A stretch of 64,000 bases of DNA from Gracilinanus agilis. Lineage: Eukaryota. The notes beneath the pieces were generated by a model. That model saw only the letters and a list, made by a program, of their open reading frames with translations, searched no databases and was not told the DNA's origin. Location of the stretch: assembly GCF_016433145.1 (NCBI RefSeq), contig NC_058130.1, forward strand, positions 47,187,530-47,251,529, written 5' to 3'. Positions 1 through 64,000 of this stretch are shown one piece after another. Within the stretch, counting starts at the first letter, position 1. Each line of letters opens with the position of its first letter. The translations under genes were made by a program, and so were the position numbers.

Positions 1-148
1 CCAAATCATTCTATGCTTTTCTTTGATTCCTTTGGTATCCTCTTATGAAGTATATTCATGGATCTTCTAGGTCTCTTCCAATAGTGTTCAGTGTTGGGCT
101 ACCATGAATTCTCATATTTAGTGATAGCTTCTTAAAAATACTCCAGGG

Positions 149-342
149 CAGTGATTCCCAAAGTGGGCACCACCTCCCCCTAGTGGGTGCTGCAGCAATC
201 CAGGAAAGCGGTGATGGCCACAATTTTTTTGTATTACATTCTATTCTGAGGTCAATAAATAGTTTCATAATTTCCAGGGGGCACTAAGTAATATTTTTTT
301 CTGGAAAGGGGGCAGTAGGCCAAAAAAGTTTGGGAACCACTG
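149..342 (+). mobile_element. Non-autonomous hAT (Charlie-like) DNA transposon/MITE, copy 1, 194 bp (strand arbitrary)
   Basis: Terminal inverted repeats CAGTGATTCCCAAA...TTTGGGAACCACTG; perfect 8-bp TSD CTCCAGGG at 141-148 and 343-350; roughly 90% identical by eye to the reverse complement of 49457-49650. Confidence 0.93.
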
Positions 343-689
343 CTCCAGGGAAACAAAAAAGAGGTCCAAGACAAAGAAAGTTCTCATGTATACCAAAATA
401 TTCACAACAATAGCAAAAAAGCTGGAAACAAAATCATTGACCATTGATTAGGAAACAGCTGAACTGATACATGAATGTAGGGAAAGGAACAAGGACAGTG
501 TCTGACCTGTGATTGCAAACTCCTTTGAGCAATACAGATTGGCATCTTCTCTACAACTTATAGCCCTAGAGAACTGTGAGGTTAAAGGATTTACCCAGAA
601 TGACAGTTAGTACACATTATAGGCAGAACTTGAACTTAGCTCTTTCTAGCTTCCAAACCAGCTACTCTACCATAGTGCCTGCATTCATG

Positions 690-1080
690 AATTTAAGGGA
701 AGATTATATTATTGCACAGTAAGAAATGATAAATGTGAAGAATTCAAGAAACCTTGGGAAGATTTACATGGACTAAAGCAGATTAAGTTAAGCAAAAGTG
801 TGAAAATTATATACTCATTGTCTACAATATTATAAATTAAAAGAATGCTAAAATGAAGTCAAACACTATGCAATTATAAAGACCAATCTTAGTCCCAAAG
901 AAGAGATGAAGAAATGCATTTCCTCCACTCTGGACGTAGAACATTGAAGATGATAGTAGACATGATTTCTGTACTGATGGATTTCATTTAATTCTCTTCC
1001 TTTGTTCCAAAGGGAGGTTCACTGGATAGGATTGGGGCAGCTACATATCAAGAAAGGAGTGTGATGTTAAAAAAATTATC
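690..1080 (+). mobile_element. Old L1 3' UTR fragment
   Basis: Resembles the L1 3' segments at 19.9-20.3 kb and 55.5-55.7 kb (shared ...ccaaagaagagatg... and gaaatga...gaa...tggaa motifs). Boundaries approximate. Confidence 0.6.
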
Positions 1081-1729
1081 AATACATCATGAGAAGATTC
1101 CAAAGGAATCAAAGAAAAGCATAGAATGATTTGGACCAAAACAATGACTTACTGGCTATGGAGATGAGTGACACTAAACACATTCGGGGTCCCCAAAACA
1201 ATTTAAAAGTATCTGGCTCTTCTAGATAAAATAACCAAGCCACACTGAGCTTTTGGGATGGCTTTGAGTAGGCAGCTGGAGACTATGGCCAGGATTTTTC
1301 ATGTTAGATTTCATACCCCAAACCTGATGCCTCTGTGAATTCCTATAGGTATTGAAGCTGAATAACTGTGAAACCTTCAGAGACAGCATTTTGTACATAT
1401 TTCATGATTCCTTCTCAGGAAAAGGCAAAGGGTTTCATTACAAGAGCTGTTTATTTTCCTCCACCTTTCATGGTTCAGCCTGTATAAGTTTTCCTAAATG
1501 CCTCTAATTCTAAGGCTGAGCTCAATTCATGCTCAGAGAGGGAGACAAGTCTCCAGAATCAGGAATATGTGTTCATACTTGTGGTTCCTAAATCATCCAT
1601 GTCCACATGACATGGAATCAAATTTTTTGGTCGGCTATCCTATGGGATTTCTTTTAACTCTAGAAATTCAGTAAGAAAAACAAATGGAAAAAAGGGAAAA
1701 GATAAGCAGAATGAAGAAATATTGAATAC

Positions 1730-1890
1730 TTTAACTCATTTGATACTCATAATCAGCATATGTGGTTGATATTATTAATATCATTATTGCCATTTGAAAA
1801 ATAAGGAAATTGACACTCAGAGAGGATAAGTGACTTATACGTAGTTACTGAGTCAGTGGCAGGGATGAAATTGGGTCCAAGGTTGGCTCT
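1730..1890 (-). mobile_element. MIR/CORE-SINE fragment
   Basis: Antisense MIR core pattern (gaaattgacactcagagaggataagtgactt). Confidence 0.65.
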
Positions 1891-2354
1891 GCCATTCTAC
1901 CTGCTACCCAAGGGTTAACAGTATATATTTTCTCTTTATGTGCAGTCCAATCTGCTCCCATGAGCTGAGATTCAATTCAACACAATTTAATTTAATAAGC
2001 GTTTAGTAAACGCTTGCTACATTTAAGCAAGTCACTGTACTAGATGCTAGGAATACAAAAACAAAATATTTCTGATACATAAGTTTTGGTGGAAGAGAAA
2101 AAAGACCAGGAAATTTTTTTAATCCCTAAATATGGAGCTCTACCTGAGAAAGAAAACCTAAATAAGGAACGAAGCAGGGGGATGCTTTGGCCACAAAATG
2201 GTAGTCATGAAAGATGAGAGAATGCCAAGATGGAGTACTAGAGAGTGTCAAAGACAAAGACTTTCACTATTATGTACACGCCTAGCCACATGTGTATATG
2301 TGTATCTGAATTAGACCAACGTCCAGAGACTCCTCAAGTCTGAGATAAATGAAT

Positions 2355-2780
2355 AAAAAAGAAATTGATTAAACACTTAATTTGGATTAAGTATTATACT
2401 GAGTGCTCTACTAAGATGCAAACAGAAAACCGTAAGAGTATCTTCTCTCAAAGAAATTCTCATTGCAAGAGATAACCACCCATTAAAGTGGGTTCCACTG
2501 CAGGGCAGATGGAAAGGCTCAGGGGCTCTCGGGGTACAGTGGCAGGGAAGATGGCAAATGGAAGACGTTCTTCAGGTGCATCAGAAAGTCAAGTGGCAAT
2601 GCAGAGATGCAAGGACATTTGGAGGACATTGTGGCAGGGTATATGATAAGGTCTGGAGGGCCAGAGAGTGTAGAGACAGTATAAACAGATAAGACCCACT
2701 GATTCTAAATATGGCTACAACTGGAGCCACATCCAGAACCTGTTACTGTCAGAACAATCTGGGGCAGAGTCAAAGAAAGC
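2355..2780 (-). mobile_element. Marsupial L2-family fragment
   Basis: Begins with an antisense L2 3' terminus and continues with gcagatggaaagg...ggtacagtggcaggg, paralleling 26.7-26.9 kb. Family name from memory. Confidence 0.5.
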
Positions 2781-3028
2781 AACTAAGATTTCCTATATCC
2801 TTATAAAATGGAGGGAAATGAACTAATTCCAATACATAATCCAAAAAGGGAAATCAGTTTCAAAACACTAAGGAAACTGAAAAACAAGAAGGAAATGAAG
2901 TTGCCTAAAAACAAGGTGGTAATCAGGGTGAAGCAATAGAGAATTGCCCTCAGATTCTAAATTTTAGGTGCCTCTAGAAGGTATGAACAATTGAGTTCAG
3001 CACCTATTTATCAAAAATAAATTAGTTA

Positions 3029-3200
3029 AGAGGGCTAGGTGGCTCAATGGAATGAAAGCCAGGACTAGAGATGAGAAGTTCTGGGTTCAACCAGGCTTCA
3101 AATGCTTAGCAAGTCACTTAACTCCCTTTCCTAACACTTACTGTTCTTCTACCTTGGTCAATAGACAGTATTGATTCCAAGAAGAAAGGTTAGGATTTTT
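3029..3200 (+). mobile_element. SINE1_Mdo-like tRNA/CORE SINE, diverged with internal deletion
   Basis: ggggctaggtggctcaatgg A-box head, gggttcaa B-box, gcaagtcacttaac core, tail gattccaagaagaaaggttagg. Confidence 0.8.
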
Positions 3201-6200
3201 TTTTAATTTTAATTAGTTATAATAGGATATGAAATGGCCTTTTCCCAGCCCCAAGGAGCCAACCTATTAGCAGCCTCATGCTGTACCAATGTCTCAGTCT
3301 CCCCCAACATACCCCATGACTCTTCCTTATAGGAGGCCAAGATTTCTTCCCATGGACTCCCCTCTACAACTGAATTTATCCTAAAATGTTGCTTTGAGGG
3401 TGTATTTTTTATGCTTGCCCTAACCTCGATTATTTTGTAGCATTTGCCCTGGGCACCAGAACTCCCTGTAATAGCACCACCTGAGAGTGACCCAAGAGCC
3501 ATGGTCAATAAAGCCTACTTGTGAGATGAAATTGGAACCACGGGAGCTCATCAGGCAGTTGGGAATAAGTCAATGGACTGTAAGAGAATGTGGCTAAAAA
3601 GGGACCTGAAGGAATTCTGGAAAAATAACAAGACAACAAGAATAGAAATTGGGTTTTTTTTTTGCAAAAAGATTTGGCCTTAAGGTTGAAATAAAGAGAG
3701 CTAATATGGCAAAAGGCTGAAACAAAGGTGACAGAATGAAGGGAAAAGGGGAAGGAGAAATCATTTTTAAGTGCCTACTATGTGCCAGGCACTCTGCTAA
3801 ATGTTTTACAAATATTTTTCATTTGATCCACCCAACAGCTTTGTGAGACAGGTTCTAGCATTATCCCTATTTACCTCTCAATTTAAGAGAAGTTAAACCT
3901 ATGAGGCAGACAAAGGTTAACTTTAGATCTTCCTAACTGGATCTTCCATATTCCAGCCCAGTGTTCTGCATGAGAAGAATGACAGTGCCTTATGTGCTTA
4001 TGGGAGGAGTTTGAAACACACTTATATCATTGCATGCAAGAATCATTCAAATTGAGTTCTTTCTAGTCCATTCCCTCAGTAAGACAAATACTTCTCTAGA
4101 TCTAACCAGAGATATATATCAACGGAAATGAATGGAAGTGACTTCACTAAGTTTATTGCTTCTCTGGTGACTTGATTGTTCACATGTGAAATGAATTTCT
4201 TTTCTGAAGATGTTTCCCTCATCTACTTAAACCCTTTCTAGAGATTTTAGTTGATTGCAAGCTAAATAAAAGCCAACAGTGTGACATGGCAGATAAGAAA
4301 ATGATATGGTTTTAAGCTAATTTAGACAAAACATCGCATTTAGGGAAAGGATAATCCAATTTTTTTTGCCCTAGTCACCTACATCTGGACCTCAGTTTTC
4401 AGTTCCAGGGACAGTTTAGAACGGATATGCCGAAGTGTCCAGGATGGTCTGGAGATCATACCACAGCAATCTAACCAGGATTTATTAAGCACCTACCAAG
4501 TCCCTGCCTTCAAAGAGATGACTGCATTCTGTTATGAAAAATGGGTGAGGGAAATGGAAATGTTTAGGCTAAAAAAGTTGGAGATTGAAAGGGAAAAAGA
4601 GAACTGTTGCTATGAGGTTCAAATGAATATATAGATATGTATTTATGAAATTATTTGTATTTTATTAACTTTATTCTTGACCTTCCCAACCCAGTGATCC
4701 TTCTTGTCTTGGCACTCCTCTAACATTTGCTATCTAAATTCCCTCCCCTATTTGAGTTTTATTCATACTGCCTTGTATAATTTATTATCTTTTTGTGCAT
4801 ATTTGAACAGCTCTCTTTTGGTGACAGCTCTCGCATTCCCTTTAAATCATCAGTGGCTCTTCAGGGTCTTCAGTATAAATTCTAAAATCTTCATCTATTA
4901 TTAAAGGCTTTCCATGATCTGAACCAACTTACTGTGCCACCCACATAGCAGGCCCCCTGAAATAGTCCAGGCATTAGGTCATGAACTCCAGCTACAATAG
5001 TACCAAGGAGAAGAGAAATGAGGCCAAATGGCCTGAGGAAAGAGTACCAAATTTAGAGTCAGAAGACCTGGGTTTAAATCCTGAATACCTTACTTGGCCT
5101 CATTTTCCTCATCTGTAAAATGAGGCTTTTAAACTAAGGGACTCCATTAGTTCCTTCTGGCTCCAAATCTATAAACCTTGTGTTATTATAATTTTCCCCC
5201 TCTTCTATGAAACATCTATAATTACTATAAATTTTGTTACTATTCTTCCAGGCTTCATTACACACAAAACAGCAATGTAAATTTTGTGAGCCTATTTATT
5301 CAGCTTTACAATTCCACTCACTCAGCAGTGTGTGGTGCCAACTTGGGAGGAGGAGATTTGGCTCAAGATCATGCAGGAAGGTTTAATTAGTCTTCTGTGA
5401 CTCAAATTTACTTCCTTTTCTCAATTCATTTAGATTAGAAGAAAAGGAAGTTAGTTCCCCCTCCCAGTGATAGCCAAAGCATTTCGGATTCATTTCTTTT
5501 CCAGGCTTTTATGAGGTGCTGAAGTTATTGTGTGATAGTATCCATATCTAAATCACTTCATTTGCTATATCACTTCTGATCATAAAGGATCACTAGAGAA
5601 GACCATGAAAGAAGCTTTAGAAATTGATAAAGGTAGGTATATTGATATATTGATAGAGGTAGGCAATGTATCAGGCTACAAAGACTAACCAAAACTAAAC
5701 ACTTAAGGAAAGAGAGAGGTTTCAGAAGGTACTTTCAGATTCAGTTCTGAGGCATGAAATCATCACAGATCAAATATTCAAATGTATAAAAATGGGTCCA
5801 GACCAGGATCCTGTTTGAAACTCAGCCACAGGTAACAAAAGAAACCCTTATGAACATGTACATAGCACCGACCTAGCTATGTACATGTATGTACTCAACT
5901 ATGTAAGATCACCTTCCAAGGATGGACCATGTGAAAGGAGGACACACAGAGACTCAGAAGAAAAATCCCTGAAAATTGCTCCCCTGCAGCAATCATGGCA
6001 CCTCACTTCAATATTCCTTCTTAGTTCCTATGTTCTCTCCTTAAACTAAATTTTATTTCATACACAGAACTATGAAGACCAGTTTAATTAAATATCAGCA
6101 ATGATTGGGTAGCTCCTTTCTTCTTAAAGATGTCAACTAAATGCTCTCCCAGCAAGATATCCGTTTGGCCCCAGAAGCTGCCTGCTAATTCAGCTGCCTC

Positions 6201-8040
6201 TTTCAAGTGAGGTCCAATGGAGATGCATGCCTGGAAACAGAGGACAGGAAAGTGCAATGTACTGGGATTCAAAAGATCTATGTTTAAATTTAAGTTCTGC
6301 TACCCACTAGCTATATGATATTAGACAAGTCATTTTGTTTCATCATCAATTAAATGAAGAGGTTGGACTAACTGGTCTGAAAGGTCCCAGAGTTGGAAGG
6401 AACTTCAGAGGCCACCCTAGATCAAGCCATCCCTAGACAAAAGTCCCTATACCATTACTGACAAGGGGCTCTCAGTTTGGGTTTGAAGGCCTCTAGTGAG
6501 AAGAGTTCCTTCCCATATTGTCAGTCTTGGAAATTCAAATATTTGCTGAGATCACCATTTAATTCTCCCATTCTCTCCCTTATAAGATCATTCCTCAACA
6601 GTTGGGTTTTTTTTAGTTGTTGTGATGGTCAACAAAATTAGAGATGAATAATATCCAAGTCCACTTGAATGAGATTTGTGAAAATCTAGGGACCTTAACT
6701 CCAGTTTCTCTAAAAGTTTTCTATAATACTATGCATTACACAATTGAGTCATGGCATTCTATAATAGGATAACTCAACTTTAAACATTTCCATCTCCAGT
6801 TTCATATTCTTCCCTACGTAGCTCATTCCCCTTTCAGATCTCTCCAATTATTAGGAAGTTTCTTCTTAAATCAATCTCAAACCTGTCTCTCTGTAGCTTC
6901 CATCCAGTTTTCTAGTCCTGACCTCTGGATCAAGTAGAACAAATCTATTCCTTTTTCCATGTGACAACTCTTTAAACAATTGAAGGCAGCTCCCTTGCAG
7001 TTCTAAAATTCTCACATTTCAGGTATCTCAAGACTCCTCTTAGCTCTATGATTCTCTATTACTCTGAATGCTTCAACAAAAAGCTTAAAATCACAAGCTC
7101 CAAATTATCCTCCAGTTCACTGGAGTTCAGAGCCCTAAAAAGTCTCCAAGAGCACACTTGAATCATATGCTACAGCAGTGGTGCTATAAGAGAGTTAGTT
7201 TAACTACATAACTGTCTGCCCACACAGCTCTCTCACTACAGCCTTCTTTAATCAGTTCTAACTAAATGAGTTAAAGGAGAATAATTCAGGAACTAGCCAG
7301 GCATGGAGCATGTGCTCAACACCCCATTCTCTTCCCCAAAACAGCAGCTATTTAGAAAGGTGGGATTTTAGAGCTAGCAGGGACCTCACTAGAGATCATC
7401 TAGTCCATCCCCTTCTTTTGTAAAGTGAGAAAAAACTGAAGTGAGAAAGCAGAACTAATTGCCCAAGATTACACAGTCAGGTACTGAGAAGCCAAGCTGC
7501 AGATCCTTGTTTCTTGATTCCCAGACCAGTACATTTTCTCTCATGCAACATCTCTTTTATGTGCCCTGTTCTCTCACATACAATGTGACAGAATAGAAAC
7601 ACCAGTGATTCTATAGTAAAGTACCTGGGTTCAAATCTCTGATACCTAAAATCTATGTGATAAAGTCACTTAAAATTCTTGGACCTCTGTTTATATATGT
7701 GTAAAAAAGTAGTGTTTTGGCTAGATGGATCCCTTCTAGCTCTAGATCCAAATGATAAACCTTTCATCATCATGAGATATTTATTTAAATGACATTTATT
7801 TATTGACATTTATTGAGTCACTGTGATAGGTGATGGGTAACCTAAAGTAGGAAGCCTTCTTTTTAGGTTGTCCAAGCATAAAGTGTCCAGTTTTACCATG
7901 ACTACAAGCAGTATGGAACAGTAGAAAATATGATGAATTTGGAGTTGAAGAACCTGGATGTAAATCATGGTCCAATACTTTTTAAATTTTTATTATATAT
8001 TTGTTATTTTCTACATTAAAACTTCCAAGTAACTCCCTCC

Positions 8041-8863
8041 TGTAAGGGTTAAAATTAATGGTTGGGTAATAATTATATGAAATCATGAGGTCACCAAAAT
8101 TTATTGTATCTTGAGTCAGAAATTTATTTACAAATATTTACAAAATGGAGAGGAAACAATAAAGTAGAGAAATATGAAGAGGTTAGAGAGGTTATCTATC
8201 CTATAAATCTAAATGTTTTACTCTGAGTCTGCTTAATCCAGGCAGAGATTAATTAGCTCTCAACCAGGAAGACTGGTATTAGGTAACCACTCAGCCTCCT
8301 CCAAGATGGAAGCTAGTCTCTTCAGAAACTAGGAAAGGAGTCAGCCTTTCACTCACCCAATGAAGCACTCCAGAAGTCAGACTCCAAGTTGAAGCCAAGC
8401 CCATAATCCAAGCCATAGTCTCCAGAGAAGCTCCCTTGAAGACTATCTCTAGCCAGAAGACTATCTCCAGAAGACAATCCCTTCAGACTATCTTCTCAAA
8501 GACAATCTTCTCTGAAGGAGTTCAGGGCTTGCTTTGATGGTGACTTCTTGTCCTTTCCCCTCTTCACAGGGGCCTATCACAGTTTCCAAATGGTCTAGCC
8601 CTGCCCAGGGGGCAATGTCTGTGGGATCAACTTCTCACCTTCTGAAGGTTAAGTTCTCAACAAAAATATTCATAGCTAAAGGTGTGAATTTTCTAAGTAC
8701 CTTGCTAACTTCTCATCTAGTACTAAGCAGGGTGTTCAATCTTGTTGATTCAATTTAAAAGTAGACAAAGGAGAGCTAATCCAGTCTTCAGACTAGTGAA
8801 ATATTAAGTAGGGGTACTTAAGTTGGTATTAACTCAAGATAGACAATAAAGAATTCTCTTTCA
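8041..8863 (-). mobile_element. Solo ERV LTR, 823 bp
   Basis: TG...CA termini (tgtaagggtt...ctctttca); minus-strand AATAAA at 8100-8105; internal short tandem repeats; minus-strand donor GG|GTGAGT at 8351-8356. No clean TSD found. Confidence 0.8.
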
Positions 8864-8913
8864 TGCTCCCTCTCCTCCAGAGAAAGAAATGATAAATAGA
8901 AGCAAACAAAACA

Positions 8914-8916
<3 letters not shown>

Positions 8917-8964
<48 letters not shown>
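8917..8964. repeat. (TA)n microsatellite
   Basis: Perfect run of about 24 TA units. Confidence 0.97.
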
Positions 8965-8966
<2 letters not shown>

Positions 8967-9520
8967 CAGAGGGATCTTGGGCAAATCACTTTATTTGTTT
9001 CCTCATCTATAAAATGAGTACTTGAACAATATGGTCTCCAAGTTCTCTTCTTGCTCAAAATCTATGACCCTATCAACCTTATAACACAAGGATACCTGCT
9101 TGTTCATAATGCCCTCGGCCTTTTAGGAAAGGTCCTAAATTGCCACTCTAAGAATTTACTCAAATTTGAGTTTCAGATTGTTCAAAATAATCTTCCAAGG
9201 TTTCACCTACTGAATTCTCCCTCCTCTTCAACCATCCAGCAACTATCCCATTACCACATATGATCGGGAGACCAAGAACAATTTATTAAAAATAGAAAAC
9301 TCTATGATGTCAAATGAGCACCAATGGAAAATAAGATAAAACATTTAATATCACAGCCCAAGACCAGTTCCTTCAATACTCCCAACTCCTAGCCCTCAAA
9401 TACCTAAATCTACAAATTCTAAGTGGCTGGTCATGTGTGAGGACTAGAGCTACATTGGAGACCAAGCCTTAGGTAGTTTCATGCTTTAAAATGTAATGAT
9501 CAGGCAAATCTTGATATTCA

Positions 9521-9685
9521 GTAAATAGAGTGCCAGGCCTGGAGTCAGGAGATCCTGAGTTCAATTCTGGCCTCAGTCACCTTCCTAGATGTTTGACCCT
9601 AGGCAAGTAACTTAACGCCACTTGCATATCCCATACCCTTCTGTCTTAAGAGTTGTTGCTAAGACAGAAAGTAAGAGTTTCTTTA
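9521..9685 (+). mobile_element. tRNA/CORE SINE (SINE1-related, shorter tail)
   Basis: gagtgccaggcctggagtcaggagatcctgagttcaattctggcctcag head, gaccctaggcaagt core, taagacagaaagtaagag tail. Confidence 0.75.
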
Positions 9686-10789
9686 ATGTAATAAGCAACA
9701 TTGAGGTATAAAACACAATTAAAATTAACTTCACTAAAAAAAAATTAAATGAAATACAAGTTTAATGGAAAATTATTTACCTCCTCCTGGAGAATCAACA
9801 GGCAAACAGATAATTAGGCAAACCCTTTAGGGATGAGGAGGGGCAAGGTGACTTCAATGCCTCCTGGGAATTGAATATACCCCAGAGAGCAAGGAAAAAA
9901 AATAGATGCTTCCATCCCCTTAAAGGAACAGCCTAATCTACATATAACAAATATATATATAATATATGTAATCACCTGGTCTCGATCTATGGGAACAAAG
10001 GTAAATGTGGTGGGACTTATCATAGAGAAGCATTAAAGATTTAATTACTCTCTCTCAGTGTAGTAACTATCTTAACAAGGAAAAGGAGGTTGGTATGGAA
10101 GGGTCAGTTCTTTATGAAGCCATCTTAGCTTTCAGTATTAACATTTCTTCTTTTAAATACTCAGAAAGAAGGTTGAATTCTTTTCCATTCCTTATTTATC
10201 TTGTTCTTTTTTCCCCTAGAAAATGGCTAATGCTGAAATACGTTTTTCATTACTTCATACATAAAATGGATATTGTATTTATTGCCTTCTCATTGGGTGG
10301 CAGAACAAGTGAAAGGAGAAAGGGAAATTAGAACTGAAAATGAAAATTAAATGCTTTTAAAACTTCAGAATTTTGCCCAAAATCATAGTCAAGCTCACAG
10401 GTCCTGCCTTGATTTGGAAATTCTATTCTGTTCCTCTTTTTTAAAAATAAGGATAATATCAATTTCCTTTTCAAATCCTATGGAATTTTTCCCATTCTTC
10501 ACAATTATTCAAAGATTCATGATAGCAACTCAGTAATCCCATCAATGAATCAGTTGATATTTATTGAGTGTCTAAGTGACACTGACTACAAAAGAGAAAA
10601 CTGAAACAGTCAAGAATAATATCTTATCTGTACATTTTAGTACATAGTTATTTGCATGTCACCTCCCTTATTAGATTGTGCTTTTTTGCCTTTCTTTTCA
10701 GTACCAGTGCCACCTGTAGTGCCTAGCGCATAGTAGGCACATAATACATGTCTATTGATTAACAACCACCAAAACTTTCAGTATCCTCT

Positions 10790-11630
10790 GGATCCACTTC
10801 ATTCAGGTCTGACAACCTAAATGCAATGAAAACTTTCATTATTTATTAAAAAACATTTCATTATTTATCTTCTGTCTCAATATTCTATCAACTATTTTTG
10901 ATCCATCCTTTCCATTTTAAAGATCATTTACTTCAGAGGAAAAAAACAGAAGCAAAATAGGAATTAAATAGTTCTACTTCCTCTTGGTCACACTTTATCA
11001 TAACAACATTTTATCCTAACTTGTCTTTGATCTCCCTCTTTCCCCCCAACATTACTGAAAGAAAGCATTTTTTATTATCCTTTGAACTTACCACTGGCAT
11101 GAGTGCATGAGATTTAGTGCTCCTAACACTTTTTTTACAGAACAATTCTACTCTTTTGTATTCACGTTACCTGTCCTTATTTTCAGTGTCTACATATGCC
11201 CTTTTTCAATACATGAGTTGATCAATGAGTTATCTGAATATTTTGGAAAATGGGCTTCTTGGACAGTTCCTTCTCACCCCATCCATTTTCCTCCTTTTTT
11301 AAATTACTAGTTTATGGTATTAGAATTTCATTTTTGTCCTATAAAATTTTAGGTCATAGGATCCTTCCTATCCTTTCTCTAAATCTTTTGAAATATATCC
11401 TAAAATCTAGGAGGTATATTATTACATCATGCCTAGGTCTCCTCTGCCTCTCCATCATCAACTCTATGAAGGAGTAGTCACTCTCTCCCAGGTTCTATAA
11501 TTCCAAATTCATCAGTCAGTTGCTCCTTGTTTTCCAGTATAAGCTGAATAAGTCGTCTTTGTTACTTCCTCTACTTTTGAAAGAACAAAATTAACAACGT
11601 TAAGTCAAAAATTAATTACTATGCTTTTGG
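10790..11630 (-). mobile_element. L3/CR1 LINE ORF2 fragment (end of endonuclease and linker)
   Basis: Minus strand near 11450-11492 translates LGESDYSFIELMMER (CR1 LGESDH motif), followed by LDFR...FKRFRERIGRI, like CR1 LDFRKADF..LRELIGRI. Many stops. Confidence 0.8.
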
Positions 11631-12310
11631 CCGACAGTTCTCCACCATATATCTAGGTAGCTGAAGTCTCCTCTCACTTCTGTACCAAGTCACCAAGCCA
11701 AATTTCTGATGTGTTTTCTGAAATGCTCATTAATGCCTCCTTTTATCCCAGGGACCTGTACAGTGCTCCAAAACAATATTGCTACTGCTTTTCCTTCCAT
11801 CGGTCCTTGAAGAAATGTTTTTCAACATGGCCTTTCCCCCTCTGGCTTCTATGTTTTCTATACTATTATCTTCTTATGACTGGCTCATCATAGGTGTTGT
11901 TTCTTCCATAAAACCTTCCCTGATACCTGCAGGTGATGGTGTTCAATTTTTCTCATAATATATATATATATACACATTTATATATGTACATATATGCACA
12001 TATGTGTGTGCTGTGTTCCACTAGAGCCCCTGAGCCCCAGGAGAATGTCAGCTCTTTGAGTTTCTTTTTTGTTTGGTTTGCAAACTATGAAACAGTGCCT
12101 TGAGCCTACTAGGAACTTCATAATACTATTGAATTTGAATATATAATGCTATTTCATTGCCCCCTTTTATCTTTTCTGCCTTTTGTGTCTAAGCGTAGTC
12201 ATGAGTTCAATCCCACCAACAGAATGAAGTCAAATTTGCACCAATGCATTTATTTATAGCTCTGATTTACCTTGCTTATTGCCTATACTCTGCATTTGTA
12301 TATAGATATC

Positions 12311-12543
12311 TTGTTGTTGTTCAGTTGCTTCAGTTGTGTCCAACTCTTCAAGAACCCATTTGAGCTTTTCTTGACAGACTCTGGAGCAGTTCACCATTTC
12401 CTTCTCCAACTCAGTTTACAGATGAGAAACTGAGACAAATAGAGTTAAATGACTTTCCCAGAGTCACATAGCTAATAAGTGTCTGAGGTTAGATTTTAAA
12501 TCAGGTCTTCCTAACTCAGGCAAGATACCCCATCCAGCTGCCC
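12311..12543 (-). mobile_element. MAR1-type SINE
   Basis: Antisense (AAC)n tail, ccatttccttctcc segment, CORE domain, ends in cagctgccc. Confidence 0.85.
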
Positions 12544-13592
12544 TTATGCTCATAATATTCCTTATTAATAGGGTAGAGACTACGACTCTCTTTCCCATTT
12601 TACAATAAGGAAGCTGAGACATAGAGAAACGAAATACCAAAGATGAAGAATACTTGAGATAGATTTTGGGACATAAGTTGATGAATTCAGGTATCAAGAG
12701 GTCTGACAATATCTTTTTTAAAAATCCCTGATTTTATAGAAAGAGAAGTAGAGAAAATCAAAAGCCCTGAGCAAGTCCTTAAAACATGTGAGTAGATGAA
12801 TAAAAAAGCACCCAAAGAGATCTTAAGGTATTAAAACTAGCTACTTATAATTTTCATGAGTGAAAGCTATAAAAAAGGCTTCTGTCCAAAGTAATTTCCA
12901 GTAGCTATTATAAATTAGGACTTGGGACGCGAAGTAACTGCCTGAGCTCAGTAGGAAAAAAAAATGAGACCAATCAGAGAGGGATATTAAGGCAATAGAG
13001 GCTACCTTGACTTTGTTTTTCTTCTAACATAATGTGCAGTATATTTTAATTGTTTAAAAGAAAGTAAAATATTTTATTTTCATGTGATCTTAAATTGCCA
13101 TGCTACAGATTAAGATTAGCTGATCACCTTAATAATTTGGGGGGACATAATAAATCTTAGGAAACTTTGGATCTTCCAAAAGTCTTAGGGTAGTTTTAAA
13201 CTATGAAATTGTTAAGTCTTTTGGGACACTCTGTAAAGCTAGGAAATGACCTAGCTAGGTAGATCTAGGCCAACAGGTAGGGCATCCATGATATTTCTGG
13301 CAAGTTTTAATTGATTAATAGTTCCCAGGTGGGTAGAGAATTAGACATGCATTTGTGTAGTTCACTTGGGCCTGAGATGGGTCATGTAGCAGTTAGCCAA
13401 GTGAGAAACAGGCCCAGTACTAAGAAGGTCAGGCAAAAGTAGAACAGAAAAACATCCATGTCAATCAATAAATAAGCCAAGAAATCATTTATTAAGTACC
13501 TATCATGAGCTAGGCATTGGATATACAAACAATTATAACAGACTGTTTTTGAAGATTATATTAATCCTATCACAGAAATCAACATTAATTTG

Positions 13593-13626
<34 letters not shown>

Positions 13627-13769
13627 CCAAATTGATTCAAAATATTTAAGGTAATCATTTTTATGAGGAAAGGACTAACAGCTAGGGACAACAGGAAATG
13701 GATTATATAGAAGTTAGTACTTGATCTGAGTCTTGACAGAAACTAAGGACTCTAAAAAATGGAGGTGAA

Positions 13770-13871
13770 TGTGTGACCCTGGGCAAGTCACTTGACCCCC
13801 ATTGCCCACCCTTACCACTCTTCCACCTATGAGACAATACACCGAAGTTAAGGGTTTAAAAAAAATTCAAA
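13770..13871 (+). mobile_element. 5'-truncated young SINE1 (short-tail variant)
   Basis: Starts at tgtgtgaccctgggcaagt; A tail; 16-bp TSD AAAAAATGGAGGTGAA at 13754-13769 and 13872-13887; inserted into an L2 remnant. Confidence 0.92.
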
Positions 13872-14066
13872 AAAAAATGGAGGTGAAGAATGGGGAGTGC
13901 ATCCCAGGCAGTTGGGTCAAAGAAAGTGCAGAAAATGATGAGAGTAAAATAGATGGGTGCAGTATTGTCTTTACTGTAATTTCAAGAATAGGGTAGGAAC
14001 AATCGGGAAATGAAATGAGATCAAGCCCTGAGGTAGGCAGAGGCACCATGACTAGGTGAGTCAGAA

Positions 14067-14285
14067 GTTGTTGTTGCTGTTGTTATTGTTGCTATAAAGT
14101 CATTTCCAGTTGGGTCCTACTCATTATGTCCCCATTGGGGATTTTTTTTGGATGCTGGAGTGGTTTCTCATTTCCTTCTCCAATTTATTTTATAGATGAG
14201 GAAACTGAGGCAAACAAGGTTAAGTATCTTGCTCAAGGTCACACAGCTAGTAAGTACCTGAGGCTGGATTTGGAGTCAGAAAGAC
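14067..14285 (-). mobile_element. MAR1-type SINE
   Basis: Antisense (TTG)n tail, gatgaggaaactgaggca core, gtcacacagctagtaagt. Confidence 0.75.
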
Positions 14286-15873
14286 ATGGGTATGAATCTT
14301 TCTTTGATATCTACTGGCTATGTGACCCTAGGCAAGTCACTTACCCTCTTACTATCTCCAGGCAATTCTCTAAGATTATCAGTCCCAAAGAATGCATTGG
14401 TCTTCATTGGTAGAGGAAGCTTCTTCATTGGGAGGGTTCAATACTAACAAATGTCCAGTCTAAAAAAAAATGCAATTATTGTCAGACTACCAGTCTATTT
14501 AGCATTAAGTAACAATAGAAGAAAAAATTGATTACAAAATAGATAAATTAGGTAATCATTATTTAAGCTACTTTTAAAGTTTATTTAACAATAAATTCTT
14601 CAAAATATCAAATTGAAATTGAAAATATGGCACAATTCAGGAAATGCTTTATGCTCAACTTTTCAAAACTATATTCACACAGAGAAGTACACTTGCATTA
14701 CAGAGTCAATTTAAGATTCAAAGATACATAATCCTATTACTGCAGAAGATGACTATAAAACTTAAATAAGGCTATATCCTTAATTCCCAAACACTAATTA
14801 GTTTACAGATGATATTCTCAACCAAAACTCTCTACAAGAGGAAATGAAGAAACGGAAATCAAATCTTTTGCACAATCATCTCAGTGGAGCCATTCACAGT
14901 CCAAGTTGCTTCTAACTAAGCCGAGCCAAAACCAAAGAATCAGAGAGAGTTAAAAGGAGAAACTGAAGTCAGGAAATGGAGGGGAAAGGGAAGCAGGACA
15001 TGTAAAATCTGTCAGATAATTTACCATCTCATGGATGGTGGACAGTGGGAGAAAGGGAAAGAATTTGAAACTCAAAAAAATTTTAAAGACTGTTAAAAAT
15101 ATATTGCATGTAATTAAGGGAAATAAAATATTATTTTTAAAGAAGAATAGAAACTGGGGAAAAGGAGACAGAATGGTGGAGTGGAAAAAGCACTAGACCA
15201 AAATTCAGGAAAACTCAGCTTCCAGCCTGTGACACAACTTACATGTGCATTCTTGTTCCCACAATATCCCTGCACATAGAATCTAAGCTCGTTTGCATTG
15301 TTTTTGTCTTGGTATCATCAATTTCTAGCACAATGCCAAGCCCAAAGTAGATTCTTAAAAACGCTTGTCAAATTGAAATTTTTTTTTACATAGCATTGGG
15401 CAAGTCACATTATTTCAGAATAGGAGAAACTTGACCTTTTTGGTGTCATGGATTCCTTTGACAACCTGAGGAAGTCTGGGAATCCCTTCTAAGACAGAAG
15501 AGACATGGGACAATAACAGGGATGGATAGATTATATCATCTGTAAATTTTTAAAAGCTGGCAATTTTTAAGACCTTTTCCCACTTTAAAAGGTTATGATT
15601 GAAGAAAAGAGACCAGGTCCTGCCTCTGATTAGTTGGATGGCCTTGGGCAAAGTTCTTATCATTTCAGTGAGTACTCTAGGCAACCCTCTAAGATTGAAG
15701 AGGTGCTACCAACTTGACCTGATAGAAGAAATTTCCTCATTTGGTAATTACAGATCATCCAGTCTTTATCCCTATCCCTATATGCAAAGCATTATTTTAG
15801 GTGCTGAAATTATAAAAACAAAATGGCTCCTGCCCTCAAAAAACTAACCTTCTTACAGGAAATATATTATGTA

Positions 15874-16804
15874 TGTAACAATAAAGAGGACCAATAATCG
15901 ATGTTTGATAGAAGGGAGATAGAGAAAGTCTGTATGGTGGGTCTCTCTTCCAGCTCTCTCCTGGGGCCGAATATACACTGGGAGACTTTAAAGGGGTGTC
16001 ATCCCGAAACTGGGTGACATCGATGGTTGTGCTGCACCACAGGAGTTGGGGGTGAGCTTCTCTATAAGAAGAGGTGTGTGATACCCCAATTCAATTCTGA
16101 ATAAGGACGGGGTTCACACAAACCTCCCCCCATCAGTTAAATTCAGAGTGGGTGGTTTAGTTTCAAGATGGAGGCAGCCAGACCAAGCTGTGGTTCCCCT
16201 CTCCCTTGTTGTCTCTCAGGCACTCTGGAACACTATCTGACTGATGAATGGCTTTTATTATTTGCAATTCAGGGGTTGGGGAAAGGGTTAAAAGGCAGAG
16301 GAATTTGGGGTGCCCTCTTCTCTATTTCTATGGGGCCTGTCACTTAGGAGGGAACCTTTGGGGTTCCCACTCCTAAGCTTCTTCCCCTGCCCCTTCTCCT
16401 TCTGTTTCTATCCTTTTCTATAATTGTAACTTTTGACTAAAAGGGGGTCTCTCAGCAACGTTGGGTAATGGGTGAAGGACACTAAGAGATTGCTCCCAAA
16501 ATGGAATCCAAAAACTTAGCTAACTCTATGGTTGAAATCTTGATGGGTGAGATGCGATGGAATGGCTTTAATCAGGGAATTGGGGTTTCAATTTCCAAAG
16601 AAAGATCCTCAGGAAGCCCTCAGGACTGGATCCAAGCTGTGTGGTTCTCCTCCTCTCTCCTCCCAGTCCTCTGCCAGAAGACCTCTCCTTCCTCCCCGGA
16701 GAAATTCCCAGAATTCTCTCTGGTCTCAACTGTCAGCAATTGTCAGCAACTGCCTTCTCTGGCCCCTTTGGTCCTATCCCCCTTGCACAAATCCCATCCT
16801 TACA
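15874..16804 (-). mobile_element. Solo ERV LTR, 931 bp (class I-like by TSD length)
   Basis: tgtaac...ttaca termini; 4-bp TSD TGTA at 15870-15873 and 16805-16808; minus-strand AATAAA at 16254-16259; the flanks rejoin as a continuous L2-like remnant. Confidence 0.85.
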
Positions 16805-16937
16805 TGTATGTGTAATTATAAAATACTATATAACAATGCAAAATCATTTCAAGAGGCAGACTGTCATCATTCTCCTAGTGACATATAGCATATACACAAA
16901 TAAGTAAAGGAAATTATTAGCAAAGCACAAAGCTTTT

Positions 16938-17132
16938 TTTTTATTTTTTTTTATTTTAAACCCTTAACTTCTGTGTATTGACTTATAGGTGAAAGAGTGG
17001 TAAGGGTAGGCAATGGGGGTCAAGTGACTTGCCCAGGGTCACACAACTGGGAAGTGTCTGAGGCCAGATTTGAACCTAGGACCTCCTGTCTCTAGGCCTG
17101 GCTCTCAATCCACTGAGCTACCCAGCTGCCCC
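16938..17132 (-). mobile_element. Full-length SINE1 (short-tail variant)
   Basis: Complete head to T-tail; 16-bp TSD AAAGCACAAAGCTTTT at 16922-16937 and 17133-17148. Confidence 0.95.
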
Positions 17133-18309
17133 AAAGCACAAAGCTTTTGCATTCATCCTAGAGTGAGAGAATGCAAACATTTGACAGGGTTGTAAGGCAA
17201 GAGTTCAAGAAATCTCTCAGGTCGTATGTGGCTTCTAAGCTGAGCTTTGATGAAACTAAATATTCTGTACAGCAGAGGGGAGAAGGAAGCCCATTCCAGA
17301 CATGAGGGTCACTTGCACAAAAGTGAAAGATACAACATTAGATTCCCATGATGTTGGGCTATTTGATAACAAGTTTTCCAAAGGTTTGATAATTACTATT
17401 ATATCTTTCCTCCTTCATTTGTCATAATTAATAATGCAGATTGCCCTATGGAGTCTCATTTAATTTTCTTTTTTCTCAGTTTTATGCTAAAATTTTTCTA
17501 ATTCATTTTTTTTATATTTTGAGTTTCAAATTCTCTCCCTCTCACATCTTTCCCCTCCCTGAGAAGACAAGCAACTTGATATAGATTATACATATGCAGT
17601 CATGCAAAACACCTATGGATTCTGAACCTGCAACACAGGCATTGTTAGGAACTGAAGCTTCTAAGACATTATAGATTGAATAAATGTGAAAAAGCTACCT
17701 TCTTTCCCCTAGACTGACCAAATTTTAGTTATTGAAATCCTAGGATAATAAATCATTCTTTAGTTTTTCTCACCCTCAAATGAAGGACATAATCCATAGC
17801 TTAGTGATGCAGGCCACACACGTTGGAGATTAGTGAAAAAATAAATGAGTACCTGGGTCAGTGTTTACTCTGAAAGCATCTATCTGTACCTGGTATCATG
17901 AGAAAGGCCATTATGATCAGTCATGTTAACAAGAATTTGTCCATTTCAGAAACAATACCTTTCTATTCTTCCCACTTCCCTGAAAAGTGATTTAAGCATT
18001 ATGACAGACATTTCTCTTAGAGAAGATAATTCTCCACCACCACCACCACCCTTCCATCTACTGTGGCCCTTTTCTTTTTTATCATTATTTTGTATTAGTT
18101 AGCCTAAAGTCTCCCCACTTCATATTTATATAATGCTAGAAAGCAGCCTACAAGCTATCAACCAGACCTTGCCAAATAATTGTAATTATTGCCAGTTTTT
18201 GTTTGGTTTAGGATCAAAAGGAAACCTTAACATTGTTTCCCCACTAACTTAGCAAGTAACATTTTCTTTTAAGCTCAGTTATCAGCACCAAAATTTAAGA
18301 AGGGCATTG

Positions 18310-18610
18310 ATAAATGAGAGAGTAGGAAGGCAACCAGGATGGAGAAGAGCCTTGAATTCATACCATAAGAGAATTATTTGAAGAGACTGTGGACATGTAG
18401 CCTAGAGAAGAAAAGAGTCAGAGATAATATGAAAACAGCCTTCAAGTATTTAAAAAGTTACATGGAAGAGGTATCAGACTTGTTTTATTTTACCACCATG
18501 CATGACCCATCATTCCAATGAGTGAAATTTGGACAGAATAAAATTTATGCATGGTATCAGAAAGAAAACTTTCTAGTAATTTAAACTATCTAAAAGTGAA
18601 ATGGGAAATA
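18310..18610 (+). mobile_element. L3/CR1 3' fragment
   Basis: tagcctagagaagaaaagagtcaga...cttcaagtatttaaaaag...agaaagaaaactttct, a typical L3 3' region that also parallels 46.3-46.5 kb. Confidence 0.7.
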
Positions 18611-19389
18611 AAAGAAATAAAAAGAATCACCGCAGTCCATAAAGGAGTTCTCAGTGAGGAATTATCCTCTAGCAATATACTTTCTCTGCCACATAGAGCT
18701 TTACAGAGTTGCCTGCAGCATTGAGAGTCTCTTTGATTTGCCTACAGTCACATAGCCATATATAGTAAAAGCGGGATGGGAATCTTGGTCTTATTGATTA
18801 CAAAGCCAGTTCTCTTTCCTCTTCACTGACTCTATAGGTAACTATAAGTTAGCAAAACTAGGGATTTTTTCATGGAGTATTATAAACAAAATGATAAACC
18901 ACCCAACTTAAAAGAACACATACTGAGAGAATCAACCCACTCCCAAGAAGCGAAATCTTGAAGTAAAAGTTATAATGGAATTACCAAAGGTGTTCCTTCA
19001 GAATTCCAATGGAGTGGGGAAGCGGGAGTCATTGGTTCAGATAGATTAACAATGAAATCTATCAGATATTTAAAGAGAAATTACTACTCATGCTACACAA
19101 ATCATTCTTTTAATGACCTGAAACAAATATTTTTCTGGTGTTGATATGTGGCTATAAGTCATAGAATGATATAGTCCCTAAATAAATCAAATTGAAAATC
19201 ACCCAAAGGCAATAGAGAGGTGTGTGGTGGTCACGGATAGGCTGTAACAAATAAATTTAATATACCTAGGATAAGAAAGGAAGTGATCAAATAGGAGAAA
19301 ATCTTAATTTCAAATTTCAAATTTCAATAAGAGTTTGGCATCAAAAAAAAAAGAGACAGACAGACAGATTAGACAAACAGATAAACATA

Positions 19390-20310
19390 TCCAAAAGTCA
19401 TTCTCTAATAGATGTGATCAAAGGATATCAGTTCTCAAAAGAATTCCAATGTGAAAATCTCCAAATCTCCAATAATTAGAGAAATGTAAAGCAAAAACAC
19501 CCTAGGATTTCATCTCATATCTTGAAAACTAGTAAAGATGAAAAAAGAATAATCAGTGTCAGAGTGGTTGTAGGGAGATTGGCACAGAAGTGTATTACTG
19601 GTGGGACTATAAACAGTACAGATACTTTGGAAATTAATTTTGATTTATGCAAATAAAGTGACTCAAATATATGTGCTCTTGGACCCAGAGATTTCACTAC
19701 TATGAGTATGTCCCAAGAAGGTCATTAATAAGAAGAAAGTCCCTATATATGCAAAAATATTAATAGCAGTATTTTTGGTGATAGCAAGGAATTAGAAACA
19801 AAATTAATGATTAGCAATTGGAGAATAGCTTTAAAAACTGTTTTGTATGAATATAATGGAATAATACCATGCTATAGGAAATGATGACTGATGAATAAAG
19901 AGAAGCATGGAAATATCTATATAAATTGTTATAGAGCAAAGTAAGCAGAGCCAAGAAATCAATATATATATAATAACTACAACATAAAGTAAAAGAACAA
20001 CCAAAGAGATCAAAATTGAATGTTGCAAAATTTCCAAAATCAAGCATGGCTTGAAAGAAGAAATATGAGAAAACATCCCCAACTCCTCCCTTTTCCAGAA
20101 GTGGGGGAGGGGACATAATACATTACCTTGAGCATATGTTCCAACTTTTTCAATGTTTTTATCATTTGTACTGATTTTTCCATCTTTTTCCTTTTTGTGA
20201 TCTTTAAAAAAATTACTACTTGTTGAAATGGGATGACTCGAGGTGGGGGTGAGGGGAAGAATACGAGGGGCAACTGTGGGGGATGTAAAAAAAATAAAAG
20301 ATATCAATAT
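19390..20310 (+). mobile_element. Old L1: ORF2 C-terminus and 3' UTR
   Basis: Decayed ORF2 end (taattagagaaatgtaaa...; aaaatattaatagcag...; gaatataatggaata), G-rich tract at about 20240-20285, A-rich end. Confidence 0.85.
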
Positions 20311-20329
20311 GAACTAAAGTGCCATCTAT

Positions 20330-20452
20330 ACTCTTTTGGACTTCATGCTTCTAGAAGGGAAAGGGCCTCCTAGGCAGTATGAATAGTATAAAAGAGACAC
20401 AGAAGTAGGAAGGATAGGATATTTCTGGACAAATAGTAACAATTAGCCAGAG

Positions 20453-20523
<71 letters not shown>

Positions 20524-20790
20524 ATAGGACATAAGGTTAGGAAAGTAGGTTGGCACCAAGTCATGGAACAACTTGAATTCCAGGAAAAAATAATTTAGAC
20601 TGTACTTAGAAATAGATTTTTCAAGCAAGGGACTATTCTGATCAGAGCTGAGCATCAAGAAAATCAGTCTGTAGCATGTGGGCATTCCAATCTGATAATA
20701 GCGAAAATACATTCCTGTTAAATACCATTGCTTCTTACTACTTGATTTTAAAGTGAAAAAACTTTCCATCTAGCAGCTAACATTACATGA
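20330..20790 (-). mobile_element. L2 fragment interrupted by (GA)n
   Basis: Antisense L2 motifs (ggttggcaccaagtcatggaacaacttgaattccagg; gatcagagctgagcatcaagaaaatc). Confidence 0.6.
20453..20521. repeat. (GA)n microsatellite
   Basis: About 34 GA units with one interruption; source of the SLSLSL ORFs. Confidence 0.97.
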
Positions 20791-23700
20791 CTGCTTATTT
20801 TTCTCAATCTGATTTCTAAAAGATAGATATCGACAACTGGCACAGGACAGTAAGAGGTTCTTCTATCCTTAATCCCATCCCAATCAATAATGCTTGAGAG
20901 GAATTAACAAAACTTAATGAATTTTGGGTCTCTTTGTTTTATCTTCCTTTTCCAGCAGAATGTCATGCTTGGTTTTGGACAATAACAGAACAAGACAGTT
21001 TGGGAGAAACTAGGACCATGAAATGAATCTGAACAAGAGCTATAGTAGACAACCCTGTGAGCATAACAGGTAATGGCCAAAATGTCAATTAGTACAGGGA
21101 AGACACCTGTGAATTCTGTAAATCCAGACAAGGTGGCAAATTTTAAAGTCCAAAAGAATCAGTGCAAGTAAGAAGGACAAAATATTATTATGAATTCAAG
21201 GAGAAAATGTGCATTAAAGGGTTGAGATTATTAGTAGTAGTGGAAAGAAACAACCAGGTAGCAATGGTCCAAGCAGAGAGAGTAGATCATAATTTGGGAG
21301 TTGGCCTGCATCAGGAGCCTGAGTCAAAAACCTGATATGCACAGAGTCAGAGTGCCCAAATAGACTGCAGAGGTTCAGAGGGAACAGGCTGGACTAAGCT
21401 GTATGAGTCATAAATTTGGATCCATAGTCTACCACAAATAGAAAGAAAAAAGAAAAGCTCTAGCATCAGGGCAATGACCACTGATTTGGGGCCTGATAAT
21501 CTGGCCTCTGGTTTTAGGAAGTTTCATCGCAGAGAGACTAGGTTTGGCAGCTGTATGTTCACAAAAAGAAAGGCAGAGCTCTGTAGTTACTCACTGCTCA
21601 TGGCTGCATCAGAATCACAGAACAATGCCATCCAGGGTGCATTGGCATCAAAGGAATATGGAAGTATAGATATAGAGCTGGAAGGGACCTTAGAAGTGAT
21701 GTAGACCAACCCTCTCATTTTTGAGGTAAGAAAACTGAGACCTACAAAGGTTAAGCAATTAGGTCGATATTTCATAGGCAGCAAGCATCAGAGGCAGAAA
21801 TTTAACTGGGTGCTCTGGCTTACAAGCCAATGGTGTTTTTCATCAAGTAGATTCCTGTTTGGTCTGTATTCTGGACTGAAGCAAAGTACTGAATAATTAA
21901 ATATTAAACTTTCTGACATACCTACCAACATCACAGTCACCTCCTCAGTAACGATGTTCTATTTGCTAATTCATGTTTCATGTGGATGCTCCATAACTAT
22001 AATGGTATTATCAGCCTCTTTCACACATATCCTTCCCTGCATTCAAACTGATGCTTTTCACAGCTTGGTCTAAGGAATAAATGAAGAAGATTCATTGACT
22101 TTCACCTCCACTCATCCCTCCCCGCCACAGTGGCCTCAGAGGTCCAATGTAACTTGTATTCTATACATAGTACCCAAAGATTCTTCACTTTTAAAATGTC
22201 TGAATGACATGTAAATAAAACAAATTAATTATAACAACTCACAGCTTTTACATTTCTCAAGTAGAAGTAATAAAACTATTTCCAGCTTAAAAGAGTGTGT
22301 ACCTCTCAAGATGGGGATGACAGATATAGAATATTGTATATACTTTCAGATTCATTTGATGTATTACTTGGTTTGATTTAATTGCATTTCTTCTTTTCTA
22401 TTCTTTGTTCTAGGGGATAACTTGCTGGGTGAGAGAGATGAAGGTATATTTAGAAATGAAGGTAGCATCATTTTTTTTAATTTTCAAAAAAAGATGGTAT
22501 GCCTTTCAATTCAAATAAGTATAACTCCCTTGCAAGTCACCATGAGATTAAAGGGTCATAGATTTAAAGTTAGAAGGAACTGCAGAGACCAACTAATAAG
22601 ACATATCAAAGGTACTTAACAATGTTTATTTCAAAAAAATAAAGATGTCTAAACTAGCCCTGGTAGACTCAGAGGGATTCAGAATCAAGGATAAAAAGAG
22701 GGAGGGTATGGTGACTTCTTATTAATATTTTAATAGAAAATCCATTAAATGACATTATGACATCAATAGAAGAGAAGGCATAACCTAATAGAAGGAAAGC
22801 TGGAATTAGAGTCAGGAAGATGGGTGTTCCAGCCCTACCTCTTACTAGCTGTGTGACAATTGCAAATCATTTAACCTATCTGAGCCTCAGGCGGTCTTAG
22901 AAGACTATAATTTATATCTAGGTTCTACTCTGTGTTATCAGCAGGGAGTTCCCATTCCAGGAAAATCATAGATCCCCAATGCATTAATATATAAAAAAAC
23001 GAAAACCTTAAGTCACCTCAGGAGCTTTTTCTTGATCAAACTAAAAATCTGCCTGGGCATTTGGGCAGTAAACAAGCATTCAAGGCAAGTATGAAACTAC
23101 TAAGCACTACATTAAAGGTGAAATAATGGAATATAGTGGAATGAATGCTAGCTTTGGAGCCCCAGGACCTGAGTGCTAATCATACCTTTATTTTACTAAG
23201 TTGTTTATGTTATCATGAGAAAGTCTCTTCTCCATGATCCTCCATGATTCTCTCACTTTCCTCATTTGTTAAATGAGAGGTTAGACTAGATGGTCTCTAA
23301 TATCCCTTCCAGCTCAAAAATCTATGATCTATATAGATTGCTAGGTATATTCTCTGTCCTTCCACTTAACTGCAGTTTGATTCATTCAGTCCACAGATAT
23401 TTACTCAGCACCTACTGTGTACAAGGCACTTCACTAAACAGCAGGATCTATAGAGAATTAAAATTTCACTCTTCCAAGTTAGATAATTAAACATGAAGGA
23501 GAATAAGGAGTCAATAGTATGAAGAGGAAAGAGAATGGGGAAGAATCCCCAGGGATCAATGTTATTTTGAACCACCTTATTGGAGAAGAGCCTCTGCCTG
23601 TCATTCTTTCCAATTCCACCTCTAATACCTATGGAATAGACAACATTGGCACCTAATTTATTCTGTCATTTCATCTGTTCTCCTTTGTGTAGCATTTTTG

Positions 23701-24431
23701 CTCTCTTTCTGAGGTCTATTCCAACCACTGGTAATTACATCTGCTACTAGATTGTTATGGTCTGGCACCTGGTGAGCCATTTCTGCTAAAGGTATATACT
23801 TTGGTTCCAGGGACTCAGAACTCTGTGAAGGTTCTTCTCAAACTCTTCTTCTAAAGTGACTTCTCCCCTTTCCATATCTTTGGAAAGACTTTCCAAGATT
23901 CGTATGAAAATTGATCTTGGTCAATGGTTATGTTACTCCCTTTATAGAAAGATGCTATCATTCTCTTCATCATCAGATCACTGATTTTAAATTGCCAGTG
24001 TCATTCTCTTTTTCCTATAAGACACTGCTCTTCACTGCCTTTCATTAAGAAAATTCCATAGATCCACTAACAAGGTAGGGAGAGTAGCATTATACTTATG
24101 CCCTAAAAAAAAACAAATATTACCCATGTACAGGGTATATCTGCTCATAAATAGCATCAAGAGGTGGAAGGAATATAGTATCAATCCAGCGAGGCCAATA
24201 ATTCTTATTATTAACATAATTCCTTTCCTAGAATCATTGTTTGTTTGAGATTAGGCCAAACCTAATTTCTTGTGGGCCATTGGGTCTATGCCAATCTGCA
24301 TGGTTTCAGGCCATCCACTAAGCCTTCATATACCATGCATTTGATTTCAGGGCCTATGAACTATTCTGCTTTGCATTTACATTCCAAATTCCCTCTACTT
24401 TCTATCCTGCTCCTAGTGTGATTTTTATGCA

Positions 24432-24463
24432 AAACAACAATAACAACAACAACAACAACAACA
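24432..24463. repeat. (AAC)n microsatellite
   Basis: About 10 AAC units with one AAT variant. Confidence 0.9.
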
Positions 24464-24760
24464 CAAGAGGTACTTATATTGACCTTTATTCAAAAGGGGT
24501 CAAAACATTCTCAGAGTATCTCACAGGTCCTCTGAGGGCCCTGACATAAACACAGAGGCAATCTCTTTTGAACTCTTGCCATTGCAAAGATGATGAAACT
24601 GAGGTTTATGAGATAAAGGAATTGAGGTAGAAGCCAATAGTAGAAATGGCAGTGTAATCAAGGAGCTTTGCTCTACCTATTCAATGGACAATTTGGACAT
24701 CAAGAAAAATGAAAAGAACTATGGATGTGGTCCCTCCTAGTTCCATATATTATCAATCTA

Positions 24761-25125
24761 GCTACACTGTGATAAAATCAAATATAATGGACTTCTGTAC
24801 TGGTAGCAATGCAGGACAATTCTGAGGGATTTATGGAAAAGAACTCTTCCCACATTCATAGGAAGAACTGCAGGAGAGGAAACATAGAAGTAAAACAACC
24901 GCTTGAATACTTGGGTTGATGCGGACATGGTTGGGGATGTAGACACTAAATGACCACACCAATGTAACTATCAATAATATGTAAATAAGTCTTGACTGAT
25001 CACACATGTTAAAACCAGTGGAAATGCACATTGGATATGGGAGGAGTTGAAGGGGGTGAAGGGGAAAGTAAAAACAAGAATCATGTAACCATGGAAAATT
25101 TTTCTTAAAAAATTAAATATTTAAA
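24761..25125 (+). mobile_element. 5'-truncated L1 3' UTR (L1_Mdo-like)
   Basis: gcaggacaattctgagggatttatg..., G-rich tract, A/T tail; 19-bp TSD TCCATATATTATCA(A/G)TCTA at 24742-24760 and 25126-25144. Confidence 0.9.
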
Positions 25126-26209
25126 TCCATATATTATCAGTCTATTCTGAGATGTTCTCATTCTAAAGAACCACAAAGGCCATAATTTCAAATCTGGTTA
25201 AATTCTAAATCAACAATCCTCCCTCATAATTATAGTTATTATTGTCATTGCAATAATTTGAGCATACATTTATATAATACTTTGAGGTTGGCAGAACATA
25301 TTACATACATCATGTAATTTGAGCTTCATAAGAATGCTAGAAGGGAGGTTCTATTATTTGCCTCATTTTATAGATGAGAAAATTGAGGCTTGAGAAAAGA
25401 AGTGATTTGCCCAGGGTTGTGCTTATGTCTGAAGAAGATCAGATCTTCTTGACTAAATCCAGCACCCAATATGCTATCCTATGCCCTGCTGCCTGTGGTA
25501 TGTAACAAAAGCACAATTATGATTTTGTTTTTAAGATAAGATTAAAGATTTGTGAAGTAATGATATATATTAGTTACTGCAAAGAATATTTAGGGAAAAT
25601 GGTCCAAATAAGTTACAACTTCCACCAGTTAACAGAGAACAGATGATGAGACTAAGAACTCAAGCTCAGAAACAGGATGAAGGACTGAGGAATAGACAAG
25701 GTGAGCAGTAACTATAAACAAAGGAGAAATCAGGCTAGACATAAATCAAGGTAGGTGGCTGGCAAAAGAATTACTCATAGAAGCACCAGAAGAAGGTAGG
25801 TAAAAGGAGCTAGAATCAAGAATAGTCAAGAGTGTGAGATTTATGAAAAGTAGGTACACTCAATTAGTCAAACACAGAAACAGAGGTCTGTGTTTCAATG
25901 GCAGAGGCAATTCCAGTACCATGGATAGCTTCCAAAGAACAAGTTGTCCTGAAAGACTTGGATCCTCAAAGCCCTACACTATTCTGCTGCCTCTAAATTT
26001 TCTCAGGAACTATCTAGCTGCTACAGAAGTATCGACTTTTTAAAAGCCAAGTTTAGTCTCTGTCATTCAGAGAATTATCATAATGTCCTCAAAAAACTTT
26101 CTGAGGTTGAATAAAATAGAAGGGCCACCTCACAGGCTGTCCATGTACTCAGGTGAGTCCATCCAGCAGACTCAAAGAGGGAAGTTGTTGTTTGGCCATG
26201 TCTGTCTCT

Positions 26210-26415
26210 TTCTGGCCCCATACAGGGTTTTCTTAGCAGAGATACTGGAATGGTTTTCCATTTGCTTTTCCAGTTCATTTTGCAGATGAGAGAAGAGAGA
26301 GGCAAACAGGGTCAACTAACTTGCCCAGGATCACATGGCCAGGAAGTATCAGAAGTCAAATTTGAACTCAGGCCCCCCTATCTCCAGGGCCAGCACTCAA
26401 TCTACTGTGCCATCT
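26210..26415 (-). mobile_element. MAR1-type SINE
   Basis: gggttttcttagcagagatactggaatgg...ttgcccaggatcaca...tttgaactcagg. Confidence 0.8.
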
Positions 26416-26689
26416 AGATATCTCTCAAAGAGGAAATACCTCATATTTTCTGTGATCAAGTGGTTCATTCTCTTCAGTCCCTCCCAAGAACAGATGGAGG
26501 AATTCAGGGGACCTGACAGATGGGAACTGAAAAGGAAAAGAGAGAATTAGATTTCATGTTCATTTTTAGTATTTCATAGATTCCTCTTTGACAACTTGAA
26601 TTGTGTATCAGTTATTCAAGGATTAAGCTGGTTAAATATTCATAACAAGAAACCTAGCTACCAGGTGGTGAGTTTTTTATCAAATAAAA

Positions 26690-27350
26690 TCATGATATAA
26701 TTAATGAAAAACATTAAGCATTATAGGTAAAGCACGGTACTAAACACTGTAGATAAAATTAGAAAAGTGGAGATAATCCCTGTTTTCAAGGAGTTCACAT
26801 TCTAGTGGATCTAGCAACATTACTTATAGAAGGTTTCAGCCTCAAATCATGAAAAAGTCCCATGTTCCTCAAGGTGTAGCAGGAAAGTAAATGGTGATGC
26901 TTCTTATTTCATTTCATTTCCACTAATAAAGTTATATTAGTTTCTGATGTTGATCCATTTGGCAATATCAATGACTATAGTGATGAGAATTTTCTCTTTT
27001 TTTTCATTAGCTATGGTCATAGTACCAACAGAAGAAATTGCCAGACAACACAAAGGTCTTGCTTCTCAGGATAATGGCTATGGGACCAATCCTAGAAGCA
27101 AAACCTGTGGTCTGTGGGTGCTACCACTCCCAAGTATCAGATTCAAGATCTTAGGCTTTCTCCATCCAGGTCCGCTGCTGGTGATTGAAGTGGTGGCAGT
27201 GGTTTGATTTGCCTAAAATATGCTTCCTTCTGATTTTCGCACAGGACACCATGCTGCTTTAGATCGACTGCTGGCTTGACTACCCCTTAGGTGACTGGTC
27301 CCCTTCTCTACAGGAGTTCTTTCCCTGGATATTGGAATAAAGATTGTTTA
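26690..27350 (-). mobile_element. Marsupial L2-family element (L2_Mars-like)
   Basis: Antisense L2 3' terminus (cattaagca...cctgttttcaaggagttcacattctagt) followed by agaaggtttcagc...ctgatgttgatccatttg..., recalled as marsupial L2 sequence. Right boundary uncertain. Confidence 0.55.
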
Positions 27351-29069
27351 CAGTGGTCTAGAGGACTTGTGACCGACATCTGTGAAAGAAATTCCCATAC
27401 AAATGATAACATGGATTTTTGAAACACTATTTTTGGAGCCCTATACATGACATAATGGAAAAAGCAAAGACCCTAGAGTCAGATAAACTAGGTACAATAT
27501 CCCACCTCTGAGACTTACTTACTACCAGTATGATTAAGAGCAAGTCAGTTATCCAACTTAAACATCAACTTTCTCATCTGTAAAAAGAGGGAATTGGACT
27601 AGATTACCTCTAAGATTTCTTGCACTTCTATATGTATATTTATGATATCCTACAACTTAGTTTCCTATTTCATATCTAATCTACCAGCATTACCCAAAAA
27701 AATTAATGAAAAAGTAAGTTATCCTGTTTTGCTCGCAAAACTGACATCAGGTTCTTAGAATGGCCCAAACTAGTTCTACTTCACCACAACCAGGAGAGGA
27801 GATAAGAAGCCAAGTTTAAAACATGTCTTTCATCATTCCATGTTTTACTTGTATTTCTAGGATGAAAAATTACCCCCAAAGTCAAGCATTTACAAATATT
27901 TACAAATATTACAAGATCTTAGCTTCCCTCTAAAGAAGGGAAGATGGAACAGGGAATAAAAGAGTCTTAAAGAACTTTTGCACCCTCCCAACACTGTCTA
28001 TTACCACCTACTATCAAATACCATGAATTTGCTGGTGTTCTGTGACTGCTGAACTTTCCAGTACTTGAAAAATGAAACCATGAGTGGCAGGAGTGGGGAG
28101 CAAAGGAAGCTGAGCTCATTACTGAGCTGCCTTTTGACTTTTTGCAGGTACAAAGAATTCAAAGGTCTCCAAGATTGAACAAAAAGTAAGAAAATTGAAA
28201 GTTACAACCTCAGGCAGTTTTCTTCTAGCCTCTTTCTTACCAATTTTGCTAGATGCATCCAGTCAAGCCCTTCAAAGGGGGACTCCAGTTCTCCCAACAG
28301 AAGGGTTTGGGAGGATCCTATGGGAAAATGATGGCAAGAAAGGAACATCTGGGTTTCAAATTTGTTTGACGATGAATATTCAAGTTCCCAAAGTCGTGAT
28401 CTTCAATTGCCTCTTTGCTTTATATAAGGAATTATTTGAAAAGAGGATGTGCTCTGAAAGGTAAAATGTTCAAGATGGATTCTTAGCTAAAAAAGCCAAG
28501 CTTTTCTACCAGCTGTGACTGCTCATGTGAAGACAGCCACAGGAAACATTTGACTTAAGTCATCCAACAATTTTCAATATAATTCATCACGAATTTCATT
28601 TTGTATTTGCCTGCCATGTCCACTATGGTTCCCAATACAAAGCCCTTCCAAATTTTACACAGTCAGTGAATTGTCCTGCAACAAAGAGAAATTCTTCATG
28701 GAGGCCTTTGAACAAGACATTTAAGTCAGCTCAACTTGGAGGAACAATTCTATGGATTCTCTCTAGCCTAGCTCTTTGCTTTTCAGTCAAACAAGGGAGT
28801 TGTGAACCCTCTATAAAGGCCTTCCCAATGAACCTGTTTGAATTGAGTAAGGTTCCTTTTACTGCATGCTCACTGTCTTGGCCACTGCCATTTTAATTGA
28901 AACCATTAAAGCTTTATTGGGCCTATATTTTACCTAAGCCAAACAGATGGTTAGCTTTCAGGGGGTCTAGAGTTGCATAAGGTGATCTGAGAATGCATCA
29001 TGGTGCCAAAGTTCACGTGTGAATTATTTAAGTGTTCCCTCCTGGGCAACAAAGATAATACTTTAGTTG

Positions 29070-29185
29070 GATTTTGGGGGTTGCTTCTTTTCTTTCTTCC
29101 TTCTTTCCTTCTTATTTTCCTTCTTTCTATTTTTTCTTCACTTCCTTTGTTCCTTTCTTTCTATTTCTTTCTCTTTCTTTCTTCC
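29070..29185. repeat. CT-rich low-complexity tract
   Basis: Degenerate TTTC/TTCC units. Confidence 0.85.
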
Positions 29186-29765
29186 CCAACCCAACAATAA
29201 ATCTCAGCATCTTGCTTCTCTATTTAACAACTGCTCTGAACAATCAAGCAGCAACTAGGTTAAGGAAGTCTGAAAATACTAACCTATGAATAATTTTCCA
29301 GCCAAGTCTTTTTTGCCTGGAGCTTCATGGTGGCAATAGAGCATTGTGAGATAAGAGAATGTGTTTTTAAGAGGGTAGGAAAAAACAACCTTGACCCAGT
29401 AAAAACCTTGATTAATGGGCATGCTTAGAGAATAGGATATTCTACTAATTCTAAACTTCTCTGAAATATTTTCATTTATTTGAATCAACCTGATAAAAAT
29501 TTACGAGGAGGCTGCTTGGTACTAAGCACAGTCCTAGGCAAAATGGAAATAAGACAAAGTTCTTGTCTTCATGGAGTTTATAATCTAGTTTGGGTAGAGA
29601 GAGGTATGGAAGGTTCAGGGAAAAATAGTATCACTGATGTGAGGGCTTGCTGGGCCCTTTTCACTGATCATGTTGCTCATTTTTTAGGCCTCTCCATGGG
29701 TAAAAAAATAGCAAGTACCAATACTTCCTCTGCTCTGTCTCTCCCTCCCTCCTTCTTTTTCCTGC

Positions 29766-29909
29766 NNNNNNNNNNNNNNNNNNNNNNNNNNNNNNNNNNN
29801 NNNNNNNNNNNNNNNNNNNNNNNNNNNNNNNNNNNNNNNNNNNNNNNNNNNNNNNNNNNNNNNNNNNNNNNNNNNNNNNNNNNNNNNNNNNNNNNNNNNN
29901 NNNNNNNNN
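29766..29909. other. Assembly gap (144 N)
   Basis: N run after a CT-rich tract. Confidence 1.
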
Positions 29910-31404
29910 AATTCCATCTTTCCTTGCCTCTCTGCTTTATATAGCAAGAATATCTTCATTTTGCATCATGTCAAGGTAGAAGGACCACCTGGGCCCTGGA
30001 TACAAAATCAAATTCCATCCATTGTGGAAATGTTAATGTCTGTTTCATTCGAGTTAATATTTTAAATTGTCACCTTTATTTGTAGTTCTTTTCTGGAAGA
30101 TCTGTAAGTTAGAGAAAGCATGGCATAGAATGCCTTCAAAGCCAGGAAAACCAGGTTTCAGTTCTCAACTTTGATATATACTAGCTGTCTAATCCTGGGC
30201 AAGTCACATAACAATTCAATAGATCTTGGGTACTTCTATAACTATAAGTTGTAGAAAAGATTCTGGTCTACATTGATAGAAGTTTCCTCCCCCTATACCA
30301 ATAAAAGCATAAGACAAATCCCTATTCCCTTTCCAAGTTTTAACTGAGCCACAAATTTCCCAAAAGCACATGTGTTTACAAGTGTCCTCACTAAATGTCA
30401 CTCTCTCAAGAAAAAATGCTTATCCAGTGGGCTTCAACCAGAAAGCATCCTTCACTGATTGATAGCAATTTGGATTTTTTGTCATTCATCTCCTCGTGAA
30501 ATTCAAGTGAAGAAAGAGCAAATAAACGAGGAAATTCTGGTCGTTTAATGGTTCCAAGTGGTCAGGTTTTTTGGCCATGGAAACAGTGGGTTAAGACACA
30601 GAGAATTACATGGGCAAAGGTAAAGAGCAAGAAGAAGATGACGTAGTAAGCTAACAGCATCCTGCTACTCCCGCTCCCCTTTCTCTTGTTAGCTACAGCT
30701 CCTGCCCTTGATTCTTTGCTGCTTTGGAATTTGCAAAAATTAAATGGATTTGGCATGGGCTTCAGGACCTGCTGTCCCTGGAGGTTTGGTAAGAATCTGT
30801 TATCCTATTTCTTGTCCCATGGATTAAGCACATTTTTTGTTGGCCTAGGTGTCAACCATCTGCAATATAACTGGAGCTGTGACATGCCCACCGAGAGTGT
30901 GATTGCAATCACAGCTCTGATAACAATTGCAATGCCAGAGTCAGCAGCATGAAGGACATTGGAGTATTCGGGTCTGCTTGAGAAGCCAGTTCATATTGTT
31001 CCTGCTTACTTTTCTGGTGCTGAATGACAGGCCAACTCAGGCAGGTCACAGTATGGACCACACAGAATTGTCCCCAAAGAGGCAATTGGTCCCAGGACCT
31101 CTTCTGTAGTTTAAAGAAGGAGATGAATCTCTCTCCTACCATAAACTACGTAGTTTATACAGATGGTAACAACAAGTAATAACAGTTACTTGAGGTTATA
31201 GTACCAGTTCATAAATCAAAGGCCAGACACCTGTTCTCTACATCCCTCTCAAACCCCTCTACATACACATACACAAACATCCTTTCAAATTAACCCCTCA
31301 GGATATCTTTGATGACTTTTTCTCCTTCAAGATTCCATTTGATGCTTTTTAACCTGATTTCACCTGGCCAAAATTTGAAAGGATAAAGTAGATCCAAAGC
31401 TCCA

Positions 31405-31946
31405 GGGTCGGACTGCCAGGCTAAGATGGCCACAGAGTAGAAGCAAGAGTCTTCTTCTCCTCACCACCAACTGATATAAAACACCTTAAAAGGGCAAAAA
31501 TCAAAATCAGATGAGCAAAGGGGCTCCACTGTAGGGTGCAGCTCTTGAAGGTAGGCAGGGTTTGGGCATTTCCACACTATAAGGAGGTAAAATTACACCT
31601 ACCAAAGCACACGCTGATTACCCCTCCTCCACTCCACCTATGGTGCCAGAGTCAGAGCAAGCACAGGGGAATCTCTAGGTTCTCAGGGGGGGTGCCTGAG
31701 GGCACCACAAACTTACCCCTGAGAGCAGTGAGACTTGGGACCCAAGCCTGAGGAATGGAGAGCTTGGGCGCAGAGATAGGGCAGAGAGTACAGCAGATGG
31801 ACAGAGACTGGGAAAATAGGCTCAGGACAAAAACCACTCTGTAGCTCTGCCTACCCTCCTCACTCAGACTTCTGGCTGGGAAGGGAAGAAAAAACTAACA
31901 CAGCAATGGCCACCAACACCCAAGAACTACAATCTACAACCATAAA

Positions 31947-32008
<62 letters not shown>

Positions 32009-32230
32009 GGATGGATGAATGGGTGGATGAATAAATAAATAGATGAATAAATGGATAAACAAATAAATAAACAAATTAATTAATTAATTGAGTGATTGGT
32101 TGATTGATTGCTTGATTGATTAATTAATTGATTGATTGATGAGAAAAAGCCTCTGACCCTGGATAACTTCTACAGATAAAAACAGCAGACTACAGAGGTG
32201 ACACAAACAAGCAAACACATCTGAACTTTC
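31405..32230 (+). mobile_element. L1 5' UTR plus start of ORF1; rest of element absent
   Basis: YY1-type AAGATGGCC at 31423-31431 near the start; GC-richer UTR; ATG at 31906 (MATNTQELQSTTIK); after the microsatellite the sequence resumes as ...KASDPG/EKPLTLDNFY-like L1 ORF1 N-terminus and ends at about 32230. Family recognised from memory. Confidence 0.7.
31947..32140. repeat. Compound tetranucleotide microsatellite (GATA to GATG to AATA to AATT to GATT)
   Basis: About 15 perfect GATA units, then successive blocks of related 4-mers. Confidence 0.95.
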
Positions 32231-33015
32231 TAAAGTTCTAGGGTCTGTATCCCTACTAAGGACAACCCTGATGACAGACTGTGTCTTCCATGAGTAAGCA
32301 AAGTGACTCCTACTCTATCTTCCATGAACATGAAGAATTATTTGTCTAGTTCTCATCCCAGCCAGGAGAGAGAAGGCAGTCATAGAGCATGGAAGAAGAG
32401 CTATAACAACCATTGATTTTACCAATGAATGCCACTACACTCTCCAGTGGAATGTGATAATTAGCTGACTACCAGTAACTGGAATGTATTCTTCACAATG
32501 TATTTTTGACAGGTGCAGATATTAATTGAATCAGAGAGCTTCAGAGGTAGAGAGAACAAAGACTTCCTTCCTTCTCCATCTAGAGAGACACATTGCTCAT
32601 ATCTTCCTAGAGATAAAGGAGAAAACTGAACCCAATGACTTTAGTTTGAGACCAAACCAAGATCAAACTCTTCCATTTGCCATATGTGTAATGTTAGACG
32701 AGTTACTTAACCCCTAACTTTATGCGTAAAATGAGGGACCTGGACTAGTTTATCTCTAAAATCCTATCTAGTTCTAAATTCTATGAACTAATATGAATTA
32801 AACATTCATTTATCTATAACTAATTCTATTTTTCCACAGCATACTAGGGCCTGGGCTATTAAAAATTCTTGAATGTTGTTGTATACTTTAATTTTGGTAA
32901 AAAAAATAAGGGAGGAAAATATGACTTCATGCCCCTCGGTATATAGTTTGCTAGAGGGAAGTGCTATGATTCAGCTATAGTTACATTGTCTAGGCTATAA
33001 AATAGGAAGTGGTAA

Positions 33016-33255
33016 AAGCCAGCTAGGTGGTACAGTGGTAGAGTGCTGGAACTGGTAGAGACAAGAAGACTCCCCTTCCTGAGTTCAAATCTGACCTTAG
33101 ATACTTAATATCTATATAATCCTGAGCAAGTTACTTTAACTCTATTGGTCTCAGTTTCCTCATAAAATGAGTTGGAGAAAGAAATGATAAAACACAGCAT
33201 CTTTGCAAAAAAACAACATATGGAGTCATGAAGTGTTGGGCATGACTGAAAAAAA
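33016..33255 (+). mobile_element. MAR1-type SINE
   Basis: cagctaggtggtacagtgg head, ctgagttcaaatc B-box, ttggagaaagaaatg...ggagtcatgaag tail. Confidence 0.85.
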
Positions 33256-33284
33256 AAAAGAGAAAAAGCATTCTGCATGTATTT

Positions 33285-33445
33285 GTTTTTTAAATCCTTA
33301 TTCTCCATCTTAGAATCAATACTATGTATTGGTTCCAAAATAGAAGAGCAGCAAGAGCTAGGGTAATTAGGGTTAAGTATACACTGCTAGGAAATTGTCT
33401 GAGGCCAGATTTGAACCAGGACCTCCTGTCTCTAGGTCTGTCTCC
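33285..33445 (-). mobile_element. SINE1 (long-tail), internally deleted
   Basis: ttagaatcaatactatgtattggttccaa tail and gaggccagatttgaacc head. Confidence 0.8.
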
Positions 33446-34042
33446 ATACATTTATTAAGTACATATTATGTTCCAGTTCCTGTATTAGGCATTGAAGATA
33501 AGAAATAGTCCCTGTCCTTAAGGAGCTTATAATCTTCTGCGAGGAAATTACAGTTACTCAGACAAATAAATAGATACAAAAGTAATTTAATTGAAAAGAA
33601 AAATAAAAACTTAAGATGTCAGGAAACACCTCATGCTCAAGGCAACACTTGAACTAAACTTTAAAGGAATCTCATAATTGTAAGAGGCAGAGGTAAAAAG
33701 AGAAGTAATAGGCAGAATGGAACATCACATAGATAAAACTGCAAGAAGGCCATTTACCTTGAACGTAGAGTATACAGGGGAATTAATGTGAAATCAGTCT
33801 AGAAAAATAGGTTGACATATAAGTCTTTATCCATGAATGCAATAGAATATACTCTTGGCCATAAAAATCAATGAAAAGGACTGTTTCAGAGAAACCTGGG
33901 AAGTCTCATATGAACATAGAATGAAGTGAACAAAATGAGAAAGCTTTATACTAATGTATCCATTGTAAACAAAAAAAAACAGCTTTGGAAGAATTAAGAA
34001 TTTTGATACATGCAATAACCAAACATAATTCTAGATGTGCAA

Positions 34043-34640
34043 AGTTGTTGTCTTTCATACTCAAAGATCACCAAAATGATGTCATTGATGATGGCATTTG
34101 ACACCTGCATAAATTGGATTTAAGTGCATAAATTGGACTTGTGCATAAATTGATTTAAGTGAGGCAAAGCTTTACAAAGTTGTCAGATTCAATCTCTCTT
34201 CCAGAGTCATCAAAGTTCAGCAGCAAGACAAAAGTGAGGATGACCGGTGATAGCTCAGGATGCAGTGGATGACCTTGGCTTCTTCAAAGTCTAACCCAGC
34301 TGTAAGCATTGCACAGCTCCCAGTACTACTGCTGCCTTCATAGTCATTGAAATAAATTGTTCTGATCTACCCCTTATGCTCAGGGAAGCCTCATCAGACA
34401 CCCCCTATTCATCAACAGGTTTGAGACCTGTAGGTTACCCTCATCCTGGGTTAGCCTAATGCCAAGACATTTTACCAGGGTTTTGATAGCTGGGCATGGT
34501 ACAGCTTCATGGAGTCACTGGTGAAAGCTGGGTAGCAGGTAGAAACCAAAGTTGAATAAAGAGCACTGAAAAGGGCTCAGAAAGCTCCCATACCAGAAGT
34601 ACTATCTTCCCTGAAAACCCAAAATTTCCCTGATTTCCAA
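34043..34640 (+). mobile_element. RTE-derived SINE (WALLSI/RTESINE-type)
   Basis: ttgtctttcatactcaaagatcacc...ttggatttaagtg...ccagagtcatc head; similar in reverse complement to 37450-37985. Family name from memory. Confidence 0.7.
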
Positions 34641-34869
34641 GAAGAGTAGCAATAAAGAATGGTAGCCACATCCTGAGAGGTAATGGACTAAATATGCAGA
34701 AATAAGACACACTTTTTCAGACATTGCCAATATGATGATTTATTTGTTCTGCTTAACTATTATTTATTTAAAAGAATTTTACTTATGTTTCATTTTTTCT
34801 ATTGTGAGAATCTAGAAGAGAAAAAATGCTTGCTAATTGAAAAGAAATTTAGATTAATTTCATAAAATA

Positions 34870-35490
34870 AAAGTTAAAAGCAGTTTATGAAGGATTTAAA
34901 ATTGTCAATCAGAAGTATTTGTATTTTATCTTAAGGGTAATAAATACGGAGCTATTGAAGCTTCTTGAGAAGAATGACATGTTCTGACCTGTGCTTTAAG
35001 AAAATCACTTTGGCAGATGGATTGGAGACAGAAGAGGATGAACACAAGAAGACCATGTTAGTAGGCCATCACAATCACATGAGAAAGAGCCAGTGAGGGA
35101 CTAATCGAAGCTGGTGACCTTATGAGTAAAGAGAAGGGTTTCAGTGTGATAGTTGTTGTGAAGGCACAACTGACAAAATAGCAGATGAATGGCTACAGGA
35201 GAAGGTGAAGGATAATGACAAATTAAGAATGACTAAGGGCGAACCTGAGTGATTGAAAGGTTAGTGTTATCTTCAACAGAAAGAAGTTAAAAAAGAGGAA
35301 TGGATATTTAAAAGGAAAAATGAGCTGGTGAATTTGAAGTGTTCATGGGAACATTCAGGAAGAGTTCCAGTATGTAGTTCCACCATCCAAGCTGATGATG
35401 TAGACTAGAATTCAAGAGACAAATGAAGGCTGTATATAAAATTTTTAGAATTAGCTGAAGATAAATTTAAATTGAATCTTTCAAGCTATT
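34870..35490 (-). mobile_element. L2 fragment
   Basis: Purine-rich antisense L2 body (gacctgtgctttaagaaaatcactttggcag; gaacctgagtgattgaaagg). Confidence 0.65.
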
Positions 35491-35771
35491 GAGATGACCA
35501 AGAAAGGTTGCCCTCCTCTCTCCACAATCAAATCCTATCTCTCCTTCAAAATCCATCTTAAGTCCTACCTACATCTTTCATGAAGCTTCCTTGAACCAGG
35601 ATAAAACACTATGACCTCATACACTTCCCTGCTTTTAGCAGCAATTGTTAATACTACTTATCCTCCACCCCAAGATGCTGAAAGAACAAAGGAATGTTTC
35701 CAATATGTTTTGTAGGCTCTCTATGAAAGACTGATGGATTAAGATAGCCTGGACAAAAACTGCATAGGATA

Positions 35772-35970
35772 GGGGCAACTAGGTGGCTCAGTGGATAGAG
35801 AGTCAGGCTTGGAGACAGGAGGTCCTGGGTTCAAATGTGGCCTCAGATACTTCCTAGATATGTGACCCTACACAAGTCACTTAACCCCAATTTCCTAGCC
35901 CTTGCTTTGCTTCTGCCTTGGAACCAATACTTAGAATGGATTCTAAGACAGAAGGTAAGGGCATAAAAAA
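35772..35970 (+). mobile_element. Full-length SINE1 (long-tail)
   Basis: Complete A/B boxes and tail; TSD TGCATAGGATA at 35761-35771 and 35976-35986. Confidence 0.92.
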
Positions 35971-37019
35971 ATATTTGCATAGGATAAGACAGCATGTAAG
36001 AAGATGTGTGTAAGATGGCTGTGATTTGTACCAAGAAAACAAGTTTCCATACCAATGAAATCACTGGTACACCATAGCACCAAGTCCTGTGTTGTTTGTA
36101 GCAAGGTTTGGAAGACACTGGTTTTCTTCTGCAAGCAGAGAAGTAAAAAGTTCCCAGTTGTTTCTTCCTGTACTGGGAGGGAGGGAGGGAGAGATAGAGA
36201 GGGAGAGAAAGAGAGAGATGCTACAAGTTCCCTTTGCTTTCAGTAGCCAGAGCAAGGAATTTAGAGACTGATCAGTGGGTGTCTAGGCTACTGGTGGTTT
36301 CTGTCTTTCCACCTAGAAGAGTAGGCATCAGACTGTCTCCTCTTAGTCACTCCTTTCTATCCAAGAGAGCAGATGGCTAACTCCAGAGTTGTCTGTTCTG
36401 TAAAGTTGTTTACTTGCTGTTTAAGTGAGCATCAAAGCTAGCTTGCTCTAAATAAAAAATAAGATCAATCATAACTACCTTTTGATCTATGTATTTCCTC
36501 ATTTGCAGAAGGGAGAATCAGTGAATGGCAGGGATTGAGGTAGAGATTTTTTAAAGGACCAAGGCATGAACCTAAGTCCAAAATGCCAGGCTTTTTCTCC
36601 TACCTGGGGGCTGATACACATGAGAGGGAATTTTTATTTTTAATAATTAATAACTTTAGAAGACTACTAATAGCAGAAAAAGATTAAATCATGTGAATAT
36701 GGAACATTAACACTAGGGAATGCCTGAGCTATGAATAAAGAAATGTGTACAAGGAGGCTTGGTAAAAATCAGAATCATGTCTCTCAGACTGGTTTGGTCC
36801 CAAGGGGCAGGCATAATAGAGGCACTGACGTAGTAAGATTGCATACAGGGTTGCAAAAGGAAGAATTGGGAAAGAGTGGCACCACTTATATTTCTAAGGT
36901 GATGGCTAGCTAAAAAGTAGCTGGCTTTCCTGTGATACTAACCCCAGCTGGCACACTTGACTACATGGTTATTTTTTTAAACCTTCATTTCATTCTACCT
37001 TTTCCAGTAGTATGGAATA

Positions 37020-37430
37020 TTGTTCTTCCCCATCATGGCTAATGTGCCTGAGAAAGCTCTCTATATTAAGTGCTCCTAAATCTTTTCTCGCTCTCTTCCA
37101 AATCTCCTATATCTGGCTTCTGACCCCTTCATTCAGTTTCTCTCATCAAATTCACCAATGGCCTCTTCATGGCCAAATCTAATGACTTTTTCTCAGGCTT
37201 CATCCTTAGCCTCTCTGACTCCTGACTTCCTTCAAATCTCAGCTAAAATCCCCTCTTCCAAAAGAAGCCTTCGCCTGTCCTCTTTTATCTTAATGGCTTC
37301 CCTCTGCAGCTGACTGGAATGCCCTTCATTTTCCTGACTTCCTTCAATACAACTCAAATCTCAGCTACTCCAAGAGATCTTTCCCAGTCATTCCTTCCAT
37401 TCTCACTAAACTGCTGATGCCTTCCCTAAA
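37020..37430 (+). mobile_element. L2 fragments (RT and 3' regions juxtaposed)
   Basis: ctcatcaaattcaccaatggcctc...gccaaatctaatg, homologous to 57960-58020. Confidence 0.65.
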
Positions 37431-37449
37431 CAGAATACCTTGCCTCACT

Positions 37450-37985
37450 GTACATGGCTTGTATATACCTAGGGGTTTGGGAGTATTCAAGAAGAACTAT
37501 CACTTCTGTATGAGGGCTTGCTGAACCCTTTTCAAGGCTATTCACCCACCTTTGGTATCCGCCTTTGGTGTCCACCTTGCACCCAATTCTCAACTGTAGC
37601 TCCAAGAAGGCATAGCATGCCTCAGCAAACCACCTGAAGGTTCCTGATGGGCCACAAAGCTCTCCGTGAGTTAAGGAGTGGATACCCCAAGCACATGAAG
37701 ACTTCCCCTGGTGGGATGAGTAGATGAGAACAATTTGTTCCAATAGCTATGAAGGTGGTTGAAGGAGGCACTGAGGGGCTCCTAGAGCCCAATTAGGCAT
37801 TGAAGTCAAAGTCATCCTCTATATCTCAGGTCATCACTAGTCATCCTGGCTTGTCTTGCTCCTGGACTTTGGACTCTGGAAGAAAGAGTAGTCTGTACAA
37901 TTTTGTCTCACTTAAATCCAATTCACACAACTCAAGATATCATGGTGATGTTGCCGGTGCTCTGAAAACGAAGAACAAACAAGTA
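37450..37985 (-). mobile_element. RTE-derived SINE (WALLSI/RTESINE-type)
   Basis: cacttaaatccaattcac...gaaaacgaagaacaaac is the reverse-complement head of the 34043 element. Confidence 0.7.
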
Positions 37986-38110
37986 TTTGCCTAGCTATTT
38001 ACTCATTGCCTCTCTCGTTAGAATGTGAGCTTCTTGAGGGCACGGTCGGTGTTTTGCTCTTTTTTTCATATATTCAATATTTAGCACTGAGTGTGGCACA
38101 TTGTATGTAC

Positions 38111-38308
38111 TTTTTAAAAAACCCTTATCTCCCATCTTAGAATAAATACTAAGCATTTGTTCCAAGGCAGAAGAGTGATGAGGGCTAGGCAATTGAGGTT
38201 CATTGATTTGTCCAGTGACAAAGCTAGAAGTGTGTGAAACCACATTTGAACCCAGGACCTCCTGTCTCCAGGCCTGGCTCTCTATCCACTGAGCCTCCTA
38301 GCTGCCCT
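38111..38308 (-). mobile_element. Full-length SINE1 (long-tail)
   Basis: Antisense tail to ...ctagctgccc head. Confidence 0.88.
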
Positions 38309-38531
38309 TTGGCAATTTGACTTGATTTTTCATGTATTTATATCTTGTTATGTATTCCCAGTTAGATTATAAACTCCTTGAGGGCAATATAAGACTGTTT
38401 TCAGTATCTTTTCTTTTGTATCTCCTACAATATCTAGTATTCTGTATCTTGGTCAAGTTGCTTACTCTCCAAGGACCTCCATATTTTTTTCATTTATAAA
38501 ATGAAGTGTTTTAAATAAAAAGACACTGATG

Positions 38532-38712
38532 GGGGCAGCTGGGTAGCTCAGTGGAGTGAGAGTCGGGCCTAGAGACGGGAGGTCCTAGGTTCAAACCCGG
38601 CCTCAGCCACTTCCCAGCTGTGTGACCCTGGGCAAGTCACTTGACCCCCATTGCCCACCCTTACCAATCTTCCACCTATGAGACAATACGCCGAAGTACA
38701 GGGGTTTAAAAA
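38532..38712 (+). mobile_element. Very young full-length SINE1 (short-tail variant, CpGs retained)
   Basis: 15-bp TSD AAAAAGACACTGATG at 38517-38531 and 38713-38727; five CpGs intact; inserted into a MIR remnant. Confidence 0.96.
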
Positions 38713-41700
38713 AAAAAGACACTGATGTCCTTTCTAACTATAGGTCTATGATCCTATGAGCTTTGCATATAGTAGGTACTGTGTAAAATTTAGTTGATTG
38801 ATTTATTGAGTGGCCACATCAGCTTCTCACTATTTCCCCAATGTGGAAGGTTTTGAGAGTTTTAGGAAATAATAGTCTTTGTAGTAATGAGGATCACAAT
38901 TCTGGAATGCTTGTAATTATTTTAACTTTATAACCGATTTTCTACTACCCATGAATGAATTCTATTTTTTCAAAGATCTGTGGGATCCCAGAACTTCCTT
39001 TCTGTTCATCAACAACATCAGGGTTTGGGGATGCCAGCCATAAGAATGGGCCAGGAGAAAACCAGACCTAGGCTCCAAAGGGATAAAGGGTCCACAGATT
39101 TTAAAATGGAAGGATCTTCAAAGACTATCTATTCCAACTTTCCTCTCTATCAAACAGGAAAACTGAGGTTTTGATGAGCCGAGAAAACTTACACATCATC
39201 AATGAGCTACAATCATTATAATTAAGATTCAATCTCATATAAAGGATGATGGATGAAGAATTGTAAGAACCATCAGAGGTCATCTAGTCCAACCTTTCAT
39301 TTACAGATGAGGAAACTGAGGAGTGGAGAAAGAAGTGACTTGCCCAAGGTATGTCTGGGGGAGTGTTTGAATATATTATTTGATTGTGTATATGTCTTTC
39401 TTTGATGGTATCCAAAAGGTTTTTTTTAATTGATTTCAGGAATAGCCATTGGTGTTTCTCATCCTTAGCTTTTTACTACCTAAAACAATCTGGCCTCAGA
39501 GACTTCCTAGCTATGTGACCCTGGGGAAGTCACTCAGTCCCAATTACCTAACCTTTACTGCTCTTCTGCCTTGGAACAAATACTTAGTAACAATTTTAAG
39601 ACAGAAGGTAAGGGTTTTTTTAAAGAATTGATTGTATTTATTCTAACAGTAAACTTGATCTACAGCACACCCTGCCTAATACAAGACCTTGCATTGTAAA
39701 CACATCATAAATGTTCATTGAATTGAGCTGAATCCTTCTTTGAAACTGACTTTACTTTTCAGATTTCTTTCCTATCATTTGACTGAAAAAAAACAACCAT
39801 CATTTATCTGAAAACAAAAATAAGTCTAAAATAGATAGCTTGGGGAGGGGTCCAATATCACAAAAGGTTATCTGAATATAAAAGTGGTGACATTTCTTCC
39901 GATCCATATTCAACCATTTCAAAGGTTTGGAAATAGTTAAGAAATCTTGTTCTGCAGACTGAAGAATCCAAGTATAAACACACAAAATGGCAGTCTCACC
40001 AATGTAAATTCACAGTGTGCCAGCTAGGCATAAGTTGGTCCACTCCTGATTATGTTTGGTCAGATTTACTAAGGACACCTGAAAATGGCAGGACAGCCAA
40101 CAACAGCCAATTGGTGTACATTCAAGGTACTTTAACACATGGAAATAGAACTCACATGCTCTGAATCTGAGAAAAATTTTAAAGTTTTCCAAATGTACAG
40201 ATGCTGGGGACATATACACATGCCACAATATGAAAACAAAGGCAAAGAATCCAACTTAAATCATCTTACACTTGCAGAATTTCTGCCTCTTTTCTGAGTA
40301 TATACATATATTACTACATTTGTTGTTTTCAGCTCTACCCCTCCTATTGCTGGCTAAGACAGAGGCTTCACAGGAACACTGACAAAGCAGGAAAGGATTA
40401 GAGTGGTCATCTCTTCCTATCCCTTCTTTTGACAGGAAGAAAAAGATGACAGTAGAGGAGGTCATACACATAATTAAGAGCCAGATATGGGATTCAAACA
40501 CAGGACTTCTGAAATACTCAATGTAGCATCTTGTAAGTAATTCCTCCAAACTGGATTTTTGCTTCATAAAGTTCCACTGAAACTAAGGATATGCCTCCAG
40601 GATAAATGAAGGAAATTGATGTATTTTTAAATACACTGAATAAGACTAACAGCCTTCATAGCAATCAAAAATCCTGCCTCAGCCCCAAATAACTTCTCTG
40701 CCTCATGGAGAATAGCCAGTTGACATAGAATCCCTCCCAATGTCATCAAACTACAGAGTCAAGTGGGAAGGCTGGGTTTGATCCTCCAGGTAACCTGAAA
40801 AAAGAGCAAGCCTATGTAAAGACAACCCTTTAACCACAACCATCCTTTTCACCCCCATTTTATCCCCTACTCCTAAGAGCAAAAGGAAATACACAGAAAC
40901 CTTAAGTGACTTGCTAGCTAAAGAAAAAGGAGATTAAAGAATGAAACCAACATTGTGTTCCGATAACCAGGGCTCAATTTTCCAAGGTGACTGCAGCCAC
41001 CATTTGTAACAGCCAGCGGAGTTAAAAATAAAACCACTTACCCAACAGACAACTGGGGCACAATCTCGTGGTGCTGAGTCAGCCTCTTCTGACAGAAGCT
41101 TTCTCAGTGGTTCAGGACAACCATGCACAGAGACCCTCTAGACTAGGGCCAGACGCTAATTAAGTAGCATCTAAAGGAAAGAAGGGAGGGAAAATGTTCA
41201 TGAAAGCCAAAGCTATGAACCCTAGCAATAATACTATGCTTATTCCAGAGTTTTCTGCTACCCTATTATAATAAAAAGACTATGTATGAAGGGCTAATAA
41301 TTAAGAGAATTATAAATTTAAGTGGGCCATAAGATTTTCTTCATTTGATTTTCTAAAATCTATAAGCATAAAACACTTAAATAATAAAAATAGTACCTAC
41401 CCTGCCAAAGAGAAACTATTCATTTTCCTAAAAGTTCTCCGGCTTGGGAAATCTAGCTCTACTGTCCTTTGGATTATTTTTAGAATGGATTTTCTTCTGA
41501 GAGAAGGAACATTCAACTTTAACTTTCTATCAGGCTTCATTAATTAAGCGATTAGGGATATACTCTTACATATTTCATCATTAGGTAGTAGCCTAATTTT
41601 AGATGGTTATAATATGCTGGGGGAAGAAATCAGTGAATCTCTAGGATTGTAAAAAAGATGTCCACTGGCTTATAATGAATATTCCTCATCAGAGTAGGGG

Positions 41701-43389
41701 TTCTTAAAAAAAGATACCCAAGTTCTGTCTTATCACTTTCTAGATCTCAGGTTATCAAGGCAGGATAAAAAAGAATTTTTTTCATCTTCTATGTCTTTAA
41801 GAAACAAAATGAATCATAGAATAAAAGAATTTTTGAATGGCCTAAGACCAAAAAGATGAAGTCAGTCAATTAATAAGCATTAATTAAACATTTATTTTGT
41901 GCTAGGCACTGGGCTATTTTCTAGAGATATAAAAGTGACAGTCTCTGCCTTCAAAGCTATTTTTGAGAGATACAAATATGAAAAAAGACAATCTGTGCCT
42001 TCCTCAATGTCCTAGTTGGGGAAAGCAATCAACAAATATTTATTAAGCACATACTATATTTTAACAATGATGTTTTGTTGGGAAGGGATACAAAAACAAA
42101 AGTAGCAAAGCCTCTGCCCTCAACAAGTTTAAATTCTACCAGAGTGATGAATCACAGATAAGAAGTAGTGGCTAAAGACAGGAATGAGGAATGAAGATGC
42201 TAGTAAGCCAAGAAACTTAACTCTAACTGTGACAACATAAAAGTAGCTGGAATAGAAGATACAACAGATTTCTAGATCATTTAAGTCTAAACACATGCAT
42301 TATAAGGGCTGGGGTCAAATCAGTCAAATTGACATACATATATGAGGTCTACAGGTTTAAGCCAATAGCTGAGTTTTTTTTTTCATCTAAATGTGAACGT
42401 GAGGGTAGGGGTTAGTGAAGGTAGATGGTCTAAAGGACTGTTTTGCATATATATTTTATTCTTTTTTTTTGGCGTTACCATTTATTTTTATTATATATGT
42501 ACACATATGTATAAAACACATAACATAAAGGACAATTTTGAAGGGAAAGAGAAAGTAGAAAGCTAGTACTAGATGTCTAATATTCCAAAGATTTGGAGAG
42601 TAGAGACACAGAAAAGAAATTGCACTTAATTCACAATCTTAGTACATGTAGGCTGGCTGTTTTCCTACCTACAAGTAGCTGTCGTCTGGCATTGTAGTTT
42701 ATTTTCAATCTCTGACCCTATCTTGCTGTGTTCACTCAATTGTTCCAGAAGGCTGATGCTTTAAGCACAGGATTGAGGTCAGGGATGACAGAGGGAGAGG
42801 GGGAGTGAAAATACTGAAATAAAGAATGGTACCAAAAGAAACTATCAGAAATTCAAACATACCAACATGACCAAAACTATCCTTATTTTTTCCTTTTCAA
42901 AAAAATTCTACCCCAGACTTAAGGATATACAACTAAGTCAAGCAAGCCATTTCATGAATCGTACAAAACACAGCATTTTGAAACTGGAACAAATGTCAGA
43001 AAACTTTCTAGTCTCAATTCTTATCTAAACAAAAATTATATCTATTATTAGTTCAGCCTTTGTTTAGAGACCTCTAATAAAACCCATCACCCATTCCAGC
43101 TTTGAATAGATGAAATCTGTTTCTCCATCTTCTATCCATGGCCTTCTAGACTAAGCAGCATAAGTACTTGCCACACATGAGCCTTCATTTCCCATCTCTG
43201 AGCCTTTGCACTAACTGCTCTCACAACCTAGAATGCACTCCCACCTCAACTCTGGCTTCTAGAATTTTTATTTCCTTCAAAACCTGACTCAATTTCCTCC
43301 TAATACAGCAAATATGCCCTGATCCTGACATCCCTAGCTATTGTATCCTTTTCACACAAAAAGTGTCCCATATATTTATTTTATATGAA

Positions 43390-43600
43390 AGCCAGTGTGG
43401 CATAATGAACACAGAATTCGCCTTGAAGCCAGGAAGATCTGAGGTCAAGTCCCTTCTGACATATACTGGCTTTGTGACCCTAGGCATATTATGTAATCTA
43501 TGAATGCTCTAAGCAACTCGTTAAAATTATAAATTGCAGAGAGTTTCCTCACCTGGACATGATCTATATCAATGAAATCACAAGTCCCATTCCTAACCTT
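43390..43600 (+). mobile_element. CORE-SINE with marsupial-type tail (Mar3-like)
   Basis: gccagtgtggcataatg head; tail aattgcagagagtttcctcacctgg...caatgaaatcacaagtcc, shared with about 14.3, 30.1-30.3, 51.0-51.2 and 59.2-59.4 kb. Confidence 0.65.
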
Positions 43601-44668
43601 TATTTTGTATATCTAACAGGAACCTAAATATGGACCCCCATGACATTACATTCAAGTTATCTGATAAATGTGTCAGGAGGGAGGGTCTCACTCAAGGCAA
43701 TGGGTCTTGCAGATGTGCCAAACTGGGGTGGGGATGGGGACAGAGTGGGTGACTCTCTCAAAAAATATATAGTTCCCTCTTCCTAGGAGCCAAGCAAGAC
43801 AGAGGAGAGGGAAGAGTGGGGGCCTGAGGATTTCCTCATGTCTAGCTGTGCATATGGCGGCATGTGAGAATGTTTTGTTGTCTGGTGCCCATTAGAGGCT
43901 CTTCTGACAGAACTCAACCCCATTGAGGACAGGGGTTCCCCAGTACCTAGTACAGTGTCTGACTCCTATCGGACACTCATCAATCACTTCCTGATTAACT
44001 GATGGATTAGTCCTCTCAGCCAAGCAACTAAAGTCAATCATTAACCTTTGAAGGTTGAGTTTCTACCATGTCACCTCAATTTAACAAACACTGCAGCCTG
44101 CTTAGTGCTAAGCACTGTGGTCTACATGCATGAATAAGAAGTATTCTGCCCTCTGGGAACTCGCGGTCTAGTAGAGAAGTTTATAAACTGAAATAATATT
44201 TGGAACACCCCTCAAAAGAAGTCATGGGTCATTCTGCATCATTCTCACTCAGTCCTCTTTAAACTCTACAAGTCATGGTAACAAGGAAATGGTAGCTAAT
44301 AGGTTTGCAAAGGGCTTTACATATATTGTCTCATTTGACAAGTGAATATGACAATAACGATGGTGGTGGTGATAGTGCCAAAGATGGCAGTGGTGATAAC
44401 TAAGTAATGAAGTCAAAAACCCAAAAGGTGGCTTACCATCTGCTAAAAGCCTTGGACACTTCAGATACTGTTTTCTTTATTTATAAGAAGGGATAGTCAA
44501 AGATTATGTGCTCCCCTCCATAAAAGCTCTTTTCCTCACCTGAAGTTTACTTGATTCCAAGAGAATATTTGTTTATACTGCTGGCCAAAAGCACCATTTT
44601 TGTTTTTCTGTTAAATAGCCCCAAACATCATGTATATTTTTCATGTCATTGCTGTTACTGTTTTCTTA

Positions 44669-44966
44669 GCCAAATGTGGTGTTGCACACCTATAGACTCA
44701 TACTGGTAAAGCTGAGGCTGGTATATTACTCATGGCTAAGAGTTTTGAGCTATAGTAGGACTAAAGCTGATTGGGGGTCTACTACACTAAGTGTGGCACT
44801 AATATAGTGAGCTCCCAGAAGCAGAGGGTCAGCCAGGTGAGAAACAAAATAGATTAGTACTCTCTTGCTGATTAGCACTGGTCCAGAGATCAGACTTATT
44901 AGTAACTGCTATACTTCCAACCCGAGTGAGATAAGGAGATACAGTCAAAAAAACAAAAACAAACAA
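44669..44966 (+). pseudogene. 7SL (SRP) RNA-derived retrocopy with A-rich tail, decayed
   Basis: Colinear by eye with 7SL: gcc..gtggtg..cacctatag; gctgaggc; gagttttgagctatagt; cactaagt..ggcactaatatagtgagctccc; ccaggt; gaaac; gctgattag; gagatacagtc, then (A/C)-rich tail. Confidence 0.85.
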
Positions 44967-45129
44967 CTCAAGTCTCTGGAAAACATAAAATCAAATCCAA
45001 ATTGCCATGGGAAAGTACAAAGGTTACAATGTTTGGAGGGTTTATTTCTTACAGAGAATCACTTCTCATAGCAGACACAAATTTCAGGAAGCTCAGTATC
45101 TCCTAAGACTTCACTCTATTTTTGTGGAA

Positions 45130-46560
45130 GAGATGGAGGGATGTGAGCTAGACAATACTACAGTTAGATGGAATGAGAACTGATTGAATGATTAGACAGA
45201 TGCACAGATAATCACGAGTGGTCTGATGTGGGCTCAGAATAAAGTCTCTAGCAGAGTACCCCTGGGATCCTGGTCTTGTGCTTTTTGGAATATTTCAATT
45301 CATGATTTAATGAAGGCATAAAGAGAATATTCATTACATTCACAAATAAACACAAAGCTGAGTAAAGATAATTATCACACTAGATGACAGAGTCCAGATC
45401 CAAAAAGTTTTACAGTTTTAACCAGTGCACTGAGACTAGTAATGTGAAATTTAATGAGTATAAATGTAAAGCCCTACACCTGAGTTCAAATATCAATTTA
45501 GCAAGTAAGTACAAAAAGGAGGAGGTATGGCTAAACAATCATTTTGTGGAAATATCTGGAGGTTTTAGAATATTAGAAACATCACTATTTGGAGCACAAA
45601 GATCAGAGTTCAATTCTTTTTCTTTTTTTTAATTTCAAACCCTTAACTTCTGTGTATTGGCTCCTAGGCAGAAGAGTGGTAAGGGTAGGCAATGGGGGTC
45701 AACTGACTTGCCCAGGGTCACAAAGTTCAATTCTGTGACCTGTGTGAGGATAGGCAAGCTGACAATGAGCCTCAGGCTCTACATAATAATAATAATAATG
45801 ATTGTTATTAAAAATATCTAGCACTTATATAGAGCTAAATTAACAAAACACTTTAAAATATTATCCATAAAATATGCATCTATAAAATGATATTGGTGGA
45901 ATATATTATCCCTAAGGACTCTTGCAGATTGCAATCCTATGATCCTAATGGACTATAAGTTCTAAAGGAACCAACAATGTGGCATGGCAGCCAAAAGAAA
46001 CTAGCACAATCTTAGTTTGCATTAATAGAGATATGATATCCAGAATGACGAAGGTGATAATTCAGATGTACTTTCCAAGTCTTTCCAGAGTATGATTCTA
46101 ATGCTGGAGTATAGCATTCAATATGGGGTGGCACAGTTCCAAAATTCAATTGCACAAACATTTATCAAGCATTATTATGTGCAATACTTGAATAAAGATA
46201 CTGATAGGCTGGTATATATCCAAAGAGGTGTGACCAGGATGAGAGAGGACTGGAGACTATATATATATATATATATGGATCACTTTAAAAATGTGAAGAT
46301 ATTTTCCCTGAAGAAGAATAAATTTACAGCAGATAGGACTTTTTTCTTCAAGCATTTGAAAGGCTTTAATAAAGAAAGGCTCAATTTGTTCTGTTTGGCC
46401 CCAGAGAGCAGAACTAGTAGCAGAGATTGAGAGTCCCCGTAAGAAATAATTTCCCAACAATTAGAGATGTCGCAAAGTGACATGGGCTGAATTGAGCGGC
46501 AATGCATTCTCCCACATTGGAGGTTTTCAGGCAGGGACTGGGTGGCCACTTGCCATTGAG
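45130..46560 (+). mobile_element. L3/CR1 RT domain to 3' end, interrupted by SINE1, MIR, L2 and (TA)n insertions
   Basis: gtctctagcagagtacccctggga (CR1 VSSGVPQG region); FNEYKCKALHL (CR1 FNxDKCKVLHL); L3 3' end ...ggaggttttcaggcagggactgggtggccac. Confidence 0.82.
45618..45723 (-). mobile_element. 5'-truncated SINE1 (short-tail variant)
   Basis: Reverse complement begins tgtgaccctgggcaagt; TSD AGTTCAATTCT at 45607-45617 and 45724-45734. Confidence 0.9.
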
Positions 46561-46704
46561 AAGTCCACCATAACCAGCTAAGACAGCAGCTTACTGCCAG
46601 TCAATTCACATTTTTTTCAGGACCTTGGTCTTTACCATTCTTAACTATGACTACTATCTAACTATTTATACTAATATATATGGAGAGAGACTGACACAAA
46701 CAGA

Positions 46705-46708
<4 letters not shown>

Positions 46709-46789
<81 letters not shown>

Positions 46790-47189
46790 NNNNNNNNNNN
46801 NNNNNNNNNNNNNNNNNNNNNNNNNNNNNNNNNNNNNNNNNNNNNNNNNNNNNNNNNNNNNNNNNNNNNNNNNNNNNNNNNNNNNNNNNNNNNNNNNNNN
46901 NNNNNNNNNNNNNNNNNNNNNNNNNNNNNNNNNNNNNNNNNNNNNNNNNNNNNNNNNNNNNNNNNNNNNNNNNNNNNNNNNNNNNNNNNNNNNNNNNNNN
47001 NNNNNNNNNNNNNNNNNNNNNNNNNNNNNNNNNNNNNNNNNNNNNNNNNNNNNNNNNNNNNNNNNNNNNNNNNNNNNNNNNNNNNNNNNNNNNNNNNNNN
47101 NNNNNNNNNNNNNNNNNNNNNNNNNNNNNNNNNNNNNNNNNNNNNNNNNNNNNNNNNNNNNNNNNNNNNNNNNNNNNNNNNNNNNNNNN

Positions 47190-47228
<39 letters not shown>
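46709..47228. repeat. (GA)n microsatellite spanning a 400-N gap (46790-47189)
   Basis: GA repeats on both sides of the N run. Confidence 0.95.
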
Positions 47229-47231
<3 letters not shown>

Positions 47232-47259
47232 TCAATAACCCAGTAAGCAAAGTAGCTAT

Positions 47260-47498
47260 TACTGTTCAGTTGTTTTCAGCTATATTCAACTGTGGCCTCA
47301 TTTGAGGTTTTCTTGAAAGATACTAGAATGGTTTACCATTTCCTTCTCCAGCACATTTTAGAAATGAAGATATTGAGGCAAATAGAGTTAAATGACTTGC
47401 TCAGGGTCACACAACTAGTGAGTGCCTGAAAACAGATTAGAACTTAGGTCTTCTTGACTCCAAGCCCAGAGCTTTAACCATTGCACTACTGAGCTGCC
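47260..47498 (-). mobile_element. MAR1-type SINE
   Basis: gttcagttgttttcag tail, ccatttccttctccagc, CORE domain, gagctgcc head. Confidence 0.85.
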
Positions 47499-49207
47499 AC
47501 ATATCTGCAATCATACTTAATTCCATAGAAGTTTTCAAATACTGTATTATATATTTATAGAGATAGAGATATTTATAAAGAAATATCCATAAAGGAGAAC
47601 TCAATTCTTAATAAAATAAAGCTCATCACAGAATATATGCCAATGAATTCTGCCTCTGATATGAACAAAGGGCCCGAATTTAGGGAATTCCTTAAAGTAT
47701 AATTTAAAATGCCAAATGGGTTTGGAACGAGAAATTAGGTTGTTACCAACAAAAATGTGATAGAATTGAAAAACTTAATTGACATATGGGATAGAGAAGG
47801 TTCATTTGTGTGTTTACCAATCATTGCTAGTGATGGGGTGTTGCCAAAATCTTAGTTTAATTTTAAGGTATTTAAATACTCCATAACTGTAGCTAAGGAC
47901 TTCTGTAGAGTATTTAGTCCTTCAACATCATTTAATAATAGGTAAAAAATTTGGAAACAAGAAATTTATATGATTAGACAGGAACTGTCCAGTTGCAAAT
48001 GGCAATTCAAAGTGAAGAAAATATAATTATTAAAATTTTAAAATTTTATTTAAACTTAAATAGACATCATTGTCCAAAATATGACCACTAATAGAAGAAA
48101 TGAGGGAGAATTTGGAAAGGCTGTATGAAAACATGTTTCTGGGTCATGTCAATGCCTACAGAAGAAATCATGGCAGAGTGCACAGAGAGTTATACCTGGA
48201 ATAATAAAGACCTGGGTTCAAATTATGCCTAGAGTACTCAGAAGCTGTGTAACTCTGGGAAAGGTAATTTAAAATTCTGAAACTCAGTTTCCCATCAGCA
48301 TAATGGAAATAATGATACCTGTCATATTTACCTTACAGAGTTATTTGTGGAATTCACATGGAATAATGCATATGGAGTGATATGCAGATTTTAAACTGAT
48401 ATGTATGCCAATTATTATTATCTATTTGTCAAACATGTTGCCTTTTTTTTACTGGATTTAATTGATATAGTAAGAACCTCCACCACCATCAATATACCCT
48501 GGTCTGCAACTTCTCAGAGAAGCTTTCTGGGGCACTGAAGGGTTAAATGACTTCTTCAAGGTCACACAGTTATTATGTATTTTAATCAACACTGTTATGT
48601 CTGTATAATATATAAAAACAGACAATTCTGATAGAACCTTATGTATGATTCCTAAAAATTACAGCACTTAGTAAAAATCTTTCCATAAAAATCATAGGGC
48701 TTATGGGGATAAGAGGGCTAACAAGATAACACTCAAAAACTTTGTCAGCAACTTTTTTTTAAGTTAGGAACATAATAAAAATGATAGCAGTTTTACACAT
48801 ATTATGGTCAGGATTTAAATCCAGGTTTTCATAACTCCAGTTCTAGAGTGTACTAGGCTATCTCTGAGGTCTCTTATAGTTTTAGCATTCTAGAATTCTT
48901 TCAGTCTTCTTAGCTAGAAAGAAATTCTGCCTATATGTGTTGTATTCCGTCCTACCTTAGAGCCTCTGGTAAGTTACATTCCATTGTCAAAACACAGATT
49001 GTGCTTAGGGATATCCTTTAAAAGGAACCATTTGGATTCTGCTTCTCTTAGAGCACATATTCAGCTAAGCTAATTCCTAAACATCCCCAGTTGATCCAGG
49101 AATAGCCAACAAAAAGTATTCCTAAGAGAAAAAGGCAATGAAATTTTCATGACAATTAAGTTACTGTTTTTTCCAACCACATGGTTGCTGAGAAGAACAG
49201 CATTTCA

Positions 49208-49221
49208 CTGCCATCTCTTGG
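49208..49221 (-). promoter_or_regulatory. Candidate CTCF motif in non-repeat DNA
   Basis: Minus strand reads CCAAGAGATGGCAG(TG) versus the CCASYAGRKGGCRS consensus, with mismatches only at core positions 4-5. Confidence 0.45.
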
Positions 49222-49456
49222 CAGATCCTCAGATAACGGCAGCCGTTTCTGAGACACTAAAATTTTGGTTTCAAACTTAAATAAAATACCATGCCACTCT
49301 TCCTAAATAATGAGCAAGAAAGAATGTAGGAAGTAGGCCACCGTAAATATCATTTCTAATTTTTCTTACTAAATGCCATGTAAGAATGTCAATAGATTTC
49401 CTTAAAGCAAAATAATAAGTAAATATCATCTTAGGAGTGGGAATAATAGTCTAGCC

Positions 49457-49650
49457 CAGTGGTTCCCAAACTTTTTTGACCTACCGCCCCCTTTCCAGAA
49501 AAAAAATATTACTTAGCGCCCCCTGGAAATTATGAAACTATTTATTGAACTCAGAATAGAATGTAATACAAAAAAAGTGTGGCCATCACCACTTCCCGGA
49601 TCACTGGAGCACCCACCAGGGGGCGGTGGCACCCACTTTGGGACTCACTG
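49457..49650 (-). mobile_element. Non-autonomous hAT MITE, copy 2, 194 bp (opposite orientation to copy 1)
   Basis: TIRs CAGTGGTTCCCAAA...TTTGGGACTCACTG; perfect 8-bp TSD GTCTAGCC at 49449-49456 and 49651-49658, resembling the NTCTAGAN Charlie target. Confidence 0.95.
49613..49626 (+). promoter_or_regulatory. Near-consensus CTCF motif inside the MITE
   Basis: CCACCAGGGGGCGG versus canonical CCACCAGGGGGCGC. Confidence 0.55.
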
Positions 49651-49970
49651 GTCTAGCCAATACTCCCACTCTCCAGCAGTCAGACGATGGAACAAAAAAC
49701 AAAAACCCTAAATCCCAGGTCTATTTCTAGCAAATCATGCCAGGTCAGAGAAATGAGATTAGAGAAGGCTACAGAGAAAGGGTTCTACCATCCCTATCTT
49801 ATTTTACAGAGGAAAAAAATGTTAGGCTTAAAGATTACATCTAATATAATATGTCTTTTAATCAACAGAGTTATAGGACTTATACAGTTGATTTTGCTAT
49901 AATCTGAAATACTCTTCCAAAAATCACAGCACTATGCAAAACCATTCAATAAAAAACATAGGGCTTTCAA

Positions 49971-50130
49971 CTATCAATAATATGGAATTAGGTCTTGATC
50001 AATGATACATGTAAAACCCAATGGAATTGTGTGTCGGCTAAGGGGGGTTAGGGAAGTTTGGGGGAGAGGGAAAGAACATGAAATATGTAACTAGGGGAAA
50101 ATATTCAAATAAAAACTTTAAAAAAAAACA
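49971..50130 (+). mobile_element. Short L1 3' end
   Basis: Homologous to 24965-25120; degenerate TSD AAAAAACATAG at about 49951 and 50123. Confidence 0.85.
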
Positions 50131-51774
50131 TAGACCTTTAAGGGGATGATATTATGGGGTTTGTGGAGAAAATAGGATTAGGGGTATAGCACTAAAAACC
50201 TTTATCAGTAACAAAAAGAAAAGAAAGGAACCTAATAGAAATGGTAGCATAGCTTTATAGTTGTTAAATGGTGAAGTAATATATAACTATTACAATAAAT
50301 AGAGGCAGCTTCTTGACCTTGGACTGCAAATTGGACAGTATGCCGGTTCCCATGACTGAAGAAGATGAGGTAGGGTAGAGTGTGTGGGTATGGACCAGCC
50401 CTCCTCTGCCTCCAGCTCCTCCTGCACCAGATGATATAAAATAAATATGGACCTTTAGCTTGATTGAAACTTGAAGTTAACAATGGGTTTCTGAACTCAG
50501 TTCCATAGAACTACCACAGTGACAGGAGGAATCAACACTGTGAGGTCAGCATCACCAATAGCACTACTCATTTACACCAAGGTGGTGCCCCACATCCCTG
50601 TTCTTTTACCTGGGAAGGTGTCTCAAGGATGGCAGGAACATGAGGGTAAAGGGACTGGACCATCATGGTGCTAGTTCTAGATCAGTGGGTGAAAGAGGTT
50701 GGGGGAATGATGCAAAGGGAGTCTTCCTGTCTTCTCTTACCTTCCATATCCTGCTCTCCAGGAACTACTTCTCAGACAACCCCCAAATTAAGCCCTTTCC
50801 TCATCCCAGTAGTTTTATCTACATCCACAGGCTCCATTGCATGCCATACTCCAACCCCCATCCCACCCTCCTACCCCAAACTTTAGGATCATGCATAAAA
50901 CAAATGCAAATTTTGCATTATGTTCAAAATGTTCCCCAATACATCAGTCATGTCAGAACAAATTCATGTTTTCCAAACAAGTATTATAGCAGAACTGACT
51001 GCGCATAAATCAGTCTGAGAGGAGGTATGGCAACATGGATAGAAAGTCTGGAAGACCTCAGTTTAAGTCCCACCTCCAACACATGCTAGCTGTATATCCC
51101 TGGGAAAATCACTTAAACTTGGTTCTCTAGACAACTCTCTGAGGCTAGGAGACCTTGACAGGCATTAGTAGAAAGAATGCTTCACCAAGAGTCCCCTAAC
51201 ACGAACCAAATCACGAGTGTATTCAAGAAATATAAATAAATCCACCCATGCGTGATAATGTATGCAATACATTTTGTAAATCTCAAAATGTGATAGAGTC
51301 ACAGCTGGTATTATTAATCTATTACTGTTAGCATCATAATTCTCCACATCCTATACCAAAAAAAAAATATTGTCATGAGGTTAATCCTGGATATGGTCCT
51401 GAGTTCTTAAAGACTATGGCAATGGATTTCAGGCTTTGACAGATTCTTCCCACCTAGGAAGACTTCAAGTACAGTCAAAGCAAAAAATTGTAAGAAGACA
51501 AACATAGATAAATATCAAGAGATTCTTTGTCAGCAGGCTGGCTACCAGGTGATGAATTTTTGGCCATGACAACCTATGAAGCAGAAACAAGGATAAAAGG
51601 GCTCTCAGATTGGCGTAACATCCTTCTACTTCTGCAGTGATGGCAAAAGCAGGAGAGATCACCAAAGATCACATAGGAGGGGAAGTTGCACTTTTTGGTT
51701 TTTGAGATGATAAAGGCCTTATTAGTCTTGTTTTGTTGGAGGGGTTGAATCCTTCATTTTTAATTTTTTTGTTA

Positions 51775-52140
51775 TTATTGAATGTTTTTTCTTTTTAAAT
51801 ATTTTCTTTTTCCCAATTGCATGTAAAAACTTTTTAAATACTTTTTTTAAAAGTTTTGAGTTCTAAACTCTGTCCCTCCCTTTCCTGAAACAGTAAGCAA
51901 TTTAATATAGATTTTACATGTGATATCATACAAATTATATTTCCACATTGGTCATGTTATGGAAGAAGACATGTAAACAAAATAAAGAAAATTAAATGAA
52001 AAATAGTATGCTTCAATCAGATTCCATAAGTTCTTTCTCTGAAAACAGATAGCATTTTTCAACTTAAGTCTTTCAGAATTGTACTGCTGAGAATAGCTAT
52101 CATTCACAGCTGATCATCATACAATATTCCTGTTACTGGA
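51775..52140 (-). mobile_element. L1 3' UTR fragment
   Basis: ttttcccaattgcatgtaaaaac...gagttctaaactc...gctgagaatagct, homologous to 63.4-63.8 kb. Confidence 0.75.
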
Positions 52141-54499
52141 TCAGATGATTTTTTAAAAGACCATCTATATACATGAATTTAATTTTTGGTATCCTAACTG
52201 TAAGTTTTTGTCCAAAGGACAAGAGAAGTTTTTACATTATTGGAAAGAGAAACTAGAAAGCATATCAAAAAATGACAAGGAGAAAAGCAAGCTTTTCCAG
52301 ATTTTTTCTATACTTGACCACATCTTCAGTCAGTCAATAAGCATTTATTAAGCACCTACTACTTACCAGGTACTGTGCTAAGTGCTATGGATACCAAAAA
52401 TAGGCAAAAAGACAAATCCTGCCTTGGAAGTACTCAAAATCTGATAAAATTGACTAAATGGTGGAGAATACAAAGTTCCACTGAATTTCCATTTGTTGAT
52501 TATCAACACATATTTTTACTAGATTTAGCAGACTGAAGTACAGCCTTAAAAGATCTCCACCAACAAAGACTTTCTTATGACTGTGTTAATATCCTATACA
52601 AAGCCCAAATGGAAGAGAGAAGCCCTATAATTAGTAATATTCTCCATATAATTCTGTTTACAAATTATATTATTCTGATTGTATCTAGGCTCAGAATTTC
52701 ACAAGATCTCTTCATTGAGATCCACAATGAGTCCAAAGACATCACACTAATTACTTATACAGAAAGAAATGCCTTTCATAAAGATTATGACATGAAATTT
52801 GATAGGTATTCTACTGGGTTATTCTACCTGGCACTGTAGGTAGACAGCAAGTTGGTTTCAGCATTGAATAAGAGGAAGGTCCTGAGCTAGTCAGCACTTG
52901 CAAAATTGTCCGTAGACTCATAGATTTAGAATTGTAAGACATCTTAGAGATCATGTAAGTCCAATCCTCTCATTTTGCAAATGAGGAAAAAGTCCCAGAG
53001 AGGCTAAGCAAAATGCCAGATCATTGGGGTACAGTGGCAAAGCTGGGAAATGAATTCAAACCCTCTGAGTCCAAATTCAGCAAGTTTTCCACTGTACAAG
53101 TACAGAGATCTGATGATTCCACGCTGTTCACTGACACAAAAACCGATCTTATTAAAAGGAGTATTTTCCCAATGGTGCTGTGTATTGCAAATCATGTTGT
53201 ATGGCACCACAGTCTCTAAGAAATTTGAACTGGTGATGATTCAAAGAGTAATGGAGAGATTCATGAAGTAAGCAGGCTGAAGCATATTTAGCATAAATGA
53301 CACAATCCAGGAAATATAATATTCAATATGTGGGCTAAGAGGGAGGAATAACAAACAGTGCAGTGGTGATAGCCAGAAAATGCCAAACCCAAACAAAACA
53401 AAGAGAAAAGTCTCTACTATTTGGAGAAAATTCTTGCAAGGACTTTACAGGAGTACATGGTCATGAGCTTCATAGGCTAAAAAAAACACTGCTAGATCTG
53501 TACTGTAGAAGGAAATATTCATCTTGATGAACTGACATGTCTTTGGATAGAATATGTCCAGAGCAGTTTTCCTTCCCCCTCCACAGGTTCTTATATTCAT
53601 TATTATCTTTATTTATTTATTCATTTATTTACTTATTTATTTGTTTGTTTGTTTATTATTTATCATCATTAACTTTATTTTATCTGGACAATAATGTTGA
53701 GGATGAGAAGGAAGTCGCGCAGGGAGGTCCGTCCAGGCTGGCACTTCCCTGTCAATAGATCTGGGCCTGGATTAGCTTCTTCTTCCAAGGGGCAATAGAA
53801 TGGACTTTTTGGAGCAATTACCATTTATTGCATTCCATAAATCTGGGACCATAAATTGGAGAATTTTGTGGTTTCACAGGTTGGCATAAAGGTATAAATG
53901 GAGTCAAAATGTATTATATGACAAACAATAAGAGCCTCATGGAACAGATTGTCCTAAATTGAGAGCTAGATGTGGGGAAAAGAAATGTATCTCTATGCCA
54001 CCTATATTGAGAATGGGGGGAAACTGGCTGTCAATAAGAAAAATCAACCTGATTTTATCCCTAAACTTTCTTTTAAAAGTATTCTCACCTACTCTCTAGT
54101 AAATAAAGGAAGAGACAGTGGGTGGTAGTTCATAGAGTACTGGGCTTGGAATTAAAAAGAGATTCAAATGCCACTTCTGACATTTCCTTGCTCTGTGATT
54201 ACAAGCAAGTTAGTTAACCACTCAGAGTCTCAAGAGCTTCAATTCAACTCAAAAACATTTATTAAGCACCTAATATGTTGTGCAGTCACTGTGCTAAATG
54301 TTGGATTTACCTACTAAGCCATAGAGTGGTTATGATCTGTACTATAATTCCCACACTGTGAAGAAATCACAGATCCTTCATTACTATGACTAGATGGGCA
54401 GGCATTGTTGTGAGGTGCAATGGGAGGAACTGTGCTGAATTTGGAGTCAGGGGAGCTGGGTTCTGCCATTTACTAGTTGTGAAACTTGGACGGTTTGGG

Positions 54500-54800
54500 T
54501 CTCCTTGGTTGGCTTTTCATGTCTCTGGCCTCTCTTTCTCCTGGATTTCCAGGTTTCCTTCAAGACACAGCTCAAATCCCATCTTCTATAGGAGCCTTCT
54601 TCTATACTCTGCCCCCTGTACCAGTGTCTTCCCTCTGTCATTACCTCCAATTTATTCTGCCTATATCTTGTATGTATAAAGATGTTTACTTGTCTTCTAC
54701 CAGAATGTAAGTTCCTTAAGAGCAAAGACTATCCTTTTACTTTTCTTTATATCCCCAGACAGTGCCTGGTAGATAGTAAGCCCTTAATAAATTGATTGCC
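54500..54800 (+). mobile_element. L2 3' end
   Basis: cagaatgtaagttccttaagagcaaagact...cagtgcctgg...cttaataaa L2 terminus. Confidence 0.75.
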
Positions 54801-55876
54801 TGCCTCAATGACCTGTCTGTAAAATAAGGAGGTAAAACTATATGATCTCAAAGGTTCCTTTTGATTCTAGATCTCTGATCCTATGAATCATGGATTGGAC
54901 TTTTTATTAGAATTAGCCATACTACTCCATGTCATAAATATGGTTGAAGCCCAGAAAATAATCCAATGTTCCCTTTCTCTGATTTCTTCCCCTAATCTTC
55001 CAAATCTGGCTTTATCCAAGACAATTCTCTAGTGAGTGTCTTTCATTAGGGATTTTATGACTTGTAGTTTTATTTCTTCTCATATTGACTGCTACAATGT
55101 GCATTTTATTATTAGTCATTGAGCTAAATTGTATCACTTTATGAAGCACAATAACATTTATGAACCTTAGCAAAATAATTGTATAAAATTGGATACAGCA
55201 ATAATCTTCCACCCCTTTAACTAAGGTCATATTTCCTACTTCTTGTCAGAGGAAAGAGAAAAAGAAGACCTAAGACAAGAAATGAGGATGCGATCCTGAG
55301 GAAGTTGCATTATCTCTCTGATCTCTGAACATCAAGATCCTCTTTTATCAAAGGGGCAAGATGAGGTTACCTTTCTCACAGGATTGCTGTAAGAAAAATA
55401 CTTCTTAACCTTAATTTGTAACCTGAAAGAGAATCCCAGTGATGAATATGAAGATAAGATAAAAATAGCATTCATCTCTTTCAATTTGTTTAAAAGTTTA
55501 AAAGTTTGTTTAAAAGTGTGAAATTGTGAAAGTGTGAAAATACAATTTCATTTCAGTATAAATGAAACAACAACAAAAATTATTCAACATATACTAGCCA
55601 AGTTTGTCCCCAAAGAAGAGATGATAAAATCCACATCCCTTCTTTCTTCCCAGAGATGGGAGGGACTAAGGGTACAGGAAATCACATGTGCTCTCAGACT
55701 CAGTTGATTTATGAATTTGAATGCTAACCTGCTTTTTTCTCTCCTCTTGAATTTTTATTCTTTGTTATAAATGTGTGATGAATAAAATTCTGAGAAACTG
55801 GGTTCTGAGTAAGAAAAATCAGCTTATTGATTAAACTAACAATAACTAATAAATTAATTGGCCCATAATCTCTCAG

Positions 55877-56155
55877 TTCATCACAAAGGGATGGTTTTCT
55901 GGGTTGGAAAAAAAAGAGGAATATATTCCAAAATAAAGGTGAGCTACAAACAAAGGATAGGGATTGTGGCTACGATTTTAACTCCCAGAAAGAGAAACTT
56001 CCTTTACCAATGCTGGTATCTATCTCATCACCACTCAAAGAAAGTAGTAGTAGGTTGCTTGTAGGCAATGACAACCCTGATGATTTACTTTACTACAATC
56101 TTCTACCAGTACCAAGAGACAAAGGATTTGCAGAAGGTTTTCTACAGACAGACAG
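55877..56155 (+). other. Candidate 279-bp phase 2/2 coding exon (unverified)
   Basis: ctctcAG| ... AG|gtaaga, with a stop-free frame of 92 codons; no homology recognised; strong internal donor at about 55939. Confidence 0.2.
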
Positions 56156-56744
56156 GTAAGACAGTCTCTCCCTTGGTTCCAACTATCATAGTAACTACTT
56201 TCTGAATTTGGCCAGCAGAATCTGGTCTTAGAGAATTCCCTAAACCTCTGAGAGGTTAAATAGGTTAGCTGGAATCCAAAAGCCAGCATGTGTCAGAAGT
56301 GGAATCGGGGTGAAGTCTCAAGGTCAGCTCTCTAGCCACTAAATTATGTTGTCTCTTGGCAAGAAGATCAATAAAAATTAATTTTTTAAAAAAGAAAATA
56401 TAATGTGACCCAGAAACTCTACTACTGGGCCTCAACGAGGCAAATAACAGAAACAAAAATCCCATGTATGCCAAAGTATTCATTTTTTCTAATGACACTT
56501 TAAAACTGGTCATGCATTTAATCTGTGTTCTGATGCCTTTTGGAGCTAATTTCTTTTATGTCACCATGACTATTATGCATATTGTTCTCCTTTATTTCCT
56601 TTTCATCAGTGCATGCAAGTCATCCTGTATTTCTCTGAATTATTCATAGTCATCATTTCTTATTATATTTCACATATAAGGAACACTAAGAGTGCATTAC
56701 TTCATATATCAAAATTATTTGACTATTTGCTGATAAACTCTTTT

Positions 56745-56939
56745 TTTTAAACCCTTTCCTTCTTGTCTTAGAATCAGCACTAAATATTAGTTTCAAGGCA
56801 AAAAAGTGGTAAAGGCTAGGCAATTGGGATTAAGTGACTTGCCCAGGGTCACAGAATTAGGAAATGTCTGAGGCCACATTTAACCCAAGACCCCCGTCTC
56901 CAAGCTTGGTTCTCTATTCACCAAACCACCTAGCTGCTC
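56745..56939 (-). mobile_element. Full-length SINE1 (long-tail)
   Basis: Antisense T-tail, aagtgacttgcccagggtcaca core, ctagctgc head. Confidence 0.88.
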
Positions 56940-56987
56940 TGCCAATATAACTTTGAAAGGACAAATTACAGCACACTCTTCAGCAGA

Positions 56988-57229
56988 GAGGAAACAAAGT
57001 GGTACAGTGGACTAAGTGCTGGACCTAAAGTCAAGAAGGCAAGTTCAAATCCAGCCTCAGATGCTTAACTATATAATTCTGGGCAAGTCACTTCACTTGT
57101 GTTTGCCTGTTTCCTCAATTGTAAAATGACAATAATAATAGCACCTACTTTTCAAGGGGGTTGTGAGGCTTAAATAAGATAATATTTGTAAAATGCTTGG
57201 CCCATAGTAAATGCTATATAAATGCTAAT
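56988..57229 (+). mobile_element. Near full-length MIR
   Basis: Head, core ctgggcaagtcacttc...tttcctcaattgtaaaatg, tail gttgtgagg...aaatgct. Confidence 0.85.
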
Positions 57230-57489
57230 CCCCTTCCTTCCCCACCCTAATCTTGTTCTTGCCTGTAGAGGTGGTGGACTCCAGGGGCAGAATATTGTCC
57301 ATGTTACTTGAAGTGGTGGCTGGTTGTGCCAGTTGGTTTTGCTTATCTGCTTCACTGTTTTTCTTTTCTGTATGGAAAGGGAAGTATATTGGAAATTGAT
57401 TATGAAGGAGTTTTTTTTAGTTATAATAAATATCAATAAGCTTAATTAGAGGAAGTCATATAACAGTGCTCACTGGGTACTGTATACAT

Positions 57490-58310
57490 CCACGTTATTC
57501 AATTTCAGCTGGGTCTTCATAGTAACAGGATTGTCCTTTAATGCTTTCCTGATTAGTACCAAACCTTCATCCAAACCTTCTCTTCTCTCCTCAAGCTTGA
57601 TACAATTCTCCCTTGCCTCATGGTCTCAATTGAAGACCTTGCCTTTTTACTTTACTGTTAAGACTATTCACTGGGAGCAACCTCTTCTCTTCTCTCTGCA
57701 TCTTAAAATCTTTTATATCATTCCCCATCTCCTCCTTTCTCCAAGTCTCTGATAACAAAATGGCCTTTTTCCTTCCCAAAACCAACTCCTACCACCATCA
57801 TTTTAAAAAACCTTCATAAGACTCTTCCATTTTCTTATAGCTCTCTTCACTTTTTCAGCCAAACTCCTAGAATAACTATCTACACTAACTGCCTCTACTT
57901 CCACTACTCTAATTCACACTTTTGACCATTTTGCCATCTGGCTTTTCATTTATCACTAAGCTGAAAGTGCTCTCTCCAAAGTTACCAATGACACCTCAGT
58001 TGCCTAATCTGATGATCATTGCCCAATCTTTATTCTTCTTGACCTGTCTCCTGCGTTGCTCACTGTTGACCACCTTCTCCTCCTAAATGCTCTCTTTCCT
58101 CTGGGTTTCCAATGACACTAGTTCTTCCTGATTTCCCTCCTATATATCAAATCAGTCACTCTTTCTCTGTCTGCATTGCTGGCTCATCATCCATGCCATC
58201 TTTCTATGGCTTGTTCTCTCCAAAGTTCTTCCCTAAATCTTCTTCATTTATGCCTCTACTCTTTTTCTCTCTGTAAAACCATCATCCCATGGGTTTAATA
58301 ATCATCTAAG
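57490..58310 (+). mobile_element. L2 ORF2 reverse-transcriptase fragment
   Basis: About 58034-58082 translates LLDLSPALLTVDHLLL (L2 LDLSAAFDTVDH motif); pyrimidine-rich; continues after the L1 at about 58940. Confidence 0.85.
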
Positions 58311-58369
58311 TTCAGTATGACATATATGTGTATATAAGTAAACATATACACATATTGGAAAATGGGGGG

Positions 58370-58935
58370 GGGAGATGCCCTTCAATTAGGGAATGGCTGA
58401 ACAAATTGTGGTATCTGTTGGTGATGAAATACTATTGAAATACTATTGCACTAAAAAAGAATAATGAACTGGAGGAATTCCATGTGAACTGGAAAGACCT
58501 CCAGGAATTGATGCAGAGTGAAAGGAGCAGAACCAGGAGAACCTTATACACAGAGACTGATATACACTGTGGCACAATTGAATGTAATGGACTTCTCTAT
58601 TAGCAACAATGCAATGATCCAGGACAATTCTGAGGGACTTATGAGAAAGACCACTATTCACATCCAAAGGAAGAACTATGGGAGTAGAAACACAGAAGAA
58701 AAACATATGATTGATCACATGGTCCAATGGTTATATGATTGGGGATTTTGACTTTAAATGATCACTCTATTGCAAATATTAATAATATGGAAATGGGTTT
58801 TGAACGATGATACATGTATAACCCAGTGGAATTGCTCATCAGCTCAGGGAGTGAGGAAGGAAGAGTGGAGGGAAAGAATATGAATCATATAACCTTGGAA
58901 AAATAGATTTAATTAATTAATTAATTGCATTAAAA
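58370..58935 (+). mobile_element. L1 ORF2 end and 3' UTR, nested in the L2
   Basis: gaatggctgaacaaattgtggtat...gcagagtgaaaggagcagaaccaggagaacc...ggacaattctgagggac; (AATT)n/A tail. Confidence 0.9.
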
Positions 58936-59426
58936 AACAAAGCTCACTTTCTGTCTTCAAGTAGAAGCCTTTCTGATCCCTCCAGTTCTTAATGACTTCC
59001 CTCCCCATCCTGTATTTAACTACCCTGTTTTTATTTATATCTATTCTCTTTTTATTTACATCATAAATACTTATTGTTCTTAAGCAAAGAACAATAATTT
59101 TTAAATTTTTAAAACTTTTAAATTTTACTCCAAATATCATCAAAATGAGGTAGTGTATTACAGTTAAATAAGGCACTGGGCTTAGAGACAAGAAGACCTT
59201 GGTTCAAATCTTATCTCTGACACTTACTAAGTATATGAGCTTGAACAAATATTCAAGCAGATCCCTAGGACTTTTCTTCTCAGTCGTAGATGGGTTGGTT
59301 GCCTTTTGCCTCCATGGAGAGATTTCTGATGAAGGAATTTCCTTAAACTGACAAAACTAAAGATTTTTCATGTATGTGTGGGTGTGTGTATGGTGTATAT
59401 AAGCAAGAAAGAGAAGAAAACCTTTT

Positions 59427-59620
59427 TTTTTAAAAAAAAAAAAACCCTTACCTTCCATCTTGGATTGGCTCCAAGGCAGAAGAGTGGTAACGATAGGCAA
59501 TGGGTGTCAAGTGACTTGCCCAGGGTCACACAGCTGGGAAGTGTCTGAGGTCAGATTTGAACCTAGGACCTCCCATCTCTAGGCCTGGCTCTCAATCCAC
59601 TGAGCTACCCAGCTGCCCCC
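59427..59620 (-). mobile_element. Full-length SINE1 (long-tail)
   Basis: 13-bp TSD AAGAAAACCTTTT at 59414-59426 and 59622-59634. Confidence 0.93.
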
Positions 59621-59649
59621 AAAGAAAACCTTTTAAAAATAAGAGGAAA

Positions 59650-59815
59650 GGGCACCTAGCAGGAGGCCTTGGGTTCAAATTTGGCCTCAAACATTTCCTA
59701 GCTTTGTGACCTGAGCAAGTTACTTTAACTCCCATTGCCTAGCCCTAGCCCATACTCCTACTCTTCTGCCTTGGAACAAATATACAATATTGATTCCAAG
59801 ATAGAAAGTGAGGGC
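59650..59815 (+). mobile_element. SINE1 (long-tail), 5'-decayed
   Basis: gggttcaaatttggcctc...cttctgccttggaac...gattccaagatagaaag. Confidence 0.8.
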
Positions 59816-60524
59816 TGTTGGTGGGGTTTTAATAAGATGATTGGATTTACAATTTATTTCCAGGCAAAACTGATACTAAGGGAACATAAGCAGATATATT
59901 TTCTTTAATGATTACTAAGGTCTCTTCCATCTCTAAATCTCATCATCCAACAATATATTTCTCATCAATATACAAGTAATAGTTGACAAAGCTACTTTGA
60001 CAATCTCGGTGCTTTGGGTACCCTGGATTTGGGAGCCAACCAGACAAAAGCATATTTAAGAGGAACCTAGCAAGCAAGAGTTAACTTGGAAAGAAGTGTT
60101 TTGGAAAACAAGTGCAGGAAGTGAATGAGCACACATAAAGAGACCAGGGGACCTAATAAAAGGGAACACCAGGAGGGAAAGAAGCAGGAGGAAGGAGAGG
60201 CAGAGATGCTATCCAAGCTGATTAGGGAGAGCAAACCAGACACAAAATGGCCTTGAATTTAACAGGGAAAGGAAAAAGACTCAAAGGAATTTTAGTCACT
60301 AAATAAGTGAGAAGTATTTCACCTATCATTGGCATACACCCACCTCATCCAAGGACCATTTTCTGTTTCATAATGAAATATTATGAAAACAAAAAGATTA
60401 GTTTAGCTCATAAGTCTAAAAGCAAAGCAAGACTACCACCATTAACACGCTGGGCAAATTCCTTGGATGATAAGCCTATAGAAAGAATATTTTCAAGAGT
60501 GGCAGACCACTGCAAAAAATAATA

Positions 60525-60730
60525 GGGGGCAGCTGGGTGGCTCAGTGGACTGAGAACCAGACCTAGATACAGGAGATCCTAGGTTCAAATCTGGCCTCAG
60601 ACACTTCCCAGCTGTGTGGCCCTGGGCAAGTCACTTGACCCCCATTGCCTAGCCCTTACCACTCTTCTGCCTTGGAGCCAATAAGCAGTATTGACTCAAG
60701 ACAGAAGGTAAGGGTTAAAAAAAATTATTT
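60525..60730 (+). mobile_element. Full-length SINE1 (long-tail)
   Basis: Complete head, core and tail; short TSD AAATAATA. Confidence 0.92.
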
Positions 60731-61428
60731 TAAATAATAAAAATGTAAGTTACTTATATACCCTTATATCCAAGCAGAACTTTACCTAACAACATTTTTT
60801 CCACTGGGTACAAGTAGTATGGAATGCATCAAGCAATATTGAAAAAGCCACCCACCATATAGAAGGGATAAAGAGTGGGAGTAACAGAACAGGAAGGAAT
60901 TCATTTCAAATGTATCTACTCAGGAAGAAATCTCTGGCAGCTTCCTATTTTCATTCTTTATTATTGCTAATTAGGTGCCAAGTGCAGCTGTTCCTGTGAT
61001 GCTAAGGCACTATAAATGCTATCATCACCCACAAAAATTTAGCACCCCAGGAAAAACCCCAGGTTGGCCCGTTCAAGTTATTGTTCTGCTTCCAAGATTA
61101 GAAAATATTTGTATAATGCACTCATCATCAAGTTTTTTTCTGATCATTCGCTTTTTATGTGCAAGGAACTGAGGATATTAGACATGATCCCATGATCTTT
61201 GATGGTGAAAGGGAGTCCTAGCACCATACATAAACTAAAAGAATTCATCAACAGATGGTTGTGGGGAAAAAAAGCCTGTTTAATTGTGTTTAACCATTTC
61301 AATTTAACAGGCATTTATTTAAAGAGCCTCGTCTGTTCCAGGTATTGGGTCATGTGTTGTGGATACAAAGACAAAAATAAAAAATTCCCTGCCTTCAAAG
61401 AGCTTATTTTCTAATGGGGAATCTAAAA

Positions 61429-61652
61429 GCCAGACCTGGAGTCTGGAAGACTCAACTTACTGAGTTCAAATTTGGATCCAGATACTTACTAACTGTGTGA
61501 CCCTGGGCAAGTCCCTTACCCGCATTTGCCTCATTTCTTCATCCATAAAGTGATCTGGAGAAGGAAATGGCAAAACCATTTTGGCATCTCTCCCAAGAAA
61601 ACCCCAGATGGGTCACAAAAAGTCAGACATGACTGAAAATGGCTGTCCAACA
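61429..61652 (+). mobile_element. MAR1-type SINE
   Basis: cctggagtctggaagactc...ggagaaggaaatggcaaa...gtcagacatgactg. Confidence 0.87.
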
Positions 61653-61674
61653 TCAAAATGTGTTGATGATAGAA

Positions 61675-61698
61675 TTATATATATATATATATATATAT
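61675..61698. repeat. (TA)n microsatellite
   Basis: About 12 TA units. Confidence 0.9.
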
Positions 61699-63369
61699 GT
61701 TCATACACATGAACATAAACTTATTACTATCAATTATGAAATAAGTCTAGCTAATTAGCAAGCAAGCACCACTGCTCTTCTGGTGACCGCTATCCTGAAA
61801 AACATAGACAATGCCTGGGGAACTTCCTAGCTATCGGCTCCAAGCTATGCTCTTTGTAGTCAGGAACCATTCTGGTCTCTGATAGAGGAGCTTTTCCCTT
61901 ATCAATCCTGGAACCAAGATTCTATCAAGCACCAAACTGTGGTGCAGGTCCCTCCAACCTTTCCAGCTTTGTTTTTGTTTGATTGTGGGATTTCTTCTTC
62001 CATTAAAATGTAAACTCCTGGGGGACAAATATTATCCAGCTTATTTTCATTTGTATCTCCAGTGCCTAGGAAAGAGCCTGGCTTACAGTAGGTGCATAAT
62101 AAAGGCTCTATCATCTATCCACAAAACTAGCCTTTCTTCTTGCTGATAGAAAAACCACAGGAAGATTTTTTTCTCTGATTTTACCCAAGTGTTTGTGCTT
62201 TTTCATCCCACTTTGTGTAACTTAGTTTTCCTAAAATCATATGAAGGGCATATATAAGGAAGGAAGGCGCAGAGCCATTTAATGGGCTCCTAACAGATCC
62301 ATTCCATTGGAGGCTACTAGCACTGTGATTCCTGCCATCTAGATTAATGTAGCAAATGCTATAGGAAACAGAAATCATGGAACTACTATTTCCTCACTTC
62401 TCCATGTAGGGGATATTTTGTTTCAAAAGACTTAAAGACTTAAAGGAGAATTTGAAGTAAGGAGAGGGCTCAGCTTTTTAGTATCCCCCAGGACAAGCAA
62501 ACCCAGCAATGTCCTGCTTCACTTGGGCTGCTATCTCTGCATTACTGAATTACTTTGGCATTAGTCTACAAAATCATGCTGGAGAAAGATTTCCCAAAAA
62601 AGTTGTAAATACAATTTCTCTGAGAAATGAAGCAAGTAAGCTTTCTCTGAACAAGAACAAATCCATACATGTAGAACAGAGAGAGATACAAAGCATTCAT
62701 TCATTTTTTTTCTTTTTTTAATTGAAGGGGTGCACCATTAGTGTATCTATAATATTATAGAAATATTATGACCTATTGCCTTCCCAATAAAACAAAGACT
62801 CCTTAAGGTCTAGAACTGATTCTAGAACTGATTCTTCTTTGTCTTGATAATGGCCATTGCCAACACAATAAATTCTTGTCAATTAATTGTTGATTCTCAT
62901 ATCTTGACGGTATGAAATAATCAAAGGCCAAGAACACTACCAACAGAGAAAAGAAGTGAGCCCTCAAACTGATGAGTTGTATATACCCTTTCATGGGACT
63001 AAATCTAAAGCCAGCTGTGCTTCACACACTGGGATCCCTACACTGCAATGTTATATATTAAACCTTTGTCACCTTTTCTGAGGAAAAAAAAAACAACCTT
63101 TTCAAAAGGAGGCTTAATTTTTTCTTTTCTTCAGACTCTTGAGTATCACTTATCTGACTTACTATGTCCACCTTCATCTAGGGACCCATTATCAATTAGA
63201 TTACCACAATAGCAACCCTCCTGGCATACATGATTCTGATCTTCCACCCTCTCCCCACTCAAAAAAAAAGCTTTTTAATAAAATTTATTGATGTCTTTTG
63301 TTTCATCACAATTTTCCTCAGTATCCCTCTCCCATACTTTCGTAAAGAGCTGTCTGATATAACAAAAAT

Positions 63370-63867
63370 CATTATTATTATTATAGTGATGTTTTATTTT
63401 CCCCATTTACATTTAAAGGCAATTTTTGATATTTGTTTTCTGGTATTTTTAGTTTCATATTCTCTCCTTCTCTGTCTCTCCTTTCTCCTCCCCTGAGATG
63501 GTAAGCAATTTTATATTGATTATATATGTGCTATCATCCAAAACATATTCATTATGTTGTGGAAGACATTTTTAAAAAAAACATAAAGAAAGTAAAGTGA
63601 AGAATGGGCCACTAAACTCTGCATTCATGCTCCATCAATTCTTTCTGTGGAGGTAGATAACATTTTTCATCATAAACCCTTTAGGATTGTCTAGGATCAC
63701 TGTGTTGCTGAGAATAGCTAAGCTGCTCGTAGTTATTCACTGTTTAATATTGCTGTTGCCGTGAATAATTTTCTCATGGTTCTACTCACTTTACTCTGCA
63801 TCAGTTCATGTTTCAGGTTTTTCTAAAAACATACTGCTTGTCATTTCCTATAGCACAATAGTATTCT
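63370..63867 (-). mobile_element. L1 3' UTR (antisense)
   Basis: Right end reverse-complements to gaatactattgtgctataggaaatga, the L1 ORF2-end/3' UTR-start motif also seen at 19858-19885 and about 58430. Confidence 0.82.
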
Positions 63868-63870
63868 TAT

Positions 63871-64000
63871 CAGATCTATGGATAAGGGAAAAACTATGAC
63901 CAAACAGGAGATAGTTTTATGCAATATAAAATAGATAATTTTGATTATTTTAAATTAAAAAGCATTTGCACAAACAAAACTAACACAAATAGAATTAGAA
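63871..64000 (+). mobile_element. L1 ORF2 C-terminal fragment (sense), runs off the window
   Basis: Translates KIDNFDYFKLKSICTNKTN, like L1 ORF2 KIDKWDxIKLKSFCT. Confidence 0.8.

What the first reader, a model, noticed from the sequence alone, without database searches (positions are those of the whole stretch)
49457..49650. A 194-bp hAT MITE as a mobile carrier of CTCF motifs
Seen: an intact MITE (TIRs, 8-bp TSD) with three AGGGGGCG boxes. One is a near-perfect CTCF core (CCACCAGGGGGCGG), one matches the 3' two-thirds (CCAGGGGGCGCTA) in the opposite orientation, and one is subterminal (aaagggggcggt). A second copy lies 49 kb away, suggesting an abundant family. Established: transposons have spread CTCF sites in mammals (rodent B2; the eutherian hAT MER20; a MAR-type SINE in opossum), and several opossum hAT families (SPIN, OposCharlie1) are horizontally acquired. 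Inference: a lineage-specific, possibly horizontally acquired DNA transposon could have seeded bidirectional insulator cassettes. Alternative: the boxes are transposase-binding subterminal repeats that only resemble CTCF sites. I could not assign the family name.
Basis: partly seen in the sequence, partly recalled or inferred. Interest (0 to 1): 0.72.

Follow-up and report, generated by a model that had tools for sequence, protein, structure and literature searches.

The report
Dead hAT transposon carrying CTCF motif
This is a real 194-base relic of a cut-and-paste (hAT) transposon, and one of its own transposase-docking repeats happens to spell a textbook binding motif for the genome-folding protein CTCF; that is a familiar way for such motifs to spread, and binding here is untested.

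Summary
At 49457-49650 lies an intact 194-bp MITE with 14-nt terminal inverted repeats and a perfect 8-bp target-site duplication. A second copy, 91% identical, lies at 149-342(-) with its own duplication.

All three AGGGGGCG boxes in the 64 kb are in this copy. Its 19-mer at 49610-49628 is the best CTCF match in the window (24.4 bits). The same site in the second copy ranks second.

Only one box is a CTCF-grade site. The middle box is weak (9.6 bits) and the 5' box does not score, so "bidirectional cassette" is not supported.

The exact 21-nt terminus occurs in at least 22 unrelated hAT families in eukaryotic DNA within metagenomes. These share a stereotyped layout of family-specific boxes at the same distances from the tips, and the MITE's boxes sit in those slots. 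The CTCF-like 19-mer is one full box plus the adjacent degenerate inverted box of the left end.

The element is not OposCharlie1.

This scan already noted the same family many times elsewhere in this genome. Verdict: a new member of a known kind, of modest interest.

The parts
49449..49456 (.). Target-site duplication, left copy (GTCTAGCC)
   Evidence: Exact 8-nt direct repeat immediately outside both TIRs (family D7).
49457..49477 (+). Terminus of the T-run end: 14-nt TIR CAGTGGTTCCCAAA plus CTTTTTT. By comparison this is the conventional right (3') end of a hAT element.
   Evidence: Inverted repeat with 49637-49650 (I1). The exact 21-mer ends more than 120 hAT elements in metagenome contigs. 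In L063 a hAT transposase C-terminus (Pfam Dimer_Tnp_hAT, E 4e-5) lies 136 bp inside this kind of end. OC1 has its T-run at the 3' end.
49483..49492 (+). Subterminal box 1 (ACCGCCCCCT), core at element nt 29-36
   Evidence: Direct repeat with box 2 at 32-nt spacing (D4). It is inverted relative to box 3 (I4). The slot is the same as in 11 of 22 hAT families with this terminus. It has no CTCF score.
49515..49526 (+). Subterminal box 2 (AGCGCCCCCTGG), core at element nt 61-68; on the minus strand a weak partial CTCF match
   Evidence: PWM score 9.6 bits for 49514-49532(-), lacking the CC at motif positions 4-5.
49610..49628 (+). CTCF-grade 19-mer CACCCACCAGGGGGCGGTG, made of a degenerate box (49610-17), the inverted full box AGGGGGCG (49618-25) and GTG
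   Evidence: Best PWM score in the window, 24.4 bits. Sole hit of the 15-mer consensus. Box composition.
49629..49636 (+). Second degenerate box (GCACCCAC; ancestral GCGCCCAC inferred from CA/TG in the two copies), a direct repeat of 49609-49616
   Evidence: D8; positions 175/176 are CA in A and TG in B.
49637..49650 (-). TIR of the palindrome-bearing end (conventional left end), CAGTGAGTCCCAAA on the minus strand
   Evidence: The left-end layout is compared with other families.
49651..49658 (.). Target-site duplication, right copy (GTCTAGCC)
   Evidence: D7.
149..342 (-). Second copy of the same MITE family, 194 bp, 91% identical, flanked by its own duplication CCCTGGAG (141-148 and 343-350)
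   Evidence: There are 17 differences: 8 of CpG-decay type, 2 indels, 7 other.
171..189 (-). CTCF-like 19-mer of copy B (CACCCACTAGGGGGAGGTG)
   Evidence: 19.7 bits, second best in the window, at the same element position as in copy A.

Best explanation
This is a dead, non-autonomous hAT transposon (a MITE of the Charlie-like kind) that inserted here and, independently, 49 kb away.

Its G/C-rich boxes (CGCCCCCT / AGGGGGCG) are the family's own subterminal repeats. These are the short sequences next to the terminal inverted repeats on which the BED zinc finger of a hAT transposase docks.

- One end (49457 side) has the layout TIR, T-run, box, about 22 nt, box.
- The other end (49650 side) has a full box wedged between degenerate inverted boxes.

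At that second end, one full box plus its neighbouring inverted box reads CCACCAGGGGGCGG, a near-consensus CTCF core. So every insertion of this family drops one strong, oriented CTCF motif as a by-product of its transposition machinery.

Shown: the element's anatomy, the motif strength, the motif's presence in both copies, and the fit of the boxes to the stereotyped hAT end layout.

Inferred: that a transposase bound the boxes (by analogy with Hermes), and that CTCF can bind the site in vivo. I put the chance that this copy is bound in some tissue at roughly 40%. A role as an insulator is much less likely.
For: Anatomy:
- TIRs, 8-bp duplications and two independent copies.

hAT identity:
- The exact 21-nt terminus ends many elements with 8-bp duplications in metagenome-borne eukaryotic DNA.
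- One of these has a hAT dimerisation domain ORF just inside that end.
- The terminus matches OposCharlie1's at 12 of 15 positions, and the end asymmetry is the same.

Subterminal-repeat reading:
- In 11 of 22 unrelated families with this terminus, a family-specific GC-rich box pair starts at nt 23-31 and again 29-33 nt further in. Shuffles and random windows give 0.34 expected, maximum 2. The MITE's boxes start at nt 26/29 and 58/61.
- At the other end, 7 families place the box at 22-27 and/or inverted copies at about 19, 37 and 59 from the tip. Six of the seven have P<=0.004 against shuffles.
- The MITE has its full box at 26 and degenerate inverted copies near 15, 35 and 58 (and reading).
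- In Hermes, BED domains bind subterminal repeats, including a quasi-palindromic pair next to the left TIR, and the two ends are asymmetric (PMC10368747).

Motif strength.

Specificity: none of 30 complete related MITEs has a CTCF match above 11.5 bits. The strong motif therefore stems from this family's particular box sequence.
Against: - No transposase for this family was found, so box binding is by analogy only.
- The degenerate inverted boxes of the MITE's left end match at only 5-6 of 7-8 positions. In the formal test, the MITE's own left end was not significant on its own (P 0.2-0.4).
- Only two copies could be examined.
- The comparison families come from unidentified hosts, possibly only a few species.
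Confidence: 0.75

Rival explanations
1. One reading: the family is a lineage-specific, perhaps horizontally acquired DNA transposon that seeded many functional CTCF-bound insulators, each copy acting as a bidirectional cassette.
For: - A strong motif sits at the same place in both copies.
- hAT MITEs (MER20, MER91B) do supply CTCF loop anchors in human.
- SINE-borne expansions are documented in opossum, rodents and dog.
- Horizontally transferred hAT families are known in marsupials.
- Non-CpG divergence between the copies is low (3.6%), which suggests fairly recent activity; in mammals that often goes with horizontal entry.
- Unchecked notes say the family recurs across this genome.
Against: - Only one strong, single-orientation site per copy.
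- The two copies here point away from each other (B on -, A on +), so they are not a convergent pair.
- 9 of about 14 ancestral CpGs have decayed, including CpGs a few bases from the motif. This indicates germline methylation rather than long-term protected occupancy.
- The one opossum CTCF ChIP study ascribes its repeat-borne sites, numbering in the hundreds, to the MAR1 SINE and names no DNA transposon. However, it used another species and short reads.
- No occupancy data could be obtained.
- No copy of the MITE body was found outside this genome, but those collections hold almost no vertebrate DNA.
Confidence: 0.2
2. The motif is a pure coincidence with no host consequence: copies are methylated, packed in inactive chromatin and never bound by CTCF.
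For: - Heavy CpG decay in both copies.
- The motif is fully explained by the transposon's own repeat layout.
- Most motif-bearing copies of CTCF-carrying repeat families are unbound in the species studied (general knowledge, not tested here).
Against: A 24-bit match is at the top of the motif range, and such sites are usually bound somewhere (general knowledge). The motif's own CpG is intact in copy A, and copy B keeps a 19.7-bit site.
Confidence: 0.35
3. The boxes act as GC boxes for Sp1/KLF-type factors rather than for CTCF.
For: GGGCGG/CCGCCC occurs in box 1 and box 3 of copy A.
Against: Both are lost in copy B, box 2 lacks it, and the match is a short, low-information motif.
Confidence: 0.05

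Closest known systems
MER20 and MER91B (eutherian hAT-Charlie / hAT-Tip100 MITEs that supply CTCF sites)
   Same: Short non-autonomous hAT elements that carry a CTCF motif and contribute loop-anchor and domain-boundary CTCF sites (PMC9902604).
   Different: They belong to a different lineage (eutherian) and have different sequences. Their binding is shown by ChIP and Hi-C, whereas nothing is shown here. Here the motif can be traced to the subterminal-repeat layout.
B2/B3 SINEs (rodents), SINEC_Cf (dog), MAR1_Mdo SINE (opossum)
   Same: Lineage-specific repeats that spread a single-orientation CTCF core motif (PMC3368268).
   Different: Those are retrotransposons copied through RNA. This is a cut-and-paste DNA transposon, and its motif doubles as a transposition signal.
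OposCharlie1 (OC1) and its 192-bp MITE OC1_NA
   Same: A marsupial hAT with an 8-bp duplication and a MITE of nearly the same size. The terminus is 12/15 identical. The end asymmetry is the same: palindromic boxes at the 5' end, T-run plus box at the 3' end.
   Different: The body and box sequences are unrelated, and none of the MITE's diagnostic strings occurs in the OC1 files. OC1's horizontal transfer is documented; this family's history is unknown.
Hermes transposon ends (housefly hAT)
   Same: TIR followed by short subterminal repeats, with a quasi-palindromic pair next to the left TIR bound cooperatively by BED domains, and asymmetric ends (PMC10368747).
   Different: The Hermes repeats are 4-5 nt (AAGT/C), whereas the boxes here are 8-10 nt and G/C-rich. 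Binding is solved structurally for Hermes and only inferred here.

Membership tests
hAT superfamily | 8-bp target-site duplication | tested here: met
   GTCTAGCC x2 for copy A and CCCTGGAG x2 for copy B, both perfect.
hAT superfamily | Short TIRs beginning CAG (YARNG) | tested here: met
   CAGTGGTTCCCAAA / CAGTGAGTCCCAAA, 12 of 14 matching.
hAT superfamily | Terminus associated with a hAT transposase | tested here: met
   The same 21-nt terminus lies 136 bp from the stop of an ORF with Pfam Dimer_Tnp_hAT (23.7 bits, cut-off 21.4) in L063. This is in another organism, not in this genome.
hAT superfamily | Target preference nTnnnnAn | tested here: inconclusive
   GTCTAGCC has T2 but not A7. CCCTGGAG has A7 but not T2. 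Two sites are too few.
MITE | Small, non-coding, several copies with distinct duplications | tested here: met
   194 bp with no ORF; two copies with different flanks. A high copy number rests only on unchecked scan notes.
Charlie-like hAT group | Terminus and end layout like named Charlie elements; transposase phylogeny | tested here: inconclusive
   The terminus is 12/15 identical to OposCharlie1 and the end asymmetry is the same. No transposase of this family is available for a tree. The resemblance to MER5A termini is from memory only.
OposCharlie1 (OC1) family | Sequence identity to the OC1 / OC1_NA consensus beyond the TIR | tested here: not met
   No diagnostic string of the MITE occurs in the OC1 supplementary files. 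The bodies read as unrelated.
SPIN family | Sequence identity to the SPIN / SPIN_NA consensus | not tested
   No reference sequence was available in the tools. From memory the SPIN box is CGACCC-type, unlike CGCCCCCT.
Transposon-borne CTCF sites | Consensus-grade CTCF motif at a fixed position in independent copies | tested here: met
   24.4 and 19.7 bits at element nt 154-172 in both copies.
Transposon-borne CTCF sites | CTCF occupancy in vivo, enriched over background | not testable with these tools
Transposon-borne CTCF sites | Insulator or loop-anchor activity | not testable with these tools
   No Hi-C or reporter data are accessible.

The most novel reading that the evidence does not exclude
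A high-copy, didelphid-specific hAT MITE whose left-end transposase-docking palindrome is at the same time a consensus CTCF site has seeded thousands of CTCF-bound sites. This would be the first DNA-transposon-driven CTCF expansion in a marsupial. CTCF and the transposase would also have competed for the same bases while the family was active.
Probability: 0.15. Interest if true: 0.55.

Novelty: new member of a known kind. Interest (0 to 1): 0.3.

Why it matters
If many copies are bound, this family would add a DNA-transposon route to the SINE route already known for reshaping CTCF maps in marsupials. It would also offer a clean case in which a host architectural motif arises directly from a transposon's own end-recognition sequence. 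As it stands, it is a well-formed example of a known phenomenon. The useful point is that two of the three boxes should not be counted as CTCF sites.

Tried and rejected
I dropped the tool and did no reads work (no read laying, no organism label, no ChIP check).

2. The metagenome scan with the 21-nt terminus gave more than 120 contigs, but similarity to the MITE stops after 23-26 nt. These are other hAT families, not this MITE. They were used only for the end-layout comparison.

3. A MITE-internal 25-mer had 0 hits in genome contigs and viral contigs. This is uninformative, because those collections are microbial and viral.

4. Literature: no paper holds the terminus string, and no paper in the held library links an opossum hAT MITE to CTCF. 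The supplements of Schmidt et al. 2012 list no matching motif-words.

5. OposCharlie1 membership was rejected.

6. Rfam found nothing in the window. Pfam found nothing on the six long ORFs scanned, apart from one sub-threshold hit on a low-complexity ORF. No gene context was found.

7. Single-strand folding is unremarkable (z -1.45). There is no sign of an RNA or hairpin role beyond TIR pairing.

8. The longer elements sharing the terminus (L049, L068, L114) have no transposase ORF.

9. Family name: not assignable without Dfam or Repbase.

10. Species: earlier notes of this scan call the genome the agile gracile mouse opossum. I could not check this.

Full report
**What is there.** The sequence at 49457-49650 is a complete miniature transposon.
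- It starts CAGTGGTTCCCAAA and ends TTTGGGACTCACTG, so the arms match at 12 of 14 positions.
- The 8-nt string GTCTAGCC stands immediately outside both ends.
- A BLAST of the element against the window finds one more full-length copy, at 149-342 on the minus strand, 91.3% identical.
- That copy is flanked by its own perfect 8-nt duplication, CCCTGGAG.

Two copies with different duplications are two separate insertions of one family. No ORF, RNA family or tandem repeat overlaps the element. Single-strand folding only pairs the ends.

**The CTCF-like motif.**
- AGGGGGCG occurs three times in 64 kb, all inside copy A, against 0.05 expected.
- The 15-mer consensus CCASYAGRKGGCRSY (recalled from the literature) has a single hit in the window, 49613-49627, against none expected.
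The site 49610-49628(+), CACCCACCAGGGGGCGGTG, scores 24.4 bits (p about 3.5e-9) and is the best site in the window.
- The homologous site in copy B, 171-189(-), scores 19.7 bits and is second best.
- Against the canonical motif TGGCCACCAGGGGGCGCTA as printed in PMC10589630, the 19-mer matches at 14 of 19 positions, 13 in a row.
- The middle box (49514-49532, minus strand) reaches only 9.6 bits because it lacks the near-invariant CC of the 5' half. The 5' subterminal box does not score at all.

So each copy carries one strong, oriented motif, not three and not a bidirectional pair. In this window the two strong sites point away from each other.

**What the boxes are.** To place the element, I scanned the metagenome collection for its first 21 bases.
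- More than 120 contigs from a handful of samples matched. They are eukaryotic DNA: single-exon adaptin, a mitochondrial carrier and a reverse transcriptase were found.
- Similarity to the MITE stops after 23-26 nt, so these are different elements that share the terminus.
- They fall into 22 sequence clusters. Many are complete, 181 bp to 3.2 kb, with matching inverted ends and 8-bp duplications.
- In L063, an ORF with the hAT C-terminal dimerisation domain ends 136 bp inside such a terminus. This ties the terminus to hAT transposases and marks the T-run end as the conventional right end.
- The OposCharlie1 consensus in the supplement of PMC3621081 shows the same polarity: its T-run lies next to the 3' TIR and a palindromic box pair lies next to the 5' TIR.

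**A stereotyped end layout.**
- Right end: 11 of the 22 families have a pair of family-specific GC-rich boxes. The first starts at nt 23-31 and the second 29-33 nt further in. Composition-matched shuffles and random windows of the same contigs give 0.34 and 0.33 expected, with a maximum of 2. The MITE's boxes 1 and 2 start at nt 26 (core 29) and 58 (core 61).
- Left end: seven families place the same box at 22-27 nt from the tip and/or inverted copies at about 19, 37 and 59. Six of the seven have P at or below 0.004 against shuffles. The MITE's left end (the 49650 side) has its full box at nt 26, with degenerate inverted copies near nt 15, 35 and 58. On its own this end is not statistically significant, but it fits the slots.
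- The CTCF 19-mer is left-end nt 23-41, that is, the full box plus the next, degenerate inverted box.

**Functional analogy and specificity.** In the one hAT element studied structurally, Hermes, the transposase's BED zinc fingers bind exactly such subterminal repeats. These include a quasi-palindromic pair next to the left TIR, and the two ends are asymmetric (PMC10368747). None of 30 complete related MITEs has a CTCF match above 11.5 bits. The strong motif is therefore a peculiarity of this family's box sequence, not a general property of such ends.

**Age and state.** The two copies differ at 17 positions: 8 are CpG-decay changes, 2 are indels and 7 are other substitutions (3.6% pairwise outside CpGs).
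- About 9 of 14 ancestral CpGs are gone, including CpGs a few bases on either side of the motif. This points to germline methylation.
- The CpG inside the motif is intact in A and altered by a transversion in B.
- With a generic mammalian rate (from memory), the copies would be on the order of 5-20 million years old. This is a rough inference from two copies.

**What could not be tested.** CTCF occupancy is the key claim.
I stopped using it and laid no reads.
- The only opossum CTCF ChIP study in the library (PMC3368268) is on Monodelphis liver. It ascribes its repeat-borne sites, which number in the hundreds, to the MAR1 SINE and names no DNA transposon. Its supplements hold none of this motif's words.
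- Horizontal transfer could not be tested. The MITE body was not found in the microbial, viral or metagenome collections, which says little.
- The element is not OposCharlie1. SPIN could not be compared.
- The family name needs Dfam.
- The species label (agile gracile mouse opossum) comes from unchecked earlier notes.

**Comparison with the known, and verdict.** Transposons spreading CTCF motifs is established for B2, SINEC and MAR1 SINEs and for the hAT MITEs MER20 and MER91B in human. This element works like those in principle. It is a different family in a different lineage, and binding is unproven.
- Other readers and follow-ups of this scan noted the same family repeatedly on other DNA of this genome and reached the same general verdict.
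- None mentioned subterminal repeats, so the derivation of the motif from the transposon's end layout is what this follow-up adds.
- I rate it a new member of a known kind, interest 0.3.

Noticed in passing
window 49206-49224 (-): The third-best CTCF-like site of the window (CTGCCAAGAGATGGCAGTG, 16.3 bits by the recalled matrix) lies in DNA with no other copy in this window, about 230 bp from the MITE. If it is bound, the MITE landed next to a pre-existing site.
   Followed up: partly
window 49435-49445 and 49661-49671: The insertion site sits at the centre of an 11-nt inverted repeat in the flanks (GAGTGGGAATA / TACTCCCACTC, 91% complementary, I3). This may be chance, or a palindromic target.
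   Followed up: no
L001-L120 (metagenome contigs, e.g. L061:3860-4065, L098, L062:7493-7892, L035:6550-7044): Eukaryotic DNA of unidentified organism(s) in a few JGI samples is packed with at least 22 hAT MITE families. All end in the same 21-mer as the opossum MITE, and each has its own box sequence in the same slots (right end about 26 and 57; left end about 19, 24, 37, 59). This is a neat natural series of transposase and binding-site co-variation.
   Followed up: partly
L063:2148-3176 (-): A partial hAT transposase ORF (343 aa, Dimer_Tnp_hAT) lies just inside the shared terminus. It is a candidate autonomous relative of this terminus class. The contig ends before the N-terminus.
   Followed up: partly
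window 6030-8863: Another first-stage note on this window proposes an LTR-initiated spliced transcript encoding a 68-aa peptide. I did not examine it.
   Followed up: no
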